Shown here one piece after another: positions 1-64,000 of a stretch of 64,000 bases of DNA (position 1 is its first letter; every line of letters begins with the position of its first letter). A model generated the notes under the pieces. It saw only the letters and a program-made list of their open reading frames with translations, was not told the origin of the DNA and did not search any database. Position numbers and translations under genes: made by a program. The stretch covers positions 1,842 through 65,841 of the forward strand of contig JAWOIO010000109.1 of assembly GCA_046484625.1 (NCBI GenBank), given 5' to 3'. The DNA is from Acidimicrobiia bacterium. Its GTDB lineage: Bacteria; Actinomycetota; Acidimicrobiia; IMCC26256; PALSA-555.

Positions 1-1
1 G

Positions 2-607
2 CGGGTCGTCGTCGGGATCGACGAGGTGGGTCGCGGCTCGTGGGCCGGCCCGGTGACGGTCGCGGCTGTCGTGCCCGCCCCCGAGCACCTGAAGGGTGTG
101 CGCGACTCGAAGCAGCTCACGCGTGCGGAGCGCACGGTCGTCGCTGCGGACGTCCGCGACTGGGCCGTCGCGGTCGGGGTCGGCCACGCGTCCCACGACG
201 AGTGCGATGCGCTCGGGATGACTGCGGCGCAGCGCGTCGCCGCTCATCGGGCGCTGGCCCAGCTGGCCGACCAGGGGTACGAGCCCGATCGTGTGATCCT
301 CGACGGCAACCACGACTACCTCGCGATCGGTGACCGTGTCACCACCGTGGTGAAGGGGGACGCATCGGTCCTCGCCGTTGCCGCGGCCTCGTGCGTCGCG
401 AAGGTCGCGCGGGACACGCTCATGATCGAAGAGGCCGCGAGCTTCCCGCCCTACGACTTCGAGTCGAATGTCGGGTACCCGGCTCCGGTGCACAAGGCGG
501 CCCTCGCCGGGTACGGCCCCAGCTCGATCCATCGCCGTTCGTGGATCTTCATGGACTCGTTGTGCTGGCGTGGACTCCCACCGGCTGCGGGTCGGCTCTT
601 CAGCTGA
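2..607 (+). CDS. rnhB: Ribonuclease HII (5' end lies outside the window)
   Basis: Frame of ORF 26..607 stays open to the window edge. It reads ..VVVGIDEVGRGSWAGPV (RNase HII metal-binding motif), then DSKQL and later KGD/AAS..AK motifs. Confidence 0.85.
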   Translation, partial: RVVVGIDEVGRGSWAGPVTVAAVVPAPEHLKGVRDSKQLTRAERTVVAADVRDWAVAVGVGHASHDECDALGMTAAQRVAAHRALAQLADQGYEPDRVILDGNHDYLAIGDRVTTVVKGDASVLAVAAASCVAKVARDTLMIEEAASFPPYDFESNVGYPAPVHKAALAGYGPSSIHRRSWIFMDSLCWRGLPPAAGRLFS

Positions 608-664
608 TCGCGCCGTACCATGCGAGGCCCCGGTGCCCCGGGGCCCCGACCGAAGAGGAGCAAC

Positions 665-1231
665 ATGGCCGTCGACCTTCCCGAGGTGCACGCAGCTGCA
701 CTCGACCACACCCGCCGAGCCGTCGCCGGCATCGGCGACGAGCAGTGGCACCTCGACACGCCGTGTGCGGAATGGGATGTCCTGGCGCTGCTCCAGCACG
801 TGGTGAGTGGCAACCTCTGGGTCCCCGAGCTCACGGCCGGGCGCACGATCGAGGAGGTCGGCGACGCGCTCGACGGCGACGTCCTCGGCAACGACCCGCT
901 CGCCGCGTACGACGCGTCCGCCGCCGGCGCGGCCGCCGCCTTCCGGGCCGATGGCGCGATGGACGCACCGGTCGCGGTGTCGTACGGGCCGGTCCCCGGG
1001 TCGGTCTACTGCGGGCATCGCTTCATCGACGTCCTCATCCACGGGTGGGACCTCGCCTACGCGACCCGCCAGGACACGAACCTCCCCGAGGAGCTGGTCG
1101 AGGCCTGCTGGGAGGTCGTCGAGCCCCAGCGCGAGCTGCTGCAGGGCAGCGGCATGTTCGGCGAGGTCCCGATCCCCGAGGGCGGCGATCGCCAGGCGAC
1201 CCTGCTCGCGGTCCTCGGCCGCAGCGAATGA
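665..1231 (+). CDS. DinB / mycothiol-dependent maleylpyruvate-isomerase-like family protein
   Basis: ORF 620..1231, with the likely start at the internal ATG at 665 (MAVDLPEV). The helical DinB-like N-terminal pattern and size were recognised by eye only. Confidence 0.55.
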   Translation: MAVDLPEVHAAALDHTRRAVAGIGDEQWHLDTPCAEWDVLALLQHVVSGNLWVPELTAGRTIEEVGDALDGDVLGNDPLAAYDASAAGAAAAFRADGAMDAPVAVSYGPVPGSVYCGHRFIDVLIHGWDLAYATRQDTNLPEELVEACWEVVEPQRELLQGSGMFGEVPIPEGGDRQATLLAVLGRSE

Positions 1232-1250
1232 CGCAATAGGCTCGCTCGCC

Positions 1251-1616
1251 ATGGGTCAGGAGATCACCGTCACCTCGCGTCCGGGAGCGTCCCCGGCGAT
1301 CCGGATGTTCGCGTGCAACCGCTCTCTCACCGGGATGGCGATCGAGTCCTACGCCTCGATCGCCGACGCCGGCGGCAGCCGGGCGCCCGACGTGCTCGCG
1401 AAGCGGCTCTTCGACCTCGGTGCGACGCGGGTCACCGTGTACTCGAGCGACGTGACGGTCGAGGCACCCGAGTCGGCGTGGGCCGCGCTCGAGCCGAAGG
1501 TGGAGGAGACCATCCACCGCCTCTTCGGCTTCTACGGCGACGACGCCGGCTGGTCCGACGACAACCTGCGGGCGATGGGCGTGGAGCCCCTCCCGCGCCC
1601 GGAGCCGTCGGCCTAG
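1251..1616 (+). CDS. Hypothetical protein, NifU-N-terminal-like small alpha/beta protein
   Basis: ATG at 1251 inside long ORF 807..1616. High GC3. Similarity to Nfu/NifU N-terminal domain proteins is weak and judged by eye. Confidence 0.45.
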   Translation: MGQEITVTSRPGASPAIRMFACNRSLTGMAIESYASIADAGGSRAPDVLAKRLFDLGATRVTVYSSDVTVEAPESAWAALEPKVEETIHRLFGFYGDDAGWSDDNLRAMGVEPLPRPEPSA

Positions 1617-1640
1617 CGAGGACCCGCGATCCCGTCTTGC

Positions 1641-1662
1641 GTACCGAACATATGTTCGGTAC
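1641..1662 (+). promoter_or_regulatory. LexA-type SOS box (CGAAC-N4-GTTCG) upstream of imuA'
   Basis: Perfect 22-bp palindrome gtaccgaacat|atgttcggtac; core CGAACATATGTTCG at 1645..1658. It sits just upstream of the RBS ggagagg and the GTG at 1672, and matches the actinobacterial/Gram-positive LexA operator consensus. Confidence 0.75.
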
Positions 1663-1671
1663 AACGGAGAG

Positions 1672-2373
1672 GTGACCGCAGCACTTCCCCAGTCCGGTCA
1701 GCCCCAGCCCGGTCAGGCGCGGCGTGACCCCGAGGCCCGGGCCCGGTTGCGGGCGGTGGCCGAGCAGGCCCGCCCACTGACCCTCGCCCGGAGCCGCACG
1801 TTCCCCGTCCCCGGTCCGCTGGGCGAGCTCCTCCCCGGAGGGGGGCTGCGGCGGGGCGCCGTGGTCGGGGTCGGCGGCACACCGGGCGCCGGGGCCACCT
1901 CGGTGGCGTTCGCGCTCGCCGCCGCGGCGACGACCGCAGGGGAGTGGGCGGCGGCGATCGACCTCACCGGCACGTTGGGGGCCGAGGCCGCGGCGGCCGC
2001 GGGGGTCGCGCTCGAACGGTTCCCGGTGGTGCGCCTGGCCCACGGTCCCGCGTCGCGCTGGGCCACGGTGGTGGCCGCACTCCTCGACGGCGTGGGTCTC
2101 GTGCTCGCCGAGGTCCCGCCGCACGCGCGCGCGGGCGACGCCCGCCGGCTCGTGGCGCGGGCGCGGGAACGGGGGAGCGTCCTCGTCGTGCTCGGGGACC
2201 GGTGGCCGGGGAGCACCGCGGTGACGCTCGTCGCCGAGGGTGGACCCTGGTCGGAGGCCGAGGGAGAGGAGGACCGGGTCGCGGTGCTCCCCGTCCGCAC
2301 GGTGCAGGTGCAGGTCGCGGGGCGGGGGGACGCGGCCCGGGTGCGCCACGGTGCGCTCGCGGCCGGTGCCTGA
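1672..2373 (+). CDS. imuA': ImuA' (RecA-fold mutasome accessory protein)
   Basis: 233-aa ORF. Shows the LPGGGLRRGAVV..G, ..VVAALLDGV.. and ARERGSVLVVLG pattern typical of ImuA'. Supported by the upstream SOS box and an 8-nt overlap with imuB. Confidence 0.8.
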   Translation: MTAALPQSGQPQPGQARRDPEARARLRAVAEQARPLTLARSRTFPVPGPLGELLPGGGLRRGAVVGVGGTPGAGATSVAFALAAAATTAGEWAAAIDLTGTLGAEAAAAAGVALERFPVVRLAHGPASRWATVVAALLDGVGLVLAEVPPHARAGDARRLVARARERGSVLVVLGDRWPGSTAVTLVAEGGPWSEAEGEEDRVAVLPVRTVQVQVAGRGDAARVRHGALAAGA

Positions 2374-4018
2374 GCGCACACTCGCGCTGTGGTGCCCGGC
2401 GTGGTCGGTCACCACCGCCCGTCGGGAGGACCCCGCGCTGGTGGGGGCGCCGGTCGCGGTGGTCGAGCGCGGCGCACGGGGGCAGCTCGTGCGCGCGGTG
2501 TCGGCCGAGGCGCGCGACGAGAGCGTGACCGTCGGGCTGCGCCGGCGCGAGGCCGAGGCGCGCTGTGCCGGCTTGGTGGTCGTCGACCGCGACCCGGCCG
2601 CGGAGGCGCGGGCGTTCGAGGTCGTCGCGCGCGCGACCGAGCCGATCACTCCCGCGGTGGTCCTCGAACGACCGGGCGTGCTCACGTTCCCCACCCGAGG
2701 CCCGTCGCGCTACTTCGGTGGCGACGACGCGCTGGCGACGCGCGTGCTCGCCATTGTCACGGAGGCGGGGGTGGACGACGCGCGCGTCGGCATCGCCGAC
2801 GGCGGCTTCGCGTCCCGGCTCGCGACCCGGCGTGCGGCGCGCGACCAGAGTGCGGGGACGCTCGTCGTTCCCGCCGGCGGCTCGGCCGAGTTCCTCGCGC
2901 CGTGGCCGGTCGCGGTGCTGCGCGGTGTGCTCGGGACCGAGACCGAGGGGGACGCGTTCGTGAGCCTGCTCGTGCGGCTCGGGCTGCGCACGCTCGGCGA
3001 CTTCGCCGCGCTCCCCGCACCGTCGGTCCTCGCGCGCTTCGGGGCCGGCGGTGCACGCGCGCATCGCCTCGCGTGCGGGCTCGAGGAGCACGCCGCGCCC
3101 CCGATGCCACCCCCGCCCGAGCTGGCCGAGACCTGCGAGCTCGACCCGCCCGCGACGCGCGTCGACGAGGTCGCCTTCGCGGCCAAGGGGCTCGCCGACC
3201 GGCTCTTCGACCGGCTCGAGCTGCTGGGCCTCTCCTGCTCGCAGGTGGTGGTGGAGGCCGAGACCGAGCACGGCGAGCGCCACGCCCGCTGCTGGCGGCA
3301 CGAGGGCGGGCTCACCGCGGCATCGCTCGTCACCCGGGTCCGCTGGCAGCTCGACGCGTGGCTCACCGGCAGGTCCCCGGAGGGGCCCCAGGGAGAAGCG
3401 GAGGTAGAGGAGGCGACCGCGGGGCTCACCTTCCTGCGGATCGCCCCCGACCGGGTGGTGCCGGCGACCGGTCGACAGCTCGGACTGTGGGGTGGCGACG
3501 CGGCGAGCGCCGACCGGGCCGAGCGGGTGCTCGCCCGGATCCAGGGGATGCTCGGTCACGAGGCGGTGGCGACCGCGGTGGTGGTCGGTGGCCGGGCGCC
3601 GGTCGAGCGCATCCGATGGGTCCCGTGGGGCGAGCCTCGTGACGCGCCGGGCGCGTCGGGCGCCGACGCCGCGCCCTGGCCCGGTGCCGTCCCCGGGCCG
3701 CCCCCGGCGCGGGTGCACCCCGAGCCGGTGCCCGCCGAGCTGCTCGACGCCGACGGTGCCGACGTGCGGGTCTCGGGCCGAGGGGAGGCGACCGCGGAGC
3801 CCGCGTGGCTGCGCTGCGCGCTCCTGCCCGGAGGTGGCGGTCGGGTGCTCATGAGCACCGGGCCCTGGGCCCACGACCTGCGCTGGTGGGACCGGCTCAC
3901 CTGCCGGCGCCGGGTGCTCTGGCACGTGGTGGTGGCAACGCCCGACGAGTCCGGCCCGGTCGCATGCCTGGCCTCGTTGGAGGGCGGTCGGGCCGCCGTC
4001 GAGGCCGTCTACGACTGA
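2366..4018 (+). CDS. imuB: ImuB (Y-family polymerase-like mutasome subunit)
   Basis: GTG at 2366 in the frame of ORF 2240..4018. N-terminus reads TLALWCPAWSV...AVV....V.AVSAEAR..GV..GLRRREAEARC, typical of ImuB. Follows imuA'. Confidence 0.85.
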   Translation: MPERTLALWCPAWSVTTARREDPALVGAPVAVVERGARGQLVRAVSAEARDESVTVGLRRREAEARCAGLVVVDRDPAAEARAFEVVARATEPITPAVVLERPGVLTFPTRGPSRYFGGDDALATRVLAIVTEAGVDDARVGIADGGFASRLATRRAARDQSAGTLVVPAGGSAEFLAPWPVAVLRGVLGTETEGDAFVSLLVRLGLRTLGDFAALPAPSVLARFGAGGARAHRLACGLEEHAAPPMPPPPELAETCELDPPATRVDEVAFAAKGLADRLFDRLELLGLSCSQVVVEAETEHGERHARCWRHEGGLTAASLVTRVRWQLDAWLTGRSPEGPQGEAEVEEATAGLTFLRIAPDRVVPATGRQLGLWGGDAASADRAERVLARIQGMLGHEAVATAVVVGGRAPVERIRWVPWGEPRDAPGASGADAAPWPGAVPGPPPARVHPEPVPAELLDADGADVRVSGRGEATAEPAWLRCALLPGGGGRVLMSTGPWAHDLRWWDRLTCRRRVLWHVVVATPDESGPVACLASLEGGRAAVEAVYD

Positions 4019-4075
4019 ACGCGCCGTGACGCGCGGCACGACGCACCGGGCTCCGAACGCGTCGATACTGGTGAG

Positions 4076-4771
4076 ATGTCGAAGCCTGCACCGGTCGTAG
4101 TCGATGCCGACGCTCCGCTGCGCGTCTCCTCGCGGTCGGGGTCGGTCACGATCACGGCCGAGGACCGGCCCGACGTGCTCGTCGAGCGCGGTCCCGATGC
4201 CGTCGCATCACGCGACGGGGGGATCGAGATCAAGGGGAAGTCCGGTTCGGTGTCCGTGCGCTGCCCGAGCGGGTGCGACGTCGTCGTCGGGACCGGGTCC
4301 GGGTCGGTCACGCTCCATGGCGTCCTCGGCGACACCCGCGTGACCACCGGCAGTGGGAGTGTCACCGTCGAGCGCGCCGAGCGCATCGACGCCCGGACCG
4401 GCTCGGGCAGCGTGTCGATCGACGAGTGCGACGGCGACTGCCGCGCCCAGACCGGGAACGGCACGGTCCGGGTGGGCCGGGCCGCGTCGGTCGAGCTGTC
4501 GACAGGTTCGGGATCGATCGATGCCGACGAGGTCGGCGCGGCGCGCGTCCGCGTGGGGAGCGGCTCGGTCTCCGTCGGTCTGCGCGACGGTGGCGAGGCC
4601 GCGGTGGACACCGGGTCTGGCAATGTCACCGTGGTGGTGGCCGCAGGATGTTGCCCGACCACCGAGCTGCACACGAAGCGCGGCACCGTGCAGTGCGACT
4701 GCGCCCCGGGGACCGACGGTGCCATCCGCGTGCGCACGGGGAGCGGCAACATCACGGTCGAGGAGCGGTGA
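4076..4771 (+). CDS. DUF4097-like beta-helix repeat protein (putative adhesin fold), apparently cytoplasmic
   Basis: 231-aa ORF with about 10 iterations of (T/S)GSGSV(T/S)(V/I) spaced about 17-20 aa apart. No signal peptide or TM segment. Cys-rich C-terminal region (CCPTT..QCDC). Confidence 0.7.
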   Translation: MSKPAPVVVDADAPLRVSSRSGSVTITAEDRPDVLVERGPDAVASRDGGIEIKGKSGSVSVRCPSGCDVVVGTGSGSVTLHGVLGDTRVTTGSGSVTVERAERIDARTGSGSVSIDECDGDCRAQTGNGTVRVGRAASVELSTGSGSIDADEVGAARVRVGSGSVSVGLRDGGEAAVDTGSGNVTVVVAAGCCPTTELHTKRGTVQCDCAPGTDGAIRVRTGSGNITVEER

Positions 4772-5295
4772 GCGGCGCTGTCGCTCCGGGCGCCATCGTC
4801 TTCACCGACATCGTCGGCTTCACCGAGTTCACTGCGCAGCAGGGCGACACGGAGGCCCTGGCGATGCTCGACCGCCAGGATCGGCTCGTCCGTTCGGCGC
4901 TCCCCGATCGCGCCCGCATCGTCAAGGAGCTCGGCGACGGCCTCCTGCTCTGGTTCCCGGAGGCGGGCCCGGCGCTCGCGGTGTGTCTGGGCCTCCTCGA
5001 CTGCTTCGTCGACGTTCCCGCCGACACCCCGCCGCTCTGGGTGCGGATGGGGATGCACTGGGGCTGTCCGACGCCGCGCGGTGACGACCTCGTCGGGCAC
5101 GCGGTGAACCTCACCGCTCGCATCGTCGACGTCGCCGGGCCGGGCGAGCTCCTGGTCTCGGAGGAGGCCCGCGTCGCGGCCGACTCCGGCGGCGACGCAG
5201 TCGCGTTCGACGAGCTGGGGCCGGTCGTGATGCGCGGGATCCCCGATCCCGTGCCGCTCTACCGCGCGTCGCGGATGGTGCCGTCCAACACCTGA
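4768..5295 (+). CDS. Stand-alone class III adenylate cyclase catalytic domain
   Basis: GTG at 4768 overlaps the upstream stop (GTGA). Motifs present: FTDIVGFTEF, KELGDGLLLWF, MGMHWG, D-LVGHAVNLTARI. These cover the metal-binding Asp residues, the Lys/Asp specificity pair and the Asn/Arg pair. Confidence 0.75.
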   Translation: MSGAVAPGAIVFTDIVGFTEFTAQQGDTEALAMLDRQDRLVRSALPDRARIVKELGDGLLLWFPEAGPALAVCLGLLDCFVDVPADTPPLWVRMGMHWGCPTPRGDDLVGHAVNLTARIVDVAGPGELLVSEEARVAADSGGDAVAFDELGPVVMRGIPDPVPLYRASRMVPSNT

Positions 5296-5302
5296 CGCCC
5301 GG

Positions 5303-6367
5303 CTATCCGACCAAGCGGTAGAAGCGCCAGAAGTCGTGCTCGATCGGGAGCACCTCGACCTCGGCGTACCCGGCTTCGTGCGCGTAGCGCCGGAACGTGG
5401 GGGCGCGCATGATCGTGCCGGTGCCGGCGGCCGGGGGATCGGTCATTGCGCACGGCAGGCAATGGACGGCGCTGAAGCCCCATTGGAACCGCTCCATGTC
5501 GTCGACATCGAGGGTGAACTCGTCGGCGACCCGCTCGTCGGCGACCACGACCGCACCGCCGTCGGCACGCAGCGTGCGCATCGCGCGGAGCGCACCCACG
5601 GGGTCGCACATGTCGTGGATGGTCTCGAACGCGCACACGAGGTCGAAGGAGTCGGCAAGTCCCGGATCGGCCGCATCCCGTGCCTCGAAGGTCACGCGAT
5701 CCGCGACACCACGCGCCGCGGCGTTCTCCCGGGCAGTCTCGATCGATGCGTCGTCGAGGTCGAGGCCGACGACCCGGGCGTTGGGGTAGGCCTCGGCGAT
5801 CGCGATCGTCGACCATCCCGATCCGCATCCGACGTCGGCGACACGTGCGGGCGGATCGGCGCGGAGCCGGTCGTCGACATCGGTGATCGAGGGGAACCAG
5901 TCGGTCCCCAGCTGGTTCAGGAACATCGGCCGGTTCAGGAGCGCGATCGCCTCGCGGATGTCGGCACCGTAGGACTCGTACGGGACCCCGCCACCGGTGC
6001 GAAACGCGTCCAAGACCTCCGGCATCGCCTTCGCGATCCCCATGAGGGCGCGGCCTGCAGGCGCGAAGTAGGCGAGGCTCGTGTCGTCGAGCAGGACCTC
6101 GGCGTGCCCGTCGGGGAGGACGAACCGGCCGTCGTCGCCGAGCTCCAGAAAGCCGGCGACGGCCTGCTGTTGCAGCCACTCCCGCGCGTAGCGCTCGTGG
6201 ATCCCGGCCGCGCTCGCCAGGCCTGCCGGATCGAGCGGGCCGTCGTCGGCGAGCGCCCGATACAGGCCGAGCCGGTCACCGAGGTAGACGTTGGCGAACC
6301 TCCGTGCTCGTGCTGCCCGGACGGGATCATACGAGGCCGAGGCCCGAGCACGCACGAGCCGAGGCAT
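5303..6367 (-). CDS. Class I SAM-dependent methyltransferase with N-terminal winged-helix-like domain
   Basis: Distal 355 codons of ORF 5303..7504, starting MPRLVRA. SAM motif VADVGCGSGWSTIAIAE and GLDLD. Confidence 0.8.
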   Translation of the reverse strand: MPRLVRARASASYDPVRAARARRFANVYLGDRLGLYRALADDGPLDPAGLASAAGIHERYAREWLQQQAVAGFLELGDDGRFVLPDGHAEVLLDDTSLAYFAPAGRALMGIAKAMPEVLDAFRTGGGVPYESYGADIREAIALLNRPMFLNQLGTDWFPSITDVDDRLRADPPARVADVGCGSGWSTIAIAEAYPNARVVGLDLDDASIETARENAAARGVADRVTFEARDAADPGLADSFDLVCAFETIHDMCDPVGALRAMRTLRADGGAVVVADERVADEFTLDVDDMERFQWGFSAVHCLPCAMTDPPAAGTGTIMRAPTFRRYAHEAGYAEVEVLPIEHDFWRFYRLVG

Positions 6368-6403
6368 ACTGTCGGCCGCAGCGTCGTTGAGAAAGGTCCT
6401 GGT

Positions 6404-7873
6404 GTGCGTGCAGTTCGAACCATCGGCGCAATGCTCGTCGTCGGCGTCCTCGGGGTGAGCGGTCCGGTGGCCGGGGCCACCGCCGAGCCGGCCGTCGCGC
6501 CGATCACGGGTGGCACCGGCGAGCCGAGCCTGGTCACCACGAGCTTCGACCTGGCCGCGCTGGGCTACGAGAAGGCCGAGTACTTCCTCGAAGGGGACGC
6601 CGCCGCGTACGCGTCCGACACCCCGCTCACCGCAGACGGCCAATGGGAGGTCCAGCCCCTCGACGAGACCGCTCCGTACAACACCCGGATCCTCGTCTAC
6701 CGGCCGATCGACGCCGCCGACTTCAGCGGCACCGTCTTCGTCGAGTGGCTCAACGTCTCGGCCGGCTTCGACACCAGCCCCGACTGGAACCTCGCGCACA
6801 ACCAGATCCTCCGCAGCGGCGCGGTGTGGGTGGGGGTCTCGGCGCAGGCGGTCGGCGTGGTCGGTGGCGGCCAGGCCGTCGCAGGTCTGCAGTCGGGCGG
6901 ACTCAAGGGCGGCGACCCGGCGCGGTACGGAACCCTGGAGCACCCCGGCGACAGCTACTCCTACGACATCTTCTCCCAGGCCGGGACCGCCGTGCGGGGG
7001 ACCGCACCCGACGACCCCCTCGGCGGCCTGAAGGCGAAGCACGTCATCGCGATCGGTGAGTCGCAGTCGGCGTTCCGCATGGTCACCTACGTGAACGCGG
7101 TCCACCCGGTGGCGGAGGTCTACGACGGCTTCCTCGTGCACAGCCGTGGCTCCAACAGTGCCGCGCTGCTCGAGCGGCCGTTCCCGGGCATCTCCGCGCC
7201 CGACCGGACCCGGATCCGCCCCGACCTCGACGTGCCCGTGCTGACCTTCCAGACCGAGACCGACCTCGGCTTCGGGCACTTCCCGCCCCGCCAGGCCGAC
7301 AGCTCGACGTTCCGGCTCTGGGAGGTCGCGGGGACCTCCCACGCCGACGCGTACACGGCCCAGATCGGCTTCGGCGACGCCGGGGACGGCGCGGCCGAGG
7401 TCACCCTCCTCGACGTCGCCAACGCCGGTGGCGGTCCGTTGAACTGTGCGGTGCCCATGAACTACGGACCGCAGTACGCGGTGCTCCAGGCCGCGCTGGC
7501 GCACCTCGAGGCGTGGGTCGTCGACGGTGTGGCTCCGCCGAGGGCACCACGACTGCGCCTCGAGCCCGGCCTCCCTGCGGTCATCGAGCGCGATCGCAAT
7601 GGCAACGCACGGGGTGGGATCCGCACGCCGCTCGTCGACGCCCCGAACGCGACGTTGCGCGGTGACGGGAACGACGGCGGGAGGTTCTGCCAGCTCTTCG
7701 GCACGACGGTGCCGCTCGCGCCGACGACGATCGCGGCGCTCTACTCGTCACACGATGACTACGTGGCGAAGTTCACCGAAGCGACCGCGGCCGCCGTGAA
7801 GGCGGGCTTCCTGCTGGAGCCGGAGGCCGACAACCTGAACGCCGCGGCCGAGGCGTCGACCGTCGGGGGCTGA
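6404..7873 (+). CDS. Secreted alpha/beta-hydrolase-fold protein (function unknown)
   Basis: GTG at 6404 follows the RBS gaaagg, inside ORF 5336..7873. Signal peptide-like N-terminus (..LVVGVLGVSGPVAGATA|EP). GESQSA nucleophile-elbow-like motif. Confidence 0.6.
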   Translation: MRAVRTIGAMLVVGVLGVSGPVAGATAEPAVAPITGGTGEPSLVTTSFDLAALGYEKAEYFLEGDAAAYASDTPLTADGQWEVQPLDETAPYNTRILVYRPIDAADFSGTVFVEWLNVSAGFDTSPDWNLAHNQILRSGAVWVGVSAQAVGVVGGGQAVAGLQSGGLKGGDPARYGTLEHPGDSYSYDIFSQAGTAVRGTAPDDPLGGLKAKHVIAIGESQSAFRMVTYVNAVHPVAEVYDGFLVHSRGSNSAALLERPFPGISAPDRTRIRPDLDVPVLTFQTETDLGFGHFPPRQADSSTFRLWEVAGTSHADAYTAQIGFGDAGDGAAEVTLLDVANAGGGPLNCAVPMNYGPQYAVLQAALAHLEAWVVDGVAPPRAPRLRLEPGLPAVIERDRNGNARGGIRTPLVDAPNATLRGDGNDGGRFCQLFGTTVPLAPTTIAALYSSHDDYVAKFTEATAAAVKAGFLLEPEADNLNAAAEASTVGG

Positions 7874-7891
7874 GGCCCGCCCGAACCCGGG

Positions 7892-9496
7892 TCAGGCGAG
7901 GGCGACGAGGTCGAGCAGGTCGTCGGACCAGTAGTCGAGGTCACCCTCGGGCATCAGCAGCACCCGGTCGGGCGCGAGCCGCTCGACGAACCCCGCGTCG
8001 TGGCTCACCAGCACGATGGTCCCGGGCCAGGTCGCGAGCGCGGCACCGATCGCGTCGCGCGACGGCGGGTCGAGGTTGTTCGTCGGCTCGTCGAGCAGGA
8101 GCAGGTTGTGCTTGCCCGCGACGAGCTGCGCGAGCGCGAGCTTGGTCTTCTCGCCACCCGACAGCGTGCCTGCGTCCTGGTGCGCGATCTCGCCGCGAAG
8201 TCCGAACATGCCGAGCAGGTTCCGCTGCTCCTGGTTCGTCATCGACCCGTGGTCGGCGAAGTGCGACAGCACGGTCTTGCCGGCCGCGATGCCCTCGTGC
8301 TCCTGGGCGTAGTAGCCCGCCGAGACGTTGTGCCCGAGCTTCACGGATCCCGAGTCGGCCTCGGTGCGCTCGGCGAGGATGCGCATCAACGACGTCTTCC
8401 CTGCGCCGTTGAGCCCCATGATGAGCAGTCGCTCGTCGCGGCCGACATCGAAGGTGACGTCGGCGAACACTGGCGGCCCCCCGTAGCCCTTCTTCAGCCC
8501 CTCGACCGTCAGCACTGTGGAGCCTGGCCGCGGAGGCGCGGGGAAGCGCACGTTGATCGCCGCCTCCTTCTTCGGGCCGGTCTTGGCGTCGCGCCGCATG
8601 CGTGCGATGCGCGTGTCGAGTGCCTTGGCCTGCTTCGCGCGCTTCTCGGTCTGGCCGCGCATCGTGTCGGCCAGCGTCTTGATGCGCTTGATCTCGGACT
8701 GCTCGTGGGCGACGGTGCGGGCCAGCCGCACCTCGTCGGCCGCGCGCTGCTCGAGGTACTGCGAGTACGTGCCGCGGTACTCGGTCATCTGCGCGGCGTC
8801 GAGGTGCAAGATGCGGGTGATGGCCTCGTCGAGGAGCTGGAGGTCGTGGCTCACGACGAGGAGCGCGCCACGGTACGAGCGCAGGAAGCCGAGCAACCAC
8901 TCCTTGGCATCGGTGTCGAGGTGGTTGGTCGGCTCGTCGAGCAGGAGCAGCTCGCTCCCCGCGAACAGGATGCGCGACAGCTCGACGCGGCGACGCTCCC
9001 CGCCCGAGAGCGCGGAGAGGGGGAGGTCGAGCCGGTCGTCGGGGAGGCCGAGGCCGTGGGCGATCGTACGGGCCTCGGCGTCGGCGCCGTAGCCCCCTGC
9101 GCTTCGGTAGTTCTCCTCGGCCCGGGCGAAGCGGGCGACGTTGCGGTCGGTGGGGTCCTCGTCGACGCGGGCCCGCAGGATCTCGATCCGCTCGGCGGCG
9201 GTGTCGAGTCCCCGGCCCGAGAGGACGTGGGCCAGCGCGGTGATCTCGGTGGAGCGGGAACGGGGCTTGGGGTCCTGGGGGAGATAGCCCAGCTCGTCGG
9301 AGCGCAGGACCGTGCCCCCGGCGGACGGCGCCTCACCGGCGAGCACCTTGAGCAGGCTCGTCTTCCCCGTGCCGTTGCGGCCGACGAGGCCGACGGTGTC
9401 ACCGGCGCGCAGCGAGAACGAGGCGTCCGCCAACGTCTGGCGGCCACCGACCTCGACCGAGAGGGAACGGACCTGGAGCACCCTCCATGATCCCAC
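7892..9496 (-). CDS. ABC-F family ATPase (two ABC domains, no TM domain)
   Basis: 534-aa ORF. Two Walker A motifs (GRNGTGKT, GLNGAGKT), two LSGGE signatures, and an Arg/Lys-rich inter-domain linker. Exact start is uncertain (GTG at 9496 or GTG at 9481). Confidence 0.85.
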   Translation of the reverse strand: MGSWRVLQVRSLSVEVGGRQTLADASFSLRAGDTVGLVGRNGTGKTSLLKVLAGEAPSAGGTVLRSDELGYLPQDPKPRSRSTEITALAHVLSGRGLDTAAERIEILRARVDEDPTDRNVARFARAEENYRSAGGYGADAEARTIAHGLGLPDDRLDLPLSALSGGERRRVELSRILFAGSELLLLDEPTNHLDTDAKEWLLGFLRSYRGALLVVSHDLQLLDEAITRILHLDAAQMTEYRGTYSQYLEQRAADEVRLARTVAHEQSEIKRIKTLADTMRGQTEKRAKQAKALDTRIARMRRDAKTGPKKEAAINVRFPAPPRPGSTVLTVEGLKKGYGGPPVFADVTFDVGRDERLLIMGLNGAGKTSLMRILAERTEADSGSVKLGHNVSAGYYAQEHEGIAAGKTVLSHFADHGSMTNQEQRNLLGMFGLRGEIAHQDAGTLSGGEKTKLALAQLVAGKHNLLLLDEPTNNLDPPSRDAIGAALATWPGTIVLVSHDAGFVERLAPDRVLLMPEGDLDYWSDDLLDLVALA

Positions 9497-9510
9497 GCGG
9501 GCCTGCGGGT

Positions 9511-9668
9511 TCCCGCACCGCTTTCCGTGACGGATCGCGCCCGCGCACCGGTTCTGGTGACGGATCGCGCCCGCGCACCGGTTCTGGTGACGGATCGCGC
9601 CGTCACGGGGGCCGGATCCGACACGAGAAGGGTGGGGAGGGCCGGATCCGTCACGAGAAGGGAGCGGC
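9511..9668. repeat. Composite tandem-repeat block: about 3.5 copies of one 30-bp unit followed by 2 copies of a second 30-bp unit with inverted complementarity
   Basis: gtgacggatcgcgcccgcgcaccggttctg is identical at 9527..9556 and 9557..9586; a partial third copy starts at 9587 and a degenerate copy lies at 9497..9526. gggccggatccg(a/t)cacgagaaggg occurs at 9609 and 9639. gtgacggatc and gatccgtcac are reverse complements. Confidence 0.85.
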
Positions 9669-9683
9669 GAAGCAGTGCTCAGA

Positions 9684-10112
9684 TCAGCGGAGCTCGCAGA
9701 TCTCGTACGTGAGGATGGTGTTGTCCTCCGAGAGCGTCCCCTTGGCCACCGCCTGGATCGCGTTCAGCCAGGTGTAGCGCTCGTCGCCGGTCTCGTAGAG
9801 CGGCGCGGCGTAGATCGGCTTGACGCCCGGGCCCTCGGAGAAGTCGGTCCGGCCGTGGTACCAGGAGTAGACGAGGGCGCCGTCGTGGGTCTCGAAGAGG
9901 GCGCGCACATCGAGCGTGCCGACCCCCTCGGCGCTCAGGGTCATCCAGTCGGCGGCGGCGACGCCCTTCAAGCTGCCCCGCAACCGATCGCCCTCGTACG
10001 CACCCTCGCGGACCTCGGCGATGATCCGGGTCCCCGACGGGGTGGACGGGAGGACGAATGGCTCGGCCAGCGTGATGCGGGCGGTGGCGAGGGGGACGAG
10101 CTCGATGGTCAT
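9684..10112 (-). CDS. DUF3237-like beta-barrel protein
   Basis: Internal ATG (MTIELVPL) of ORF 9684..10256. The G.R...EV.EG..EG..L.G.....AADWM....EGVG.LDVR pattern resembles DUF3237. Confidence 0.6.
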   Translation of the reverse strand: MTIELVPLATARITLAEPFVLPSTPSGTRIIAEVREGAYEGDRLRGSLKGVAAADWMTLSAEGVGTLDVRALFETHDGALVYSWYHGRTDFSEGPGVKPIYAAPLYETGDERYTWLNAIQAVAKGTLSEDNTILTYEICELR

Positions 10113-10182
10113 GGTGGCATCCTGCCAGAGCGTGCCCGGCCGGGCGACCAGATCGCGCGCAGCCGGACGATAGGTTCGCGCC

Positions 10183-10641
10183 ATGCTGCAGACAGGTGAC
10201 CTGGTCGACGACTTCGAGCTCCCCGACCAGACGGGCGCGGTGCGGCGGCTCAGCACGATGCTTGCCGACGGGCCGGTGGTGCTGTTCTTCTACCCCGCGG
10301 CGATGACCAAGGGCTGCACGATGGAGAGCTGCCACTTCCGGGACCTCGCGGCGGAGTTCGCCGCGGCGGGCGCGCAGCGCGTCGGCATCAGCGGCGACAC
10401 CGTCGACACGCAGAAGGAGTTCTCCGACGCCCACGAGTTCGACTACCCGCTGCTCGCGGACACCGAGGGCACCGTCGCCGAGCTCTTCGGCGTGAAGCGC
10501 TCGTTCGGGATCTCGCCGTTGAAGCGGGCCACGTTCGTGATCGACCGGGACCGGACGGTCCTCGCCGCGATCAAGAGCGAGATCCGCATGAACGTCCACG
10601 CCGACAAGGCGCTCGAGGTGCTGCGAGCCGCGGCCGCCTGA
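10183..10641 (+). CDS. bcp: Thiol peroxidase / peroxiredoxin Bcp
   Basis: 152-aa ORF with the FFYPAAMTKGCTMESCHFRD motif (peroxidatic Cys in T-x-x-C). Size and layout are typical of Bcp. Confidence 0.85.
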   Translation: MLQTGDLVDDFELPDQTGAVRRLSTMLADGPVVLFFYPAAMTKGCTMESCHFRDLAAEFAAAGAQRVGISGDTVDTQKEFSDAHEFDYPLLADTEGTVAELFGVKRSFGISPLKRATFVIDRDRTVLAAIKSEIRMNVHADKALEVLRAAAA

Positions 10642-10669
10642 GCCTCGGTTCGGACCGGGCTTGCCGTAG

Positions 10670-10683
10670 CGAACATACGTTCG
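10670..10683 (+). promoter_or_regulatory. LexA-type SOS box upstream of dnaE2
   Basis: CGAACATACGTTCG lies 37 nt upstream of the dnaE2 ATG. It has the same core as the box at 1645..1658. Confidence 0.75.
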
Positions 10684-10720
10684 ATACGGTGCTCTCCCCG
10701 AGCGGAGTGGGCCAGGCGCC

Positions 10721-13700
10721 ATGTACGCGGAGCTGCACTGCCACACGAACTTCTCGTTCCTCGACGGGGCGAGCCACCCCGAGGAGCTGGTCGACGAGGC
10801 CGTGCGGCTCGGGCTCGCCGGCCTGGCCGTCACCGACCACGACGGCTGCTACGGGGTGGTGCGCTTCGCCGAGGCCGCCCGCACCGCAGCTCTGCCCACG
10901 GTGTTCGGCGCCGAGCTCACACTCGAGCGGCGTGCCGGAGCAGCGAGCACCGGAGCAGCGAGCGTCCCGGAGGCCGATCCACCTGGCGAGCATCTCGTGG
11001 TGCTCGCCGACGGAGTGGAGGGGTACGCCCGACTCGCACGCGCGGTGAGTGCCGCGCAGATGGCAGGGGAGAAGGGGGCGCCGCGCTTCACGCTCGCGGG
11101 GCTCGCCGAGGGTGCCCGCGCCGGAGTGCACGTCAACGGGAACCGGGCCAGCGTCACGAACGACTCGTGGTTCGTGCTCACGGGGTGTCGCAAGGGCGCG
11201 GTACCGAGCGCGCTCATGGCCGACGGGCCCGCCGCGGCCCGCCACGCCCTCGACCGCCTGGTCGCGGCGTTCGGGCGCGAACGGGTGCTGGTGGAGCTGT
11301 GGGACCACGGCGACCCGCTCGACCGGCATCGCAACGACGCGCTCGCCCGGGTCGCCGTGCACGCGGGCGTGGAGGTCGTCGCCACCAACAACGTGCACTA
11401 CGCGACCTCGAAGCAGCGCCCGCTCGCCACCGCGCTCGCCGCGGTGCGGGCCCGGCGCTCGCTCGACGAGCTCGACGGGTGGCTCCCCGCCGCGGGGTTC
11501 GCGCACCTGCGCTCGCCGGGGGAGCAGGCCCGACGCTTCGCGCGCTGGCCCGGCGCGGTGCAGCGTTCGGTGGAGGTCGCGCAGGAGTGCGCGTTCGACC
11601 TCCGGCTCGCCGCTCCCGAGCTCCCCGACCTCGAGGTGCCGGAGGGGCACACCGACATGTCGTGGCTGCGTGAGCTCACCAGACGCGGCGCCGAGGTGCG
11701 CTACCCGCGCTCGCACCCGCAGCACGAGCAGGCGCAACGGCAGATGGCCTATGAGCTCGACGTGATCGAGCAGCTGAACTTCCCCGGCTACTTCCTCGTC
11801 CTCGTCGACATCGTCGACTTCTGCCGTCGCTCCGACATCTACTGCCAGGGACGGGGGAGCGCCGCCAACAGCGCGGTCTGCTACGCGCTCGGCGTCACCA
11901 AGGCCGACGCGGTCGCGCTCGGGCTGCTGTTCGAGCGCTTCCTCTCGCCCGAGCGCGACGGCCCACCCGACATCGACCTCGACATCGAGCACGAACGCCG
12001 CGAGGAGGTCATCCAACACGTCTACGAGAAGTACGGGCGCGACCGCGCCGCGCAGGTCGCGAACGTCATCACCTACCGGCCCCGCTCCGCGATGCGCGAG
12101 ATGGCCAAGGTCGCCGGGCTCTCGCCCGGGCAGGCCGACGCGCTCAGCAAGCGCATTGACGGCTGGGCCGGTCGGGGTGGGGACGGGGGCGCGTCGGCTC
12201 TCCAGGGGGTACGTGACTCCGGCACCGCCCTCCCCGACCTCGTGCTCGACCTCGCCACCCAGGTGCTCGACTACCCCCGCCACCTCGGGATCCACTCCGG
12301 CGGCATGGTGATGGCCGACCGGCCACTGGTGGAGTTCTGCCCGGTGGAGTGGGCCCGCATGGAGGACCGGTCGGTGCTCCAGTGGGACAAGGACGACTGC
12401 GCGGCTGCGGGGCTCGTGAAGTTCGACCTGCTCGGCCTCGGGATGCTCACGATGCTGCACCTCGCCGTCGACCTGGTGCGCGAGCACGAGGGCATCGACC
12501 TCGACCTTGCCACCATCCCCCAGGAGGACGAGGTCTACGACCTGCTCTGCGCGGCCGACACGATCGGCGTGTTCCAGGTGGAGAGCCGGGCCCAGATGGC
12601 CACGTTGCCCCGCCTGCGGCCCCGCACCTTCTACGACCTGGTGATCGAGGTCGCGCTCATCCGACCCGGCCCGATCCAGGGCGGCTCCGTGCACCCGTAC
12701 CTGCGCCGGCGCGCCGGCGAGGAGCCCGTCACCTACCCGCACCCGGTGCTGGAGCCCTGCCTGCGCAAGACCCTCGGCGTGCCGCTGTTCCAGGAGCAGC
12801 TCATGCAGATCGCGATCGACGCGGCCGGGTTCACGCCCGGCGAGGCCGACCGGCTGCGTCAGGCGATGGGCTCGAAGCGGTCGAAGGCGCGCATGGCCGC
12901 GATGCGGGAGCGGCTCATGGTCGGGATGGCCGAGCGGGGAATTGTCGGCGACACCGCCGAGGAGATCGCCACCAAGCTCGAGGCGTTCGCGCACTTCGGC
13001 TTCCCCGAGAGCCACTCGGTGAGCTTCGCCTACCTCGTGTACTCGAGCGCGTGGGTGAAGTACCACCACCCCGACGCGTTCGCGTGCGCGCTGCTCAACG
13101 CGCAGCCGATGGGCTTCTACTCGCCGCACACGATCACCCGAGACGCGATCCGCCACGGGGTCGAGGTGCTCGGCCCGTGCGTGCAGGCATCGCGCCGCGA
13201 GTGCACGCTCGAGCCGCGCTCACGCGACGCCGGTCCCATCGGCGTGCCTCAGCCCGGCTGGCACGCCGCACCGTCCACCCGTGCCATGCGCGTCGGCCTG
13301 CGCTACGTGCGCGGGCTGTCGAGCGCGCTGCTCGACCGCATCGACGCGACCCGTGAGGCGGACGGCAGGTTCGTGGACCTGGAGGACTTCACCCGGCGCA
13401 CGCACGCACCGGTCGACGCGCTGGAGGCGCTCGCCACCGCGGGCGCGTTCGCGTGCTTCGGCGTCGGTCGACGGGACGCGCTCTGGGCCGCGGGCGCGCT
13501 GGGCGAGGTACGGCCCGGTCGCCTCCCCGGCGTGGTCACCGGCGTCGAGGCACCCCGCCTCCCCGGCATGGATCCCATCGAGGAGACCGCCGCCGACCTC
13601 TGGTCCACCGGGCTGTCGGCCGGCGCGCACCCCACCGAGTTCGCCCGGGAGCGGCTCGCTGCCCGCGGTGCGGTCACCGCGGCGGGGCTGCGGGACCTCC

Positions 13701-13987
13701 CGCACCGCACGGTCGTGGAGGTGGGTGGGGTGGTCACGCACCGCCAGCAGCCCGAGACCGCGCACGGCGTGGTGTTCCTCAACCTCGAGGACGAGACGGG
13801 GTTGGTGAACGTGATCTGCACGCCCGACGTGTGGAGGCGGTTCCGGAGGGTCGCCCGCGAGTCGCCGGCCCTGTGCGTGCGCGGGCTCCTCGAACGCCAC
13901 CAGGGCGTCATCAACCTCATCGCCCGCCGCATCGAGCCGCTCGACCTGCGCCCGGCCTCGCTGCTGCGTTCCCGCGACTTCCGCTAG
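10721..13987 (+). CDS. dnaE2: Error-prone DNA polymerase III alpha-like subunit DnaE2
   Basis: 1088-aa ORF. PHP domain start MYAELHCHTNFSFLDGAS, polymerase core motifs, length typical of DnaE2, SOS box upstream, and imuA'B nearby. Confidence 0.9.
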   Translation: MYAELHCHTNFSFLDGASHPEELVDEAVRLGLAGLAVTDHDGCYGVVRFAEAARTAALPTVFGAELTLERRAGAASTGAASVPEADPPGEHLVVLADGVEGYARLARAVSAAQMAGEKGAPRFTLAGLAEGARAGVHVNGNRASVTNDSWFVLTGCRKGAVPSALMADGPAAARHALDRLVAAFGRERVLVELWDHGDPLDRHRNDALARVAVHAGVEVVATNNVHYATSKQRPLATALAAVRARRSLDELDGWLPAAGFAHLRSPGEQARRFARWPGAVQRSVEVAQECAFDLRLAAPELPDLEVPEGHTDMSWLRELTRRGAEVRYPRSHPQHEQAQRQMAYELDVIEQLNFPGYFLVLVDIVDFCRRSDIYCQGRGSAANSAVCYALGVTKADAVALGLLFERFLSPERDGPPDIDLDIEHERREEVIQHVYEKYGRDRAAQVANVITYRPRSAMREMAKVAGLSPGQADALSKRIDGWAGRGGDGGASALQGVRDSGTALPDLVLDLATQVLDYPRHLGIHSGGMVMADRPLVEFCPVEWARMEDRSVLQWDKDDCAAAGLVKFDLLGLGMLTMLHLAVDLVREHEGIDLDLATIPQEDEVYDLLCAADTIGVFQVESRAQMATLPRLRPRTFYDLVIEVALIRPGPIQGGSVHPYLRRRAGEEPVTYPHPVLEPCLRKTLGVPLFQEQLMQIAIDAAGFTPGEADRLRQAMGSKRSKARMAAMRERLMVGMAERGIVGDTAEEIATKLEAFAHFGFPESHSVSFAYLVYSSAWVKYHHPDAFACALLNAQPMGFYSPHTITRDAIRHGVEVLGPCVQASRRECTLEPRSRDAGPIGVPQPGWHAAPSTRAMRVGLRYVRGLSSALLDRIDATREADGRFVDLEDFTRRTHAPVDALEALATAGAFACFGVGRRDALWAAGALGEVRPGRLPGVVTGVEAPRLPGMDPIEETAADLWSTGLSAGAHPTEFARERLAARGAVTAAGLRDLPHRTVVEVGGVVTHRQQPETAHGVVFLNLEDETGLVNVICTPDVWRRFRRVARESPALCVRGLLERHQGVINLIARRIEPLDLRPASLLRSRDFR
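10935..10964. repeat. 15-bp tandem duplication inside dnaE2
   Basis: ccggagcagcgagca / ccggagcagcgagcg; encodes AGAAS-TGAAS within the PHP-domain region. Confidence 0.8.
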
Positions 13988-13998
13988 AACTCCTGGCC

Positions 13999-14490
13999 AT
14001 GAGCGAACCGATCACCCTGATCCCCATCGGCCGGCTCGTGGGCGGGCGCACCGAGCCGATCGACGACGACTGGGACGCGGTCGAGGCGACGATCATGCTC
14101 GACCCCACCCAGCTCGACGCCGACGCCACCGCCGGCCTCGACGCGTTCTCGCACCTCGACGTGGTGTTCGCGTTCCACCGCGTGCCGGACGAAGAGATCC
14201 ATCGTGGCGCCCGGCACCCGCGCGGTCGGGAGGACTGGCCGTTGGTGGGGATCCTCGCCCAACGGGGGAAGGGGCGTCCGAACCGGATCGGGGTGAGCAC
14301 GTGCGCGCTCGTCCGCGTCGACGGGTTCACCCTGCACGTGCGAGGGCTCGACGCGATCGACGGCTCGCCCGTGCTCGACGTGAAGGCGCACTTCGAGGAG
14401 ATGGGACCCCGCGGTGAGGTCCGCCAGCCCGCGTGGAGCCGTGAGGTCATGACGGGGTACTGGTCCGATCGGGAGTCCCCGCACGGGTGA
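13999..14490 (+). CDS. TrmO/TsaA (YaeB)-like SAM-dependent methyltransferase
   Basis: ATG at 13999 in ORF 13453..14490. Motifs F.R.P.RPNRIG.S...L..V.G..L.V.GLDA.DG.P.LD.K. Confidence 0.75.
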   Translation: MSEPITLIPIGRLVGGRTEPIDDDWDAVEATIMLDPTQLDADATAGLDAFSHLDVVFAFHRVPDEEIHRGARHPRGREDWPLVGILAQRGKGRPNRIGVSTCALVRVDGFTLHVRGLDAIDGSPVLDVKAHFEEMGPRGEVRQPAWSREVMTGYWSDRESPHG

Positions 14491-14555
14491 GGCGGGTACC
14501 CTGGTCGCCGAGCCATGGAGCCAGAAGCGATGAACGAGCCCCCGAGTAGCGAGCA

Positions 14556-15806
14556 ATGCCGCGCCGCGACCGCGTCCTGCGGCGGTTCCGCGTGCTTCTC
14601 CGCGCGGAACCGACCGACGTCCGGGCTGGCTTCGTCGCGCATCTTCTCGCCACCGCGACGGGACTCCTCGCCGGGCTGATCCTCGGGTCGATCACCGGGA
14701 CGCTCGGTGAGCTCCCCGGGCTGCTCGTCCTCGTCCCCGCGGCTGTCGGCCTGCGGGGCAACGTCTTCGGCGCCCTCGGGAGCCGCCTCGGCACGCTCGT
14801 CGCGACGGGGAGCTTCCAGCTCTCCCGCCGTCGCGACACCGAGGTCGGACAGAACCTCGCCGCATCCGTGGCGCTGTCGCTCGGGCTCTCGCTCCTGCTC
14901 GCGGTGGTGGCCAAGGGTATGGCCGAGGCGTTCGGCGTCCGCTCGTCGATCGGGGTCGGCGACCTCGTCGTGGTCTCGGTGATCGGGGCGATCATCCCTA
15001 CGATCGTGGTGATGGCGATCACGGTCGGTGTCGCCGCCCTGGGTGTGCGCCACGAGTGGGACGTCGACAACGTGAGCGTGCCGCTCGTCACCGCGGCCGG
15101 CGACCTCGTGACCCTGCCGAGCCTGTTCCTGGCGACGTTCCTCGTGCGCGACATCGCCCGGTGGGTCCCGGTGATCGTCGCGGTGGTGTGCGTCGTGGGT
15201 GCGACCCTGGGCCTCGTCGCGGCGCTGCGTACCCACCTGCCCGTCCTCCGCCGCATCGTCGCGGAGTCGGTCCCGTTCCTCCTGGTCGCCGGGATCGTGA
15301 GCACGTTCGCCGGGATCACGATCCAGTCCCGGCTCGACACGTTCGACCGGCATCCGGCGCTGCTCATGGTGATCCCGCCGCTGCTCTCGCTGTCGGGGTC
15401 ACTCGCAGGGATGCTGTCGGCGCGGGTGGCGACCAAGCTGCATCTCGGGATCATCACCCCGTCGCGCGCATCGTCGCGCGCCTCGTTGCGGCGCGTGGCC
15501 GACGACCTGACCCTCGTCTTCGCCGTCGCCATCCCGATCTTCCTCGTCCTCGGGCTCGCAGCTGACGTGCTCTCGGCGGTCACCGGCCTGGCGAGCCCCG
15601 GGGCGCTCGAGATGGTCGGGCTCGTGCTGATGGCGGGGATCGTCGCGACCGCGCTCGCGTGTGTGGTCGCGTACGCCGCGGCGCTCGCGACGTATCGCCT
15701 CGGATGGGATCCCGACAACAACGGGGTCCCACTCGTCTCGTCGGCGTCCGACTTCCTCGGGGCGGCGTCGTTGATGGTGTGTCTGGGTATCCTGGGCCTC
15801 TCCTGA
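14556..15806 (+). CDS. Tandem (fused) MgtE-type divalent-cation transporter, membrane domains only
   Basis: 416-aa ORF with two repeats of the MgtE TM-domain pattern (P..VGLRGNVFGALGSRLGT.. and PPLLSLSGSLAGMLSARVATKLHLG). No N-terminal or CBS cytosolic domains. Confidence 0.75.
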   Translation: MPRRDRVLRRFRVLLRAEPTDVRAGFVAHLLATATGLLAGLILGSITGTLGELPGLLVLVPAAVGLRGNVFGALGSRLGTLVATGSFQLSRRRDTEVGQNLAASVALSLGLSLLLAVVAKGMAEAFGVRSSIGVGDLVVVSVIGAIIPTIVVMAITVGVAALGVRHEWDVDNVSVPLVTAAGDLVTLPSLFLATFLVRDIARWVPVIVAVVCVVGATLGLVAALRTHLPVLRRIVAESVPFLLVAGIVSTFAGITIQSRLDTFDRHPALLMVIPPLLSLSGSLAGMLSARVATKLHLGIITPSRASSRASLRRVADDLTLVFAVAIPIFLVLGLAADVLSAVTGLASPGALEMVGLVLMAGIVATALACVVAYAAALATYRLGWDPDNNGVPLVSSASDFLGAASLMVCLGILGLS

Positions 15807-15833
15807 TGGAGCTCACAGTCTGATGAAGCGCTG

Positions 15834-17060
15834 ATGGACGACAAACCCCCTCGCAACCTCAAGGCGATGTTGTCGGAGGCGAAGGACACCTCGGAGCTCA
15901 TGGTCGACCTCGCCTACGCCGCGCTGTTCTTCGGCGACGAGCACATGGCGACGGAGGTCCAGGAGCTCGAAGAGCGCCAGCGCGACCTCGTGCACGAGAT
16001 GCGCGAGGTGTGCGTGCTCGCCGCGCGCGCCCCTCGTGAGGCCGAGCAGATGTCGAGCGTGCTCCACGTCGTCTCGGCGATCGAGCGCATGGCCAACGCT
16101 GCGGTCGCGATCTCGCGCATCGTCACGCACCGTCTCGGGATCCCGGCGTCGCTCGTCGCCGATCTCGCCGCGGCCGAAGAGGTGTCGCACCGCGTCCGTA
16201 TCCGGGACGAGTCGGCGTTGGCCCACCGCTCCCTCGCCGACGTCGAGCTGCCGGTCGAGGTCGGCATGCGCATCGTCGCGATCCGCCGGACCAAGGAGTG
16301 GATCATCGATCCTGACGGCGACGAGACACTGCTCCCCGACGACGTGCTGATCCTCCGAGGGCCGTCAGAAGGGATCGGTGAGCTGCGACAGCTCGCGAGC
16401 GCCCCCGAGTGGCGACCTCCGACCGTCGTCGAGGATCCGGCGATCACCGACCTCGACCGTGCCGTCGACGTCCTGGTGGAGATGAAGAACATCTCCGAGG
16501 TCGCGATCGGGCTTGCCTACTCGGCGCTGCTGTTCAACGACCAGAGCCTCGCCGCCGAGGTCAGCCACCTCGAGGACCGCCTCGACGAGATGCGAGAGCG
16601 GCTCGAGGTCTGGGTGCTCCGCTCGGCCGCCGACGAGGTCGACCCGTCCCCGTTGCGCGGTCTCCTGCACCTCGGCGCAGCCGCCGAGGAGCTGGGCGAT
16701 GCCGCCCAGCAGATGGTGTGGCTCGTCGAGGAGCAAGAGGAGATGCACCCCATCTTGCGGATGGCGTTGGGTGAGTCCGACGAGGTCATCGCCCGGGTGC
16801 CCGTGGCGGCGGGCTCGGCGCTCGACGGCGTGGCGCTGGCGCACGCGCGGATCGAGGTCGAGACCGGCTTCTACCTCCTCGCGATCCGGCGTGCGGGCCG
16901 GTACGTGTACCGGCCGCGCGGGCACACCCGTGTGCTCGCCGGCGACGAGCTGATCGCCAGCGGGCCCGACGAGGGCCAGGCGCTGCTTGCCGAGCGGTGC
17001 GGGTACCGCGTCCTCGAGGACGAGGACACAGGCGAGATCGAGCTCGTCCCCGCGCCCTGA
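15834..17060 (+). CDS. Soluble regulatory protein, 2 x (PhoU-like helical domain + TrkA-C/RCK_C domain)
   Basis: 408-aa ORF with an internal duplication: (..ELMVDLAYAALFFGD.. + ..VRIRDESALAHRSLADVELP..) and (..EVAIGLAYSALLFND.. + ..RVPVAAGSALDGVALA..). Confidence 0.7.
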   Translation: MDDKPPRNLKAMLSEAKDTSELMVDLAYAALFFGDEHMATEVQELEERQRDLVHEMREVCVLAARAPREAEQMSSVLHVVSAIERMANAAVAISRIVTHRLGIPASLVADLAAAEEVSHRVRIRDESALAHRSLADVELPVEVGMRIVAIRRTKEWIIDPDGDETLLPDDVLILRGPSEGIGELRQLASAPEWRPPTVVEDPAITDLDRAVDVLVEMKNISEVAIGLAYSALLFNDQSLAAEVSHLEDRLDEMRERLEVWVLRSAADEVDPSPLRGLLHLGAAAEELGDAAQQMVWLVEEQEEMHPILRMALGESDEVIARVPVAAGSALDGVALAHARIEVETGFYLLAIRRAGRYVYRPRGHTRVLAGDELIASGPDEGQALLAERCGYRVLEDEDTGEIELVPAP

Positions 17061-17079
17061 GCGGCGTGCGCGTGCGTCC

Positions 17080-19446
17080 ATGCGTCCCTCGGCTACCTTG
17101 CCCGACGTGGCCGACCCAGTGCTGACCGCGGCCACCGGCCTCACCGCCGCCGAGGTCGCTGAGCGCATCGCCCGTGGCGCCACGAACGACGCGGGGGTTC
17201 GCACCAGCCGTACCTACATCGAGATCGTCCGCGCGAACGTCTTCACCCGGTTCAACGCCATCCTCGGCGTGATGCTCGGCGTGATCCTTGCGGTCGGGGA
17301 GATCCAGGACGCGACGTTCGGGATCATCCTCGTGGCCAACGCGCTCATCGGCATCGTGCAGGAGGTCCGCGCCAAGCGCACCCTCGACCACCTCGCGGTG
17401 CTCAACGCGCCGCGCGCGCGGGTGCTCCGCGACGGGTCCGTCCTCGACATCGCCGTCGAGCAGGTGGTGCTCGACGACCTGCTCGATCTCCGGACCGGCG
17501 ACCAAGTCCCGGCCGACGCCGTGGTGCGCACCGCGGTCGGACTGGAGATCGACGAGTCGCTGCTCACCGGTGAGGCAGATCCGGTGCACAAGGACGTCGA
17601 CGAGGAGGCGCTCTCGGGGAGCTTCGTCGTGGCCGGGTCGGGCATCGTGCAGGCGACTGCGGTCGGTGCCGACGCGTACGCCACCAAGCTCGCCGCCGAG
17701 GCCCGCCGCTTCAAGCTCGTCGAGTCCGAGCTCGTGGCGGGCACGAACACCCTGCTGCGGTGGATCCAGTACGCGCTGTTCCCGGTGTCCGGGCTGCTGC
17801 TCTGGCGCCAGCTCGACAACCACAGCGTCGACGAGGCGCTGGTCGGGACGGTCGCCGGCGTCGTCGGCATGGTCCCGGAGGGCCTCGTCCTGCTCACCAG
17901 CCTCGCCTTCGGGATCGCAACCGTCACGCTCGCCCGCCGAAACGTGCTCGTGCAGGAGCTCCCGGCGGTGGAGGGCCTCGCACGCGTCGACGTGGTCTGC
18001 CTCGACAAGACCGGGACGCTCACCGAGGGCGACGTCGCGTTCGACGACCTCGAGCTGCTCACCGGAAGCGTCGACGACGCGCGCGATGCGCTCGGGGCGC
18101 TCGCGGACGACGAGAACCGGAACGCGACCCTGGCGGCGATCGGTGCTGCCTGCCCCGCTCCGGGATGGGACCGCCAGGATGCCGTGCCGTTCTCCTCGGC
18201 CCGGAAGTGGAGCGCCGCACAGTTCGACGGGCACGGCTCGTGGGTGGTGGGAGCTCCCGAGATGGTGCTCGCCGACCGTCCCGACGACCCGAGCCGGCGG
18301 CGCGCCGACGAGCTGGCGAGCGAGGGTCGGCGCGTCCTCCTGCTGGGACGCTCCGACGCGACGCTGGCCGGCGAGGAGCTCCCGGCCGGACTGGAGGCGG
18401 TCGCCCTCGTGCTGCTGGAGGAGAAGGTCCGCCCCGACGCGGCCGACACACTGCGGTACTTCGAGGAGCAGGGGGTCGCGCTCAAGGTCATCTCGGGCGA
18501 CAACCCGCGCACCGTGGGCGCGGTGGCGCGTCGGGTGGGTCTCGACGGCGCCGATCGTGCCGTCGACGCTCGCGAGCTCCCCGACGACGTCGAGGCGCTG
18601 GCCGACATCCTCGAGACCGAGAGCGTGTTCGGACGGGTGACCCCGCAGCAGAAGCGCGCGATGGTGGGTGCGTTGCAGTCACGCGGCCATGTCGTCGCCA
18701 TGACCGGTGACGGCGTCAACGACGCCCTTGCGCTCAAGGACGCCGACATCGGGGTCGCGATGGGCTCGGGTGCCGCGGCGACCCGAGCCGTGGCCCAGTT
18801 GGTGCTCCTCGACGGGAAGTTCGCCACGATGCCTGGGGTCGTCGCCGAGGGTCGTCGGGTCATCGCCAACATCGAGCGGTCGGCGAACCTGTTCGTCACC
18901 AAGACCGTCTACGCGATCCTCATCGCGATCGTGGTGGTCATCCTCGGGTGGCGCTACCCCTTCCTCCCGAGGCACCTCACGATCGTCAGCACGTTCACCA
19001 TCGGGATCCCCGGGTTCGTGCTCGCGCTCGCCCCGAACACGCGGCGCTACATCCCCGGCTTCCTCGAGCGGGTGATGCGCTTCTGCGTCCCCGCCGGTCT
19101 CATCGCGGGGACCGCTGCGCTTGCCGCCTACGGCGTCGCCTTCTACGAGGAGAGCCTGCCGCTCAAGGAAGCCCGCACGACGGCGACCCTGGTGCTCGCC
19201 GCGGTCGGCCTCTGGGTGCTCGTGCTCCTCGCGCGGCCGTTCAACTGGTGGAAGGCAATCCTCGTCGCCGCGATGGCCGGCAGCATCGCGCTCATCCTCG
19301 TCATCGAGCCGCTGCGGGAGTTCTACGCCCTGCACCTGCCCGACACGCGGGTGCTCGGATGGGCCGCGCTCATCGCGGCGGCGGCGATCCTCGCGCTCGA
19401 GGTGGTCTGGCGCAGCTCGCGCGGGGTCCGACGCTCGACGACGTGA
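17080..19446 (+). CDS. Cation-translocating P-type ATPase (P2-like, HAD-IC)
   Basis: ATG at 17080 in ORF 16987..19446. Motifs LTGEA, CLDKTGTLTEG, MTGDGVNDALALKDADIGVAMG; multiple TM helices. Confidence 0.85.
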   Translation: MRPSATLPDVADPVLTAATGLTAAEVAERIARGATNDAGVRTSRTYIEIVRANVFTRFNAILGVMLGVILAVGEIQDATFGIILVANALIGIVQEVRAKRTLDHLAVLNAPRARVLRDGSVLDIAVEQVVLDDLLDLRTGDQVPADAVVRTAVGLEIDESLLTGEADPVHKDVDEEALSGSFVVAGSGIVQATAVGADAYATKLAAEARRFKLVESELVAGTNTLLRWIQYALFPVSGLLLWRQLDNHSVDEALVGTVAGVVGMVPEGLVLLTSLAFGIATVTLARRNVLVQELPAVEGLARVDVVCLDKTGTLTEGDVAFDDLELLTGSVDDARDALGALADDENRNATLAAIGAACPAPGWDRQDAVPFSSARKWSAAQFDGHGSWVVGAPEMVLADRPDDPSRRRADELASEGRRVLLLGRSDATLAGEELPAGLEAVALVLLEEKVRPDAADTLRYFEEQGVALKVISGDNPRTVGAVARRVGLDGADRAVDARELPDDVEALADILETESVFGRVTPQQKRAMVGALQSRGHVVAMTGDGVNDALALKDADIGVAMGSGAAATRAVAQLVLLDGKFATMPGVVAEGRRVIANIERSANLFVTKTVYAILIAIVVVILGWRYPFLPRHLTIVSTFTIGIPGFVLALAPNTRRYIPGFLERVMRFCVPAGLIAGTAALAAYGVAFYEESLPLKEARTTATLVLAAVGLWVLVLLARPFNWWKAILVAAMAGSIALILVIEPLREFYALHLPDTRVLGWAALIAAAAILALEVVWRSSRGVRRSTT

Positions 19447-19481
19447 GCCCGCGCCTCGTTTCGGGCGTCGGGGTCCGGGTG

Positions 19482-20174
19482 TCAGACCGCAGTGCCGATG
19501 AGCTCGCCGACGAGCGCGGTCGCGGCCATCGCGATGCCTCCGCCGAGCAGCACCCGACCCGCAGCGCGTCCGACCTTCGCCCCGCCGAGCTTCCCTCCGA
19601 CACCTCCGGTGAGTGCGAGGACGACGAGGGAGGCGACCGCGATGAGGGCGATCCGGGTGTCGTCGTTCGCGACGAGGAGCGTGAGCAACGGCACCGCGGC
19701 GCCGAGGATGAAGCTGATGGCCGAGACGATGGCCGCCTGCCAGGGCCGGGCGGTGGTCTCCTCGGTCATCCCGAGCTCGTCGCGGAGGTGCGCCCCGAGT
19801 GGGTCGACCTCGTGGAGCTGGACCGCGACCTGACGGGCGAGGTCGGGATCCAGGCCCCGTTGCACGTAGATCTGGGCGAGCTCGTTGAGCTCGAGCTCGG
19901 GAGAGCGGGCGAGCTCGCGCTTCTCCTTGCTGATGTCGGCGAGCTCGGTGTCGCGCTGGGAGCTCACGGAGACGTACTCACCCGCCGCCATCGACATCGC
20001 TCCAGCCGCCAGACCTGCGAGCCCCGCGACCGCGATCGCCGTGCCGGTGCCGTTCGACGCCGCGACGCCGATCATCAGGCTGGCGGTCGAAACGATCCCG
20101 TCGTTGGCTCCCAACACCGCCGCGCGCAGCCAGCCGACGCGCGTGTATCGATGGCGTTCACGGTGGAGCAGCAT
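19482..20174 (-). CDS. VIT1/CCC1 family iron/manganese transporter
   Basis: Internal ATG (MLLHRERH) of ORF 19482..20342. Motifs GANDGIVSTASLM and AGEYVSVSSQ..E. Its start overlaps the corA stop (TGATG). Confidence 0.8.
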   Translation of the reverse strand: MLLHRERHRYTRVGWLRAAVLGANDGIVSTASLMIGVAASNGTGTAIAVAGLAGLAAGAMSMAAGEYVSVSSQRDTELADISKEKRELARSPELELNELAQIYVQRGLDPDLARQVAVQLHEVDPLGAHLRDELGMTEETTARPWQAAIVSAISFILGAAVPLLTLLVANDDTRIALIAVASLVVLALTGGVGGKLGGAKVGRAAGRVLLGGGIAMAATALVGELIGTAV

Positions 20175-21172
20175 CAGACCCAGTTCTTCCGTTTGAAGTA
20201 GAGGTACATAGGAACACAGAGGACCAGCGTGACCCCGCCGACGGCGAGGAAGCCCGAGCCCCACGAGAGGCCGGGGGCGTCGCGGAAGTTCATCCCGAGG
20301 ACTCCGGTGACGAGCGTGGCGACGAGGAAGATCGCACCCCACGCCGCGATCTTCTGCTGCACGAGGCTCATCCGGTTGGAAGCGAGCGAGAGCTCGGCGT
20401 CACGCAGGCTGGTGAGGACGTCGCGTTGGCTCTCGACGAAGTCGCCGACCCGGAGCACGTGGTCGGCGAGGTCCTGGAAGTGGACGAGTGCGCCGTCGTC
20501 GATGTACGGGACCTCACGACGCACGATCTCGGCAACGACATCGCGCAACGGGATCGCGGCGCGGCGGAACCGCACGAGTGACTTGCCGAGCGCGAACAGC
20601 TGCATGGGGCGCGGCGTGGTCGTTCCCTCGCCCCGCTCGTCGGCGAGGACCGCTTCCTCGGCATCGTCGAGCTGATCGTCGACCTGATCGGTGACGACGA
20701 AGTACCGGTCGACGATGGTGTCCAGGAAAGCCCAGAGGAGGAGGCCGACCGGCGCGTCGTCGTACCCGTCGAGCTGGAGCTCGAACACGCGGCGGACGTG
20801 ACCGGTCGGAAAGGCGCCGGGGTCGGCATCATCGGGTGCCTGGCGCACGGACAAGAACCACGTGGTGCCGAGCACGATGTCGACCTCGCGCGTCCGGAGC
20901 CCGTCGTCGTGCAGCGCGCAGTCGTACACGGCGATGTGGGAGTGCGTGTCGTAGTGCGCGAGCTTCGTGCGCTGGCCGGCCTTGGTGAGGTCCTCGCGCA
21001 CGAACTCGTTGATGTGGAGCACGTCGAAGACGGTGGCGAGCTCGTCGGAGGTGGGGGCTTCGCAGTCGATCCACACCACGCCGGACCTTGCGGTCGAGTC
21101 GGCGGCGAGGTCATCGAGCGTCCGGGGCTCTGGCTCGATCGAGCCGGGTGCGTACCGGAGGATCTCGATCAC
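20174..21172 (-). CDS. corA: CorA family magnesium/cobalt transporter
   Basis: 332-aa ORF. C-terminal two TM helices with a GMN motif (VLGMNF) and a basic tail. Confidence 0.85.
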   Translation of the reverse strand: MIEILRYAPGSIEPEPRTLDDLAADSTARSGVVWIDCEAPTSDELATVFDVLHINEFVREDLTKAGQRTKLAHYDTHSHIAVYDCALHDDGLRTREVDIVLGTTWFLSVRQAPDDADPGAFPTGHVRRVFELQLDGYDDAPVGLLLWAFLDTIVDRYFVVTDQVDDQLDDAEEAVLADERGEGTTTPRPMQLFALGKSLVRFRRAAIPLRDVVAEIVRREVPYIDDGALVHFQDLADHVLRVGDFVESQRDVLTSLRDAELSLASNRMSLVQQKIAAWGAIFLVATLVTGVLGMNFRDAPGLSWGSGFLAVGGVTLVLCVPMYLYFKRKNWV

Positions 21173-21252
21173 GGTTCCAGCCTAGGACTTGGCACCTCGA
21201 CCATCGGTCCTGCGGTCGAGCGAGCGACGGCCGCGCCCGTCGGTGGAGATCG

Positions 21253-21696
21253 TCAGTCGACGACCTCGACGCGCAGCGCGACCCGCAGGCCGGTGAGCCA
21301 CGTCGGCACGTCTCGGTGGGCCAGGAGCGCGGCGCACGCGTCGAGCAGCGAGACGAAGCCCACCGAGTCCCGGCCGTCGTGGACGAGTAGCACCCGGTGG
21401 CCGTGGCGCATCATCGAGTCGATGGCCTCGAGCGCGGTGGCGCAGGGGTCGATGGTGACCGGGTCGGGTGTGGCGAACGCGGCGACCGCAGCCCGGGGGG
21501 TGTCGGCGCGGGCGACGGCCCGGACGATGTCGTGCTCGGTCAGGATCGCGCCCCGTGCGCCGACCAGGACGGCAGGGGCGCGGGAGCGGAGCATCGCCTG
21601 GGCGGCGTCCTCCAGCGTCGCTCGCTCGTGGAGCACGACGACCGGGAAGAGCCGGACGTCGCAGACCCGGACGGTGGGCGCACCCTCGGGGGTCAT
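21253..21696 (-). CDS. CBS-domain pair protein (Hrp1-like size)
   Basis: 147-aa ORF with two CBS-like repeats (..AVLVG..GAILTEHDIVRAV.. and ..RVLLVHDGRDSVGFVSLLD..). Confidence 0.7.
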   Translation of the reverse strand: MTPEGAPTVRVCDVRLFPVVVLHERATLEDAAQAMLRSRAPAVLVGARGAILTEHDIVRAVARADTPRAAVAAFATPDPVTIDPCATALEAIDSMMRHGHRVLLVHDGRDSVGFVSLLDACAALLAHRDVPTWLTGLRVALRVEVVD

Positions 21697-22235
21697 CGCT
21701 CGGGACCGCCCGTGAGCCCGGCTTCCAGCGCGACCGCGAGGTTCTGCAGGAAGGCCCGGACGCCGGTCTCGACGACCCGATGGACCAGGGCCGGATCGGC
21801 GGTGGCCGACTCGGGCACAGGGTCATCGAACGGTGCGTCGGCGGGGCGGTTGAGCGCCTCAGGGCTGCGGTAGCTGGCGCTGAGGACGAGGTCGGAGGCG
21901 CTCAGCCCGATCGGCGCGATCTCCAGGTCACCGCTGATCGCCGGGAACCAGGTGCACTCGACGTCGTTCTCCCAGAAGATCGGCACGACGAGCCCCCGAA
22001 CGCGGGAGCGGACCGCGCCGCGATCGAGGCGCACACCCGGGGCGGCCTCGATCGAGGCACCCGCGTCGTTCGTGGGGTCAGGGGCTCCGACGAGCGCTCG
22101 CGACACCCTCGCGGCCTCGCACACGGCCTCGTCGACGATCGGGCCGAGCCACCGGGGATCGCGCAGGAACCACGGCGCGACGCTCTGGAACGGCCGTGCG
22201 ACGTGGATGAAGTCCCGAACGAACATGCAGTCCAC
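21693..22235 (-). CDS. Hypothetical protein (possibly SRPBCC-like)
   Basis: 180-aa ORF with high GC3. Its stop overlaps the CBS gene start (ATGA). No motif recognised. Confidence 0.45.
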   Translation of the reverse strand: MDCMFVRDFIHVARPFQSVAPWFLRDPRWLGPIVDEAVCEAARVSRALVGAPDPTNDAGASIEAAPGVRLDRGAVRSRVRGLVVPIFWENDVECTWFPAISGDLEIAPIGLSASDLVLSASYRSPEALNRPADAPFDDPVPESATADPALVHRVVETGVRAFLQNLAVALEAGLTGGPER

Positions 22236-22302
22236 GATCCCGCTCGGGCCCGAGGATCGGCAGGGCCGAAGGTCACAGTGCGGGCGTGGCCTTGGCCCAC
22301 GC

Positions 22303-23568
<1,266 letters not shown>

Positions 23569-24375
23569 CTAGCGCTGGTCGGCCTGGTCGGCCTGGTCGC
23601 GGATCCGGGCCGCGTAGACCGCGGCCTGGGTCCGCCGCTCCATCCCGAGCTTCGTGAGCAGGTTCGAGACGTAGTTCTTCACGGTCTTCTCGGCCAGGTG
23701 CACCTTCTCGGCGATCTGACGGTTCGTGAGCCCGTCGGCGATCAGGTCGAGGATCTTGCGCTCCTGGCTCGTGAGCCGGGCGAGGCGCTCGTCGGTCTCC
23801 GGCCCCGAGCGGAGCCGCTCGAGCACACGGGCGGTGACCGCCGGGTCGAGCAGCGACTGGCCCAGCGCGACCTGGCGGATGCCGGCCACGAGGTCCTGAC
23901 CCTTCACCTGCTTGAGCAGGTAGCCGGCGGCACCGGCCATGATCGCCTGGAACAGTGCCTCGTCGTCGGCGAACGACGTGAGGATCAGGCACTGGATCTC
24001 GGGGTGGTGGGATCGGATGTCGCGGCACACCTCGACGCCGCTGCCGTCGGGGAGTCGCACGTCGAGCACCGCCACGTCGGGCCGGGTCGGCGGGATCCGC
24101 GAGAGCGCCTCCTCGGCCGTCCCGGCCTCGCCGACCACGGTGAGGTCGCCCTCGGCCTCGAGCAGGTCGCGCAGTCCGCGCCGCACGACCTCGTGGTCGT
24201 CGACCAGGAACACCCGCACCGGCTCGCCGGTGCTCGCGGGCTCGTCGGGCGCGGATCCGGTGGTCGTGGGCTTGGGCGTCTTGGGCTTGGGCGTCTTGGG
24301 CTTGGGCGTCTTGGGCTTGGTGGTCGTGGGCTTGGGCGTCTTGGCCTTGGCTGGCACCGAAGGAGTCTTACCCAC
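23569..24375 (-). CDS. NarL/LuxR-family response regulator, DevR/DosR-like, with Lys/Pro/Thr-rich N-terminal extension
   Basis: Distal part of ORF 23569..25230. Motifs VFLVDDHEVVRRGL, RPDVAVLDVRLPDGSG, LILTS, LAEKTVKNYVSNLLTKLGMERRTQAAV. The start is uncertain: GTG at 24375 or 24357, or at the receiver-domain GTG near 24216. Confidence 0.85.
   Translation of the reverse strand: MGKTPSVPAKAKTPKPTTTKPKTPKPKTPKPKTPKPTTTGSAPDEPASTGEPVRVFLVDDHEVVRRGLRDLLEAEGDLTVVGEAGTAEEALSRIPPTRPDVAVLDVRLPDGSGVEVCRDIRSHHPEIQCLILTSFADDEALFQAIMAGAAGYLLKQVKGQDLVAGIRQVALGQSLLDPAVTARVLERLRSGPETDERLARLTSQERKILDLIADGLTNRQIAEKVHLAEKTVKNYVSNLLTKLGMERRTQAAVYAARIRDQADQADQR
24259..24351. repeat. 15-bp tandem repeat, about 6 copies, encoding (KTPKP)n on the minus strand
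   Basis: gggcttgggcgtctt is repeated from 24268 with two variant units (gggcttggtggtcgt). The minus-strand frame AAG-ACG-CCC-AAG-CCC has G or C at every third position. Confidence 0.85.
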
Positions 24376-24486
24376 GGTCGTCCTGCGATCCAGGGACCAA
24401 TGACCTTCGGCCCGTGACCCTGGACCCTTGGCGCCCGCGACGGATGCGGCGACGATCGGCACACGACAACGTCGAGGGGAGCCGCG

Positions 24487-25116
24487 ATGCGGGTGTTGGT
24501 GGTGGGCACGATGCCCGGGGTGATGGCCGAGACCGCGGAAGCGCTGGGTGCGGCCGGGCATGCGGTCGTGCGATGCCACGAGGATGCCCACGCGTTCCCG
24601 TGTGCCGGGCTGGAGCCCGGTGGGAGCTGCCCGATCGAGGACGGGCCTGTCGACGTCGTGGTGGCAGCCCGTGACCACGCGTGGCCACGGCCGTCCCCGT
24701 TCGAGGACGGGGCCGTGTGCGCGCTGCGCCGTCACATCCCGATGGTGGTGACGGGTCCGACGACCGCGCTGCACCCCTACGGACCCTTCGGGGCAGTCGA
24801 GGTGCCGCCCGATGGTGACCTCGTCGCCACCTGCGAGGAGGTCGTGGCCGCGCCGCTCGAGGAGCACAGCCAGATCGCCTTCGACAACGCCCGGACCGCC
24901 CTCGAGCTCGCGGGTGTGGACACCACGGACCTGCGCGCGACCGTACGCCATCGCCTGGCCGAGCACGGTGGTGGGTTGGTGGTCGAGTTGCACCTGCCCG
25001 CGGTGCTTCCCGAGTCGCCGAGCGGCCTGCGTTCGAACCTGGTCGCGAAGGTGGTCGGCGCGTTGCGCCTCCACGACCCGTACGCGGCGACGATCGACGC
25101 GTCCATCGTCACCTGA
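24487..25116 (+). CDS. Hypothetical protein (Cys/His-rich N-terminal half)
   Basis: 209-aa ORF with an RBS-like gaggggag upstream and high GC3. Sequence RCHEDAHAFPCAGLEPGGSCP...AVCALRRH. No family recognised. Confidence 0.5.
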   Translation: MRVLVVGTMPGVMAETAEALGAAGHAVVRCHEDAHAFPCAGLEPGGSCPIEDGPVDVVVAARDHAWPRPSPFEDGAVCALRRHIPMVVTGPTTALHPYGPFGAVEVPPDGDLVATCEEVVAAPLEEHSQIAFDNARTALELAGVDTTDLRATVRHRLAEHGGGLVVELHLPAVLPESPSGLRSNLVAKVVGALRLHDPYAATIDASIVT

Positions 25117-25180
25117 CCCGAGTACCATCGACCCGATTCCGGGCCCCACCCTCGGGTCCCGCCACCAGGAGGCGCGCACC

Positions 25181-26461
25181 ATGGCGGTCGATGTCGCAGA
25201 TCTCAACGCGGAGCAGCTCGTCGAGCGCACGCTCTCGTGGCTGGCCGATGTGCTCCCCGACGGTTGGATGCAGGCGATCGACGCCGGGGATCTCGACGCG
25301 TGGGGGAAGCTGCGCGCCGACCTCGACTACGACACCTGGTGCAAGCAGCTCGGTGAGGCCGGGTACGCCACGCCGACGTGGCCCGCGGAGTACGGCGCCG
25401 GACTGTCGTTGAACCCGGGTCAGGCGAAGCACGTCAACGAGACGCTGAACCGGTACCGCGTGCCGCGCCCGTTCAACATCATCGGCATCGGGATGGGGGG
25501 TCCGACCCTCATCGCGTGGGGCACCGAGGAGCAGAAGCAGCGCCATCTCCTTCCCCTCGCCACGAACGAGGAGATCTGGTGCCAGCTGTTCTCGGAGCCG
25601 GGCGCCGGATCCGACGTGGCGGGGCTCGCCACCCGTGCCGTCCGCGACGGCGACGAGTGGGTCATCACCGGGCAGAAGGTCTGGACCACGCTCGCGCACC
25701 TGTCGCGGTGGGGGATGCTGCTCGCGCGCACCAACCCCGACGTCCCGAAGCACAAGGGCCTCAGCTACTTCGTCCTCGATATGCAGGCACCCGGGGTCGA
25801 GGTCCGCCCGCTCGTGCAGATCACGGGCGACGCGGAGTTCAACGAGGTCTTCATGGAGGAGGTCCGCATCCCGGACACGATGCGGGTCGGTCCTGAGGGA
25901 GAGGGGTGGCGCGTCGCGATCACCACCCTGATGAACGAGCGCATCGCCCTGTCCGGTGCCGGCTCGCTGTCGGGGGATGCCTCGGGCGGGAGCCCGAGCG
26001 AGCGCCTGATCGCGCGGCATGCGCCCACGACCGATCCGCTTGATCGCCAGCGGCTGGCCCAGCTCTACATCGAGGATCGGTTGATCAAGATCACCAACCA
26101 GCGCGCCGCCGCGAAGCGCAAGACGAGCGGCGAGGCGGGCCCGGAGGGCTCGATCACCAAGCTGATGCAGGCCGAGTTCAACCAGCGCCTCCAGGACGTG
26201 GCCCTCGGCCTCGAGGGCCCGCTGGGCGTCGCGTGGGACGGGAAGCCGCTCGTCGGTGACCGGGCGATGGGCTTCCTGAGCAGCATCGGCGAGAACGCCC
26301 GCGACACGGCACGGTCCTTCTTGCGCGCGCAGGCGAACACGATCGAAGGCGGGACCTCGAACGTGATGCGCAACATCCTCGGCGAGCGCGTGCTCGGCCT
26401 CCCCAAGGAGCCGGACAGCTCTCGCGAGACGCCCTGGAAGGACGTCCCGAGGTCGGGCTGA
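25181..26461 (+). CDS. Acyl-CoA dehydrogenase family protein
   Basis: ATG at 25181 after the RBS aggagg, inside ORF 24812..26461. Motifs QLFSEPGAGSD.A.L.TRA, W.ITGQK.WTT, and a C-terminal EGGTSNVMRNI. Confidence 0.85.
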   Translation: MAVDVADLNAEQLVERTLSWLADVLPDGWMQAIDAGDLDAWGKLRADLDYDTWCKQLGEAGYATPTWPAEYGAGLSLNPGQAKHVNETLNRYRVPRPFNIIGIGMGGPTLIAWGTEEQKQRHLLPLATNEEIWCQLFSEPGAGSDVAGLATRAVRDGDEWVITGQKVWTTLAHLSRWGMLLARTNPDVPKHKGLSYFVLDMQAPGVEVRPLVQITGDAEFNEVFMEEVRIPDTMRVGPEGEGWRVAITTLMNERIALSGAGSLSGDASGGSPSERLIARHAPTTDPLDRQRLAQLYIEDRLIKITNQRAAAKRKTSGEAGPEGSITKLMQAEFNQRLQDVALGLEGPLGVAWDGKPLVGDRAMGFLSSIGENARDTARSFLRAQANTIEGGTSNVMRNILGERVLGLPKEPDSSRETPWKDVPRSG

Positions 26462-26495
26462 CCGGGCGCGTGCTGTCGGATCGTAGGTCGTCGCG

Positions 26496-27608
26496 ATGCC
26501 AACGGATGCGATCGGCCGGCTGAGCCGGCAGCTGCGTCGCTTCCTCCGGAAGCGGGGGGCGACCGACGCGGAGGTCGACCGGGCCGTCGACGCCGAGAAC
26601 CTCGCGCTGCTCGTGCTCGATCGCGAGATCATGCCGGGGGCGCGTCGCTACACCATGCACGAGCTGGCCCGGCGCGGCGGTACCGACATCGAGACCGCGC
26701 GCGCAGTGTGGCGAGCGATCGGGTTCCCGGACATGCCCGATGACCGCCCGGCGTTCCGCGACACGGACGTCGCGGCGCTTCGAGCGTTCTTGCGGACGTT
26801 CGCGAACCCGTGGATCGAGGACTGGTCGCTCGACCGGGCCCTCCGGCAGGCGCGGGTGCTCGGAGCGTCCCTCGCTCGGTCGGCCGATGCGGTGACCGAC
26901 GAGATCGCGGCCTCGTTCGAGACGGCGTTCGCGCGTGGCGTGTCCGACCCGCAGCTGGCCGAGGGGCTCGCAGAGGTCGTGGACTTCGACGGCGTTGCTC
27001 GCCTGGTGGCCCACGTGTTCCGGCTCCAGATGCGCGCGTCCCTGTGGCGCCGGCTGGCCGGTGCGAGCCCGGAGCTCCCGGGGACGGTGACCGGCTCGGT
27101 CGGCTTTGTCGACCTGGTCGGCTACACGGCGCTGGTCAACGAGCTCGACGCCGACGAGGTGGCGGCGCTGGTGAGCCGGTTCGGGGAGCTCACGCACGAC
27201 CGGGTGGTCGCCGGTGGTGGCCGGGTGGTGAAGACGATTGGCGACGAGGTGATGTTCATCGCCGACTCGGTCGAGGCTGCGGCGCACATCGCGGTGGATC
27301 TCACGGTGCACTCGCTCCGTGACGACCTCCTCCCCGCGACGCGTGCCGGGATCGCGACCGGGACGATGGTGTCGCGCGACGGGGACTACTACGGGCCGGT
27401 CGTGAACCTCGCGGCCCGCCTCACCGAGATGGCGCGTCCCGGCACCGTGCTGGCATCGGCCGAGATCGGTGAGGCGCTCGCCGACGACGAGCACTTCACG
27501 ATGCGACGTATCGCGGGCCGCAAGGTGCGTGACATCGGGCGGGTCGACGTCTTCCGCCTGGACCCGGCGCGTCCGCCGCCCGACCGTTCGGTAACGTCGA
27601 AGCCATGA
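26496..27608 (+). CDS. Class III adenylate cyclase with N-terminal helical domain of unknown function
   Basis: 370-aa ORF. C-terminal domain motifs GFVDLVGYTAL, VKTIGDEVMFIA, GIATGTMVSRDGDYYGPVVNLAARL. Confidence 0.75.
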   Translation: MPTDAIGRLSRQLRRFLRKRGATDAEVDRAVDAENLALLVLDREIMPGARRYTMHELARRGGTDIETARAVWRAIGFPDMPDDRPAFRDTDVAALRAFLRTFANPWIEDWSLDRALRQARVLGASLARSADAVTDEIAASFETAFARGVSDPQLAEGLAEVVDFDGVARLVAHVFRLQMRASLWRRLAGASPELPGTVTGSVGFVDLVGYTALVNELDADEVAALVSRFGELTHDRVVAGGGRVVKTIGDEVMFIADSVEAAAHIAVDLTVHSLRDDLLPATRAGIATGTMVSRDGDYYGPVVNLAARLTEMARPGTVLASAEIGEALADDEHFTMRRIAGRKVRDIGRVDVFRLDPARPPPDRSVTSKP

Positions 27609-28525
27609 AGTCTGCGATGCCGCTCGATCGAGCGGGGAACCGCCTGTGTGTGCTCGCGGTGCATGCCCATCCGGACGACGAGGCGTCGAAGGGCAGCGCG
27701 ACGATCGCGCGCTACCACCAGGAAGGGATCCGCACCGTGCTCGTGTGCTGCACGGGCGGGGAGGCGGGCGACATCCTGAACCCGGCCGTCGACACCCCCG
27801 AGGTGCGAGCCAACCTGCGCGAGGTCCGGTTGGCCGAGCTCGAAGCCGCAGCCGAGGTGATCGGCTACGACGAGGTGCACATGCTCGGGTACCACGACTC
27901 CGGTATGCCCGACACCGAGCCGAACGCCCGGGCCGACAACTTCGCGAACGCACCGCTCGACGAGGCCGTCGGTCGTCTCGTGGCGCTGATCCGGCGCGAA
28001 CGCCCCCAGGTGATCGTCAGCTACGCCGACGACCACTCCTTCTACCCGCATCCCGACCACATCCGGGTCCACGAGATCTCGGTCCCGGCGTTCGACGCCG
28101 CGGGCGATCCCGAGCGCTATCCGGAGTCGGGTGAGGCATGGCAGCCGGCGAAGATGTACTACACCGGCTTCTCCCGGCGTCGCGTGCAGGCGCTCCACGA
28201 CGAGTTCGTGCGACGCGGCGACGAGAGTCCCTACGCGCGGTGGTTCGAGGCTGGGTTCCCCGACAAGGACGAGCGGTTCACGACGTTCGTCGACGTGGGG
28301 GAGTGGCTGCACGCCCGACGTGCCGGGCTGCTCGCCCATCGAACGCAGGTCGACCCCGAAGGTCACTGGATGCGGTTGCCCGACGACGCGGTTCGGCGCG
28401 TGTTCCCCTGGGACGAGTACGTCCTGGCGCGCTCGACCGTCGACTCCATTCCCGAGGGCGACGTCGAGGACGATCTCTTCGCCGGGCTACGAGCCAACGC
28501 GTCGGTCGATACACTCCCGCGCTGA
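27605..28525 (+). CDS. mca: Mycothiol S-conjugate amidase (Mca/MshB PIG-L family)
   Basis: 306-aa ORF. Motifs AVHAHPDDE..KG..T.ARY, TGGE.GDILNP and HPDH, recalling Mca. The start overlaps the cyclase stop (ATGA). Confidence 0.7.
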   Translation: MKSAMPLDRAGNRLCVLAVHAHPDDEASKGSATIARYHQEGIRTVLVCCTGGEAGDILNPAVDTPEVRANLREVRLAELEAAAEVIGYDEVHMLGYHDSGMPDTEPNARADNFANAPLDEAVGRLVALIRRERPQVIVSYADDHSFYPHPDHIRVHEISVPAFDAAGDPERYPESGEAWQPAKMYYTGFSRRRVQALHDEFVRRGDESPYARWFEAGFPDKDERFTTFVDVGEWLHARRAGLLAHRTQVDPEGHWMRLPDDAVRRVFPWDEYVLARSTVDSIPEGDVEDDLFAGLRANASVDTLPR

Positions 28526-28590
28526 TCTGGACGGGACGCCGATCGGCCGCGCCCCGCGCACGCTCACCCGCTGACGACAGGGAGATCTCG

Positions 28591-28977
28591 ATGGCGAAGT
28601 ACCTCACCCAGGAATGGCTCGACGAGGGCCGCGAGCTCGCCAAGGACCAACCGGAACGACCGGGAGCGTCGGCGAAGATGCAGTACGCCCTCTCGGGTGG
28701 CCCCGATGGCGAGCTGAAGTACTACTGGGTGCTCGAGGACGGTCGGCTGCTCGAGAGCCAGCTCGGGGAGATCGCGGAGCCCGACTTCACGATGTCGATG
28801 AGCTACGACGACTCGGTACTCATCCAGAAGGGCGAGCTCGACGTCAACGCGGCGTTCATGCAAGGCCGGGTGAAGGTCGCCGGCAACATGGGCAAGCTCA
28901 TGCAGCTGATGCCGCTCACGAACTCACCCGAGTACAGGGCCCTCCAGGACAAGGTCAAGGAGGTCACCGAGTTCTGA
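28591..28977 (+). CDS. SCP2 sterol-carrier-like domain protein
   Basis: ATG at 28591 in ORF 28138..28977. C-terminal AFMQGRVKVAGNMGKLMQL motif. Confidence 0.7.
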   Translation: MAKYLTQEWLDEGRELAKDQPERPGASAKMQYALSGGPDGELKYYWVLEDGRLLESQLGEIAEPDFTMSMSYDDSVLIQKGELDVNAAFMQGRVKVAGNMGKLMQLMPLTNSPEYRALQDKVKEVTEF

Positions 28978-29012
28978 TCGACCAGCTCGACGCCGTGTTC
29001 AGAGGCGCCGGT

Positions 29013-29825
29013 TCAGAGCTGGAGGCGATGCATCCGGAACGCGCGGCTCGCCACGGCGCCGGCCTTCGCGTAGAAGGGGATCGGCGCGACCCACGCGATC
29101 TCGGCCTGCGCGTCGCCCCACGTCGTTGCGATGTCCTCGGCGAGCGCGCCGAGGATCGCGTGGCCGACCCCGTGCTGACGCCGACCCGGGTCGGTCGCCA
29201 TCGGCCCGATCCAGGCCCGCCGGTTGACCGAGTGCGCACCGAACGCGACCGTCACGCCCGACGCATCACGTGCGGCAAATGTCGTCCCGCGGCGGATTCC
29301 CCGCTCGATCTCGTCCACCCAGTGCGGGAACTCACGATCGGCGAGCTCGACCGCGCCGTCGCCGGTCTCGCGCTCGACGGTGATGCCCGGCGGAGGCCCG
29401 ACCCGGAACGAGGTGGGGAGCGACATGTTGAGGCCGTGGTCGTACGCCTCGAACCCGAGCTGCTGGAAGAACGCGAGTGCGGCGGTGCTCGTGAGGTCCA
29501 CGCCGGGCCACACGTAGCGGGGTGCGCAGTTCCCGGTGTGGATCTCGCCGACGCCGACTGCTCGGGCGCGGGCTGTGACCTCCTCCACCAGCGTTCGCCC
29601 GATGCCATCGCGCCGGCGGGTCGGTGCGACTGCGAGCAGCAGGATCCAGGCCGTGCTAACCGTCGCGAACTGCCGATGCGTCCAGACGACTGCACCATCG
29701 GGGCCACCGAGTGACTCGGCGCCGGGGCCGAAGCACGACTCGCGGAGATCGTCGACGCTGAGCGCGTCCAGGGGGAGCGCGACTTCGCAGAGTGCGTGGA
29801 GCTGTTCGGGGGTGACCTCGCTCAC
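29013..29825 (-). CDS. GNAT family N-acetyltransferase (two acetyltransferase-like halves)
   Basis: GTG at 29825 overlaps the upstream stop (GTGA). RRDGIGRTL and RQHGVGHAIL acetyl-CoA-binding-like motifs. Confidence 0.7.
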   Translation of the reverse strand: MSEVTPEQLHALCEVALPLDALSVDDLRESCFGPGAESLGGPDGAVVWTHRQFATVSTAWILLLAVAPTRRRDGIGRTLVEEVTARARAVGVGEIHTGNCAPRYVWPGVDLTSTAALAFFQQLGFEAYDHGLNMSLPTSFRVGPPPGITVERETGDGAVELADREFPHWVDEIERGIRRGTTFAARDASGVTVAFGAHSVNRRAWIGPMATDPGRRQHGVGHAILGALAEDIATTWGDAQAEIAWVAPIPFYAKAGAVASRAFRMHRLQL

Positions 29826-30658
29826 CGCGCGGATCGCTGGAGGTCGCGCAGCTCGCGGTAGCCGATCACCTGGGCACCGGCCCGGTCGAGGAGGTCGCGC
29901 AGGGACGGGTCGTGGCAGAGGAACGCATGATCCTCGACGCGGCCGGCCCAGTCGGGATGCGACGCGCGGAGCTCGTCGGTGTCGATCGCTGGGTGGAAGT
30001 AGATCTCGGTCACGCCCGGTCGGAGGTCGAAGAGCGCGCGCTCGGCGTGACGCCGTCCGCCCACCCCTGAATAGAGGACGAAGTGGTCGGGAAAGACGAT
30101 GCCCTCGGCACGTGCGAGCTCCCGGTAGGGGAAGCCGACCACGCGTTCCCCGCCGGCCGGCCCCATCCGCAGTGGGAGGTCGAACTCGACCGCCAGCTCG
30201 AGGTAGGCGTCGAAGAAGTCGGCCCGTAGCTGGAGCGTTCCCATGTGGCTGTCGAGATGGGTCACGTCGAAGCCCCAGAGGATCGCCCGCTCGACCTGGG
30301 CGCGCAGCTCGCGTCGGACCTCGTCGAGGTCGGCGTGGTCCCAGGAGTCCTCGAGGGTACGCGGGAAGCCGCCGTCGCCGTCGAGCAGGCTCGGTGCCTG
30401 CGTGATCGGTGCCCACCGGTACGTCTCCCACTCCGAGTTCAGCGTGAGATGCACGCCGACGTCGTCGCCGCGGTAGCCCGCAGCGGCGTCGCGTGCCCAC
30501 GGGCAGGGCACCATCAACGACGCGCTCGACGCGGCTCCGTTGCGCAGCGAGTCGTAGATGGCGACGTTGGCCGACCGGCTCGAGCCGAGATCGTCGCAGT
30601 TGATGATGACCAGCTTCGCGTCGGCCGAGTGGCCCAGTCGCTCGACGACGGCGGTCAT
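29822..30658 (-). CDS. ChbG/HpnK (YdjC) family carbohydrate deacetylase
   Basis: ATG at 30658 (MTAVVERL). Motifs LVIINCDDLG, GVHLTL, THLDSH. Confidence 0.75.
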   Translation of the reverse strand: MTAVVERLGHSADAKLVIINCDDLGSSRSANVAIYDSLRNGAASSASLMVPCPWARDAAAGYRGDDVGVHLTLNSEWETYRWAPITQAPSLLDGDGGFPRTLEDSWDHADLDEVRRELRAQVERAILWGFDVTHLDSHMGTLQLRADFFDAYLELAVEFDLPLRMGPAGGERVVGFPYRELARAEGIVFPDHFVLYSGVGGRRHAERALFDLRPGVTEIYFHPAIDTDELRASHPDWAGRVEDHAFLCHDPSLRDLLDRAGAQVIGYRELRDLQRSAR

Positions 30659-30712
30659 CCGTACAGCTTGTTGTCGACGCTGGTCACGGTGGCTCCTCGG
30701 AGGTCGCAGATC

Positions 30713-30763
30713 AGTGGGCGGCAGGTGGGTGGGTGGCAGGTCCGTGGGTGGCAGGTCCGCGGA
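30713..30763. repeat. 15-bp tandem repeat, about 3 copies, in a divergent intergenic region
   Basis: ggcaggtgggtgggt / ggcaggtccgtgggt / ggcaggtccgcgga. Confidence 0.75.
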
Positions 30764-30816
30764 TAGTGGTGCTGCGCGACCTCGGCGCGGATGGTACCGC
30801 CCTCTACGCTGACCCG

Positions 30817-31602
30817 ATGCGCCGCCGTCTTGCAGTTGCCGGGCTCGCGGTGCTGATCGTGACGGTCGCGACGGCGTGCAGCAGCGGGGGGTCCGGTTCG
30901 TCCACCGGTCCGACCACGACGCGGGCGACATCCGCCCCGGATTCGAGCAGCGGGTGCGAGTTCATCGTCGCCTCGACCGGGCGCCGGTTCCGCAAGGCGC
31001 CGGCCGACCTGCAGTACCTCCAGACGGCAACGGCCGAGCCGACCGAGTGCTACGACAAGATCACCTTCACGTTCGACCGCGGCGACGGTCCTGACCTGCC
31101 TCCGGGCTACATCGTCGAGTACCGGGACCCGCCGTTCATCGAGGGCATCCGATCGTCGAGCGAGGGCTTCCCCGCGGCGAAGGCGATCCTCTACGTCGAG
31201 TTCCGGCCCGCGTCCACCTCGGATCGCCGGTTCGCCGGTAGCCCGAGGCAGACGTACAAGGGGAACCTGCGCCTCCCGTTCCCGGCACTCGGCTCGTTCA
31301 GCGAGGGCGGCATGGGGCACACGGTGATCGTCGAATGGCTCGACAAGGCGCCGCCCTCGCTGCCGGAGGGGCTGGCGCCGGTCGAGGTGACGACCACCAC
31401 GGCTCCTGCGGATGCGGACCCGGCCGACCCGTCCCCGACCGTACCGGCCGACCCGTCCACAACGGTCCCGCCGGTCGAGTTCGTCCCCAACGATCCCGCC
31501 GTCACCCGTGTCGTCTGGCTCATCGGGTTGGACCGGAAGCGACCCTTCACCGTGGACTCGGCGAACCAGCCGTCGCGCGTGAGCGTCCTGATCATGCGCT
31601 GA
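30817..31602 (+). CDS. Lipoprotein of unknown function
   Basis: Internal ATG (MRRRLAVAGLAVLIVTVATAC|SSGG), which is a lipobox with Cys. Ser/Thr/Pro-rich linker regions. Confidence 0.65.
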   Translation: MRRRLAVAGLAVLIVTVATACSSGGSGSSTGPTTTRATSAPDSSSGCEFIVASTGRRFRKAPADLQYLQTATAEPTECYDKITFTFDRGDGPDLPPGYIVEYRDPPFIEGIRSSSEGFPAAKAILYVEFRPASTSDRRFAGSPRQTYKGNLRLPFPALGSFSEGGMGHTVIVEWLDKAPPSLPEGLAPVEVTTTTAPADADPADPSPTVPADPSTTVPPVEFVPNDPAVTRVVWLIGLDRKRPFTVDSANQPSRVSVLIMR

Positions 31603-31606
31603 GGTC

Positions 31607-32560
31607 TCAGGCGACGAGCACGATCTTGCCGAGCTTGGCGCCGGCGGAGAAGCGGGCGTAGGCGGCTGCGGCCTTCGCCATGGGCACGGTCGCCTCGATC
31701 GGGACGCGGACGGCGCCGCGCTCGAGGAGCGGGAGCACCGAACGCTCGAAGCCGCGCGCGACGGCAGCCTTGTCCTCGAGCGACCGGGCGCGCAGGGTCG
31801 ACCCGTGGATCCGTCCCCGGCGGCTCATCAAGGCGAGGAGGTCGAGCTCGGCGCGGGCGCCACCGCCCACTCCGATGATCGAGATGCGCCCCCCGGTGGC
31901 GAGGTGCTCCACGTCGCCGGCGAGGTTCGGACCCCCCACGAGCTCGAGTACGACGTCGAAGGGTCCACGCGGCCCGTGCTCGTCGGGCGCGCAGACCTCG
32001 ACCACGCCGCAGGCTTCGCCGATCTCGGCGACGTGGTCCCGGAGCTCGGGGGCGCGCACCGTGGCGACCACGTGCGCGCCGGCGCGGGCGGCGAGCTGGA
32101 CGCCCGCGATCCCGACGCCGCCTGCGGCGCCGTGCACCAGCACGCGCTCTCCGAGGGTCAGTCCGCACTGCGTGAAGAGCGCGTCGTGCGCAGTCGAGAA
32201 GACCTCCGGCGCCCCGCCCGCCTCGGCCCAGCCCAGGTCGGGTGGGACCGCGATCGCGTGTCGCTCCGGCACCACCGCGAGCTCGGCCTGTCCACCGCCG
32301 CCGGTGACTGCCATGACCCGGTCGCCGACGGCGAACCGGTCCACCCCGTCGCCCGTCGCCACCACCGAACCGGCGAGCTCGAGTCCGGGGATCGCGGCCG
32401 GCGCTCCGGGGGGTGCGGGGTACAGCCCGATGCGCTGGAGCATGTCGGCGCCGTTCAGCCCGGCCGCGCGCACCTCCACGAGCAGCTCGCCGGTGCCGGG
32501 AACCGGGTCCGGGTGCTCGCGCCACTCGAGCGCGCCATCGACGATCGTGACTGCATGCAT
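31607..32560 (-). CDS. NADPH:quinone oxidoreductase (zeta-crystallin-like MDR)
   Basis: ATG at 32560 (MHAVTIV). Motifs GLNGADM, VLVHGAAGGVGIAGVQLA, and GKIVL at the C-terminus. Confidence 0.85.
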   Translation of the reverse strand: MHAVTIVDGALEWREHPDPVPGTGELLVEVRAAGLNGADMLQRIGLYPAPPGAPAAIPGLELAGSVVATGDGVDRFAVGDRVMAVTGGGGQAELAVVPERHAIAVPPDLGWAEAGGAPEVFSTAHDALFTQCGLTLGERVLVHGAAGGVGIAGVQLAARAGAHVVATVRAPELRDHVAEIGEACGVVEVCAPDEHGPRGPFDVVLELVGGPNLAGDVEHLATGGRISIIGVGGGARAELDLLALMSRRGRIHGSTLRARSLEDKAAVARGFERSVLPLLERGAVRVPIEATVPMAKAAAAYARFSAGAKLGKIVLVA

Positions 32561-32623
32561 GGGCCCATTCGACCACGTGCAGCCGGCGGCCGGAGACCGG
32601 GGCGGGAGCGGTACCGTCGCCGG

Positions 32624-32983
32624 GTGCCCGTCGACTCGATCGGCTTCCTGGACGACGACGGCAACGAGGTCGTCCTCGACGTCGAGGAGGCGGAGTCGCT
32701 GTGGGCGCTCGTGGGAGGCCTCGACGGCGCGACGGTGTCGGCCTGCCCTGGGTGTCGGAGCCGTGTCCTCGCGTGCGTCGCAGTGGTGGACCTGCTCGAG
32801 TCGGCGCCACCACATCCCCGGGCGCGTGACCTCGCTGATCTGGCCGACGACGCGCCGACTCTCCACCTCTACGTCGAGGACCTCACCGCGGAGTGCCGAC
32901 ACCGCGCCTGGCGGGACCCAGGGGCCCAGGAGTGGCGCGACGCGCTCGACGAGCTCCTCGGCGAGCCCCGCGGACTCCGCTGA
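32624..32983 (+). CDS. Hypothetical protein
   Basis: GTG at 32624 in the frame of ORF 31805..32983. High GC3; contains CPGC. No family recognised. Confidence 0.4.
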   Translation: MPVDSIGFLDDDGNEVVLDVEEAESLWALVGGLDGATVSACPGCRSRVLACVAVVDLLESAPPHPRARDLADLADDAPTLHLYVEDLTAECRHRAWRDPGAQEWRDALDELLGEPRGLR

Positions 32984-33009
32984 CCCGACACGGCGGGCGT
33001 GGGGCCGCG

Positions 33010-33594
33010 TCAGCGATCGATACGAGGTCGCTTGAACTCGTTGATGTGGGTCACCGGGAGCAGCGCGAGCACCCGCGCGAGGTCGTCGACGTCCTCACGC
33101 TGCATCAGCCGGACGAAGGCGGCGTCGTCGCCCTCGATGAACGTCGGGACGCCCCACACCCCCCAGCGCTCGACGCCTTCGATGTGCTCCGCCTCGAGGG
33201 TCTTCAGCGGCCGCCCGCTCGCGACCTCGTCGGCAAGGGCGGCGGGGTCACCGCCGGCGCCGGCGATCGCGTCGTGCAGCACCCCCGCGTCGTCGATCTT
33301 GCGCCCGTGGTCGTGGCGGGCGGCGAACAGCGCGAGGTGCACGGCGGGGAAGACCTCGGGGAACGCGTCGCGCGCCGCGATCCCGTACAGGAGCGCGAGG
33401 ACCCCGCTGCCCCACTCCGCGGGATCGCGCTCCCACATCGGCGGCTCGTCCTCCCCGACGTGAGCCTGGTCGAGGGAGAACGCGAGGTAGCGCGGTTGGA
33501 GGTCGAGCCGCTCGGCGCCCGCCATCAGGGTCGCGTTGCCGTTGTAGGCGAACGGGCATCGGTAGTCGAAGGTGACGGTGATGGTCCGGGTCAT
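33010..33594 (-). CDS. DsbA-like thioredoxin-fold protein
   Basis: ATG at 33594 (MTRTITVTFDYRCPFAY). Motif GVWGVPTF near the C-terminal half. Confidence 0.7.
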   Translation of the reverse strand: MTRTITVTFDYRCPFAYNGNATLMAGAERLDLQPRYLAFSLDQAHVGEDEPPMWERDPAEWGSGVLALLYGIAARDAFPEVFPAVHLALFAARHDHGRKIDDAGVLHDAIAGAGGDPAALADEVASGRPLKTLEAEHIEGVERWGVWGVPTFIEGDDAAFVRLMQREDVDDLARVLALLPVTHINEFKRPRIDR

Positions 33595-33602
33595 CGGGCT
33601 CC

Positions 33603-34130
33603 TCAGGTGGCGATCCGGCGCGCGGCAGGTGCGAGCGCCAAGCCGAGCGCGGCGCCTGCGACCACGTCGGACGGATGGTGGAGGCGGACGTAGACGCGGC
33701 TGCACGCGACGAGGCCGGCAAGGGTGAACCAGGCGGGCGCGCTGCGACGGCCGTGCGAGAGCACTGCCGCGCACATGAACGCGGTGGCGGCGTGGCCCGA
33801 CGGGAACGACGACGTGACGGGCCGACGCATCTTGAAGGGGAGCGGTTCGTCGTGGGAGTAGTGGTCCTGGGGGCGGACTCGCCGGAACAGTGACTTCACC
33901 AGCCCGTTCGTGATCGCGGACTCGATGCCCAGCGCGGTGCTGAAGCGCAACGCGACGCGAGGGTCACGACGCGCGACCGCTCGCCCGATCCCCACGACGT
34001 GCCACAGCATGCCGTGGTCGGCCGCGCTCGAGAGCCCGTAGAACAGCCGGTCGAGCGCCGGCGAGCGTCGCGGCTCGAGCCACTTCTCGATCGCCTCGTC
34101 GAATTCGCGCGCCCGATCGGTCAACGCCAT
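33603..34130 (-). CDS. PAP2 family phosphatase
   Basis: 175-aa ORF. Motifs K...RR.RP, PSGH, SRVY...HHPSDV. Confidence 0.8.
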   Translation of the reverse strand: MALTDRAREFDEAIEKWLEPRRSPALDRLFYGLSSAADHGMLWHVVGIGRAVARRDPRVALRFSTALGIESAITNGLVKSLFRRVRPQDHYSHDEPLPFKMRRPVTSSFPSGHAATAFMCAAVLSHGRRSAPAWFTLAGLVACSRVYVRLHHPSDVVAGAALGLALAPAARRIAT

Positions 34131-34139
34131 GACCCGATG

Positions 34140-35090
34140 CTACCGGTGAGTCTCCGGTGCTCCCAGGTCCACGATCGGCCCGTAGGTGTCGGGTCGGCGC
34201 GTCGTGAGGAACGGGAAGAGCGTGAGCCAGTCGCGACGGGCATCGAGATCGAGGTCGACGACGAGCACGCACGGCTCGTCACGGGGCGCCTGTGCGAGCA
34301 CCCGCCCGTACGGGTCGCACACGAACGACGACCCGTAGAACTCCAGCGGGCCTTCGGTGCCCACGCGGTTCACCACGATCATGTGCAGACCGTTCGCGAT
34401 CGCGTTGCCGGTGATCACGCGCTCCCACAGCGGTTCGGTGTCGAAGTCCGGGTGACCGGGCTCGGACCCGATCGCGGTGGGGTAGACGAGCACATCGGCA
34501 CCGGCGAGGGAGTACGCCCGGGCGACCTCCGGGAACCACTGGTCCCAGCATGTGGGGAACCCGAAGGTCGCGTGCTCGACCGGGACCGGCGGGTAGCCGT
34601 CGTCGCCGGGCAGGAACCAACGGTCTTCGTAGTAGCCCTCGGTGACCGGGAGGTGCGTCTTGCGCGTGTGTGCGAGCAGCGCACCGTGGGGGTCGACGCA
34701 GATCGCGGTGTTGTACCCGAGGGTGGAGCCGTCGGCGTGCTCGTAGAGGGACGCGTGGACCGCGACGCCATGCCCGGCGGCGAGGCGGGTCACGAAGGCA
34801 TGCGTCGGACCCCCGACGAGCGGCTCGGGCGCGATCGCGACGCCCAGCACGTCGTGGCCGGGGCCACCCGGGTCGACCGCGAAGTAGGGCGAGAGCGTCA
34901 GCTCCATGAGGCAGACGATGCGGGCGCCGGCGTCGGCCGCGGCGCGTACGCCCTCGGCCAGCGCGGCGGCGTGCTGCTCGGGATCGGGATGCCAGCGATG
35001 CTGCACGAGCCCGATCCGGAGCGGAGCCCGGGCGGGTGGGTCGACCCGGGCGGGGGACGGTGCCAGCCCCTCGGCGACGATGACGTGCAT
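34140..35090 (-). CDS. Carbon-nitrogen hydrolase (nitrilase superfamily)
   Basis: ATG at 35090. Glu (CLMEL), Lys (RKTHLP) and Cys (FPTCWDQWFPE) catalytic-triad contexts. Confidence 0.85.
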   Translation of the reverse strand: MHVIVAEGLAPSPARVDPPARAPLRIGLVQHRWHPDPEQHAAALAEGVRAAADAGARIVCLMELTLSPYFAVDPGGPGHDVLGVAIAPEPLVGGPTHAFVTRLAAGHGVAVHASLYEHADGSTLGYNTAICVDPHGALLAHTRKTHLPVTEGYYEDRWFLPGDDGYPPVPVEHATFGFPTCWDQWFPEVARAYSLAGADVLVYPTAIGSEPGHPDFDTEPLWERVITGNAIANGLHMIVVNRVGTEGPLEFYGSSFVCDPYGRVLAQAPRDEPCVLVVDLDLDARRDWLTLFPFLTTRRPDTYGPIVDLGAPETHR

Positions 35091-35154
35091 CGGCCCATTG
35101 TGACGCTCGACGCGCCGCGCTGCGTCGAGCGCCAGGTTGCGTCGAGCGGGGTGG

Positions 35155-35997
35155 TCAGGCGGTGCGGAGCGCGGGCTCGGGCGCGACCGCGTCGGCGAGG
35201 GCGCCGCGCAGCTCGACCGCGCGGTCGGGGTTGCCCCCGTGTGCCGGACAGTAGGCCTTGAAGGAGCAGAAGTCGCAGAGCCGGCTGGGCTTGGCGCGGA
35301 AGTTCTCGCGCTCGCAGGCGCCCTCGATCGCGGTCCACAGTGCGCTCGTGCGGCGCTCGACGCCCCGGCAGGTCTGCTCGGTGGGGGTCGCGATGATCGC
35401 TTCGGGCTTGGACAGGTAGAGGAGCTGGACCCTGGCGGGGCGACGCCCCAGCATCTGCTCGCAGAGCAGCGCGTAGATGTGGACGCCACCAAGGCTCTTG
35501 GCCTCGAAGAACTCGGACGGCACGCGCCCGGTCTTGTAGTCGGTGACGACCAGCTCGCCGTCGCCGTCGAGCTCGAGGCGGTCGATGATGCCGCGGACGC
35601 GCACGGCCCCGAGGTCGGCCTGCAGCTTGAGCTCGAGCCCGATCGGGTGGATGGCCGTGGGGTCCTCGAGCTCGAAGTAGCGCCGGACGAGGGTCTCGGC
35701 GTCGGCGTGGAAGGCGGCCCAGCCGTCGTCGTCGAGGTCGAGGAGCGCGAACTCCGGGTCGCTCGCGAGCTCGGCCCGGGCCCGGTCGAGGTCGGCGAGC
35801 GCGGCGTCGACCGAGCGGTCGTGGGGTGGTCGGCACATCAGCAGCTCGAGGGCCCGGTGCACGAGCGTGCCCTTCGAGGCGGCGGCGGACGGCGGCTCGG
35901 GGAGCCGGTCGAGATAGGAGAAGCGGAACGCGAGCGGGCACTCCTTGAAGCTGGAGATGGAGCTGGGGGAGAGCGACTTCGGAATCTCGAGGGCCAT
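35155..35997 (-). CDS. PD-(D/E)XK nuclease, RecB/Cas4-like with C-terminal Cys cluster
   Basis: ATG at 35997 (MALEIPKSLSPSSISSFKECPLAF). Motifs GIIDRLE...VVTDYKTG and C-terminal CDFCSFKAYC. Confidence 0.8.
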   Translation of the reverse strand: MALEIPKSLSPSSISSFKECPLAFRFSYLDRLPEPPSAAASKGTLVHRALELLMCRPPHDRSVDAALADLDRARAELASDPEFALLDLDDDGWAAFHADAETLVRRYFELEDPTAIHPIGLELKLQADLGAVRVRGIIDRLELDGDGELVVTDYKTGRVPSEFFEAKSLGGVHIYALLCEQMLGRRPARVQLLYLSKPEAIIATPTEQTCRGVERRTSALWTAIEGACERENFRAKPSRLCDFCSFKAYCPAHGGNPDRAVELRGALADAVAPEPALRTA

Positions 35998-36108
35998 GTG
36001 GGGCACGGTACCGGAGGCGTGTGACATCGACGAGGACCTGCGTCCGCAAGGGGTCGGGTACCGTGCCCGGGCACGGAGCCGCGACGGGGAACGGAAGGTG
36101 GACGCTCG

Positions 36109-37119
36109 ATGAAGGTCGAAGGTGGCATCCCGACGACGGGGATCGAGGAGATCGCGGCCGCGGCCCGGAACCTCGAGGAGGTGGGCTACGACGGCGGGAT
36201 CACCGCCGAGATGAGCCACGACCCCTTCCTCCCGCTGGTGATCGCCGCGGAGCACACCGAGACGCTCGAGCTCGGCACCGGGATCGCGGTCGCGTTCGCC
36301 CGCAACCCGATGACGCTGGCGAACATCGGCTACGACCTCCAGGTCTTCAGCAAGGGTCGGTTCACCCTGGGCCTCGGGAGCCAGATCAAGCCGCACATCG
36401 AGAAGCGCTTCTCGATGCCGTGGTCGCACCCCGCGGCGCGCATGCGCGAGCTGATCCTCGCGATGCGGGCGATCTGGGCGTGCTGGAACGACGGCACACC
36501 GCTCGACTTCCGGGGCGAGTTCTACCGCCACACCCTGATGACGCCGTTCTTCGTGCCCGGCCCGAACCCCTACGGCGACCCCCGCATCTCGCTCGCGGCC
36601 GTCGGTGAGCGCATGACGGAGGTCGCGGGCGAGGTCGCCGACGGCGTGATCCTCCACGCGTTCACCACCCGCCGCTATGTGGAGGAGGTCACCCTCCCGG
36701 CGCTGCAACGCGGCTTCGAGCGCTCGGGTCGCAGCCGCGACGACTTTGAGATCTCGGGCCCGCTGTTCATCGTGGCGGGCAACAACGAGGAGGAGTTCGT
36801 GAAGGCCAGAGCCGGGACGAAGCAGCAGATCGCGTTCTACGGCTCGACTCCGGCGTACCGGGGCGTGCTCGAGCTGCACGGGTGGGGCGACCTGCAGACC
36901 GAGCTCAACCGTCTGTCGAAGCAGGGGGAGTGGGTCGCGATGGGCGAGCTCATCACCGACGACATCCTCGAGGAGTTCGCCGTCGTCGCCGAGCCCGAGG
37001 CGGTGCCCGTCGCCATGCTCGCCCGCTACGGGGGCATCGTCGACCGGCTCGCCTTCTACGCCCCATACGAGAGCGACCCCGAGCGATGGAAGCAGGTGCT
37101 CGCCGGGTTCAAGGCGTGA
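36109..37119 (+). CDS. LLM-class F420-dependent oxidoreductase
   Basis: 336-aa ORF. Luciferase-like TIM-barrel pattern resembling F420-dependent LLM proteins; recognised by eye. Confidence 0.75.
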   Translation: MKVEGGIPTTGIEEIAAAARNLEEVGYDGGITAEMSHDPFLPLVIAAEHTETLELGTGIAVAFARNPMTLANIGYDLQVFSKGRFTLGLGSQIKPHIEKRFSMPWSHPAARMRELILAMRAIWACWNDGTPLDFRGEFYRHTLMTPFFVPGPNPYGDPRISLAAVGERMTEVAGEVADGVILHAFTTRRYVEEVTLPALQRGFERSGRSRDDFEISGPLFIVAGNNEEEFVKARAGTKQQIAFYGSTPAYRGVLELHGWGDLQTELNRLSKQGEWVAMGELITDDILEEFAVVAEPEAVPVAMLARYGGIVDRLAFYAPYESDPERWKQVLAGFKA

Positions 37120-37121
37120 CG

Positions 37122-37613
37122 ATGGAGCTGGAGGTGATCGTCGAGATCCCGCGTGGCTCGCGCAACAAGTACGAGATGGACCACGACACCGCGGCGATCT
37201 GGCTCGATCGGACGCTCTTCACCGCGACCCAGTATCCGGCCGACTACGGCTTCGTCCCCGACTCGCTGGCCGAGGACGGCGACCCGCTCGACGTGCTCGT
37301 CCTGCTCGACGCCCCGACGTTCCCGGGCTGCCACGTGATGGTGCGCCCGATCGGCGTGTTCCGGATGCACGACGAGGCCGGCGGGGACGACAAGGTGCTC
37401 TGCGTGCCCGCCAAGGACCCGCGTTACACGCGCTACGTCGACCTCGACGACGTGCGCAGCGCCACACCGTTCCTCCTCGACGAGATCGAGCACTTCTTCC
37501 ACGTGTACAAGGACGTCGAACCCGGCAAGATGACCGAGCCCGGTCGATGGGAGAGCGCCGAGACCGCGGCGCGGGTCATCGAGGAAGCCCGGACGCGGTT
37601 CGTGGGGTCCTGA
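37122..37613 (+). CDS. ppa: Inorganic pyrophosphatase
   Basis: Motifs VIVEIPRGSRNKYE, YP.DYGF.P.....DGDPLDVLVL, DDK..CVP..DPRY. Confidence 0.9.
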   Translation: MELEVIVEIPRGSRNKYEMDHDTAAIWLDRTLFTATQYPADYGFVPDSLAEDGDPLDVLVLLDAPTFPGCHVMVRPIGVFRMHDEAGGDDKVLCVPAKDPRYTRYVDLDDVRSATPFLLDEIEHFFHVYKDVEPGKMTEPGRWESAETAARVIEEARTRFVGS

Positions 37614-37657
37614 GCAGGGATCCCCAGCCCGGCGGGGCCAGAGCGAGGAGGAGTGGG

Positions 37658-37978
37658 ATGACGGAACGGCGCCTCGGTGACGTCGCGACGAAGGTCCTGT
37701 TCGAGAACGACCGGGTCAAGGTCTGGGAGCTCGTCCTCGCGCCGGGCGAGTCGTCCGACACCCACGAGCACCACCACGACTACCTGCTCGTCCAGCTCGA
37801 GGGCGACAAGATCACCGGCGACTTCGAGCCCGACACCAACGGTGAGTTCCCGCCGGGGCTGGTGGAGGGCGACGTCGCGCCGGGCAACGTGTTCTACACG
37901 ACGAAGGGTGGTATCGAGACCGCCCGCAACACGGGGACCACGCCGTACCGCGAGATCCTCATCGAGCTGAAGGACTGA
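37658..37978 (+). CDS. Cupin domain protein
   Basis: ATG at 37658 after the RBS gaggagga. Motif LAPGESSDTHEHHHDYL. Confidence 0.6.
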   Translation: MTERRLGDVATKVLFENDRVKVWELVLAPGESSDTHEHHHDYLLVQLEGDKITGDFEPDTNGEFPPGLVEGDVAPGNVFYTTKGGIETARNTGTTPYREILIELKD

Positions 37979-38052
37979 CCCTGTCGCCGCCGGAGGTCCC
38001 TTCGGGTGAGGCCACGCCCCCTTCGCTTCGGGACACGCGGGCACTCCGGGGC

Positions 38053-39192
38053 ATGCGGGTCCTCGAGGTCGCAACGCTCTACTCGGCGCCGCAGATCGGA
38101 GCGCTGCTCGGGGACCTCGGCGCCGACGTCGTCAAGGTCGAGCCGCCCGGTGGCGACCCCATGCGACACATGGGCCAGCAGCGCGACGGACGCGCCGTCG
38201 CGTGGGAGCTGGTCGCCAGGAACAAGCGGTCGGTCGTGCTCGACCTCGACCAGACGCACGGCGGATCCGAGGCCGATCGCGCGACGTTCGACGCCCTCGT
38301 GCGCGCGGCCGACGTGCTGGTCGAGAACCTCACCCCGGCCGTCCGGACGAGGTGGGAGTGCACGTACGAGCAGCTCGCCGCGCGCAACCCGCGTCTCGTC
38401 GTGGTGAGCGTCAGCTGCTACGGGCTGACCGGGCCGTATGCCGATCGACCGGGGGCCGGGACGCTCGCGGAGGCCTTCGCGGGGCTCACCCACATGACCG
38501 GTGAGCCCGACGGCCCTCCGATGCTCTCGTCGGTCGCGATCGGCGACACGGTCACGGCGTTCTGGGGCGTGATCGGCGCCCTCGCCGCGTGCTGGGGGCG
38601 CGACGCGGGGCGAAGCAGTGACGCGGAGCCACGCGGGCGACTCGTCGACGTCAGCATGGTGGAGCCCATGCTGCACGTGATGGCAGGCACGATCGCGGGA
38701 TGGGATCGTGAGGGGGCACCGCCCATCCGGAGCGGGAGTCGAGTCCCGGGTGGGGTCCCGCGCAACGTCTACCGAACTGCCGACGAACAGTACGTCGCCG
38801 TGTCGGGGACGACCGATGCCCAGGTGGCGCGTGTGCTCGGGATCCTCGGGCGAGCCGACGCGGCGTCCCGCGACCGCTTCGGCACCGCGGCGGCCCGCCG
38901 GACTTCCGGTGACGAGCTCGACGCGCTGGTCGCGGCGTGGGTCGGGGCGCGCCCGCGCGACGCCGTCGTCGCGGCGTTCGTCGAGGCGCGGGTAGCGATC
39001 TCGCCCGTCAACGACGCGCGCGATGTCCTCGGCGATCCCCAGGTTCGTGCCCGCGGCGCGGTGGTCGAGCCGGGGCCGGCCCCCGACCTCGACGCGCACC
39101 ACGACGAGGTGCTCGCGGACTGGAGCGCCGGATCAGGGAGCGCCGGATCAGGGAGCGCCGGATCAGGGACGGAGACCGACCCCCGGGAGTGA
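38053..39192 (+). CDS. Family III CoA-transferase (CaiB/BaiF)
   Basis: 379-aa ORF. Motifs MRVLEV......P..G.LL.DLGADV.KVE.P.GD and a GD..... active-site region. C-terminal (SAGSG)x3 tail. Confidence 0.85.
   Translation: MRVLEVATLYSAPQIGALLGDLGADVVKVEPPGGDPMRHMGQQRDGRAVAWELVARNKRSVVLDLDQTHGGSEADRATFDALVRAADVLVENLTPAVRTRWECTYEQLAARNPRLVVVSVSCYGLTGPYADRPGAGTLAEAFAGLTHMTGEPDGPPMLSSVAIGDTVTAFWGVIGALAACWGRDAGRSSDAEPRGRLVDVSMVEPMLHVMAGTIAGWDREGAPPIRSGSRVPGGVPRNVYRTADEQYVAVSGTTDAQVARVLGILGRADAASRDRFGTAAARRTSGDELDALVAAWVGARPRDAVVAAFVEARVAISPVNDARDVLGDPQVRARGAVVEPGPAPDLDAHHDEVLADWSAGSGSAGSGSAGSGTETDPRE
39124..39168. repeat. Perfect 15-bp tandem repeat x3
   Basis: agcgccggatcaggg occurs three times. 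It encodes (SAGSG)3 at the CoA-transferase C-terminus and contains the stop codon of the convergent SDR gene. Confidence 0.9.
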
Positions 39193-40029
39193 TCCGTCCA
39201 CGTCGGTGAAGCCGTACGTCGTGGCGAGCGTCCCGGTGGGGATCGCCCGGCCGGTCTGAGTCAGCACCGATGGATCGGTCGCGAGGGCGACCACACCCCG
39301 GCCGACGAAGCGTGGCGTCTCCGCGTCGGCGAGGTCGAACGTCCCCTCGCCGGGAAGGTCGAGGACGGACCGGCCGTCTTCGGTCGAGCGGGCTCCGAGC
39401 TCCACGATCTCCGTGCGCACGAGTCCGGGCCACAGCGACACCACGGTGACCCCGTGGGGTTCGAGCTCGTGCGCCATGTCGGCCGTCATCTTGTCGAGCG
39501 CCGCCTTCCCGACGCCGTACACGACGTTGTGCGCGTACTGCACGGCGCCGGAGGAGGAGACGTTGACGATGAGCCCCCTCGCGGCGAGCAGCATCGGCGC
39601 CGCCAGCACGGAGGCCACGTAGTGGGATCGGACCCCGATGTCGAGGACCTGGTCCCAGGCCTCGACGGGCAGCTCCCAGAAGGGCTGCCCGAGCCAGGGT
39701 GCGAGGTCGATCGCGGAGTAGACGTTGTTGACGAGCACGTCGAGGCGCCCGTGATCCCGAGCGACACGGGTGAAGAGCTCCCGCACGGCGTCGTCGTCGT
39801 GGTGGTCGCACGGCACCCCGATCGCGTGTCCTCCGCCGGCCTCGATCTCGGCGACCGTGTCCCCGATCGTGCCGGGGACGGGGCCGGTATCGACGCTGCG
39901 CGCGGTGAGCACCACCGTCGCGCCCGCGAGGCCGAGCTCGATCGCGATCCCCTTGCCGATCCCGCGACTCGCACCGGTGACGACGGCGACTGCTCCATCC
40001 AGCGGTCGATCGGCTCCAGCACGGTCCAT
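39163..40029 (-). CDS. SDR family oxidoreductase
   Basis: ATG at 40029. Motifs VTGASRGIGKGIA, NNV, Y..GK. Its 3' end overlaps the convergent CoA-transferase gene by 30 nt. Confidence 0.85.
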   Translation of the reverse strand: MDRAGADRPLDGAVAVVTGASRGIGKGIAIELGLAGATVVLTARSVDTGPVPGTIGDTVAEIEAGGGHAIGVPCDHHDDDAVRELFTRVARDHGRLDVLVNNVYSAIDLAPWLGQPFWELPVEAWDQVLDIGVRSHYVASVLAAPMLLAARGLIVNVSSSGAVQYAHNVVYGVGKAALDKMTADMAHELEPHGVTVVSLWPGLVRTEIVELGARSTEDGRSVLDLPGEGTFDLADAETPRFVGRGVVALATDPSVLTQTGRAIPTGTLATTYGFTDVDGSLPGVGLRP

Positions 40030-40059
40030 CGGGAAGATCCTGTCAGGTCCGGCCCGCCG

Positions 40060-40524
40060 ATGGCGCGGCGGGCCGCGGATCGCCACACTGTCCGGGTGGG
40101 GAGCGAAGAAGCTGCGGTCGGTGCGAGCAACGCCGCGTTCTACGCGGCGTTCGAAGCGGGTGACCTCGACGCGATGGCGGCCGTGTGGGAGCACTCGGAC
40201 CGGTCGACGGTGACCCATCCGGGGTGGCCCACGTTGCGCGGCTGGGCCCGGGTGCTCGGCTCGTTCGAGGCGATCTTCGCAGGGACACCGTTCATCCAGT
40301 TCGTGCTCACCGACGAGCACGTCCAGGTCGTCGGCGACGCCGCGTGGGTCACCGTCGACGAGAACATCCTCCAGGCGACCGGGTCACCCGACGGTGGAGG
40401 GGCCGATACCGAGGAGCTCTCGGGATCGTCGGTCGCGGCGCTGAACGTGTTCGCACGCGACGGTGGGGCGTGGCGCATGGTCGCCCACCACGGTTCGCCG
40501 GTGAGCATGACGGAGCCGGGCTGA
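40060..40524 (+). CDS. NTF2/SnoaL-like (DUF4440-like) protein
   Basis: ATG at 40060 in ORF 39454..40524. Sequence NAAFYAAFEAGDLDAMAAVW....TV.HPGW. Confidence 0.65.
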   Translation: MARRAADRHTVRVGSEEAAVGASNAAFYAAFEAGDLDAMAAVWEHSDRSTVTHPGWPTLRGWARVLGSFEAIFAGTPFIQFVLTDEHVQVVGDAAWVTVDENILQATGSPDGGGADTEELSGSSVAALNVFARDGGAWRMVAHHGSPVSMTEPG

Positions 40525-41225
40525 TGTGCTTCTCGGCCGAGGCCGACTTCGTCGCCGGTGCCGCCATCAGCGTGGTGGGAGTTGCGACGTTGACGGAGGC
40601 GCGCGCGCCGAAGGAGCTGCCGCTCGCGATCCTGCCGCTCGCGTTCGGACTGCACCAGGTCACCGAGGGCTTCGTCTGGCTCGGGCTGGAGGGCGAGACC
40701 TCGGCATCGGTGGGTCGCGCCGCGATGTACCTCTACCTCGCGTTCGCGTGGGCGGTCCTCCCACTGTTGGCGCCCCTCGCGATCCTGCTCGTCGAGCCGT
40801 TGCGTCGTCGCCGTCGAGTGCTCACGCCGCTGGTGGTGCTGGGCGGGGTGGTGGGTGTGCTGCTCGCGTACCGCCTCGTGGTCGAGGACGTCAGCGCTCG
40901 CATCAACGGGCATGTCGTGGAGTACTTCGGGGGTGGTGGTGCCGGGGGCGCGCTGACGGCCGGCTACGTCGTCGCGACGTGCGGCGCGTTCCTGCTCTCG
41001 AGCCGCCCCTACGTCCGCTGGTTCGGGGTGGCGAACGCGGTGGCAGTGGCGATCGTGGTGATCGTTCACTCCCAGGCGCTCACCTCGGTGTGGTGCGTGT
41101 GGGCCGCGATCGTGAGCTTCCTCGTGTACCTGCAGCTCCGGAGCTGGCGACGCGCCGAGCGCACCCGTGTGGAGCAGCGCGAGCCGAGCGGAGCGCCGCG
41201 CGACGCGTCCCGCGTCAGGCCGTGA
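40524..41225 (+). CDS. Integral membrane protein of unknown function
   Basis: ATG overlaps the upstream stop (TGATG). About 6 hydrophobic helices. Confidence 0.55.
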   Translation: MCFSAEADFVAGAAISVVGVATLTEARAPKELPLAILPLAFGLHQVTEGFVWLGLEGETSASVGRAAMYLYLAFAWAVLPLLAPLAILLVEPLRRRRRVLTPLVVLGGVVGVLLAYRLVVEDVSARINGHVVEYFGGGGAGGALTAGYVVATCGAFLLSSRPYVRWFGVANAVAVAIVVIVHSQALTSVWCVWAAIVSFLVYLQLRSWRRAERTRVEQREPSGAPRDASRVRP

Positions 41226-42381
41226 CCTCGCCGACCCGCCCGGCGCGCTCGGCCGCGTGGTCCTGGATCGCCTTGTCGATCGCCCCGGAGGCGGCATCCA
41301 CGAACCGGCCCTCGGAGCCCACGATCCAGTCGTAGGACGACTGCACCGGCGCGAGCTGGCCCTGGAAGTGCGGCATCACGTACCGGGCGAACAGCTCGTA
41401 GCTCGCGCGCGTCGCCGCGGGATCGGCCCATTCGTGGCCGAAGATCAAGAACGTCCCGAAGCCCCCCGACTGCTCGACGAGCCGCTCGATCTGGCGGATC
41501 GCGTCATCGGGTGTCCCGATGATCGCGAAGCCGCTCTGGTCGCAGTAGTCGAGAATGGTCTCGACGTCCTCACCGTCGCCGACCGGGCTCGCCGGGAGGA
41601 TGTGCCGGAAGTAGCGGGAGAACTCCACGATGCCGAACTCCACGTCGCGACGCGCCTGCTCCTTGGTGGTGGCGAGGTGCATCGGTCCGACGAGTCGCCA
41701 CGTCGCGCGGTCGGCGCGCTGGTCGAACTCGGTGGCACGTTCCTCCATGACGTCCCAGTGAGCCGCCAGGATGTCGAACCCCATCTCGGTGGTCGCACCG
41801 ATCGAGAGCAGGCCGAGGCCGTACTTCCCGGCCGCGCGCGGACCGGCCGGTGAGATCGACGCGGCGACGGCCATCTCGATCCCGTCGGGCGAGTACGGCG
41901 CGAGCTGGAGCCGGGCGTCGTTGATCTCGAACCAGTCGGTCTTCGCGGTGACCGTCTCGCCGCGGAGCAGACGCACGACGACGTCGAGTGCCTCCTCCAT
42001 CCGAGGGCGTTGCGTGTCGGCGGGGATGCCGAGCATGTGCGCGTCGGAGGTGAGCTGGCCCGGGCCACAGCCCAACATGGCGCGCCCGCGCGTGAGGTGA
42101 TCGAGGAGGACGAAGCGGTCGGCGAGCAGCAGCGGGTGGTGATAGGGGAGGGAGTTCACGCCGCTGCCGAGTCGCAGGTGGCGCGTGCGCTCGGCTGCCG
42201 TCGCGATGAACACCTCGGGTGACGCGATCAGCTCGACGCCACCCGAGTGGTGTTCGCCGATCCACGCCTCGTCGAACCCGAGCCGGTCGAGGTGGACGAG
42301 GAGGTCGAGGTCGCGCTCGAGTGCGAGCGTGGGGTTCTGGCCGACCGCGTGGAACGGCGCGAGGAAGATGCCGAAGCGCAT
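41215..42381 (-). CDS. LLM-class flavin-dependent monooxygenase
   Basis: 388-aa ORF. Sequence MRFGIF..P......P...L..DL.L...LD.LG.DEAW.GEHH. Confidence 0.8.
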   Translation of the reverse strand: MRFGIFLAPFHAVGQNPTLALERDLDLLVHLDRLGFDEAWIGEHHSGGVELIASPEVFIATAAERTRHLRLGSGVNSLPYHHPLLLADRFVLLDHLTRGRAMLGCGPGQLTSDAHMLGIPADTQRPRMEEALDVVVRLLRGETVTAKTDWFEINDARLQLAPYSPDGIEMAVAASISPAGPRAAGKYGLGLLSIGATTEMGFDILAAHWDVMEERATEFDQRADRATWRLVGPMHLATTKEQARRDVEFGIVEFSRYFRHILPASPVGDGEDVETILDYCDQSGFAIIGTPDDAIRQIERLVEQSGGFGTFLIFGHEWADPAATRASYELFARYVMPHFQGQLAPVQSSYDWIVGSEGRFVDAASGAIDKAIQDHAAERAGRVGEVTA

Positions 42382-42394
42382 CAGCCGGTCCGGG

Positions 42395-43102
42395 TCAGCT
42401 CGGGAGCTGGGAGTGGATCCACGCGTCGAGGGCCGGGCCGCTCTCGAAGCTCGAGATGAGCGCGTAGCGGGTCGTCGTGCCGGGGTTGCACACCACGTGC
42501 CAGAGGCGCTGGGTGTCGACGACGAACCGTGCGCCCCGGTGCATCGGGACGTGCACCTCGGTGCTCTGGTCGGGGAGTCCGTCGGGACCCTGTTCCATGA
42601 GGACCATGTAGCTGTCGGGGTTGTGGGTGAGCTCGATCCACGAGCGCACCACCCAACCGTCGCCGTCGGGGTTGAACCGGTTGTTGTCGTCGCGGTGGAA
42701 GCTGCGCAACGACTCCTCGTAGGACTGCGGCTCGAGCCTGATCACCCGCACACGCCCGAAGTTGGCGCCGACGGCCTCGACCTCACGCACGAGCGTGGGA
42801 CACCGCTCGGCGTTCTTGGTCCACTGGCCGCTCTTGTCGGGGCGCTCCTCACCCGGCTTCCAGAAGCCCTGGCAGTCGAGCTCGCCGTCGGCGGTGGCGA
42901 TCGGCGCGAAGTTGGTGTCGCCGCCGCTCTTCCAGTCCATGTACTCGAGGTCGAGGAACTCGTGCTCGGGGACCGGGGGGTCGAGGTCCCGGAGCACCGC
43001 GTACCCGCGTTCGGCGAGCACGTCGAGCCGCTGGTGCGGGGTGTCGAGGGGGATCTCGGACGACCAGTGGGGGAGCTTCAGGTAGTTGGTGACCTGGACC
43101 AT
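42395..43102 (-). CDS. Aspartyl/asparaginyl beta-hydroxylase-like cupin oxygenase (tentative)
   Basis: ATG at 43102. FHRDDN (HxD) and ..FVVDTQRLWHVVCNPG...RYALI pattern. Confidence 0.5.
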   Translation of the reverse strand: MVQVTNYLKLPHWSSEIPLDTPHQRLDVLAERGYAVLRDLDPPVPEHEFLDLEYMDWKSGGDTNFAPIATADGELDCQGFWKPGEERPDKSGQWTKNAERCPTLVREVEAVGANFGRVRVIRLEPQSYEESLRSFHRDDNNRFNPDGDGWVVRSWIELTHNPDSYMVLMEQGPDGLPDQSTEVHVPMHRGARFVVDTQRLWHVVCNPGTTTRYALISSFESGPALDAWIHSQLPS

Positions 43103-43274
43103 GGCGTTCAGTGTACGGACCGGTGCCGGGATGTCATCAGGCGAGGATCGAGATGTGACGAAGGTCCCGATCCCGGTGCCGCGACCGTGCCCCATGGCTC
43201 GAGCACCCTCGTTGCCCCGCGGCGATCGCGCCGACCCGCACGGGCGGCAGACGACGGGCCTAGGCTCCCGCACC

Positions 43275-44330
43275 GTGCGAGCGGTCGTGGCGCGGAACCG
43301 GCATCTCGTCGTCGAGGACGTCCCCGAACCCGAACCGCAGGCGGGTGAGGTGCTCGTCGCCGTCCGGGCCTGCGGGATCTGCGGCTCCGACCTGCACACC
43401 CTCGAGCACTCGGAGCACCTGGTCGAGGTGGGGGCTGCGCTCGGTGTGGACACCGGCTTCGACCCGCGCCACGACTACGTCCTCGGCCACGAGTGGTGTG
43501 CCGAGGTGCTCGAAGCGGGACCGGCAGCGGGTGGCTCGGTTGCCCCGGGCGACCTCGTGGTCTCGGTCCCCTACCTCCTGCGGGGCGAGGCGATGTTGCC
43601 CCTCGGGTTCACCAACGAGGTGCCCGGCGGGTTCGCGGAGCGGATGCTGCTCACCGAGGCGCTGTGCGTCCCGGTCCCGAACGGTCTCGACCACCGGCGG
43701 GCGGCGCTCACGGAGCCGATGGCAGTCGGGCTCCACACGCTGGAACGGGCGGGTCTGGCCGACGGCGACGCCGCGGTCGTGATCGGCTGCGGACCGATCG
43801 GGCTCGCGATCATCGCCTGGCTCGTCGCACGCGGCGTCGAGCCGATCGTCGCCGGGGACCTCTCGCCGGTGCGGCGTGTCCTCGCCGCGCAGATCGGCGC
43901 GCACGAGGTCGTCGATCCGCGCGAGGAGCCGGTGGTCGATGCATGGCGGCGCGTCGACGGGCTCCGCCCGCTCGTCGTGTTCGAGGCCGTCGGGGTGCCG
44001 GGGATGCTCGACCAGGCCGTGTTCGACGCGCCCGCGCGCAGCCGCATCGTCGTGGCCGGTGTCTGTATGCAGCCCGACACGTTCCGGCCGCTGCTCGCCG
44101 TCGTGAAGGAGCTGGACCTCCACTTCGTGTACGCGTACAGCCCCGAGGAGTTCACCGCGGCCCTGCGCGCGATCGCGGAGGGCGAGGTGGACGTCAGCCC
44201 GTTGATCACCGGTCATGTCGGCTTCGAGGGTGTGGCCGACGCCTTCACCCAGCTGCGGCGGGTGGAGGAGCACGTGAAGATCCTCGTGGAGCCCGACGGC
44301 CCGGCCCGAGCTACGGAGATCAGGCCATGA
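43275..44330 (+). CDS. Zinc-dependent alcohol dehydrogenase (MDR family)
   Basis: GTG at 43275. Motifs CGICGSDLH, GHE, VIGCGPIGL. Confidence 0.85.
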   Translation: MRAVVARNRHLVVEDVPEPEPQAGEVLVAVRACGICGSDLHTLEHSEHLVEVGAALGVDTGFDPRHDYVLGHEWCAEVLEAGPAAGGSVAPGDLVVSVPYLLRGEAMLPLGFTNEVPGGFAERMLLTEALCVPVPNGLDHRRAALTEPMAVGLHTLERAGLADGDAAVVIGCGPIGLAIIAWLVARGVEPIVAGDLSPVRRVLAAQIGAHEVVDPREEPVVDAWRRVDGLRPLVVFEAVGVPGMLDQAVFDAPARSRIVVAGVCMQPDTFRPLLAVVKELDLHFVYAYSPEEFTAALRAIAEGEVDVSPLITGHVGFEGVADAFTQLRRVEEHVKILVEPDGPARATEIRP

Positions 44331-44590
44331 GCGCGCGGTCGTCGCAGTCCCGTCCCGGTCGGCTCGACGACAAGGTGGCGATCGTCACCGGGTCGACCCG
44401 GGGCATCGGTCGCGCGACCGCGGTGCGTTTCGCCGAGGAGGGCGCGAAGGTGAGGATGCCGGCCTCACCGTTCTCGGCACGCTGGTTGTTGCAGAGCAAC
44501 GCTGGACGTGCCGAGAAGCCGGGTCGGCCGGGGGACGCCCGGCTTCGACTTCCGGAGCCCCGGCAAGCCAGACTCGTCGCCGCACACTGA
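44327..44590 (+). pseudogene. Truncated SDR gene remnant (only the N-terminal Rossmann motif is retained)
   Basis: ATG overlaps the ADH stop (ATGA). The first ~42 codons read LDDKVAIVTGSTRGIGRATAVRFAEEGAKV. SDR similarity then stops at about 44452, and too little sequence remains before etfB for the rest of an SDR in any frame. Confidence 0.55.
44471..44546 (+). other. Two adjacent strong stem-loops (possible terminator/attenuator or small RNA)
   Basis: ttctcggcacg (44471..44481) pairs perfectly with cgtgccgagaa (44507..44517), with an inner stem gttgc-aga-gcaac. gaagccggg (44515..44523) pairs with cccggcttc (44538..44546). Confidence 0.5.
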
Positions 44591-44615
44591 CCCAGGTCGA
44601 AACGGCTGGAGCGCC

Positions 44616-45398
44616 ATGAACATCGTCGTCTGCGTCAAGCAGATCCCTGACCCCGCCAACCCGGGCGAGCTCGACCCCGACACGCACACGCTGAAGCGTG
44701 AGGGCAAGCTCATCCTCGACGAGTCCGACAGCTACGGGGTGGAGATGGCCCTTCAGCTGGCCGACACCGCCGGTGGCGGCGAGGTCACGCTCGTCTCGAT
44801 GGCGCCGGGCAGCGAGGTGTCCGGCCTCCGGACCGCGCTCGCGATGGGCGCCGCCCAGGCGATCCTCGTGTCCGACGACGCGCTGCAGGGCAGCGACGCG
44901 CTGTCGACGGCCAAGGTGCTCGCGAAGGCGATCGAGCGTGCCGGCGAGGTCGACCTCGTGCTCACCGCGACAGAGTCCACCGACGGCTACAGCGGGACCA
45001 TCCCGGCCCAGGTCGCCGAGCTGCTCGGCTGGCCGTCGCTGACCTTCGCGAAGCACGTGGAGATCGCGGACGGCAAGGCCAAGATCCAGCGCCAGACCGA
45101 GGCCGGCTTCGACGAGGTCGAGGCCTCGCTCCCCGCAGTGGTGAGCGTGACCGCCGGTGTGGTCGAGCCGCGCTACCCCTCGTTCAAGGGGATCATGGCC
45201 GCGAAGAACAAGCCGGTCGACGAGGTCAAGGTCGCCGACCTCGGCCTCGCCGACGACCAGGTCGGCTGGGCCGGCGCCCGCCAGAAGATCACCGAGGTGC
45301 GCGACGCGCCGGCGCGTGAGGCCGGAGAGAAGATCGAGGACGACGGCACCGCGCACGAGCGGGTCGTCGCGTTCCTCGAGCAGCTCAAGGTCATCTAG
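44616..45398 (+). CDS. etfB: Electron transfer flavoprotein beta subunit
   Basis: Sequence MNIVVCVKQIPD..., the characteristic EtfB N-terminus. Paired with etfA. Confidence 0.9.
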   Translation: MNIVVCVKQIPDPANPGELDPDTHTLKREGKLILDESDSYGVEMALQLADTAGGGEVTLVSMAPGSEVSGLRTALAMGAAQAILVSDDALQGSDALSTAKVLAKAIERAGEVDLVLTATESTDGYSGTIPAQVAELLGWPSLTFAKHVEIADGKAKIQRQTEAGFDEVEASLPAVVSVTAGVVEPRYPSFKGIMAAKNKPVDEVKVADLGLADDQVGWAGARQKITEVRDAPAREAGEKIEDDGTAHERVVAFLEQLKVI

Positions 45399-45454
45399 TC
45401 CGCATTGACCATTCCGGCACATCGAACCACCGGAACCTGAGAGACAGGATCGAG

Positions 45455-46420
45455 ATGGGCATCCCCAAGATCGTGGTGTACGCCGAGGCCGAGGGCGACA
45501 AGCCGGCTACCAGCACCCTCGAGCTGCTCACCAAGGCGCGTGAGCTCGCCGACGCAGTGGAGTGCGTGTACGTGGGCACCAACGCCGACGCGCTCGCGGG
45601 TGCACTCGGTGAGCACGGCGCGACGAAGGTTCACGCGGTGGACCCGGGCGACGTGCTCCACGGGATCGTCGGCGCGGCTGCCCTCGCGGGCCTCGTGGCG
45701 TCCGACGCCCCCGACGCGGTGCTGTTCGCGCAGTCCTACGACGGGCGTGACGCGATCTCCCGCCTCTCGGTCAAGCTCGACCGTCCGGTCCTCACGAACG
45801 GGACCGACCTGAAGGTCGAGGGCGACTCGATGGTCGTCGGGACAGCGATCTTCGGCGGCAACACGCTCGTCGACACGACGTTCGAGTCCGAGAAGCCCTT
45901 CCTCGCCGCGATCCGCCCGAAGTCGTTCGCGGCCGAGCCGAGCGGGGGCGCCGCGGCCGAGGTCGTGGCCCTCGACGCCGGCGATGCCGGTCGTGCCGGT
46001 GAGGCCAAGGTGCTCGAGCGACACGTCGAGGAGCGCGAAGGCCCGAAGCTCGAGGAGGCGCCCATCGTCGTCTCGGGGGGTCGCGGCATCGGGAGCGCCG
46101 AGGCCTTCGGCCCGATCGTCGACGAGCTCGCGAAGCTGCTCAACGGCGCGTCGGGTGCGTCGCGGGCGATCGTCGACGCCGGATGGGTGCCGTACTCCAA
46201 GCAGGTCGGGCAGACCGGCAAGACCGTGAAGCCCAAGCTCTACATCGCGCTCGGGATCTCCGGTGCCACCCAGCACCTCGTGGGCATGAAGGGGTCCGAC
46301 ACGATCCTTGCGATCAACAAGGATGGCGAGGCGCCGATCTTCTCGGTCGCCGACCTCGGCATCGTCGGCGACGTGCACAAGGTCGTCCCGAAGCTGATCG
46401 AGGCCCTGCAAGCCCGCTGA
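45455..46420 (+). CDS. etfA: Electron transfer flavoprotein alpha subunit
   Basis: 321-aa ORF. C-terminal FAD-binding motifs VVSGGRG, YIA.GISGA.QH..G, I.AIN.D..APIF..AD. Confidence 0.9.
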
Positions 46421-46433
46421 CCGGCAACCGACC

Positions 46434-47090
46434 ATGGGCCTCGAGATCCGCGACCTGGCCGCCGAGGACCTCCCTGCGGCCGGAGGCGTCGCGGGGCGAG
46501 CGCTCGCGGACAGCCCGACGCTGCGGTGGGCGCTCGGCCCGGACCCGCTCGCGCGGGTCGGCGGCAGCCTCGACGTCTTCGTCGGGTTCGTGGCCGCGAT
46601 GCCACCACCGCAGCTGGGCGCCTTCCTCGGGAACCACGTCGTCGGGGTCGCAGCGGCGGCGGCGCCCGGAACCTGCATCGGCGCGATCGCGACCGACGAG
46701 ATGCGGACGCCGCCGCAGGTGATCGGACCGAACGGCGACGAGTCGCGGAACCTCCTCGTGTGGTCGCTGTTCTGCGGGCACGACCTCGAGGAGCGGCACT
46801 GGCACGTCGGCCCCGTCTCGGTCGAGCCGGGCCTCCAGGGCGCGGGAATCGGCGGACAGCTCCTCACGGCGCTGTGCGACCGGATGGACGCCGACGGCGA
46901 GGTGGCGTGGCTCGAGACGGACAAGCCCGAGAACGTCGTGTTCTATCGGCGGCACGGCTTCGAGGTCGTCCAGGAGGTGCTCGCGCCCGATCCGGCGGTG
47001 TATCAGGCGTCCGGCGATCAGGCTTCCGGCGATCAGGCGTCCGGCGACGGGCCGTTCACGACCTGGTTCATGCGGCGGGATCCCCGGTAG
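46434..47090 (+). CDS. GNAT family N-acetyltransferase
   Basis: 218-aa ORF. Motifs [12 protein letters not shown] and FYRRHGFE. Has a (QASGD)x3 insert near the C-terminus. Confidence 0.7.
47004..47048. repeat. 15-bp tandem repeat x3 inside the GNAT gene
   Basis: caggcgtccggcgat / caggcttccggcgat / caggcgtccggcgac. Confidence 0.9.
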
Positions 47091-47502
47091 CGCTGGCGCG
47101 CGCGGCGTCCCACATCGATCGCCAGCTCCCGCCGGCGACGAGCACGTGGTCGAAGAGCAGGACGTGCTGCTCGAGACACGCTCGCGCCAGCGCGAGGAAG
47201 CCCTCGACGTCGGCCTCGATCGCGAGCTCGCGCTCGTCGAACAGGAACGAGACCAACACCACGGAGACCGCGTCGAGCTCCCGGGCCAGATCGACGAGCT
47301 GCCCGGCGTCGACCGGTCGGTCGCCCGCGTCGGGTCGGAGCGCGAGCCCGGTGAGCCGACGGTCGTGGTCGAGGCAGATCACCACTTCTCCGGGCGGTGG
47401 GAGCTGGTCGTCGAGCACGGCCTGGACGAGCGTGACGACGTCGCTCGGGCGCCGGAGCTGCTTCGGGACGGTCGTGCGGGTGCAGTCGCGAGAGGTCGTC
47501 AT
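47068..47502 (-). CDS. RadC/JAB-like protein lacking the metalloprotease motif (tentative)
   Basis: ATG at 47502 after the RBS gaggag. The C-terminal ..LLFDHVLVAGGSWRSM resembles the RadC C-terminus, but no HxHPxG-type motif is visible. Confidence 0.45.
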   Translation of the reverse strand: MTTSRDCTRTTVPKQLRRPSDVVTLVQAVLDDQLPPPGEVVICLDHDRRLTGLALRPDAGDRPVDAGQLVDLARELDAVSVVLVSFLFDERELAIEADVEGFLALARACLEQHVLLFDHVLVAGGSWRSMWDAARASATGDPAA

Positions 47503-47600
47503 CGTGGGCTCCTCGGGAGTCGCAAGGAACGAACAGGTGTTCGATCCGGTGCGCACCAGACCCGGTGACGCGTCCGCGTGACGGAGCCGGCCCCGTCTCG

Positions 47601-48962
47601 TCAGCCGAGCGAGGCGCCGTCCACCCACGAGCCGTGGAAGCCGAAGGGCACCCGGCGGGGTAGGTGCACGGTCGCGACAGGAGCGGCGGTGAAGTCCGTG
47701 GCGTCGATGATCCGTACGTCGCTCGCGTCGCGCGCCGCGTCGTAGACGACCGACAGGACCCAGCCCTCGTCCTCACCGGAGTCGGGTGCGGCGGGGACGA
47801 ACACCGGCTCGCCGGCTGCCCCGGCGCCGACGTCGTGCCGCTCCACGGTGCCGCGGACCAGGTCGTGCTTCCGGAGCGACCCGAGGCCGACCCAGTGCTC
47901 ACCGATCCCGGCTTCGGTCGCGTACCCGTACCGGTGCACGCGTCCGACCTGGCGGTCGTCGACCCGGGGGAACTCCTGGGATGCGTCGTCGAGCAGCTCG
48001 GTCGCGACGTGTCCCGCACGCGCGTCGATCGTCCATCGCTCCAGGCGCGTACCGGTGCTCGCACCCGGTCCATAGAGCTCGGACGCGAACATGTCGGGGT
48101 ACCTGACGAGGTCGAGCACGACGTTGCCATCGGCGTCGTCGTACGCGTTGAGCGGGTGGTAGACGTAGCACCGTTCGATCTCGGTCCACACGACATCGGC
48201 GTTCCCGCCGAGCCGGGGCATCACCCCGACGCGGGCGCCGTGCTCCGGGCGCCAGACGAACGGGAACGGGCGGATCCCGAACGTCGAGACGTCGAAGACG
48301 ACTGGGAGGTCGAGCCACACGACGCTCGACGCCGTGATCGCGAAGTCGTGCATCATCACCGGCCCTGGGAGGTCGATCTCCTCGGAGCGGGTGAGCGCGC
48401 CCTTCGCGTCGATCACGTGGTAGCGCAGGTAGGGGGGAGCCAGGAAGTCGTAGCCGAAGAAGTGCATCTCGCCGGTGGAGGGGTCGATCTTCGGGTGCGC
48501 GGTGAACGCCGACGTCAGCCGGCCGTCGAAGTCGCAGGCGCCCACCGTGGAGAGGTCGGGGCGCACCTCGGTGGGCAGGCTCGACTCCACGAGGGCGTAG
48601 ATCCTCCCGGCGTGCGCGACGACGTGGGTGTTGGCCTTGGCGCCGATGCCGTTGACCGCCGGGGGCGCGTCGGGAGGGGGAGGCTCACCGAGTGCCGCAC
48701 ATGCCTCCGTGGTCCGTACCCAGCGGTTCCGGTAGCGGGCCGCGCTGCCGGCGAGCTCGATCCCGTGCAGCATCCCGTCGCCGAGGAACCAGTGGTACGC
48801 GGCGGGGTCGGGGTCGAGTACCGGGTTGGGCCCGTTGCGCAGCAGCAGGCCGGCCAGCCCGGGTGGGATCGCCCCGGTGACGTCGAGGTCGGCATCGTCG
48901 CGCTCGTCGCGGACCGGTGCGAAGTTGCCGACCAGGTACGGGTTGGTCTCGAGGGTGTCCAT
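47601..48962 (-). CDS. Carotenoid oxygenase family (carotenoid/apocarotenoid or stilbene cleavage dioxygenase)
   Basis: ATG at 48962 (MDTLETNPYLVGNFAPV). Motifs L.G.IP..L.G...RNGPNP, ANTHV, and HDFA.T, with the four conserved His contexts. Confidence 0.85.
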   Translation of the reverse strand: MDTLETNPYLVGNFAPVRDERDDADLDVTGAIPPGLAGLLLRNGPNPVLDPDPAAYHWFLGDGMLHGIELAGSAARYRNRWVRTTEACAALGEPPPPDAPPAVNGIGAKANTHVVAHAGRIYALVESSLPTEVRPDLSTVGACDFDGRLTSAFTAHPKIDPSTGEMHFFGYDFLAPPYLRYHVIDAKGALTRSEEIDLPGPVMMHDFAITASSVVWLDLPVVFDVSTFGIRPFPFVWRPEHGARVGVMPRLGGNADVVWTEIERCYVYHPLNAYDDADGNVVLDLVRYPDMFASELYGPGASTGTRLERWTIDARAGHVATELLDDASQEFPRVDDRQVGRVHRYGYATEAGIGEHWVGLGSLRKHDLVRGTVERHDVGAGAAGEPVFVPAAPDSGEDEGWVLSVVYDAARDASDVRIIDATDFTAAPVATVHLPRRVPFGFHGSWVDGASLG

Positions 48963-48968
48963 TCCAAC

Positions 48969-49010
48969 CTCTCTGTGTCGATCACGTGGCTCTCTGTGTC
49001 GATCACGGGG
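48969..49010. repeat. 21-bp direct repeat x2 in the divergent promoter region
   Basis: ctctctgtgtcgatcacgtgg / ctctctgtgtcgatcacgggg (20 of 21 identical). Each unit contains GTG-N5-CAC. Confidence 0.85.
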
Positions 49011-49035
49011 TTCCGTGGCGTGGGAGGATCGGGTG

Positions 49036-49500
49036 ATGACAACGCTACCGGCTCCGGTCGAGCCACTGGCCTGGCTGCTCGGCACCTGGCGTGGCGAGGG
49101 GCGGGGCGAGTACCCGACGATCGACGACTTCGACTACGTCGAGGAGACGACGTTCGCGTGTCCGGGGAAGCCGTTCGTCGCCTACACGCAGCGCACTCGC
49201 ACACCCGACGGCGAGCCGCTCCACGCGGAGACGGGCTACTTCCGCCCCGTCGGCGACGGGATCGTGGAGGCCGTCGTCGCGGAGCCGATCGGCGTCGTCG
49301 AGGTGTACGAGGGGCGCGTCGTGGGGCAGCGCCTCGAGCTCGTGAGCACGCTCGTCGCGTGCACCCCCACCGCCAAGGACGTCTCCGGCGTGCGACGGCT
49401 GCTCCGACTCGACGACGACATCCTCCATGTCCGCCTCGAGATGCAGGCCGTCGGCATCCCGATGCAGCTGCACCTCGAGGCGGGTCTGCGACGCGACTGA
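49036..49500 (+). CDS. Nitrobindin / FABP-like heme-binding beta-barrel (DUF1794)
   Basis: ATG at 49036 after the RBS gggagg. Sequence L.WLLGTWRGEG.GEYPTI..F.Y.EE..F. Confidence 0.75.
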   Translation: MTTLPAPVEPLAWLLGTWRGEGRGEYPTIDDFDYVEETTFACPGKPFVAYTQRTRTPDGEPLHAETGYFRPVGDGIVEAVVAEPIGVVEVYEGRVVGQRLELVSTLVACTPTAKDVSGVRRLLRLDDDILHVRLEMQAVGIPMQLHLEAGLRRD

Positions 49501-49510
49501 AGCGATCGGC

Positions 49511-50728
49511 TCACTCCCGACTGTGCGCGGCGGGGCGGGCGATCCATCCGCCGCCGATGACGTCGACGAGCTCCCACGAGCCGTCGTGGACGAGGTGGTG
49601 GTGCAGCGAGCAGAGCAGCGTGAGCGCCGACACCTCGGTGCACCCGCCGTCGATCCAGTGGACGACGTGGTGGGCATCGCACCAGTCGGCCGAGCGGTCG
49701 CAACCCTCGGCCGTGCAGCCTCCGTCGCGCACGACGAGCGCACGGCGCTGCGCCGGGGTGACCAGGCGGGTGCGACGGCCGAGATCGAGGATCTCCGAGC
49801 GGCCCCGCATGATCACGCGCCCCACCGACGCGTCGCAGGTGAGCCGGCGCAAGGTCGACCGGGCCACCGGGCCGAGCCCCTCGACGTCGTTGCGCAACGT
49901 CGTGAGGTCGCGCACGGGCTCCGCGGCGAGGGTGTCGAGGTCGACGACGACGTCGACGTGCACCCGGCGTCTCCCGCCCTGCTCGCAGAGCGCGACGAGC
50001 GCGTCCGCGCGCCGCTGTGCGAGCGACCGCGCCGGCGTCGGCCCGTCGGCCGAGTCGGGGGGATCGAGATGGGCGTCGAGCGCGGCCAAGAAGGTCGCGC
50101 CCGCGTCGGGGTCGAGCTCGCCGTCGATGATCACGGTGCCCCGGAAGGTGGACGAGCAGTGGAGCCGACGGGCCTCGTGGCATGCGGCAGCGTCGGCGGT
50201 GGCCAGGCGGTCGTCGGCGAGGACGCGCCAGTGGCGAGCGGCGTGCCGGAACGACTCGGGTGGCAGCGCCCGGGCGGCGTCGAGGAGGGAGTCCTCGTGC
50301 TCGGCGAACACCCCCTCGCGATGACGTGCGGCACGCGCGAGCACCTCGATGTGCTCCACGGTGACGTCTCCCGCATCGAGCGCCTTGGCCGTGCGCTCGT
50401 GGGCGTGGAGCAACCGTGCGGAGCGGAGGAGCGAAGCCGCACGGTGCTTCGTGAGTGACGCGCGGTGGGTCAGCCAGGCGACCGCGCTCGGCGCACCCTC
50501 CTCGGCCCACGCGCCCGACGCGTCCCAGCCGGCGAGCCGGTCCAGGACCTCGGCCTGGAGCCGCTCCGAGGCCTCGAGCAGCTCGAGCAGGTCCGCCGAC
50601 CGGGCCGCCCCCGACCAGCCGGCGCGGTCGGCACCCGCGACCCCGTCGACAACGGCACGCATGTCGCGCGCGGTGGACGGAGGGGTAGCGGTCGGAGGTG
50701 CCGCTCGGTCGAGGACGGTCGTGCGCAT
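49511..50728 (-). CDS. DUF222 + HNH endonuclease domain protein (REP13E12-like family)
   Basis: ATG at 50728 in ORF 49511..51928. C-terminal motifs RDGGC...GC.....CDAHHV.HW..GG.T...N..LLC..HH..VH. Confidence 0.8.
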   Translation of the reverse strand: MRTTVLDRAAPPTATPPSTARDMRAVVDGVAGADRAGWSGAARSADLLELLEASERLQAEVLDRLAGWDASGAWAEEGAPSAVAWLTHRASLTKHRAASLLRSARLLHAHERTAKALDAGDVTVEHIEVLARAARHREGVFAEHEDSLLDAARALPPESFRHAARHWRVLADDRLATADAAACHEARRLHCSSTFRGTVIIDGELDPDAGATFLAALDAHLDPPDSADGPTPARSLAQRRADALVALCEQGGRRRVHVDVVVDLDTLAAEPVRDLTTLRNDVEGLGPVARSTLRRLTCDASVGRVIMRGRSEILDLGRRTRLVTPAQRRALVVRDGGCTAEGCDRSADWCDAHHVVHWIDGGCTEVSALTLLCSLHHHLVHDGSWELVDVIGGGWIARPAAHSRE

Positions 50729-50839
50729 GCCCGCATCCAACCAGGGGGGTGTGACAGTCCCCCGGGCGCGGGCCTGCAGTGAGACTCGTCGTCGGCCGTC
50801 TCGTGCGGACGATACGGTGCGACGGGGAGGACGGATCTG

Positions 50840-51778
50840 GTGCAGATCACCGACGTGCTCGCCCTCGTCGGTGGACTTTCCTGCGCGGCGATCGGCGGCG
50901 AGCTGTTCGTACGTGGTGCGGTCGGTCTCGCGGCATGGGCGCGGGTGCCCGCGCGAGTCGTGGCGACGACGGTCGCCGCCTTCGCGACGTCGAGCCCGGA
51001 GTTCGCGGTGTCCACGAGCGCGGCCATCGCCGGGAAGCCGGCGATCGGCTTCGGGGACGCGCTCGGGAGCAACGTCACGAACATCGGGCTCGTCCTCGGC
51101 GTCGCGCTCCTCCTGCTCGACCTGGGAGTCGAACGCAACGAGTCCCGACTCGATGTCACCGTGGCAACGATCTCCCCCGTGCTGACGCTCGCGCTGGCGC
51201 TCGACGGCACGGTCTCCCGCATCGACGGCGGCATCCTGCTGGTCGTGTTCTCCGCCTGGATCCTCCAGACCGTGCGAACCGCGCGCCGTGAGCGCCAGGG
51301 CAGCGCACGAGCGGAAGCGGATGTGGCACGGCGGAGCCCCCGGCCCTGGGTGCTCGCTGCCGCCGGGCTCGGTGCACTCGTCGTCGCCGGCCGTCTCGTC
51401 GCGGACGGCGCTCGCGCCGCAGGGGTAGGTCTCGGCCTCGACGAATTCGTCGTGGGGGCCACCCTGGTCGCGATCGGCACCAGTCTCCCGGAGCTCGCCA
51501 CGACGCTCTCCGCGACGCGCCATGGGCACCACGAGGTGGGGCTCGGGACGATCCTCGGGAGCAACATCTTCAACGGCCTCTGGATCGTCGGCATCGCGGC
51601 GTGCATCGCTCCGATCACGGTCGCCGCGTCCGAGGTGGCAGTGGGCCTGGGCTTCGGCATCGTGACGATCGCAGCGCTCTTCCCGGGCCGCCGCCAGCGC
51701 CTCCGCAGGCGGCGTGGGTTCGTGCTGCTCGGGCTGTACGGGGCCTATCTCGCGACGCTCCTCGCCCTCGGCCCGTGA
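50840..51778 (+). CDS. Calcium/sodium antiporter (CaCA family)
   Basis: 312-aa ORF. Alpha-repeat motifs GDALGSNVTNI and GSNIFNGL, plus GTSLPELATT. Confidence 0.85.
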   Translation: MQITDVLALVGGLSCAAIGGELFVRGAVGLAAWARVPARVVATTVAAFATSSPEFAVSTSAAIAGKPAIGFGDALGSNVTNIGLVLGVALLLLDLGVERNESRLDVTVATISPVLTLALALDGTVSRIDGGILLVVFSAWILQTVRTARRERQGSARAEADVARRSPRPWVLAAAGLGALVVAGRLVADGARAAGVGLGLDEFVVGATLVAIGTSLPELATTLSATRHGHHEVGLGTILGSNIFNGLWIVGIAACIAPITVAASEVAVGLGFGIVTIAALFPGRRQRLRRRRGFVLLGLYGAYLATLLALGP

Positions 51779-51824
51779 TCGTCCCCGGCATCGACGAGGG
51801 CGTCGGCGACGGGTCGGGGCGGCC

Positions 51825-53159
51825 TCATCCGGGGGCGGGCGTCCGCAACCGGGCGATGGCCCACAGCGCGACACCGCCGGCGAGCATGAGACCCAGCCGG
51901 ACGAAGAGACCCGACCCGCCATCGGCAAGGGTGTAGACGAGCAGCGCCGCAGACGCGGTCGCGCCGACGACGGGGATCATGCTGGGGACCCGGAACGGCT
52001 GGTCGGCCGGCCGGTCGATCGTGTGCGGGCTGCGCGTGCGTGCCACCAGCACGGTCACGTTGACCGTCGCGAACACGGCGAGCAGCAGCGTCACCGTGGT
52101 GTCGGCGAGCTCGCGCAGGTCTCCGGTGGCCGCCAACGTCGCAGCCGCCGCAGCCACGAGGACGATGGCCACTGTCGGGGTTCTCCGCCCGCCCACGCGA
52201 CCGAGGAGCGCAGGGACCGAGCCCTTCTCCGCGAGCCCGTAGACCTGACGTGACGCGGTGGTGAGCGCGAGCAGCGCGGTGTTGGTGACGGCGACGATCG
52301 CGATCACGGCGAAGACCCTGGCGGGCACGGGGATGGGGCCGGCGTCGAGCGCATCGAGCAAGGGCGCCGACGAGCGGCTGAGCCCGGTCGACGGGACCAA
52401 CATCGAGACCGACGCGGTCACCCCGAGATAGAGGAGGCCCACGATCACCAGTCCGACGGTCAGCGCGCGCGGGAACGCGCGTCGGGGGTCGCGGACCTCT
52501 TCGGAGAGGTGCACCACGTCTTCGAAGCCGAGGTAGGCGAAGAACGCGAGCGCGGTGGCGGCGAGCAGTGCCGACGGCCCCAACCCGTCCGCTCCCGCCT
52601 CGACGAGCCGAGCCGGCTCCGACTGACCGTCGAGGAGCCCGATCGCGCCCGCCACCAGGACCAGCAGGAGCCCTCCGACCTCGATGATCGTGAGCAGCAC
52701 GTTGGCCCGAGCCGACTCGGAGATCCCGACCCACACCAGTAGCGAGAGCAGCATGATCGTCCCGATGGCGACGGGAGCGACGGGAAGGTCGACGAAGGCT
52801 TCGAGGTACTGGCCCCCGACCGCCCGCGAGACGACTGCCGCCGTGGAGATCGCCGAGGCGGCGACGACATAGCCCACCAGGAACGTGAGGAGCGGCCGTC
52901 GGAACGCGATGTCGACGTAGTGCGCGGAGCCGGCAGCGTGGGGATGGCGGCTCACGAGCTCGGCATACGAGAGCGCGGTCATCGACGCGAGGGCGAACGC
53001 GGCGAGGAAGGGCAGCCAGACGAGCCCACCGACGTCGCCGGCCACCTCGCCGACCAGGATGTAGATCCCGGCACCGAGGATGTCGCCCACGACGAGGATC
53101 GTGAGCAGTCCGGTGCCGAGTGCCCGATGGAGGGGTCGGCCGCGTTCGGGCGAGATCAT
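51825..53159 (-). CDS. APC-family amino acid permease
   Basis: 444-aa ORF. N-terminal G.ILGAGIY.L.G motif and about 12 hydrophobic helices. Confidence 0.85.
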   Translation of the reverse strand: MISPERGRPLHRALGTGLLTILVVGDILGAGIYILVGEVAGDVGGLVWLPFLAAFALASMTALSYAELVSRHPHAAGSAHYVDIAFRRPLLTFLVGYVVAASAISTAAVVSRAVGGQYLEAFVDLPVAPVAIGTIMLLSLLVWVGISESARANVLLTIIEVGGLLLVLVAGAIGLLDGQSEPARLVEAGADGLGPSALLAATALAFFAYLGFEDVVHLSEEVRDPRRAFPRALTVGLVIVGLLYLGVTASVSMLVPSTGLSRSSAPLLDALDAGPIPVPARVFAVIAIVAVTNTALLALTTASRQVYGLAEKGSVPALLGRVGGRRTPTVAIVLVAAAAATLAATGDLRELADTTVTLLLAVFATVNVTVLVARTRSPHTIDRPADQPFRVPSMIPVVGATASAALLVYTLADGGSGLFVRLGLMLAGGVALWAIARLRTPAPG

Positions 53160-53172
53160 CGCTGTCGCGGCG

Positions 53173-53949
53173 TCAGTCGGCGAGATCGATCACGACCGGG
53201 GTGTGGTCCGAGGGCTGTTGGCCCTTGCGTGCATTGCGGTCGACGATCGCCCAGGTGACTCGGTCGACCACCGGCTTCGTCGCGAGCACGAGGTCGATGC
53301 GCATGCCGCGGTGCTGGTGGAAGTCGCCCCGGCGGTAGTCCCAGTAGCTGAAGAGCCGGTCCTGGTCGTAGACCGCGCGGAACGCGTCGGCGAGGCCCCA
53401 GTCCTCCAGGGCCGCGATCGCGGCGCGCTCGCGCGGCGTGACATGGGTGGAGCCCTCGAAGGCCTGGACGGACCAGACGTCGCGGTCCTCGGGTGCGACG
53501 TTGAAGTCACCGAGCACGGCCAGAGGGTCGGTGGGCTTCGCCGTCGCGTCGAGCCACTCCCGGAGCCGCTCGAGCCAGAGCAGCTTGCGTTCGTAGAACT
53601 CGGTGTCGACCTCCCGCCCGTTCGGCACATAGACGCTCACGCACTTGATGCCACCGCAGGTGGCCGACAGGAGCCTCGCCTCGCCCTCGTAGGGATCGTC
53701 GAGGTCGCCGAAGCCCGAGGTGACGTCCGTCAGCCCCGCCTTCGACAGGATGGCGACGCCGTTCCACCGGCCCTGGCCGTGGTGCGCGGCCTCGTAGCCC
53801 ATCGCCTCGAACGTGAGCTGGGGGAAGGCGGCGTCGGCGAGCTTGGTCTCCTGGAGGCACAGCACGTCGGGCTCGGCGTACGCGAGCCACTCCTCCACCC
53901 GGGGGAGGCGCGCCTTGAGCGAGTTGACGTTCCAGGTGGCGATGCGCAC
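53173..53949 (-). CDS. xthA: Exodeoxyribonuclease III
   Basis: Sequence MRIATWNVNSLKAR......W.....PDVLCLQETK; C-terminal SDHTPV. Confidence 0.9.
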   Translation of the reverse strand: MRIATWNVNSLKARLPRVEEWLAYAEPDVLCLQETKLADAAFPQLTFEAMGYEAAHHGQGRWNGVAILSKAGLTDVTSGFGDLDDPYEGEARLLSATCGGIKCVSVYVPNGREVDTEFYERKLLWLERLREWLDATAKPTDPLAVLGDFNVAPEDRDVWSVQAFEGSTHVTPRERAAIAALEDWGLADAFRAVYDQDRLFSYWDYRRGDFHQHRGMRIDLVLATKPVVDRVTWAIVDRNARKGQQPSDHTPVVIDLAD

Positions 53950-53958
53950 CCGGCGAAC

Positions 53959-55377
53959 CTATCCGGCGGCGCCTGCGCCTCCCGGCTCGACGTGCTCGAG
54001 GTACCGGGGGTTGGCGACCAGGAGCTTCGCCCGGACGAGGTCGACGACCACGGCGACCACCTCGTCGCGGTGATCGTCGAGCGATCCGTCGCGGACCCTC
54101 GCCGCGAGCTCGGCGACGAGGGTGCGGGGTGGCGCGTCGTCGCTCCCGACGAGCGCGGCGATGCGTCGGAGCACCGGCGCATCGACCGCGGGACCGAGCA
54201 GGAGCTCGCGCTCGACGATGCCGAGTGCGTTCACGGCCACTCGAGCGTGGAAGGCCGTGCGGCCCTCGGTCGCGGTCATCACATCGGCCTCGAGGAACTC
54301 CCGGACGGCCTCGAGCAGCTCGGCCGCGGTCGGGCGGTCCTGGAGGCCGGTCCCCGGCTCGACCGGCTGCGGGAGGGAGGATGCCGGGCCGGTCACCGAC
54401 GCTTCGGCGATGAGGCCCAGGACGTCCCACTCGGTCTCGGCGATGCGCCGGCCGAGCGTTGCGAGCTCGACCGAGCGCACGATGCCGCTCAGGTGCGTGA
54501 ACGCCTGCCCGCCGCAGATCACGCCCCACTTGAGCGTCCCGAAGGTCTCCCAGTACCGCAGGTGGTCGGGATCGACCGGCTCGCCGCCGGCAGCCACGTA
54601 CGCGTCGAGGAGCCCCTCGACAGTGCCGAACCCGCCGACCGGACGGTCCACGTTCCCGAAGCGCCAGGAGCGCACGCAGCACCATCCGAGGTCCTCGACC
54701 GGGTCGCCGAGGTGCGCCAGCTCCCAGTCGAGCACCGCGCGCAGGCCGTCGGGGCCGACGACGAGGTTGCCGTTGCGGAAGTCGCCGTGGACGAGCCGCG
54801 GCTCGACCTCCGGCGGGGCGTGGTCGGCGAGCCAGCGCAGCGCGAGCTCGAAGGCCGGATGGGGCTCACCGATCGAGTCGAGGACGCCCCGGTACTGCTC
54901 GATCTGCTCCCGCGCGCCGAGCACGGGGAGCGCGGGGAGCGTCCCGACGTCGAGTGCGTGGACGCGTGCCGCGGCCTCACCGCACTGCCTGGTGAGCACC
55001 GCGCGGGCATCGGCGTACGCGTCGTCGCGGAGGATCCGACGTGGGATGGTCTCGCCCTTGATGCGTTCCATCACCAAGCCGGAGCCGAGCCCGTCGGCGG
55101 GCTCGACGACGAAGCGGACCGTCGGGACGGCAACCCCGCCGGCGCCGGCGGCACGGAGCAGCTCGAACTCGGTCTCCCGCGCCGATTGGCCCACCGAGGC
55201 GCCCGGGTCGCGGCGCAGGACGAGCGCGAGCGTGGTGTCGTCACTCGACGCCGCGTCGAACGCCCAGGTCTCGCGGGACGCGCCCCCGGACAGGCGCACG
55301 AGATCGCGGATCTCGACCGTCGTACCGAGGTGACGGCCGACGGCCGCGGCGAGCGCGGCGGTGTCGGGCGGGTTCAC
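53959..55377 (-). CDS. Phosphotransferase (APH/kinase-like fold) fused to a C-terminal helical domain
   Basis: 472-aa ORF. Motifs LVHGDFRNGNL....... and DWE.A..GDP..DL. The extra ~130-aa C-terminal domain has unknown function. Confidence 0.75.
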   Translation of the reverse strand: MNPPDTAALAAAVGRHLGTTVEIRDLVRLSGGASRETWAFDAASSDDTTLALVLRRDPGASVGQSARETEFELLRAAGAGGVAVPTVRFVVEPADGLGSGLVMERIKGETIPRRILRDDAYADARAVLTRQCGEAAARVHALDVGTLPALPVLGAREQIEQYRGVLDSIGEPHPAFELALRWLADHAPPEVEPRLVHGDFRNGNLVVGPDGLRAVLDWELAHLGDPVEDLGWCCVRSWRFGNVDRPVGGFGTVEGLLDAYVAAGGEPVDPDHLRYWETFGTLKWGVICGGQAFTHLSGIVRSVELATLGRRIAETEWDVLGLIAEASVTGPASSLPQPVEPGTGLQDRPTAAELLEAVREFLEADVMTATEGRTAFHARVAVNALGIVERELLLGPAVDAPVLRRIAALVGSDDAPPRTLVAELAARVRDGSLDDHRDEVVAVVVDLVRAKLLVANPRYLEHVEPGGAGAAG

Positions 55378-55490
55378 CGGTTCTCCGCTGGGACACGCTC
55401 CGACGGCATCGCGCGGACGCTAGCGCCGGTCCGACGGAGCCCACGGACCCAGACGCGGTCGACGGAATTGTCCGGAGTATCGTCACGCAC

Positions 55491-57359
55491 ATGAAGCGAT
55501 CCAAGCGTCTTTCTCGAGCGTTGGTCGGTGCCGGACTGCTGGCGCTCGCGGTGCTCGTGCCCGCAACGGCCATCGCGGCGCCGAACGGCACCGCTGGCTT
55601 CCTGGGGGGATCCGAGCAGATCACCCAGTTCGATGTGCAGCTCACCATCGAGCCGAGCGGCGACCTCCTCGTGCAGGAGACGATCGACTACGACTTCGGC
55701 GTCCTCTCGAGGCGCGGCATCTTCCGCGACATCCCGGTGCGCTTCGACTACCCGAAGAAGGCCGACACCGACCGGGTGTACCCGCTCGACGTGGTGTCGG
55801 TACGCACGTCGGAGGGCACGCCGGGCCAGTACACGTTGGAGGAGTTCACGCAGAACGGGATCGGCTACGACCGGATCAAGATCGGTGACCCGGACCAGAC
55901 GATCACGGGCGAGCACCGCTACGAGATCACCTACCGGGTGCAGGGCGCACTGAACGGCTTCGACGAGCACGACGAGCTGGTGTGGAACGCGGTCGGGACG
56001 CAGTGGCCCGTGATCATCAACGACGTCACCGTCGAGCTGGTCGCGCCGGCCGGCATCACCGCGATCAACTGCGCCCAGGGCTCGTTCGGGTCGAACCTGC
56101 CGTGCGAGACCGCGTCGTTCGACCTCGACCTCGCGAGCTTTGCCCAGACCCAGCTGTTCCCGTTCCAGGGGCTGACCATCACGATCGGGTTGCCGAAGGG
56201 CGCCGTCCCGGAGCCCGAGCCGATCCTCGAGGAGCGCTGGACACCCGGCCGGGCGTTCGCCCTCAACGGCGGGACCGTCGGGGGTGCGGCCGTGATCGGG
56301 CTCGTCGGGTTCGGGGCGTTCTTCGCGGCGTTCGGCCGCAAGGCCCGCGACCGTCGGTTCAAGGGCGGCGCGGTCGACCAGACCTTCGGCGCCGAAGGCG
56401 GTGCCGACGAGCTGACGCCGGTCTTCGCCGAGAAGACCGAGACTCCGGTGGAGTTCGAGCCGCCCGACGACCTGCGGCCCGGGCAGGTCGGCACGCTCGT
56501 CGACTTCAAGGCCCACCCGCTCGACGTGACCGCCACGATCGTGGATCTCGCGGTGCGCAAGTACCTCGTCATCGAAGAGGTCGAGACGACCTCGCGATGG
56601 CTCAAGAACGACTGGAAGCTCACGAAGCTCGACAAGTCCGACGCCAAGCTCCTCGACTACGAGAAGGAGCTGCTCGCCGGACTGTTCAAGAGCGGCGACA
56701 CCGTCGAGCTGGGCGACCTGAAGCAGAAGTTCGCGGCCCGCATGGCCAAGGTGCAGAAGGCGCTCTCCGACGACGCGAAGGCCCAGGGCTGGTTCACGCG
56801 CGACCCGAACACGGCCCAGCTCTCCACCGGGTGCCTGGGCATCCTCGTGCTGCTCCTCGGGATCGGCGTCACGGTCGCGCTGGCCATGTGGACGAGCCTC
56901 GGCCTCCTCGGGATCCCGCTGGTCCTGCTCGGTCTGTTCTGGACGTTCAGCGCTCGCTGGGCCCCGGCCCGCACCGCGAAGGGGAGCGCGCTGCTCCGGC
57001 GCACGAACGGCTTCCGGCGCTTCATCGAGGAGTCGGAGAAGGAGCGGGCGCGCTTCGCGGAGCGCAAGAACCTCTTCTCGGAGTACCTGCCCTACGCGGT
57101 GGTGTTCGGCGCCACCGAGAAGTGGGCGAAGGCGTTCGCCGGCCTCGACGGTGAGCCGCCCGACACCAGCTACTGGTACCGGTCGAACGTGCCCTTCCAG
57201 TACGTCGCGTTCTCGCACGCGATGGACGGGTTCGCGACGACCACCGCGGGGACGCTGACCTCGACGCCACCGTCGACCTCGGGCTCGAGTGGCTTCTCCG
57301 GTGGTGGCGGTGGCTCCTCCGGCGGTGGTGGCGGAGGCGGAGGCGGGGGCTCCTGGTGA
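55491..57359 (+). CDS. DUF2207-like membrane protein with Gly-rich C-terminus
   Basis: 622-aa ORF. Signal peptide, extracellular N-terminal domain, TM helices, and a C-terminal GFSGGGGGSSGGGGGGGGGSW tail. Confidence 0.75.
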   Translation: MKRSKRLSRALVGAGLLALAVLVPATAIAAPNGTAGFLGGSEQITQFDVQLTIEPSGDLLVQETIDYDFGVLSRRGIFRDIPVRFDYPKKADTDRVYPLDVVSVRTSEGTPGQYTLEEFTQNGIGYDRIKIGDPDQTITGEHRYEITYRVQGALNGFDEHDELVWNAVGTQWPVIINDVTVELVAPAGITAINCAQGSFGSNLPCETASFDLDLASFAQTQLFPFQGLTITIGLPKGAVPEPEPILEERWTPGRAFALNGGTVGGAAVIGLVGFGAFFAAFGRKARDRRFKGGAVDQTFGAEGGADELTPVFAEKTETPVEFEPPDDLRPGQVGTLVDFKAHPLDVTATIVDLAVRKYLVIEEVETTSRWLKNDWKLTKLDKSDAKLLDYEKELLAGLFKSGDTVELGDLKQKFAARMAKVQKALSDDAKAQGWFTRDPNTAQLSTGCLGILVLLLGIGVTVALAMWTSLGLLGIPLVLLGLFWTFSARWAPARTAKGSALLRRTNGFRRFIEESEKERARFAERKNLFSEYLPYAVVFGATEKWAKAFAGLDGEPPDTSYWYRSNVPFQYVAFSHAMDGFATTTAGTLTSTPPSTSGSSGFSGGGGGSSGGGGGGGGGGSW

Positions 57360-57428
57360 GCCGCCACCCGGTCGCGGCCGCGTCCGGGGGTGCTCGGGGG
57401 GAGGAAGGCCGGCCCGACCTCGACTATG

Positions 57429-57448
57429 TGGTATCCGTTCAGATACCA
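57429..57448 (+). promoter_or_regulatory. Inverted repeat (candidate operator) upstream of the XRE gene
   Basis: tggtatc-cgttca-gatacca, a perfect 7-bp inverted repeat ending 8 nt before the ATG at 57456, in a local GC dip. Confidence 0.55.
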
Positions 57449-57455
57449 TCGGACC

Positions 57456-57773
57456 ATGGACGCTGGCACGCTGCTCCGTGAGGCCCGCGCCCGGGCCCGA
57501 CTGTCCCAGCGCGAGCTGGCCCGCCGCGCGGGTACCTCCCACGCCACCCTCTCGTTCTACGAGTCGGGCCGGAAGATGCCGTCGTACGCGACGGTCGCCC
57601 GGATCGTGCGGGCCGCCGGGTTCGTTCTCGAGTCCGACCTCGCCCCCGTCGCCGGCGGTGCCGACCGCGCCGCGCGCGGCCGCGAGCTCCTCGAGGTGCT
57701 CGAGCTCGCCGAGCTGTTCCCGGCCCGCCACGAGCACACGCTGCCCTATCCCGCCTTCGGCCGCCTCGGATGA
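57456..57773 (+). CDS. XRE-family helix-turn-helix protein (candidate antitoxin)
   Basis: Internal ATG (MDAGTLLREARARARLSQRELARRAGTSHATLSFYESGRK). Classic XRE HTH. Confidence 0.75.
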   Translation: MDAGTLLREARARARLSQRELARRAGTSHATLSFYESGRKMPSYATVARIVRAAGFVLESDLAPVAGGADRAARGRELLEVLELAELFPARHEHTLPYPAFGRLG

Positions 57774-58321
57774 GCCTCGCCGCGAAGATCGTCGCCGTGC
57801 ACGAGGCGCTCGACCGCTCCGGGATCCCCCACGCGTTCGGTGGCGCCCTCGCGCTCGCCTGGTGCACCCAGCGGGCCCGGGGCACGATCGACATCGACCT
57901 CAACGTCTTCGTCGAGCCGGCCGGCGCGGCTGACGTCCTCCGCTCACTGCCGCGCGAGGTGCGCCGCTCCGGGACCGACGCTGCAACGCTGGAACGGGAC
58001 GGGCAGATCCGCCTGTGGTGGGACGAGACCCCACTCGACGTGTTCCTGAACACCACCCCGTACCACGACGACCTGGCCCGCCGGACCCATCGCGAGCCGT
58101 TCGCCGGTGCCGAGGTGCCGTTCCTCGGCTGCACCGACCTCGCGGTGTTCAAGGCCTTCTTCGACCGGACCAAGGACTGGGCCGACCTCGAGGAGATGGT
58201 CGGCGCGGGCACCCTCGACCGCGAGGCCGCGCTCGGGATCCTCGTCGAGTACCTCGGCCCCGACGACCCACGGATCGTCCGCCTTCGCGAGCTCCCGGCC
58301 GCGGCTCTGGGGACTCCCTAG
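57770..58321 (+). CDS. Minimal Pol-beta-fold nucleotidyltransferase (candidate toxin)
   Basis: 183-aa ORF. Its start overlaps the XRE stop (ATGA). Motif FGGALAL......RGTIDIDLNVF, a G[GS]...DxD nucleotidyltransferase signature. Confidence 0.65.
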   Translation: MSLAAKIVAVHEALDRSGIPHAFGGALALAWCTQRARGTIDIDLNVFVEPAGAADVLRSLPREVRRSGTDAATLERDGQIRLWWDETPLDVFLNTTPYHDDLARRTHREPFAGAEVPFLGCTDLAVFKAFFDRTKDWADLEEMVGAGTLDREAALGILVEYLGPDDPRIVRLRELPAAALGTP

Positions 58322-59331
58322 GCGGCCGCGCCGACCGGCTTCCCGTCGACCATCTGGTCGAGGTACTCGGACAGGCCGTACCCGACCTTGCCGTCGCAGC
58401 GCCACTCGGTCATCCCCTCGGAGATCCGGGTGACGAGCTGGTCCCCCTCGGGTGTCGTGCGTCGGTTGCGCAGGGGGATGAGCGACTGCACCGTTCCCTC
58501 GATGACGTGCTCGACGTCGCCGACCTGCGCGACCGCGCGGATGCGCTCGTGGTACAGGTCGTCGGTCGCCCACTCGGTCTCGATGGTCGCCCCGGTGAGG
58601 TACGAGTACGCGCCGTCCTCGAGCCAGACGCCACCGATGCGCTGCGATCCGTCGCGCGCGGTCACGATCGAGACGACGAAGCCGCCGTCGTCGCCGAAGT
58701 TGCCCGTCAACCAGCGGTACCACCACGGCGACTGCCAGAACCGGGGCCCCCAGGAGTGGTCGCGCAGCCCGTAGCCGTCGACGACCCACTCCTCGTCGCC
58801 CACCCGGACGGTGCCGCGCCCACCGACATGCTGCTCGTAGTGACCGCGCGCGAAGCCCTCGCCCGGCTTCTCGGCGATCGGACTGCCGTCGTCGTTGACG
58901 GGCTCGCCCCCGAGCATGGGGGAGATGCCGCGGTAGTCGAGGTCGACCGCGCACTCCTCCCACGGGTTCTGGGTGAACGCGGTGCGCGGGTCGGCCATCT
59001 CGAGCGGTCGCTCGAGCACGCAGATCTTCCCGTGGTAGGAGGCCCGAAGGGACTCGAACGGCTCGACGACCTCGAAGCGCATGCCGCCGGCGTCGAAGGC
59101 GTCGTTGTGCGTGATCTCGGGCCGGTGGTACGTGAACGCGACGCGCCCGTCGGGGAGATAGAGGCAGGTGGTCATCTCCGCGTAGCCCTCGTTGGCGCGG
59201 TTGCCCAGGCGGAGGAAGCCACCGAGGCGCTCCGCCGGGTCGTACACGTTGAAGTACATGCTCTCGTTGAAGTTCGAGGCTTCTTCGAGTGGGTGCATGT
59301 ACTCGTCGGCCGGGTCGAGGCGAAGGCGCAT
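58318..59331 (-). CDS. Hypothetical protein (conserved-looking, function unknown)
   Basis: 337-aa ORF with high GC3. Trp-rich segment RDHSWGPRFWQSPWWYRW. No family confidently recognised. Confidence 0.55.
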   Translation of the reverse strand: MRLRLDPADEYMHPLEEASNFNESMYFNVYDPAERLGGFLRLGNRANEGYAEMTTCLYLPDGRVAFTYHRPEITHNDAFDAGGMRFEVVEPFESLRASYHGKICVLERPLEMADPRTAFTQNPWEECAVDLDYRGISPMLGGEPVNDDGSPIAEKPGEGFARGHYEQHVGGRGTVRVGDEEWVVDGYGLRDHSWGPRFWQSPWWYRWLTGNFGDDGGFVVSIVTARDGSQRIGGVWLEDGAYSYLTGATIETEWATDDLYHERIRAVAQVGDVEHVIEGTVQSLIPLRNRRTTPEGDQLVTRISEGMTEWRCDGKVGYGLSEYLDQMVDGKPVGAAA

Positions 59332-59421
59332 GCCGAGACCCTAGCGACCCCGACCGTCCGGCTGAACGGCACTAGGTTCTGACGCCGACGTCAGGTGTCG
59401 CCGAACGATGAGGGGTGTTGC

Positions 59422-60564
59422 GTGGCCGGTCCGTTGGCAGGGGTGAAGGTCGTCGAGCTCGTCGGGATCGGGCCGGGGCCGTTCGCCGCGATGCTGCTCG
59501 CCGACATGGGTGCCGACGTGGTGCGCGTGCACCGGGCCCAGTCGGTCGAGCGGGGCTTCGACCCCGGCGGCGTGCCGATCATGGATCGCAACCGCCGCTC
59601 GATCGGCGTCGACCTGAAGCACCCCGAGGGGGTCGAGACCGTGCTCGGGCTCGTCGAGCGCGCCGACGCGCTGCTGGAGGGGTTCCGGCCCGGCGTGACC
59701 GAGCGCCTCGGCGTGGGCCCCGACGACTGCCTCGCGCGCAACCCGAAGCTGGTCTACGGCCGGATGACCGGGTGGGGCCAGGGCGGACCGCTCGCCGATG
59801 CGGCCGGCCACGACATCAACTACATCGCGCTCGCCGGCGCGCTCGCGCACTTCGGTCGCGAGGGCCAGAAGCCCACGCCGCCGCTCAACCTCATCGGCGA
59901 CTTCGGCGGCGGCGGGATGTTCCTGGCGTTCGGTCTCGTGTGCGGGATCCTCGAGGCACGCACGTCGGGGAAGGGACAGGTCGTCGACGCGGCCATGGTC
60001 GACGGCGCCGCCATCCTCATGGCGTTCGTGTGGGGGATGCAGGCGTTCGGCGCGTTCAACGAGGAGCGGGGCACGAACCTGCTCGACACCGGAGCTCCGC
60101 ACTACGACACGTACGAGACGGCCGACGGCCAGTACATCGCGCTCGGCGCGCTCGAGGCGCAGTTCTACGCGGAGTTCCTCGAGAAGACCGGTCTCGCGTC
60201 CGAGGACCTGCCCACCGTCGCCGACCAGGCGAACTGGCCCGTCCTGCGGGAGCGGTTCACCGCGCTGTTCAAGTCGAAGACCCGCGCCGAGTGGTGCGAC
60301 CTCCTGGAGGGGAGCGATGCGTGCTTCGCGCCGGTGCTCCCGATGAGCGAGGCGGCCCGACACCCCCACATCACCGCGCGGGGGACGCTCGTCGAGTTCG
60401 AGGGTCTCACCCAGCCCGCGCCCGCGCCCCGCTTCTCGCGCACGAAGCCCGAGCTTTGGCGTGCGGCCCCGACGCCCGGCGAGCACACCGACGAGGTGCT
60501 GACCGAATGGGGCTTCGGTGCCGACGATGTCGCGCAGCTCCGCGAAGCGGGAGCGATCCGCTGA
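59422..60564 (+). CDS. mcr: Alpha-methylacyl-CoA racemase-like family III CoA-transferase
   Basis: GTG at 59422 gives (M)AGPLAGVKVVELVGIGPGPFAAMLLADMGADVVRV. Sequence GHDINYIALAG...PPLNLIGDFGGGGMFL recalls mycobacterial Mcr. Confidence 0.75.
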   Translation: MAGPLAGVKVVELVGIGPGPFAAMLLADMGADVVRVHRAQSVERGFDPGGVPIMDRNRRSIGVDLKHPEGVETVLGLVERADALLEGFRPGVTERLGVGPDDCLARNPKLVYGRMTGWGQGGPLADAAGHDINYIALAGALAHFGREGQKPTPPLNLIGDFGGGGMFLAFGLVCGILEARTSGKGQVVDAAMVDGAAILMAFVWGMQAFGAFNEERGTNLLDTGAPHYDTYETADGQYIALGALEAQFYAEFLEKTGLASEDLPTVADQANWPVLRERFTALFKSKTRAEWCDLLEGSDACFAPVLPMSEAARHPHITARGTLVEFEGLTQPAPAPRFSRTKPELWRAAPTPGEHTDEVLTEWGFGADDVAQLREAGAIR

Positions 60565-61565
60565 TGCGCGAGCTCGGGAAGAGCACGACGACCGACGAGG
60601 TCCTCGATGGTGTCGACCTGAGCGGTCGGCGCGTGGTGATCACCGGAGCGGCGAGCGGGTTGGGGCGCGAGACCGCCCGAGCCATGGCAGCCCACGGCGC
60701 TTCGGTCACGGTGCTGGCCCGCAGCGCGGAGCGCGCGGCGGGCGCGGTGGCCGAGATCGAGGCGCTGGTCCCCGGCGCCGAGGTGGAGCCGGGGGTGGTC
60801 GACCTGGCGGATCTCTCCACGGTCCGCTCGTTTGCCGACGACTACCTGGCATCCCGCGACGCGGTGGACGTGCTCATCAACAACGCCGGGGTGATGGCCT
60901 GTCCGTTCGGCCGGACCGTCGACGGATTCGAGACCCAGTTCGGGACGAACCACCTCGGTCACTTTCTGCTGACCGCGCGCCTGGCGCCGGCGTTGCTCCG
61001 AGGTACCTCACCGCGAGTCGTGACGCTGACGTCGGCCGGCCACTCGCGCAGCGACGTCGATCTCGAGGACCCGAACTTCGACACGACCGAGTACTCGCCC
61101 TGGGTCGCGTACGGCCGATCCAAGACGGCGAACGCCCTGTTCGCCCGCGAGCTCGCTCGACGCGCCGGGCCGCGTGGGCTGCTGTCGTTCTCGGTGCACC
61201 CGGGCGGCATCCTCACCGACCTCGGTCGGCACCTCACCGAGGAGCTCATGAACGAGATGGCCACGTTCGCCAAGGCACGCGCGGCTGCGGCAGGCGACGC
61301 AGGTGAGGACGCTTCGGGTGACGATGCGGCGGCATTCGGATTCGAGTGGAAGACGATCGAAGCAGGCGCGGCCACCCAGGTGTGGGCGGCGACTGCTCCG
61401 GAGCTCGCCGAACACAACGGCGCGTATCTGGCCGACTGCGGGCTGGGAGTGCTCGGCGGGGACCCCGGGGTGAATGGGTTCCTCCCGTATCTCCTCGACG
61501 ACGACCACGCCGAGACGCTCTGGGACCTGAGCGAGGAGCTGGTCGGCACACCCTTCGTGCTCTAG
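60564..61565 (+). CDS. SDR family oxidoreductase
   Basis: ATG overlaps the upstream stop (TGATG). Motifs ITGAASGLGRE, NNAG, Y..SK. Confidence 0.85.
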   Translation: MRELGKSTTTDEVLDGVDLSGRRVVITGAASGLGRETARAMAAHGASVTVLARSAERAAGAVAEIEALVPGAEVEPGVVDLADLSTVRSFADDYLASRDAVDVLINNAGVMACPFGRTVDGFETQFGTNHLGHFLLTARLAPALLRGTSPRVVTLTSAGHSRSDVDLEDPNFDTTEYSPWVAYGRSKTANALFARELARRAGPRGLLSFSVHPGGILTDLGRHLTEELMNEMATFAKARAAAAGDAGEDASGDDAAAFGFEWKTIEAGAATQVWAATAPELAEHNGAYLADCGLGVLGGDPGVNGFLPYLLDDDHAETLWDLSEELVGTPFVL

Positions 61566-61631
61566 CCAGCCCTCCTCGGTGCAGGAGTTCGTCAACGCGT
61601 TGCGCGCCCGAGTTGAGCGCGTCGACGGAAC

Positions 61632-62804
61632 TCAGGCTCCTCGCGCGACCCCGGTGAACAGTTCCGGTGCCGCATCACGGAGCCGGTCGAGCCGCTCGTC
61701 CAGCGTCGCGGTGTCGGGCGCAGTCACGGTGACGTGGCCGACCTTGCGTCCGGGACGAGCGGCCTTGTCGTAGTCGTGCAGGTGTGTCCCGGTGACGCCC
61801 AGCACGGCATCGCGGTCGGGCATCGCGCCGATGCAGTTCACCATCGCCGACGGCCCGCGCGTGTCGGCGGAGCCCAGGGGCCAGCTCAGCACCGCACGCA
61901 GGTGCTGCTCGAACTGACTCGTCTCCGCGCCCTCGATCGTCCAGTGCCCGGAGTTGTGGACGCGGGGCGCGAGCTCGTTCGCCAGGAGTCGCCCTTCGTG
62001 CTCGAACAGCTCGACGGCGAGGACCCCGACGTAGTCCAGGTCGTCGAGCAGCCGGTGCGCGATCCGCTCACCCTCGGCCTGGAGGTCCGCGGTGGTCGAA
62101 GGTGCGGGCGCGCGACTCACGCGAAGGATGCCGTCGACATGGGTGTTCTGCACGAGCGGGTAGCAGGCGGTCGCGCCGTCGGTTCCACGCGCCGCGAGCA
62201 CCGACAGCTCGCGGTCGAACGGGACGAGCGCCTCGAAGATCAGCGGCGCGCCTCCGAGCGCCTCCCATGCCGCGTCGACGTCACTCGGTGCACGCAGCAC
62301 GTGCTGGCCCTTGCCGTCGTACCCGCCGCGCCGCGTCTTGAGCACGCCCGGCAGGCCGACGGCCTTGATCGCGGCGTCGAGTCCGGCGCGGTCGTCGACG
62401 GCAGCGAAGTCGGCAGCGTCGATGCCGAGCGCGCGACACGTCTCCTTCTCGGTGACGCGGTCCTGGGAGACCTCGAGCGCGCGGGGTGACGGGTGCACGG
62501 GAGCCGTCTCGGCCGCATGGCGAGCAGCGTCGGCAGGAACGCCCTCCCACTCGTACGTGACCACCGTCGCACCCTCGACGACCCGGTCGATGGCCGATCG
62601 GTCATCGAGTCCGCCCGTCACCACCGGTCCGACCGCGGCGGCGGGCGGCGCAGACCCGGGATCGAGGAACCGGAAGCGCAGCGCGAGCGGGATCCCGGCG
62701 ACACCGAGCATGCGCCCGAGCTGACCGCCACCGAGCACCGCCACGTGCCCCCGGACCTGAATCCGGTCCGGCGGCAGGTCGGGACGGGCATCCGGCGCGC
62801 TCAC
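61632..62804 (-). CDS. purK: N5-carboxyaminoimidazole ribonucleotide synthase
   Basis: Distal part of ORF 61632..63425. Motifs VLGGGQLGRML, an ATP-grasp motif, APRVHNSGHWT and GRK.GH. The start is uncertain (GTG at 62804 or a downstream GTG). Confidence 0.85.
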   Translation of the reverse strand: MSAPDARPDLPPDRIQVRGHVAVLGGGQLGRMLGVAGIPLALRFRFLDPGSAPPAAAVGPVVTGGLDDRSAIDRVVEGATVVTYEWEGVPADAARHAAETAPVHPSPRALEVSQDRVTEKETCRALGIDAADFAAVDDRAGLDAAIKAVGLPGVLKTRRGGYDGKGQHVLRAPSDVDAAWEALGGAPLIFEALVPFDRELSVLAARGTDGATACYPLVQNTHVDGILRVSRAPAPSTTADLQAEGERIAHRLLDDLDYVGVLAVELFEHEGRLLANELAPRVHNSGHWTIEGAETSQFEQHLRAVLSWPLGSADTRGPSAMVNCIGAMPDRDAVLGVTGTHLHDYDKAARPGRKVGHVTVTAPDTATLDERLDRLRDAAPELFTGVARGA

Positions 62805-63039
62805 GTCGTGTGGTCTACCGCACCTGGAGCACGGGGAACGATCCTCGGATCCACCACGGGGACCGGTAGTCTGCGAGGTGCGACAGCGTCGTCGCCCCAT
62901 CCCCCAGCCTCCGCACCCGTCGGTGCCCCGTTCCGGGCATCGAGACGCGGTCGGAGGTTCGAAATCGGGTCGCTGACGACGCATCCTCGTCGTCCTCGAC
63001 TCGTCCGACCCCGGTCGGACCCAGCGCCGAGGAGATCGA

Positions 63040-64000
63040 GTGTCGCAGGCCCACTTCGCCCGCCGTGAGCGGCTCGAGCTCGACGCGTGCGGGATCGGCT
63101 TCGTCGCGCACGAGGCGGGAGACAGCTCCCGGACGATCGTGGACCTCGCGCTCACCGGGCTCGCCTGCGTGCGGCACCGAGGGGCGATCGCGGCCGACGG
63201 AGTGTCCGGCGACGGTGCCGGGCTGCTCGTCCCGCTCCCACGCGCGTTCTTCGCCCGGGTGGGCGGGGAAGCACTGGGTCGCGACCTCGACGCCGACCGC
63301 CTCGGGGTGCTGTTCGCCTTCCTCGACCTCGACGATGCCGTTGCGCGCCAGGCCGCCCAGGACGCGGTCGCCCACGCGTGTGACGAGGAAGGCCTCGAGC
63401 TGGTCGGCTGGCGCGACGTCCCCATCGACGAATCCCAGATCGGCGCCGCGGCCCGGGCCGATCTCCCCGCGATGGTGCAGGCGCTGGTGCACCGCCCTGA
63501 CGGGATCTCGCTCGACGAGGCCGAGCGGGCGGCGTTCCGGGTCAGGCGGCGAGCCGACGCGCTGTGCCGACTCGCGGGCGTACGCCACTACTTCGCGAGC
63601 TGCTCGTTCAGCCTCGTGACGTACAAGGCGCTGGTGATCAGCGACCGGCTCGCACCGTTCTTCCCCGACCTCGTCGCCGACGACTTCGTGGCTCCCCACG
63701 CGGTGTTCCACAGCCGGTTCTCCACGAACACCGCACCGGCGTGGGAGCGGGCGCAGCCGTTCCGCCATCTCTGCCACAACGGTGAGATCAACACGATCCA
63801 GGGCAACGAGCACCGCATGGTCGCCCGTGGCGTCCTCGGGACCGAGGACGTCGGGCTCGGTCCCGACGCCCTGTTTCGTCCCGTCCTCGACCCATACGAC
63901 TCCGACTCGGGCAAGCTCGACTCCGCGTTCGAGCTGCTGATGCGGGGTGGTCGCGACGTCCGCCACGTCGCCACGATGATGATCCCGGAGGCCTGGGAGG
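63040..64000 (+). CDS. gltB: Glutamate synthase large subunit (3' end lies outside the window)
   Basis: This frame stays open to the window edge and so is not in the ORF track. GTG at 63040 follows the RBS ggag. Translation by hand gives ..LELDACGIGFVA...HRGA..AD..SGDGAGLL.. and ..FSTNTAPAWERAQPFRHLCHNGEINTIQGN. Confidence 0.85.
   Translation, partial: MSQAHFARRERLELDACGIGFVAHEAGDSSRTIVDLALTGLACVRHRGAIAADGVSGDGAGLLVPLPRAFFARVGGEALGRDLDADRLGVLFAFLDLDDAVARQAAQDAVAHACDEEGLELVGWRDVPIDESQIGAAARADLPAMVQALVHRPDGISLDEAERAAFRVRRRADALCRLAGVRHYFASCSFSLVTYKALVISDRLAPFFPDLVADDFVAPHAVFHSRFSTNTAPAWERAQPFRHLCHNGEINTIQGNEHRMVARGVLGTEDVGLGPDALFRPVLDPYDSDSGKLDSAFELLMRGGRDVRHVATMMIPEAWE

Follow-up and report, generated by a model that had tools for sequence, protein, structure and literature searches.

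An XRE repressor encoded with a MenT1-like nucleotidyltransferase in Acidimicrobiia: a probable self-repressed toxin-antitoxin-type module

A small DNA-binding protein encoded directly ahead of a minimal nucleotidyltransferase (NTase) raises the question of whether the two constitute a toxin-antitoxin (TA) pair, a regulated enzyme or a defence module. The cassette lies in a 64-kb stretch of DNA, which was analysed as a whole and is referred to here as the window. Its ORF coordinates bear out the original prediction of two overlapping genes (105 aa and 183 aa), with the XRE helix-turn-helix (HTH) gene first and the NTase gene second, both on the forward strand. The first gene (57456..57773; GenBank MFO7590612.1) runs from an ATG at 57456 to a TGA at 57771-57773 and encodes the XRE-family HTH protein of 105 aa, a putative autorepressor and antitoxin. 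The second (57770..58321; GenBank MFO7590613.1, labelled 'hypothetical protein') runs from an ATG at 57770 to a TAG at 58319-58321 and encodes the 183-aa MenT1-like minimal NTase. Stop and start codons share the sequence ATGA (57770..57773, forward strand), an arrangement read from the sequence that suggests translational coupling; a 4-nt overlap is found in 62 of the 78 related loci scored, where some of the other values are script artefacts. A longer, GTG-initiated XRE ORF (from 57390, 127 aa) was rejected as the true gene, since homologues begin with MDA or MEA and the operator described below would fall inside the extension. The window holds no second copy of the cassette and no further operator sites, and no intrinsic terminator was found near the pair.

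The region upstream of the XRE gene contains a 20-bp palindromic site (TGGTATC-CGTTCA-GATACCA; 57429..57448; family consensus TGGTATCYGATCRGATACCA), whose arms, tggtatc (57429-57435) and gatacca (57442-57448), form a perfect 7-bp inverted repeat around the spacer cgttca and end 7 nt before the ATG. With up to two mismatches allowed, the 64-kb window has a single occurrence of this pattern, compared with 0.02 expected from shuffles. The inverted repeat had been predicted from this single locus; at least 76 of 80 related genomes have it in the corresponding position ahead of the XRE gene (48 identical copies, 19 differing at one position and 9 at two), which puts it far above chance, and arm positions 2-6 and 15-19 are nearly invariant across related loci. 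Inside the right arm, 6 nt before the ATG, is a -10-like box (TACCAT, fitting TANNNT; 57444..57449, forward strand), and GATACCAT followed by 6-7 nt and an ATG or GTG is present in 60 of 79 loci. The 7-nt gap between operator and XRE ATG contains no Shine-Dalgarno sequence. A -10-like box 6-7 nt before the start codon suggests a leaderless, self-repressed promoter, whose mRNA would start at or near 57456. The candidate -35 hexamer (TCGACT; 57420..57425, forward strand) lies 18 nt upstream of the -10-like box, and in the 60 class-A loci a TtGnCA-like consensus precedes the left operator arm by 2-3 nt; a scan with the generic sigma-70 consensus called no promoter near the pair. These sequence comparisons support the palindrome as a conserved operator, presumably bound by the XRE protein, and a conserved operator in this position would give the locus the architecture of an autoregulated TA pair.

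The second gene product had been proposed to be a Pol-beta NTase of the AbiEii/MenT superfamily, an assignment upheld by structural and profile comparisons. Foldseek searches of the PDB with its AF2 model (pLDDT 92) returned MenT1 (Rv0078A) in all top five positions (E 5e-8 to 2e-5, TM 0.68-0.70), ahead of LnuA, ANT(2'')-Ia and MenT3. The broad family profile A2 matched MenT1 at the sequence level (E 7e-10), and hhalign related the NTase family to MenT1 with 93% probability (E 2.9e-7). MenT1 was reached only by this broader profile, not by a profile of close relatives (A1), and a single-sequence search of PDB sequences yielded chance matches to nitrite reductase at the top (E 0.04). In the alignments, NTase residues R37, T39, D41, D43, R81, D90, K128, D136 and D139 correspond to MenT1 R37, T39, D41, D43, R84, D98, K137, D149 and D152. 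The GG...DIDL signature originally described is present, with a spacer of x15 rather than x14 (FGG, G24-G25, then D41-I-D43-L). This catalytic core (G24-G25 ... R37-G-T39-I-D41-I-D43; 57839..57898, forward strand) is invariant in the close family; in the broad family G24, G25, R37 and D90 never vary, and conservation of T39, D41 and D43 is 90% or higher. Further downstream, the C-terminal motif K128 ... D136-W-A-D139 (FKAFFDRTKDWAD; 58151..58186, forward strand), with K128 and D139 invariant in the broad family (alignment A2), supplies the catalytic Lys/Asp of MenT1 (K137, D152) and MenT3 (K189, D211). The hGG...DxD motif and third carboxylate typical of the Pol-beta fold in the MenT/AbiEii superfamily are also in place, and T39, two residues before the first catalytic Asp, occupies the Ser/Thr phosphoacceptor position of MenT1 T39, MenT3 S78 and AbiEii T65. 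In MenT1, the substitutions D41A, K137A and D152A abolish toxicity, and T39 is the site of auto-phosphorylation (PMC10435456, PMC11375011); in E. coli, MenT1 has no toxic effect (PMC10435456). The alignments and fold comparison establish the NTase as a remote but significant MenT1 homologue with the full MenT catalytic set. As for the further claim that DUF1814/MenT proteins are much longer, MenT1 (Rv0078A; PDB chains of 184-196 residues) contradicts it: the argument from shortness is wrong because the closest structural and sequence relative has the same size.

The relationship is nevertheless distant, and the identity of only 16-23% to MenT1, together with scores below the Pfam, NCBIfam and PADLOC thresholds, weighs against a TA reading. 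The NTase does not match Pfam PF08843 (AbiEii) at E<=1, short of the gathering score, and its PADLOC AbiEii match is weak (E 0.0053), though 37 of 53 family members match Pfam AbiEii at E<=0.01 (best 4e-8); it is therefore a remote relative rather than a formal Pfam member. DUF6036 (PF19502) is the only Pfam family that it touches (14.9 bits, E 0.023, below the gathering threshold of 23.6 bits), and 25 of the 53 relatives match this family at E<=0.01. NCBIfam gave no match for the NTase. Comparison with the MenT, AbiEii and MNT families, suggested at the outset, thus has a divided outcome: MenT1 is the clear best match, while the PF08843 threshold is not reached and neither protein of the pair matches the HEPN or NTP_transf_2 families of Pfam, as a HEPN-MNT pair should.

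Alternatively, the NTase could be a non-toxic small-molecule NTase that adenylylates or cytidylylates a metabolite or antibiotic, as do ANT(2'')-Ia and Lnu, with the XRE protein acting solely as a dedicated transcriptional repressor and its tail as a dimerization or ligand-sensing element. LnuA and ANT(2'')-Ia are also matched by Foldseek (E 1e-4 to 1e-3, TM 0.47-0.56), a shared fold that counts against the TA reading too, and 6 of the 53 family members weakly match Pfam Aminoglyc_resit. Aminoglycoside-modifying enzymes are acidic, as is the window NTase (pI 4.9). However, MenT1 is equally acidic (pI 4.8), so charge is no argument against a tRNA substrate and was rejected as such. MenT1 is also the clear best match by both fold (TM 0.69 against 0.47-0.56) and sequence profile, the window NTase has no Pfam match of the antibiotic-NTase type, and the C-terminal K...D motif and T-x-D-x-D phosphoacceptor arrangement of MenT1 and MenT3 are conserved. 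A small-molecule enzyme is consequently unlikely, and the relationship between the two proteins, considered below, argues against it as well.

The first protein is, as proposed, a classic XRE HTH protein (Pfam HTH_31, E 6.9e-15, residues 4-56; HTH_3, E 1.5e-12). HTH_31, HTH_3 and HTH_19 are its only Pfam matches, with no AbiEi family among them, and each of the 87 loci retrieved (80 genomes) encodes, immediately ahead of the NTase, a homologue 47-71% identical to it. The partner is accordingly neither the AbiEi/COG5340 winged-helix antitoxin of AbiE systems nor a HEPN protein, in agreement with the original prediction, and as a 105-aa XRE-HTH protein it also differs from the antitoxin of the MenAT1 subfamily (68 aa, without a DNA-binding domain). 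An XRE HTH protein encoded in one operon with its partner, under a palindromic operator at the promoter, is the arrangement of type II TA systems with XRE antitoxins. Beyond the HTH, residues R74-H92 form a conserved C-terminal tail (RGRELLEVLELAELFPARH; 57675..57731, forward strand; consensus RGxELxxVLxLAxxFPARH) that may be an NTase-binding, neutralizing helix. Its G, E, L, L, L, A, F, P and R residues are invariant (alignment A3). The tail has no match in Pfam, and its profile found nothing significant at E<=10 in the PDB, the MenA1 chain of 8AN5 included; homology of the tail to MenA1 was rejected at the sequence level. The tail profile retrieved 1839 proteins, the best 120 of which are XRE-HTH proteins of the same type, mostly of ~104 aa, or shorter truncated gene calls; among these 120, the motif occurs only in such XRE proteins. 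Small antitoxins consisting of the tail without an HTH were considered and rejected, the few short matches being truncated gene calls that begin inside the HTH.

Several features link the two proteins. In-frame XRE-NTase fusions occur in a sister clade, and those of the P0133 lineage are not frameshift artefacts, since the in-frame linker persists across proteins that are 48-89% identical to one another. The AF2 model of one natural fusion (pLDDT 90, pTM 0.79) shows the tail as a long helix, and its HTH part resembles HipB, HigA2, C-proteins and DdrO. A related palindrome overlapping a TATAAT sequence is kept upstream of one fused gene. Fusions retain the tail motif beside the NTase even where, as in P0260, no HTH is recognizable, and in a further family member, P0123, a TIR_2 domain takes the place of the XRE partner. 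Taken together, the 4-nt overlap, the repeatedly observed fusions and the persistence of the tail in P0260 suggest a relationship between the proteins themselves, not one confined to transcriptional control, and thus lead away from a repressor that simply governs a small-molecule enzyme. The TA reading has its own difficulties here: covalent fusions are ill-suited to the release of a toxin by antitoxin degradation, and the tail could instead serve XRE dimerization.

The distribution of the pair is that of a resident locus. Each of the 80 related Acidimicrobiia genomes examined contains it, as do more than 567 species genomes, and the family comprises thousands of members in Acidimicrobiia and related actinobacteria. 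Synteny around the pair is kept within related groups of genomes. Neither protein evolves faster than its neighbours, and in 117 of 131 locus pairs the NTase shows higher conservation than the syntenic genes around it; from synteny and conservation, we infer vertical inheritance. No relatives were found in 72,556 plasmids, 50,697 phages or IMG/VR viral contigs, the pair deviates in neither GC nor GC3, and the window contains no tRNA genes or Rfam families. The 8 kb inspected around the cassette (54-62 kb of the window), as well as four related loci with gene calls, contain metabolic and housekeeping genes and no defence or mobile-element genes. A mobile element or island was rejected on the basis of the normal GC and GC3 and the lack of plasmid, phage and IMG/VR relatives, which also leaves the abortive-infection or mobile reading in the original prediction unsupported. 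In the genomes examined, the cassette looks like a chromosomal, long-resident and constrained locus rather than a mobile abortive-infection island. The original prediction had set TA function against that of a conserved housekeeping operon, and the latter description applies in part, in that the pair is universal among the 80 genomes, syntenic within groups and well conserved. Such presence, synteny, slow evolution and absence from plasmids, phages and viral contigs are atypical for a selfish or defensive TA system, while strong purifying selection, within-group synteny and absence from mobile-element collections would suit a useful small-molecule enzyme.

The same observations favour a domesticated regulator, in which the NTase makes a physiological, non-lethal modification (e.g. 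tuning or marking tRNA, another RNA or a protein) and the XRE protein is an obligate partner acting jointly with it, possibly on DNA; stable covalent fusions that keep the operator also fit this picture. However, the experimentally characterized MenT/AbiEii relatives cited here are growth-inhibiting toxins controlled by an upstream partner (PMC10435456, PMC11375011, bioRxiv 10.64898/2026.01.19.700257). An operator placed over the -10 box for tight autorepression is likewise a classic TA design, and we regard a domesticated regulator as rather unlikely. An abortive-infection module, in which phage infection would free the NTase to shut down translation, is highly improbable: the superfamily's founding member, AbiEii, is an Abi toxin, the TIR_2 domain of P0123 is of a type typical of immune proteins, and fused toxin-antitoxin proteins such as CapRel are phage sensors, but the surroundings in 54-62 kb and at the four related loci hold no defence or mobile genes, within related groups of genomes the locus stays in one place, the PADLOC AbiEii match is weak and phage, plasmid and viral collections contain no relatives.

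We therefore consider the cassette to be probably a bicistronic, self-repressed TA-type module of the MenT/AbiEii NTase superfamily with an XRE-type antitoxin, most likely a TA-type growth brake whose kind of antitoxin we have not found described for the MenT-type toxin family; the literature searched yielded no mention of DUF6036 and no described XRE/MenT-type pair. In the proposed mechanism, an XRE dimer would bind the 20-bp palindrome, which fills the -35/-10 spacer and overlaps the TACCAT -10 box of the leaderless promoter, so that binding would repress the operon. The XRE tail would bind the NTase and keep it inactive, whether by occluding the active site, by inducing auto-phosphorylation of the conserved T39 or by both; the T39 route is modelled on the action of MenA1, MenA3 and AbiEi on their toxins. 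The tail helix would then be expected across the active-site face, where MenA1 lies in 8AN5. An NTase escaping this control would, by homology, add nucleotides to the 3'-CCA ends of tRNA, which would block aminoacylation and lead to translation and growth arrest. Toxicity, tRNA targeting and neutralization are in this scheme predicted by analogy with the MenT systems.

The MenT/AbiEii toxins, a family clarified only recently, halt translation through the extension of tRNA 3' ends; they are inactivated by structurally unrelated antitoxins, which induce their auto-phosphorylation. If the proposed reading is true, the cassette adds a fourth way of building the antitoxin, a minimal one in which an XRE repressor carries a short helix, and the natural single-chain fusions and thousands of pairs would be useful for finding the minimum antitoxin that flips the toxin active site. 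Presence in all 80 genomes and slow evolution are unusual for a TA module and raise the question of whether tRNA-end modification is a regular growth-control device in Acidimicrobiia, which are abundant but rarely cultivated soil, freshwater and marine bacteria. A bolder proposal, which is doubtful as a whole, is that the cassette constitutes a non-selfish, vertically inherited and strongly constrained translation brake, shared by every examined Acidimicrobiia genome and by neighbouring lineages of actinobacteria: a MenT1-like tRNA NTase would be held by a new antitoxin class, an XRE repressor whose 20-residue C-terminal helix suffices for toxin auto-phosphorylation and which can be fused to the toxin as a single-chain, DNA-tethered switch. 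Thousands of entries labelled 'hypothetical protein' or 'DUF6036' could also receive better annotation.

Among known families, Pfam DUF6036 (PF19502) lends its name to some relatives, whose database entries read 'DUF6036 family nucleotidyltransferase', but the window NTase falls below its gathering threshold and the family carries no functional information. ANT(2'')-Ia and LnuA are likewise minimal Pol-beta NTases (~160-180 aa) with the same core fold; they differ in that their structural similarity is below that of MenT1 and in having no significant sequence match to the window NTase, and neither is known to us to have a coupled XRE partner carrying a conserved tail. The type II systems HipB-HipA, HigA-HigB and MqsA-MqsR share with the cassette an upstream or adjacent XRE HTH antitoxin and a bicistronic operon whose promoter is overlain by a palindromic operator, whereas their toxins are unrelated kinases or RNases; to our knowledge, no member of these families pairs with a Pol-beta NTase.

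AbiEi-AbiEii of Streptococcus agalactiae and Lactococcus, as well as MenA3-MenT3, share the logic of an N-terminal DNA-binding domain and a C-terminal part that neutralizes an NTase of the same superfamily, putatively so here. AbiEi-type antitoxins autoregulate through promoter inverted repeats. AbiEii and MenT3 also have the conserved Ser/Thr phosphoacceptor two residues before the catalytic Asp, but they are larger (the PDB chains of MenT3 are ~290 residues), and AbiEii is the family whose Pfam threshold the window NTase does not reach. Their antitoxins AbiEi and MenA3 belong to the COG5340 winged-helix proteins and have a large C-terminal domain, whereas the partner here combines a Cro/C1-type XRE HTH with a putative neutralizing single helix of ~20 residues.

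The closest counterpart of the toxin is in MenAT1 of Mycobacterium tuberculosis (Rv0078B-Rv0078A; PDB 8AN4/8AN5/8RR5), with which the cassette shares toxin size and fold (TM 0.69), the catalytic and phosphoacceptor residues (R37, T39, D41, D43, K and D), an acidic toxin and an antitoxin gene upstream of the toxin gene. Most menA1 homologues are also located upstream of menT-like genes, and MenA1 is a 68-aa protein without a DNA-binding domain (PMC10435456). The partner in the window is instead a 105-aa XRE-HTH protein, whose tail has no sequence similarity to MenA1. Finally, the two differ in abundance: FlaGs analysis found only 21 menA1 genes (PMC10435456), compared with thousands of members in the family of the window cassette.

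The gene pair is best explained, and with fair probability, as a MenT-type toxin–antitoxin (TA) module in which an XRE protein serves as the antitoxin. The two overlapping forward-strand genes of the original prediction were recovered as described: an XRE gene of 105 codons (ATG at 57456, TGA at 57771-57773) and a nucleotidyltransferase (NTase) gene of 183 codons (ATG at 57770), with ATGA common to the end of the first and the start of the second. By its sequence the former product is a clear XRE/Cro-C1 helix-turn-helix (HTH) protein, as had been called (Pfam HTH_31, E 6.9e-15; HTH_3, E 1.5e-12; residues 4-56), and GenBank names it 'helix-turn-helix transcriptional regulator' (MFO7590612.1) and its partner 'hypothetical protein' (MFO7590613.1). 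The predicted GG-x14-DIDL signature is present in the NTase with a spacing of 15 residues, not 14, as FGG(24-25)-x15-DIDL.

The window NTase scores below the Pfam AbiEii threshold and the curated DUF6036 cut-off (14.9 against 23.6 bits), reaches only E 0.005 with PADLOC AbiEii (below the curated threshold), has no NCBIfam match and, as a single sequence, no meaningful match in the PDB. Its family is very large and tightly conserved, with more than 6000 proteins scored (the best 120 being 65-99% identical and mostly 176-183 aa) and 1158 clusters at 50% clustering and E <= 1e-3. Among 53 diverse members, Pfam at E <= 0.01 recognizes AbiEii in 37 and DUF6036 in 25. The HMM and structure comparison proposed with the original prediction placed Mycobacterium tuberculosis MenT1 (Rv0078A) closest. 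An AlphaFold2 model from an alignment with 29 relatives (pLDDT 92, pTM 0.85) gave five top Foldseek matches in the PDB that are all MenT1, whether free, MenA1-bound or T39-phosphorylated (E 5e-8 to 2e-5, TM 0.68-0.70); a profile of the 53 members found the MenT1 sequence at E 7e-10, and hhalign of the family against MenT1 returned 93% probability. Window residues R37, T39, D41, D43 and R81 align with MenT1 R37, T39, D41, D43 and R84, and D90, K128, D136 and D139 with D98, K137, D149 and D152. G24, G25, R37, D90, K128, R133 and D139 are invariant across the broad family, and T39, D41, D43, R81 and D136 reach at least 90% conservation. In MenT1, the D41A, K137A and D152A mutations abolish toxicity and D43 has a part in holding the metal-triphosphate (PMC10435456); R84 contacts the NTP, and the auto-phosphorylation that the antitoxin induces takes place at T39 (PMC11375011). 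Given the fold and profile matches and the aligned catalytic residues, the NTase is, on sequence and model, a remote but genuine MenT1 relative with an intact MenT-type active site. The claim that it is much shorter than MenT proteins does not hold, as MenT1 PDB chains span 184-196 residues, and its acidic pI of 4.9 is no objection to the model given the 4.8 of MenT1. In Foldseek, LnuA, ANT(2'')-Ia, TM1012 and MenT3 rank below MenT1. The rival reading of an NTase that acts on small molecules, is not toxic and has its own repressor appears unlikely. In two fused or divergent family proteins (P0225, reading ...VTRLLEVHVL..., and P0247) the D-x-D catalytic motif is gone, which suggests that putatively inactivated NTase domains are kept beside the XRE part in some members.

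Pairing of the two genes is obligate in the genomes compared. Species genomes matched by the NTase profile numbered more than 567; the best 80 were retained, all of them metagenome-assembled genomes (MAGs) and mostly labelled Acidimicrobiia or its families, or more broadly Actinomycetota. Every locus of these 80 genomes carries an XRE homologue directly upstream of the NTase gene (47-71% identity to the window protein over the full length), with a 4-nt overlap in 62 of 78 scored loci, some of the other values being scoring artefacts. In loci L089 (3405-4004) and L090 (2059-2244), from assemblies of one ENA accession series (ERZ250395xx), public gene calls miss or truncate the XRE gene, yet the DNA contains it, overlapping the NTase gene by the usual 4 nt; annotation-based pair counts will therefore be too low. 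Past the HTH, the XRE protein ends in a tail (motif residues R74-H92) with the conserved pattern RGxELxxVLxLAxxFPARH, nine positions of which are invariant. The tail has no Pfam match, and its profile found neither MenA1 nor anything significant in the PDB; against 5.8 billion proteins it gave 1839 matches, the best 120 of which are XRE-HTH proteins, mostly of about 104 aa. Short proteins consisting of the tail only were rejected, as those of the shorter matches that were checked start within the HTH and are truncated gene calls; one of these again has a 181-aa gene downstream with a 4-nt overlap.

In-frame XRE-NTase fusions occur in a sister clade (P0133, P0271-P0276, P0282, P0315), one as a stand-alone gene in a Thermoleophilaceae MAG. 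Their 48-89% mutual identity and the old NTase start Met still seen in the variable linker rule out sequencing artefacts. An AlphaFold2 model of one fusion (pLDDT 90, pTM 0.79) shows the tail as a long helix (residues 70-89), and MenT1 is once more the best match of the NTase half. P0260 keeps the tail motif beside the NTase with no recognizable HTH. A further family protein of 344 aa, P0123, joins an N-terminal TIR_2 domain (E 2.3e-28) to an NTase 53% identical to that of the window; TIR domains, here in place of the XRE partner, are typical of immune effectors and sensors. Together, the pairing, invariant motif, fusions, HTH-less protein and TIR swap argue for a functional tie between the tail and the NTase, to which it may bind.

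No other non-coding feature is as strongly conserved as the putative operator palindrome. The predicted perfect inverted repeat, tggtatc-cgttca-gatacca, lies at 57429-57448, 7 nt before the XRE ATG, and with up to two mismatches occurs once in the 64-kb window against 0.02 expected. Of the 80 genomes, at least 76 have it within two mismatches (an exact copy in 48, one mismatch in 19 and two in nine), positions 2-6 and 15-19 being near-invariant, and the spacer consensus YGATCR indicates an ancestral 20-bp palindrome. A T follows the right arm in 60 of 79 loci, giving TACCAT (57444-57449 in the window), which fits the actinobacterial -10 pattern TANNNT; the start codon follows after 6-7 nt without a Shine-Dalgarno sequence, and a TtGnCA-like element precedes the left arm by 2-3 nt (window counterpart TCGACT, 57420-57425). 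This layout would yield a leaderless mRNA from a promoter covered by its own repressor; a generic sigma-70 scan detected nothing at the XRE promoter region. The other 19 loci, mostly Ilumatobacteraceae, lack this T and have a separate TAnnnT 5-7 nt downstream, so that the operator occupies the promoter spacer and does not cover the -10 box (examples at ~4620-4670 in each of L016, L017, L019, L022, L025, L030, L037, L040, L044, L071 and L087). The fused gene of L088 (4001-4870) has a related palindrome, ATATCCagtcGGATAT (ATATCC-agtc-GGATAT), overlapping TATAAT 7 nt before its ATG.

The pair sits outside any island. Its GC (0.73-0.76) and GC3 (0.92-0.93) are those of its neighbours, the window contains no tRNA genes or Rfam families, and relatives are absent from 72,556 plasmids, 50,697 phage genomes and IMG/VR contigs. 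It is flanked by a DUF2207 membrane protein (55491..57359, closing with the glycine-rich tail GGGGGSSGGGGGGGGGGSW at 57290-57359), a DUF7064/DUF7065 protein, a CoA-transferase-like gene and further metabolic genes. The convergent DUF7064/DUF7065 gene (58318..59331, reverse strand) shares a CTAG palindrome (58318-58321) with the NTase stop (TAG, forward strand), and no intrinsic terminator was detected between them. The 81 loci fall into ~39 distinct neighbourhoods, forming groups with common flanks (the largest of 16 loci, most labelled Ilumatobacteraceae), so relocations have been few and position is stable within related genome groups. Across 131 pairs of loci with common flanking orthologues, some low-identity ones of which may be paralogues, the NTase is more conserved than the flanks in 117 and the XRE protein in 102, as is also seen in the 60-95% identity bins. 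The pair is thus under strong purifying selection and has probably had a long, vertical residence. Among TA modules that are selfish or serve defence such constraint is unusual; with the stable position, it partly supports the conserved housekeeping operon that the original prediction had set against its own claim. A domesticated regulator with cooperative rather than antagonistic partners is quite improbable, and a role in phage defence, really a sub-case of the TA model, is very doubtful.

Under the favoured TA model, XRE dimers would repress the leaderless promoter of the pair, while the tail would bind and silence the NTase via occlusion, induced T39 auto-phosphorylation, or both; induced auto-phosphorylation has been proposed for MenA1-MenT1, MenA3-MenT3 and AbiEi-AbiEii (PMC11375011; bioRxiv 10.64898/2026.01.19.700257). 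Free NTase would lengthen tRNA 3' ends, whereupon translation would stop (cf. PMC10435456).

The literature searched yielded no paper on DUF6036 and no XRE partner for a MenT-like toxin, an absence that is no proof. Partner swapping is common among TA families, so the cassette would not startle a specialist; its moderate interest rests on how broad and how constrained the family is, on the very small element that would act as antitoxin, on the fusions found in nature and on a well-conserved layout of operator and putatively leaderless promoter. By descent, MenT1 is nearest to the window NTase, but the cassette differs from MenAT1 in having no MenA1-type antitoxin and from AbiE in having no AbiEi, and it falls outside HEPN-MNT, which bears out the predicted XRE protein in place of AbiEi or HEPN. 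In its working it is closest to AbiEi-AbiEii and MenA3-MenT3, with a DNA-binding N-terminus and a neutralizing C-terminus, putative here, set over an NTase toxin.
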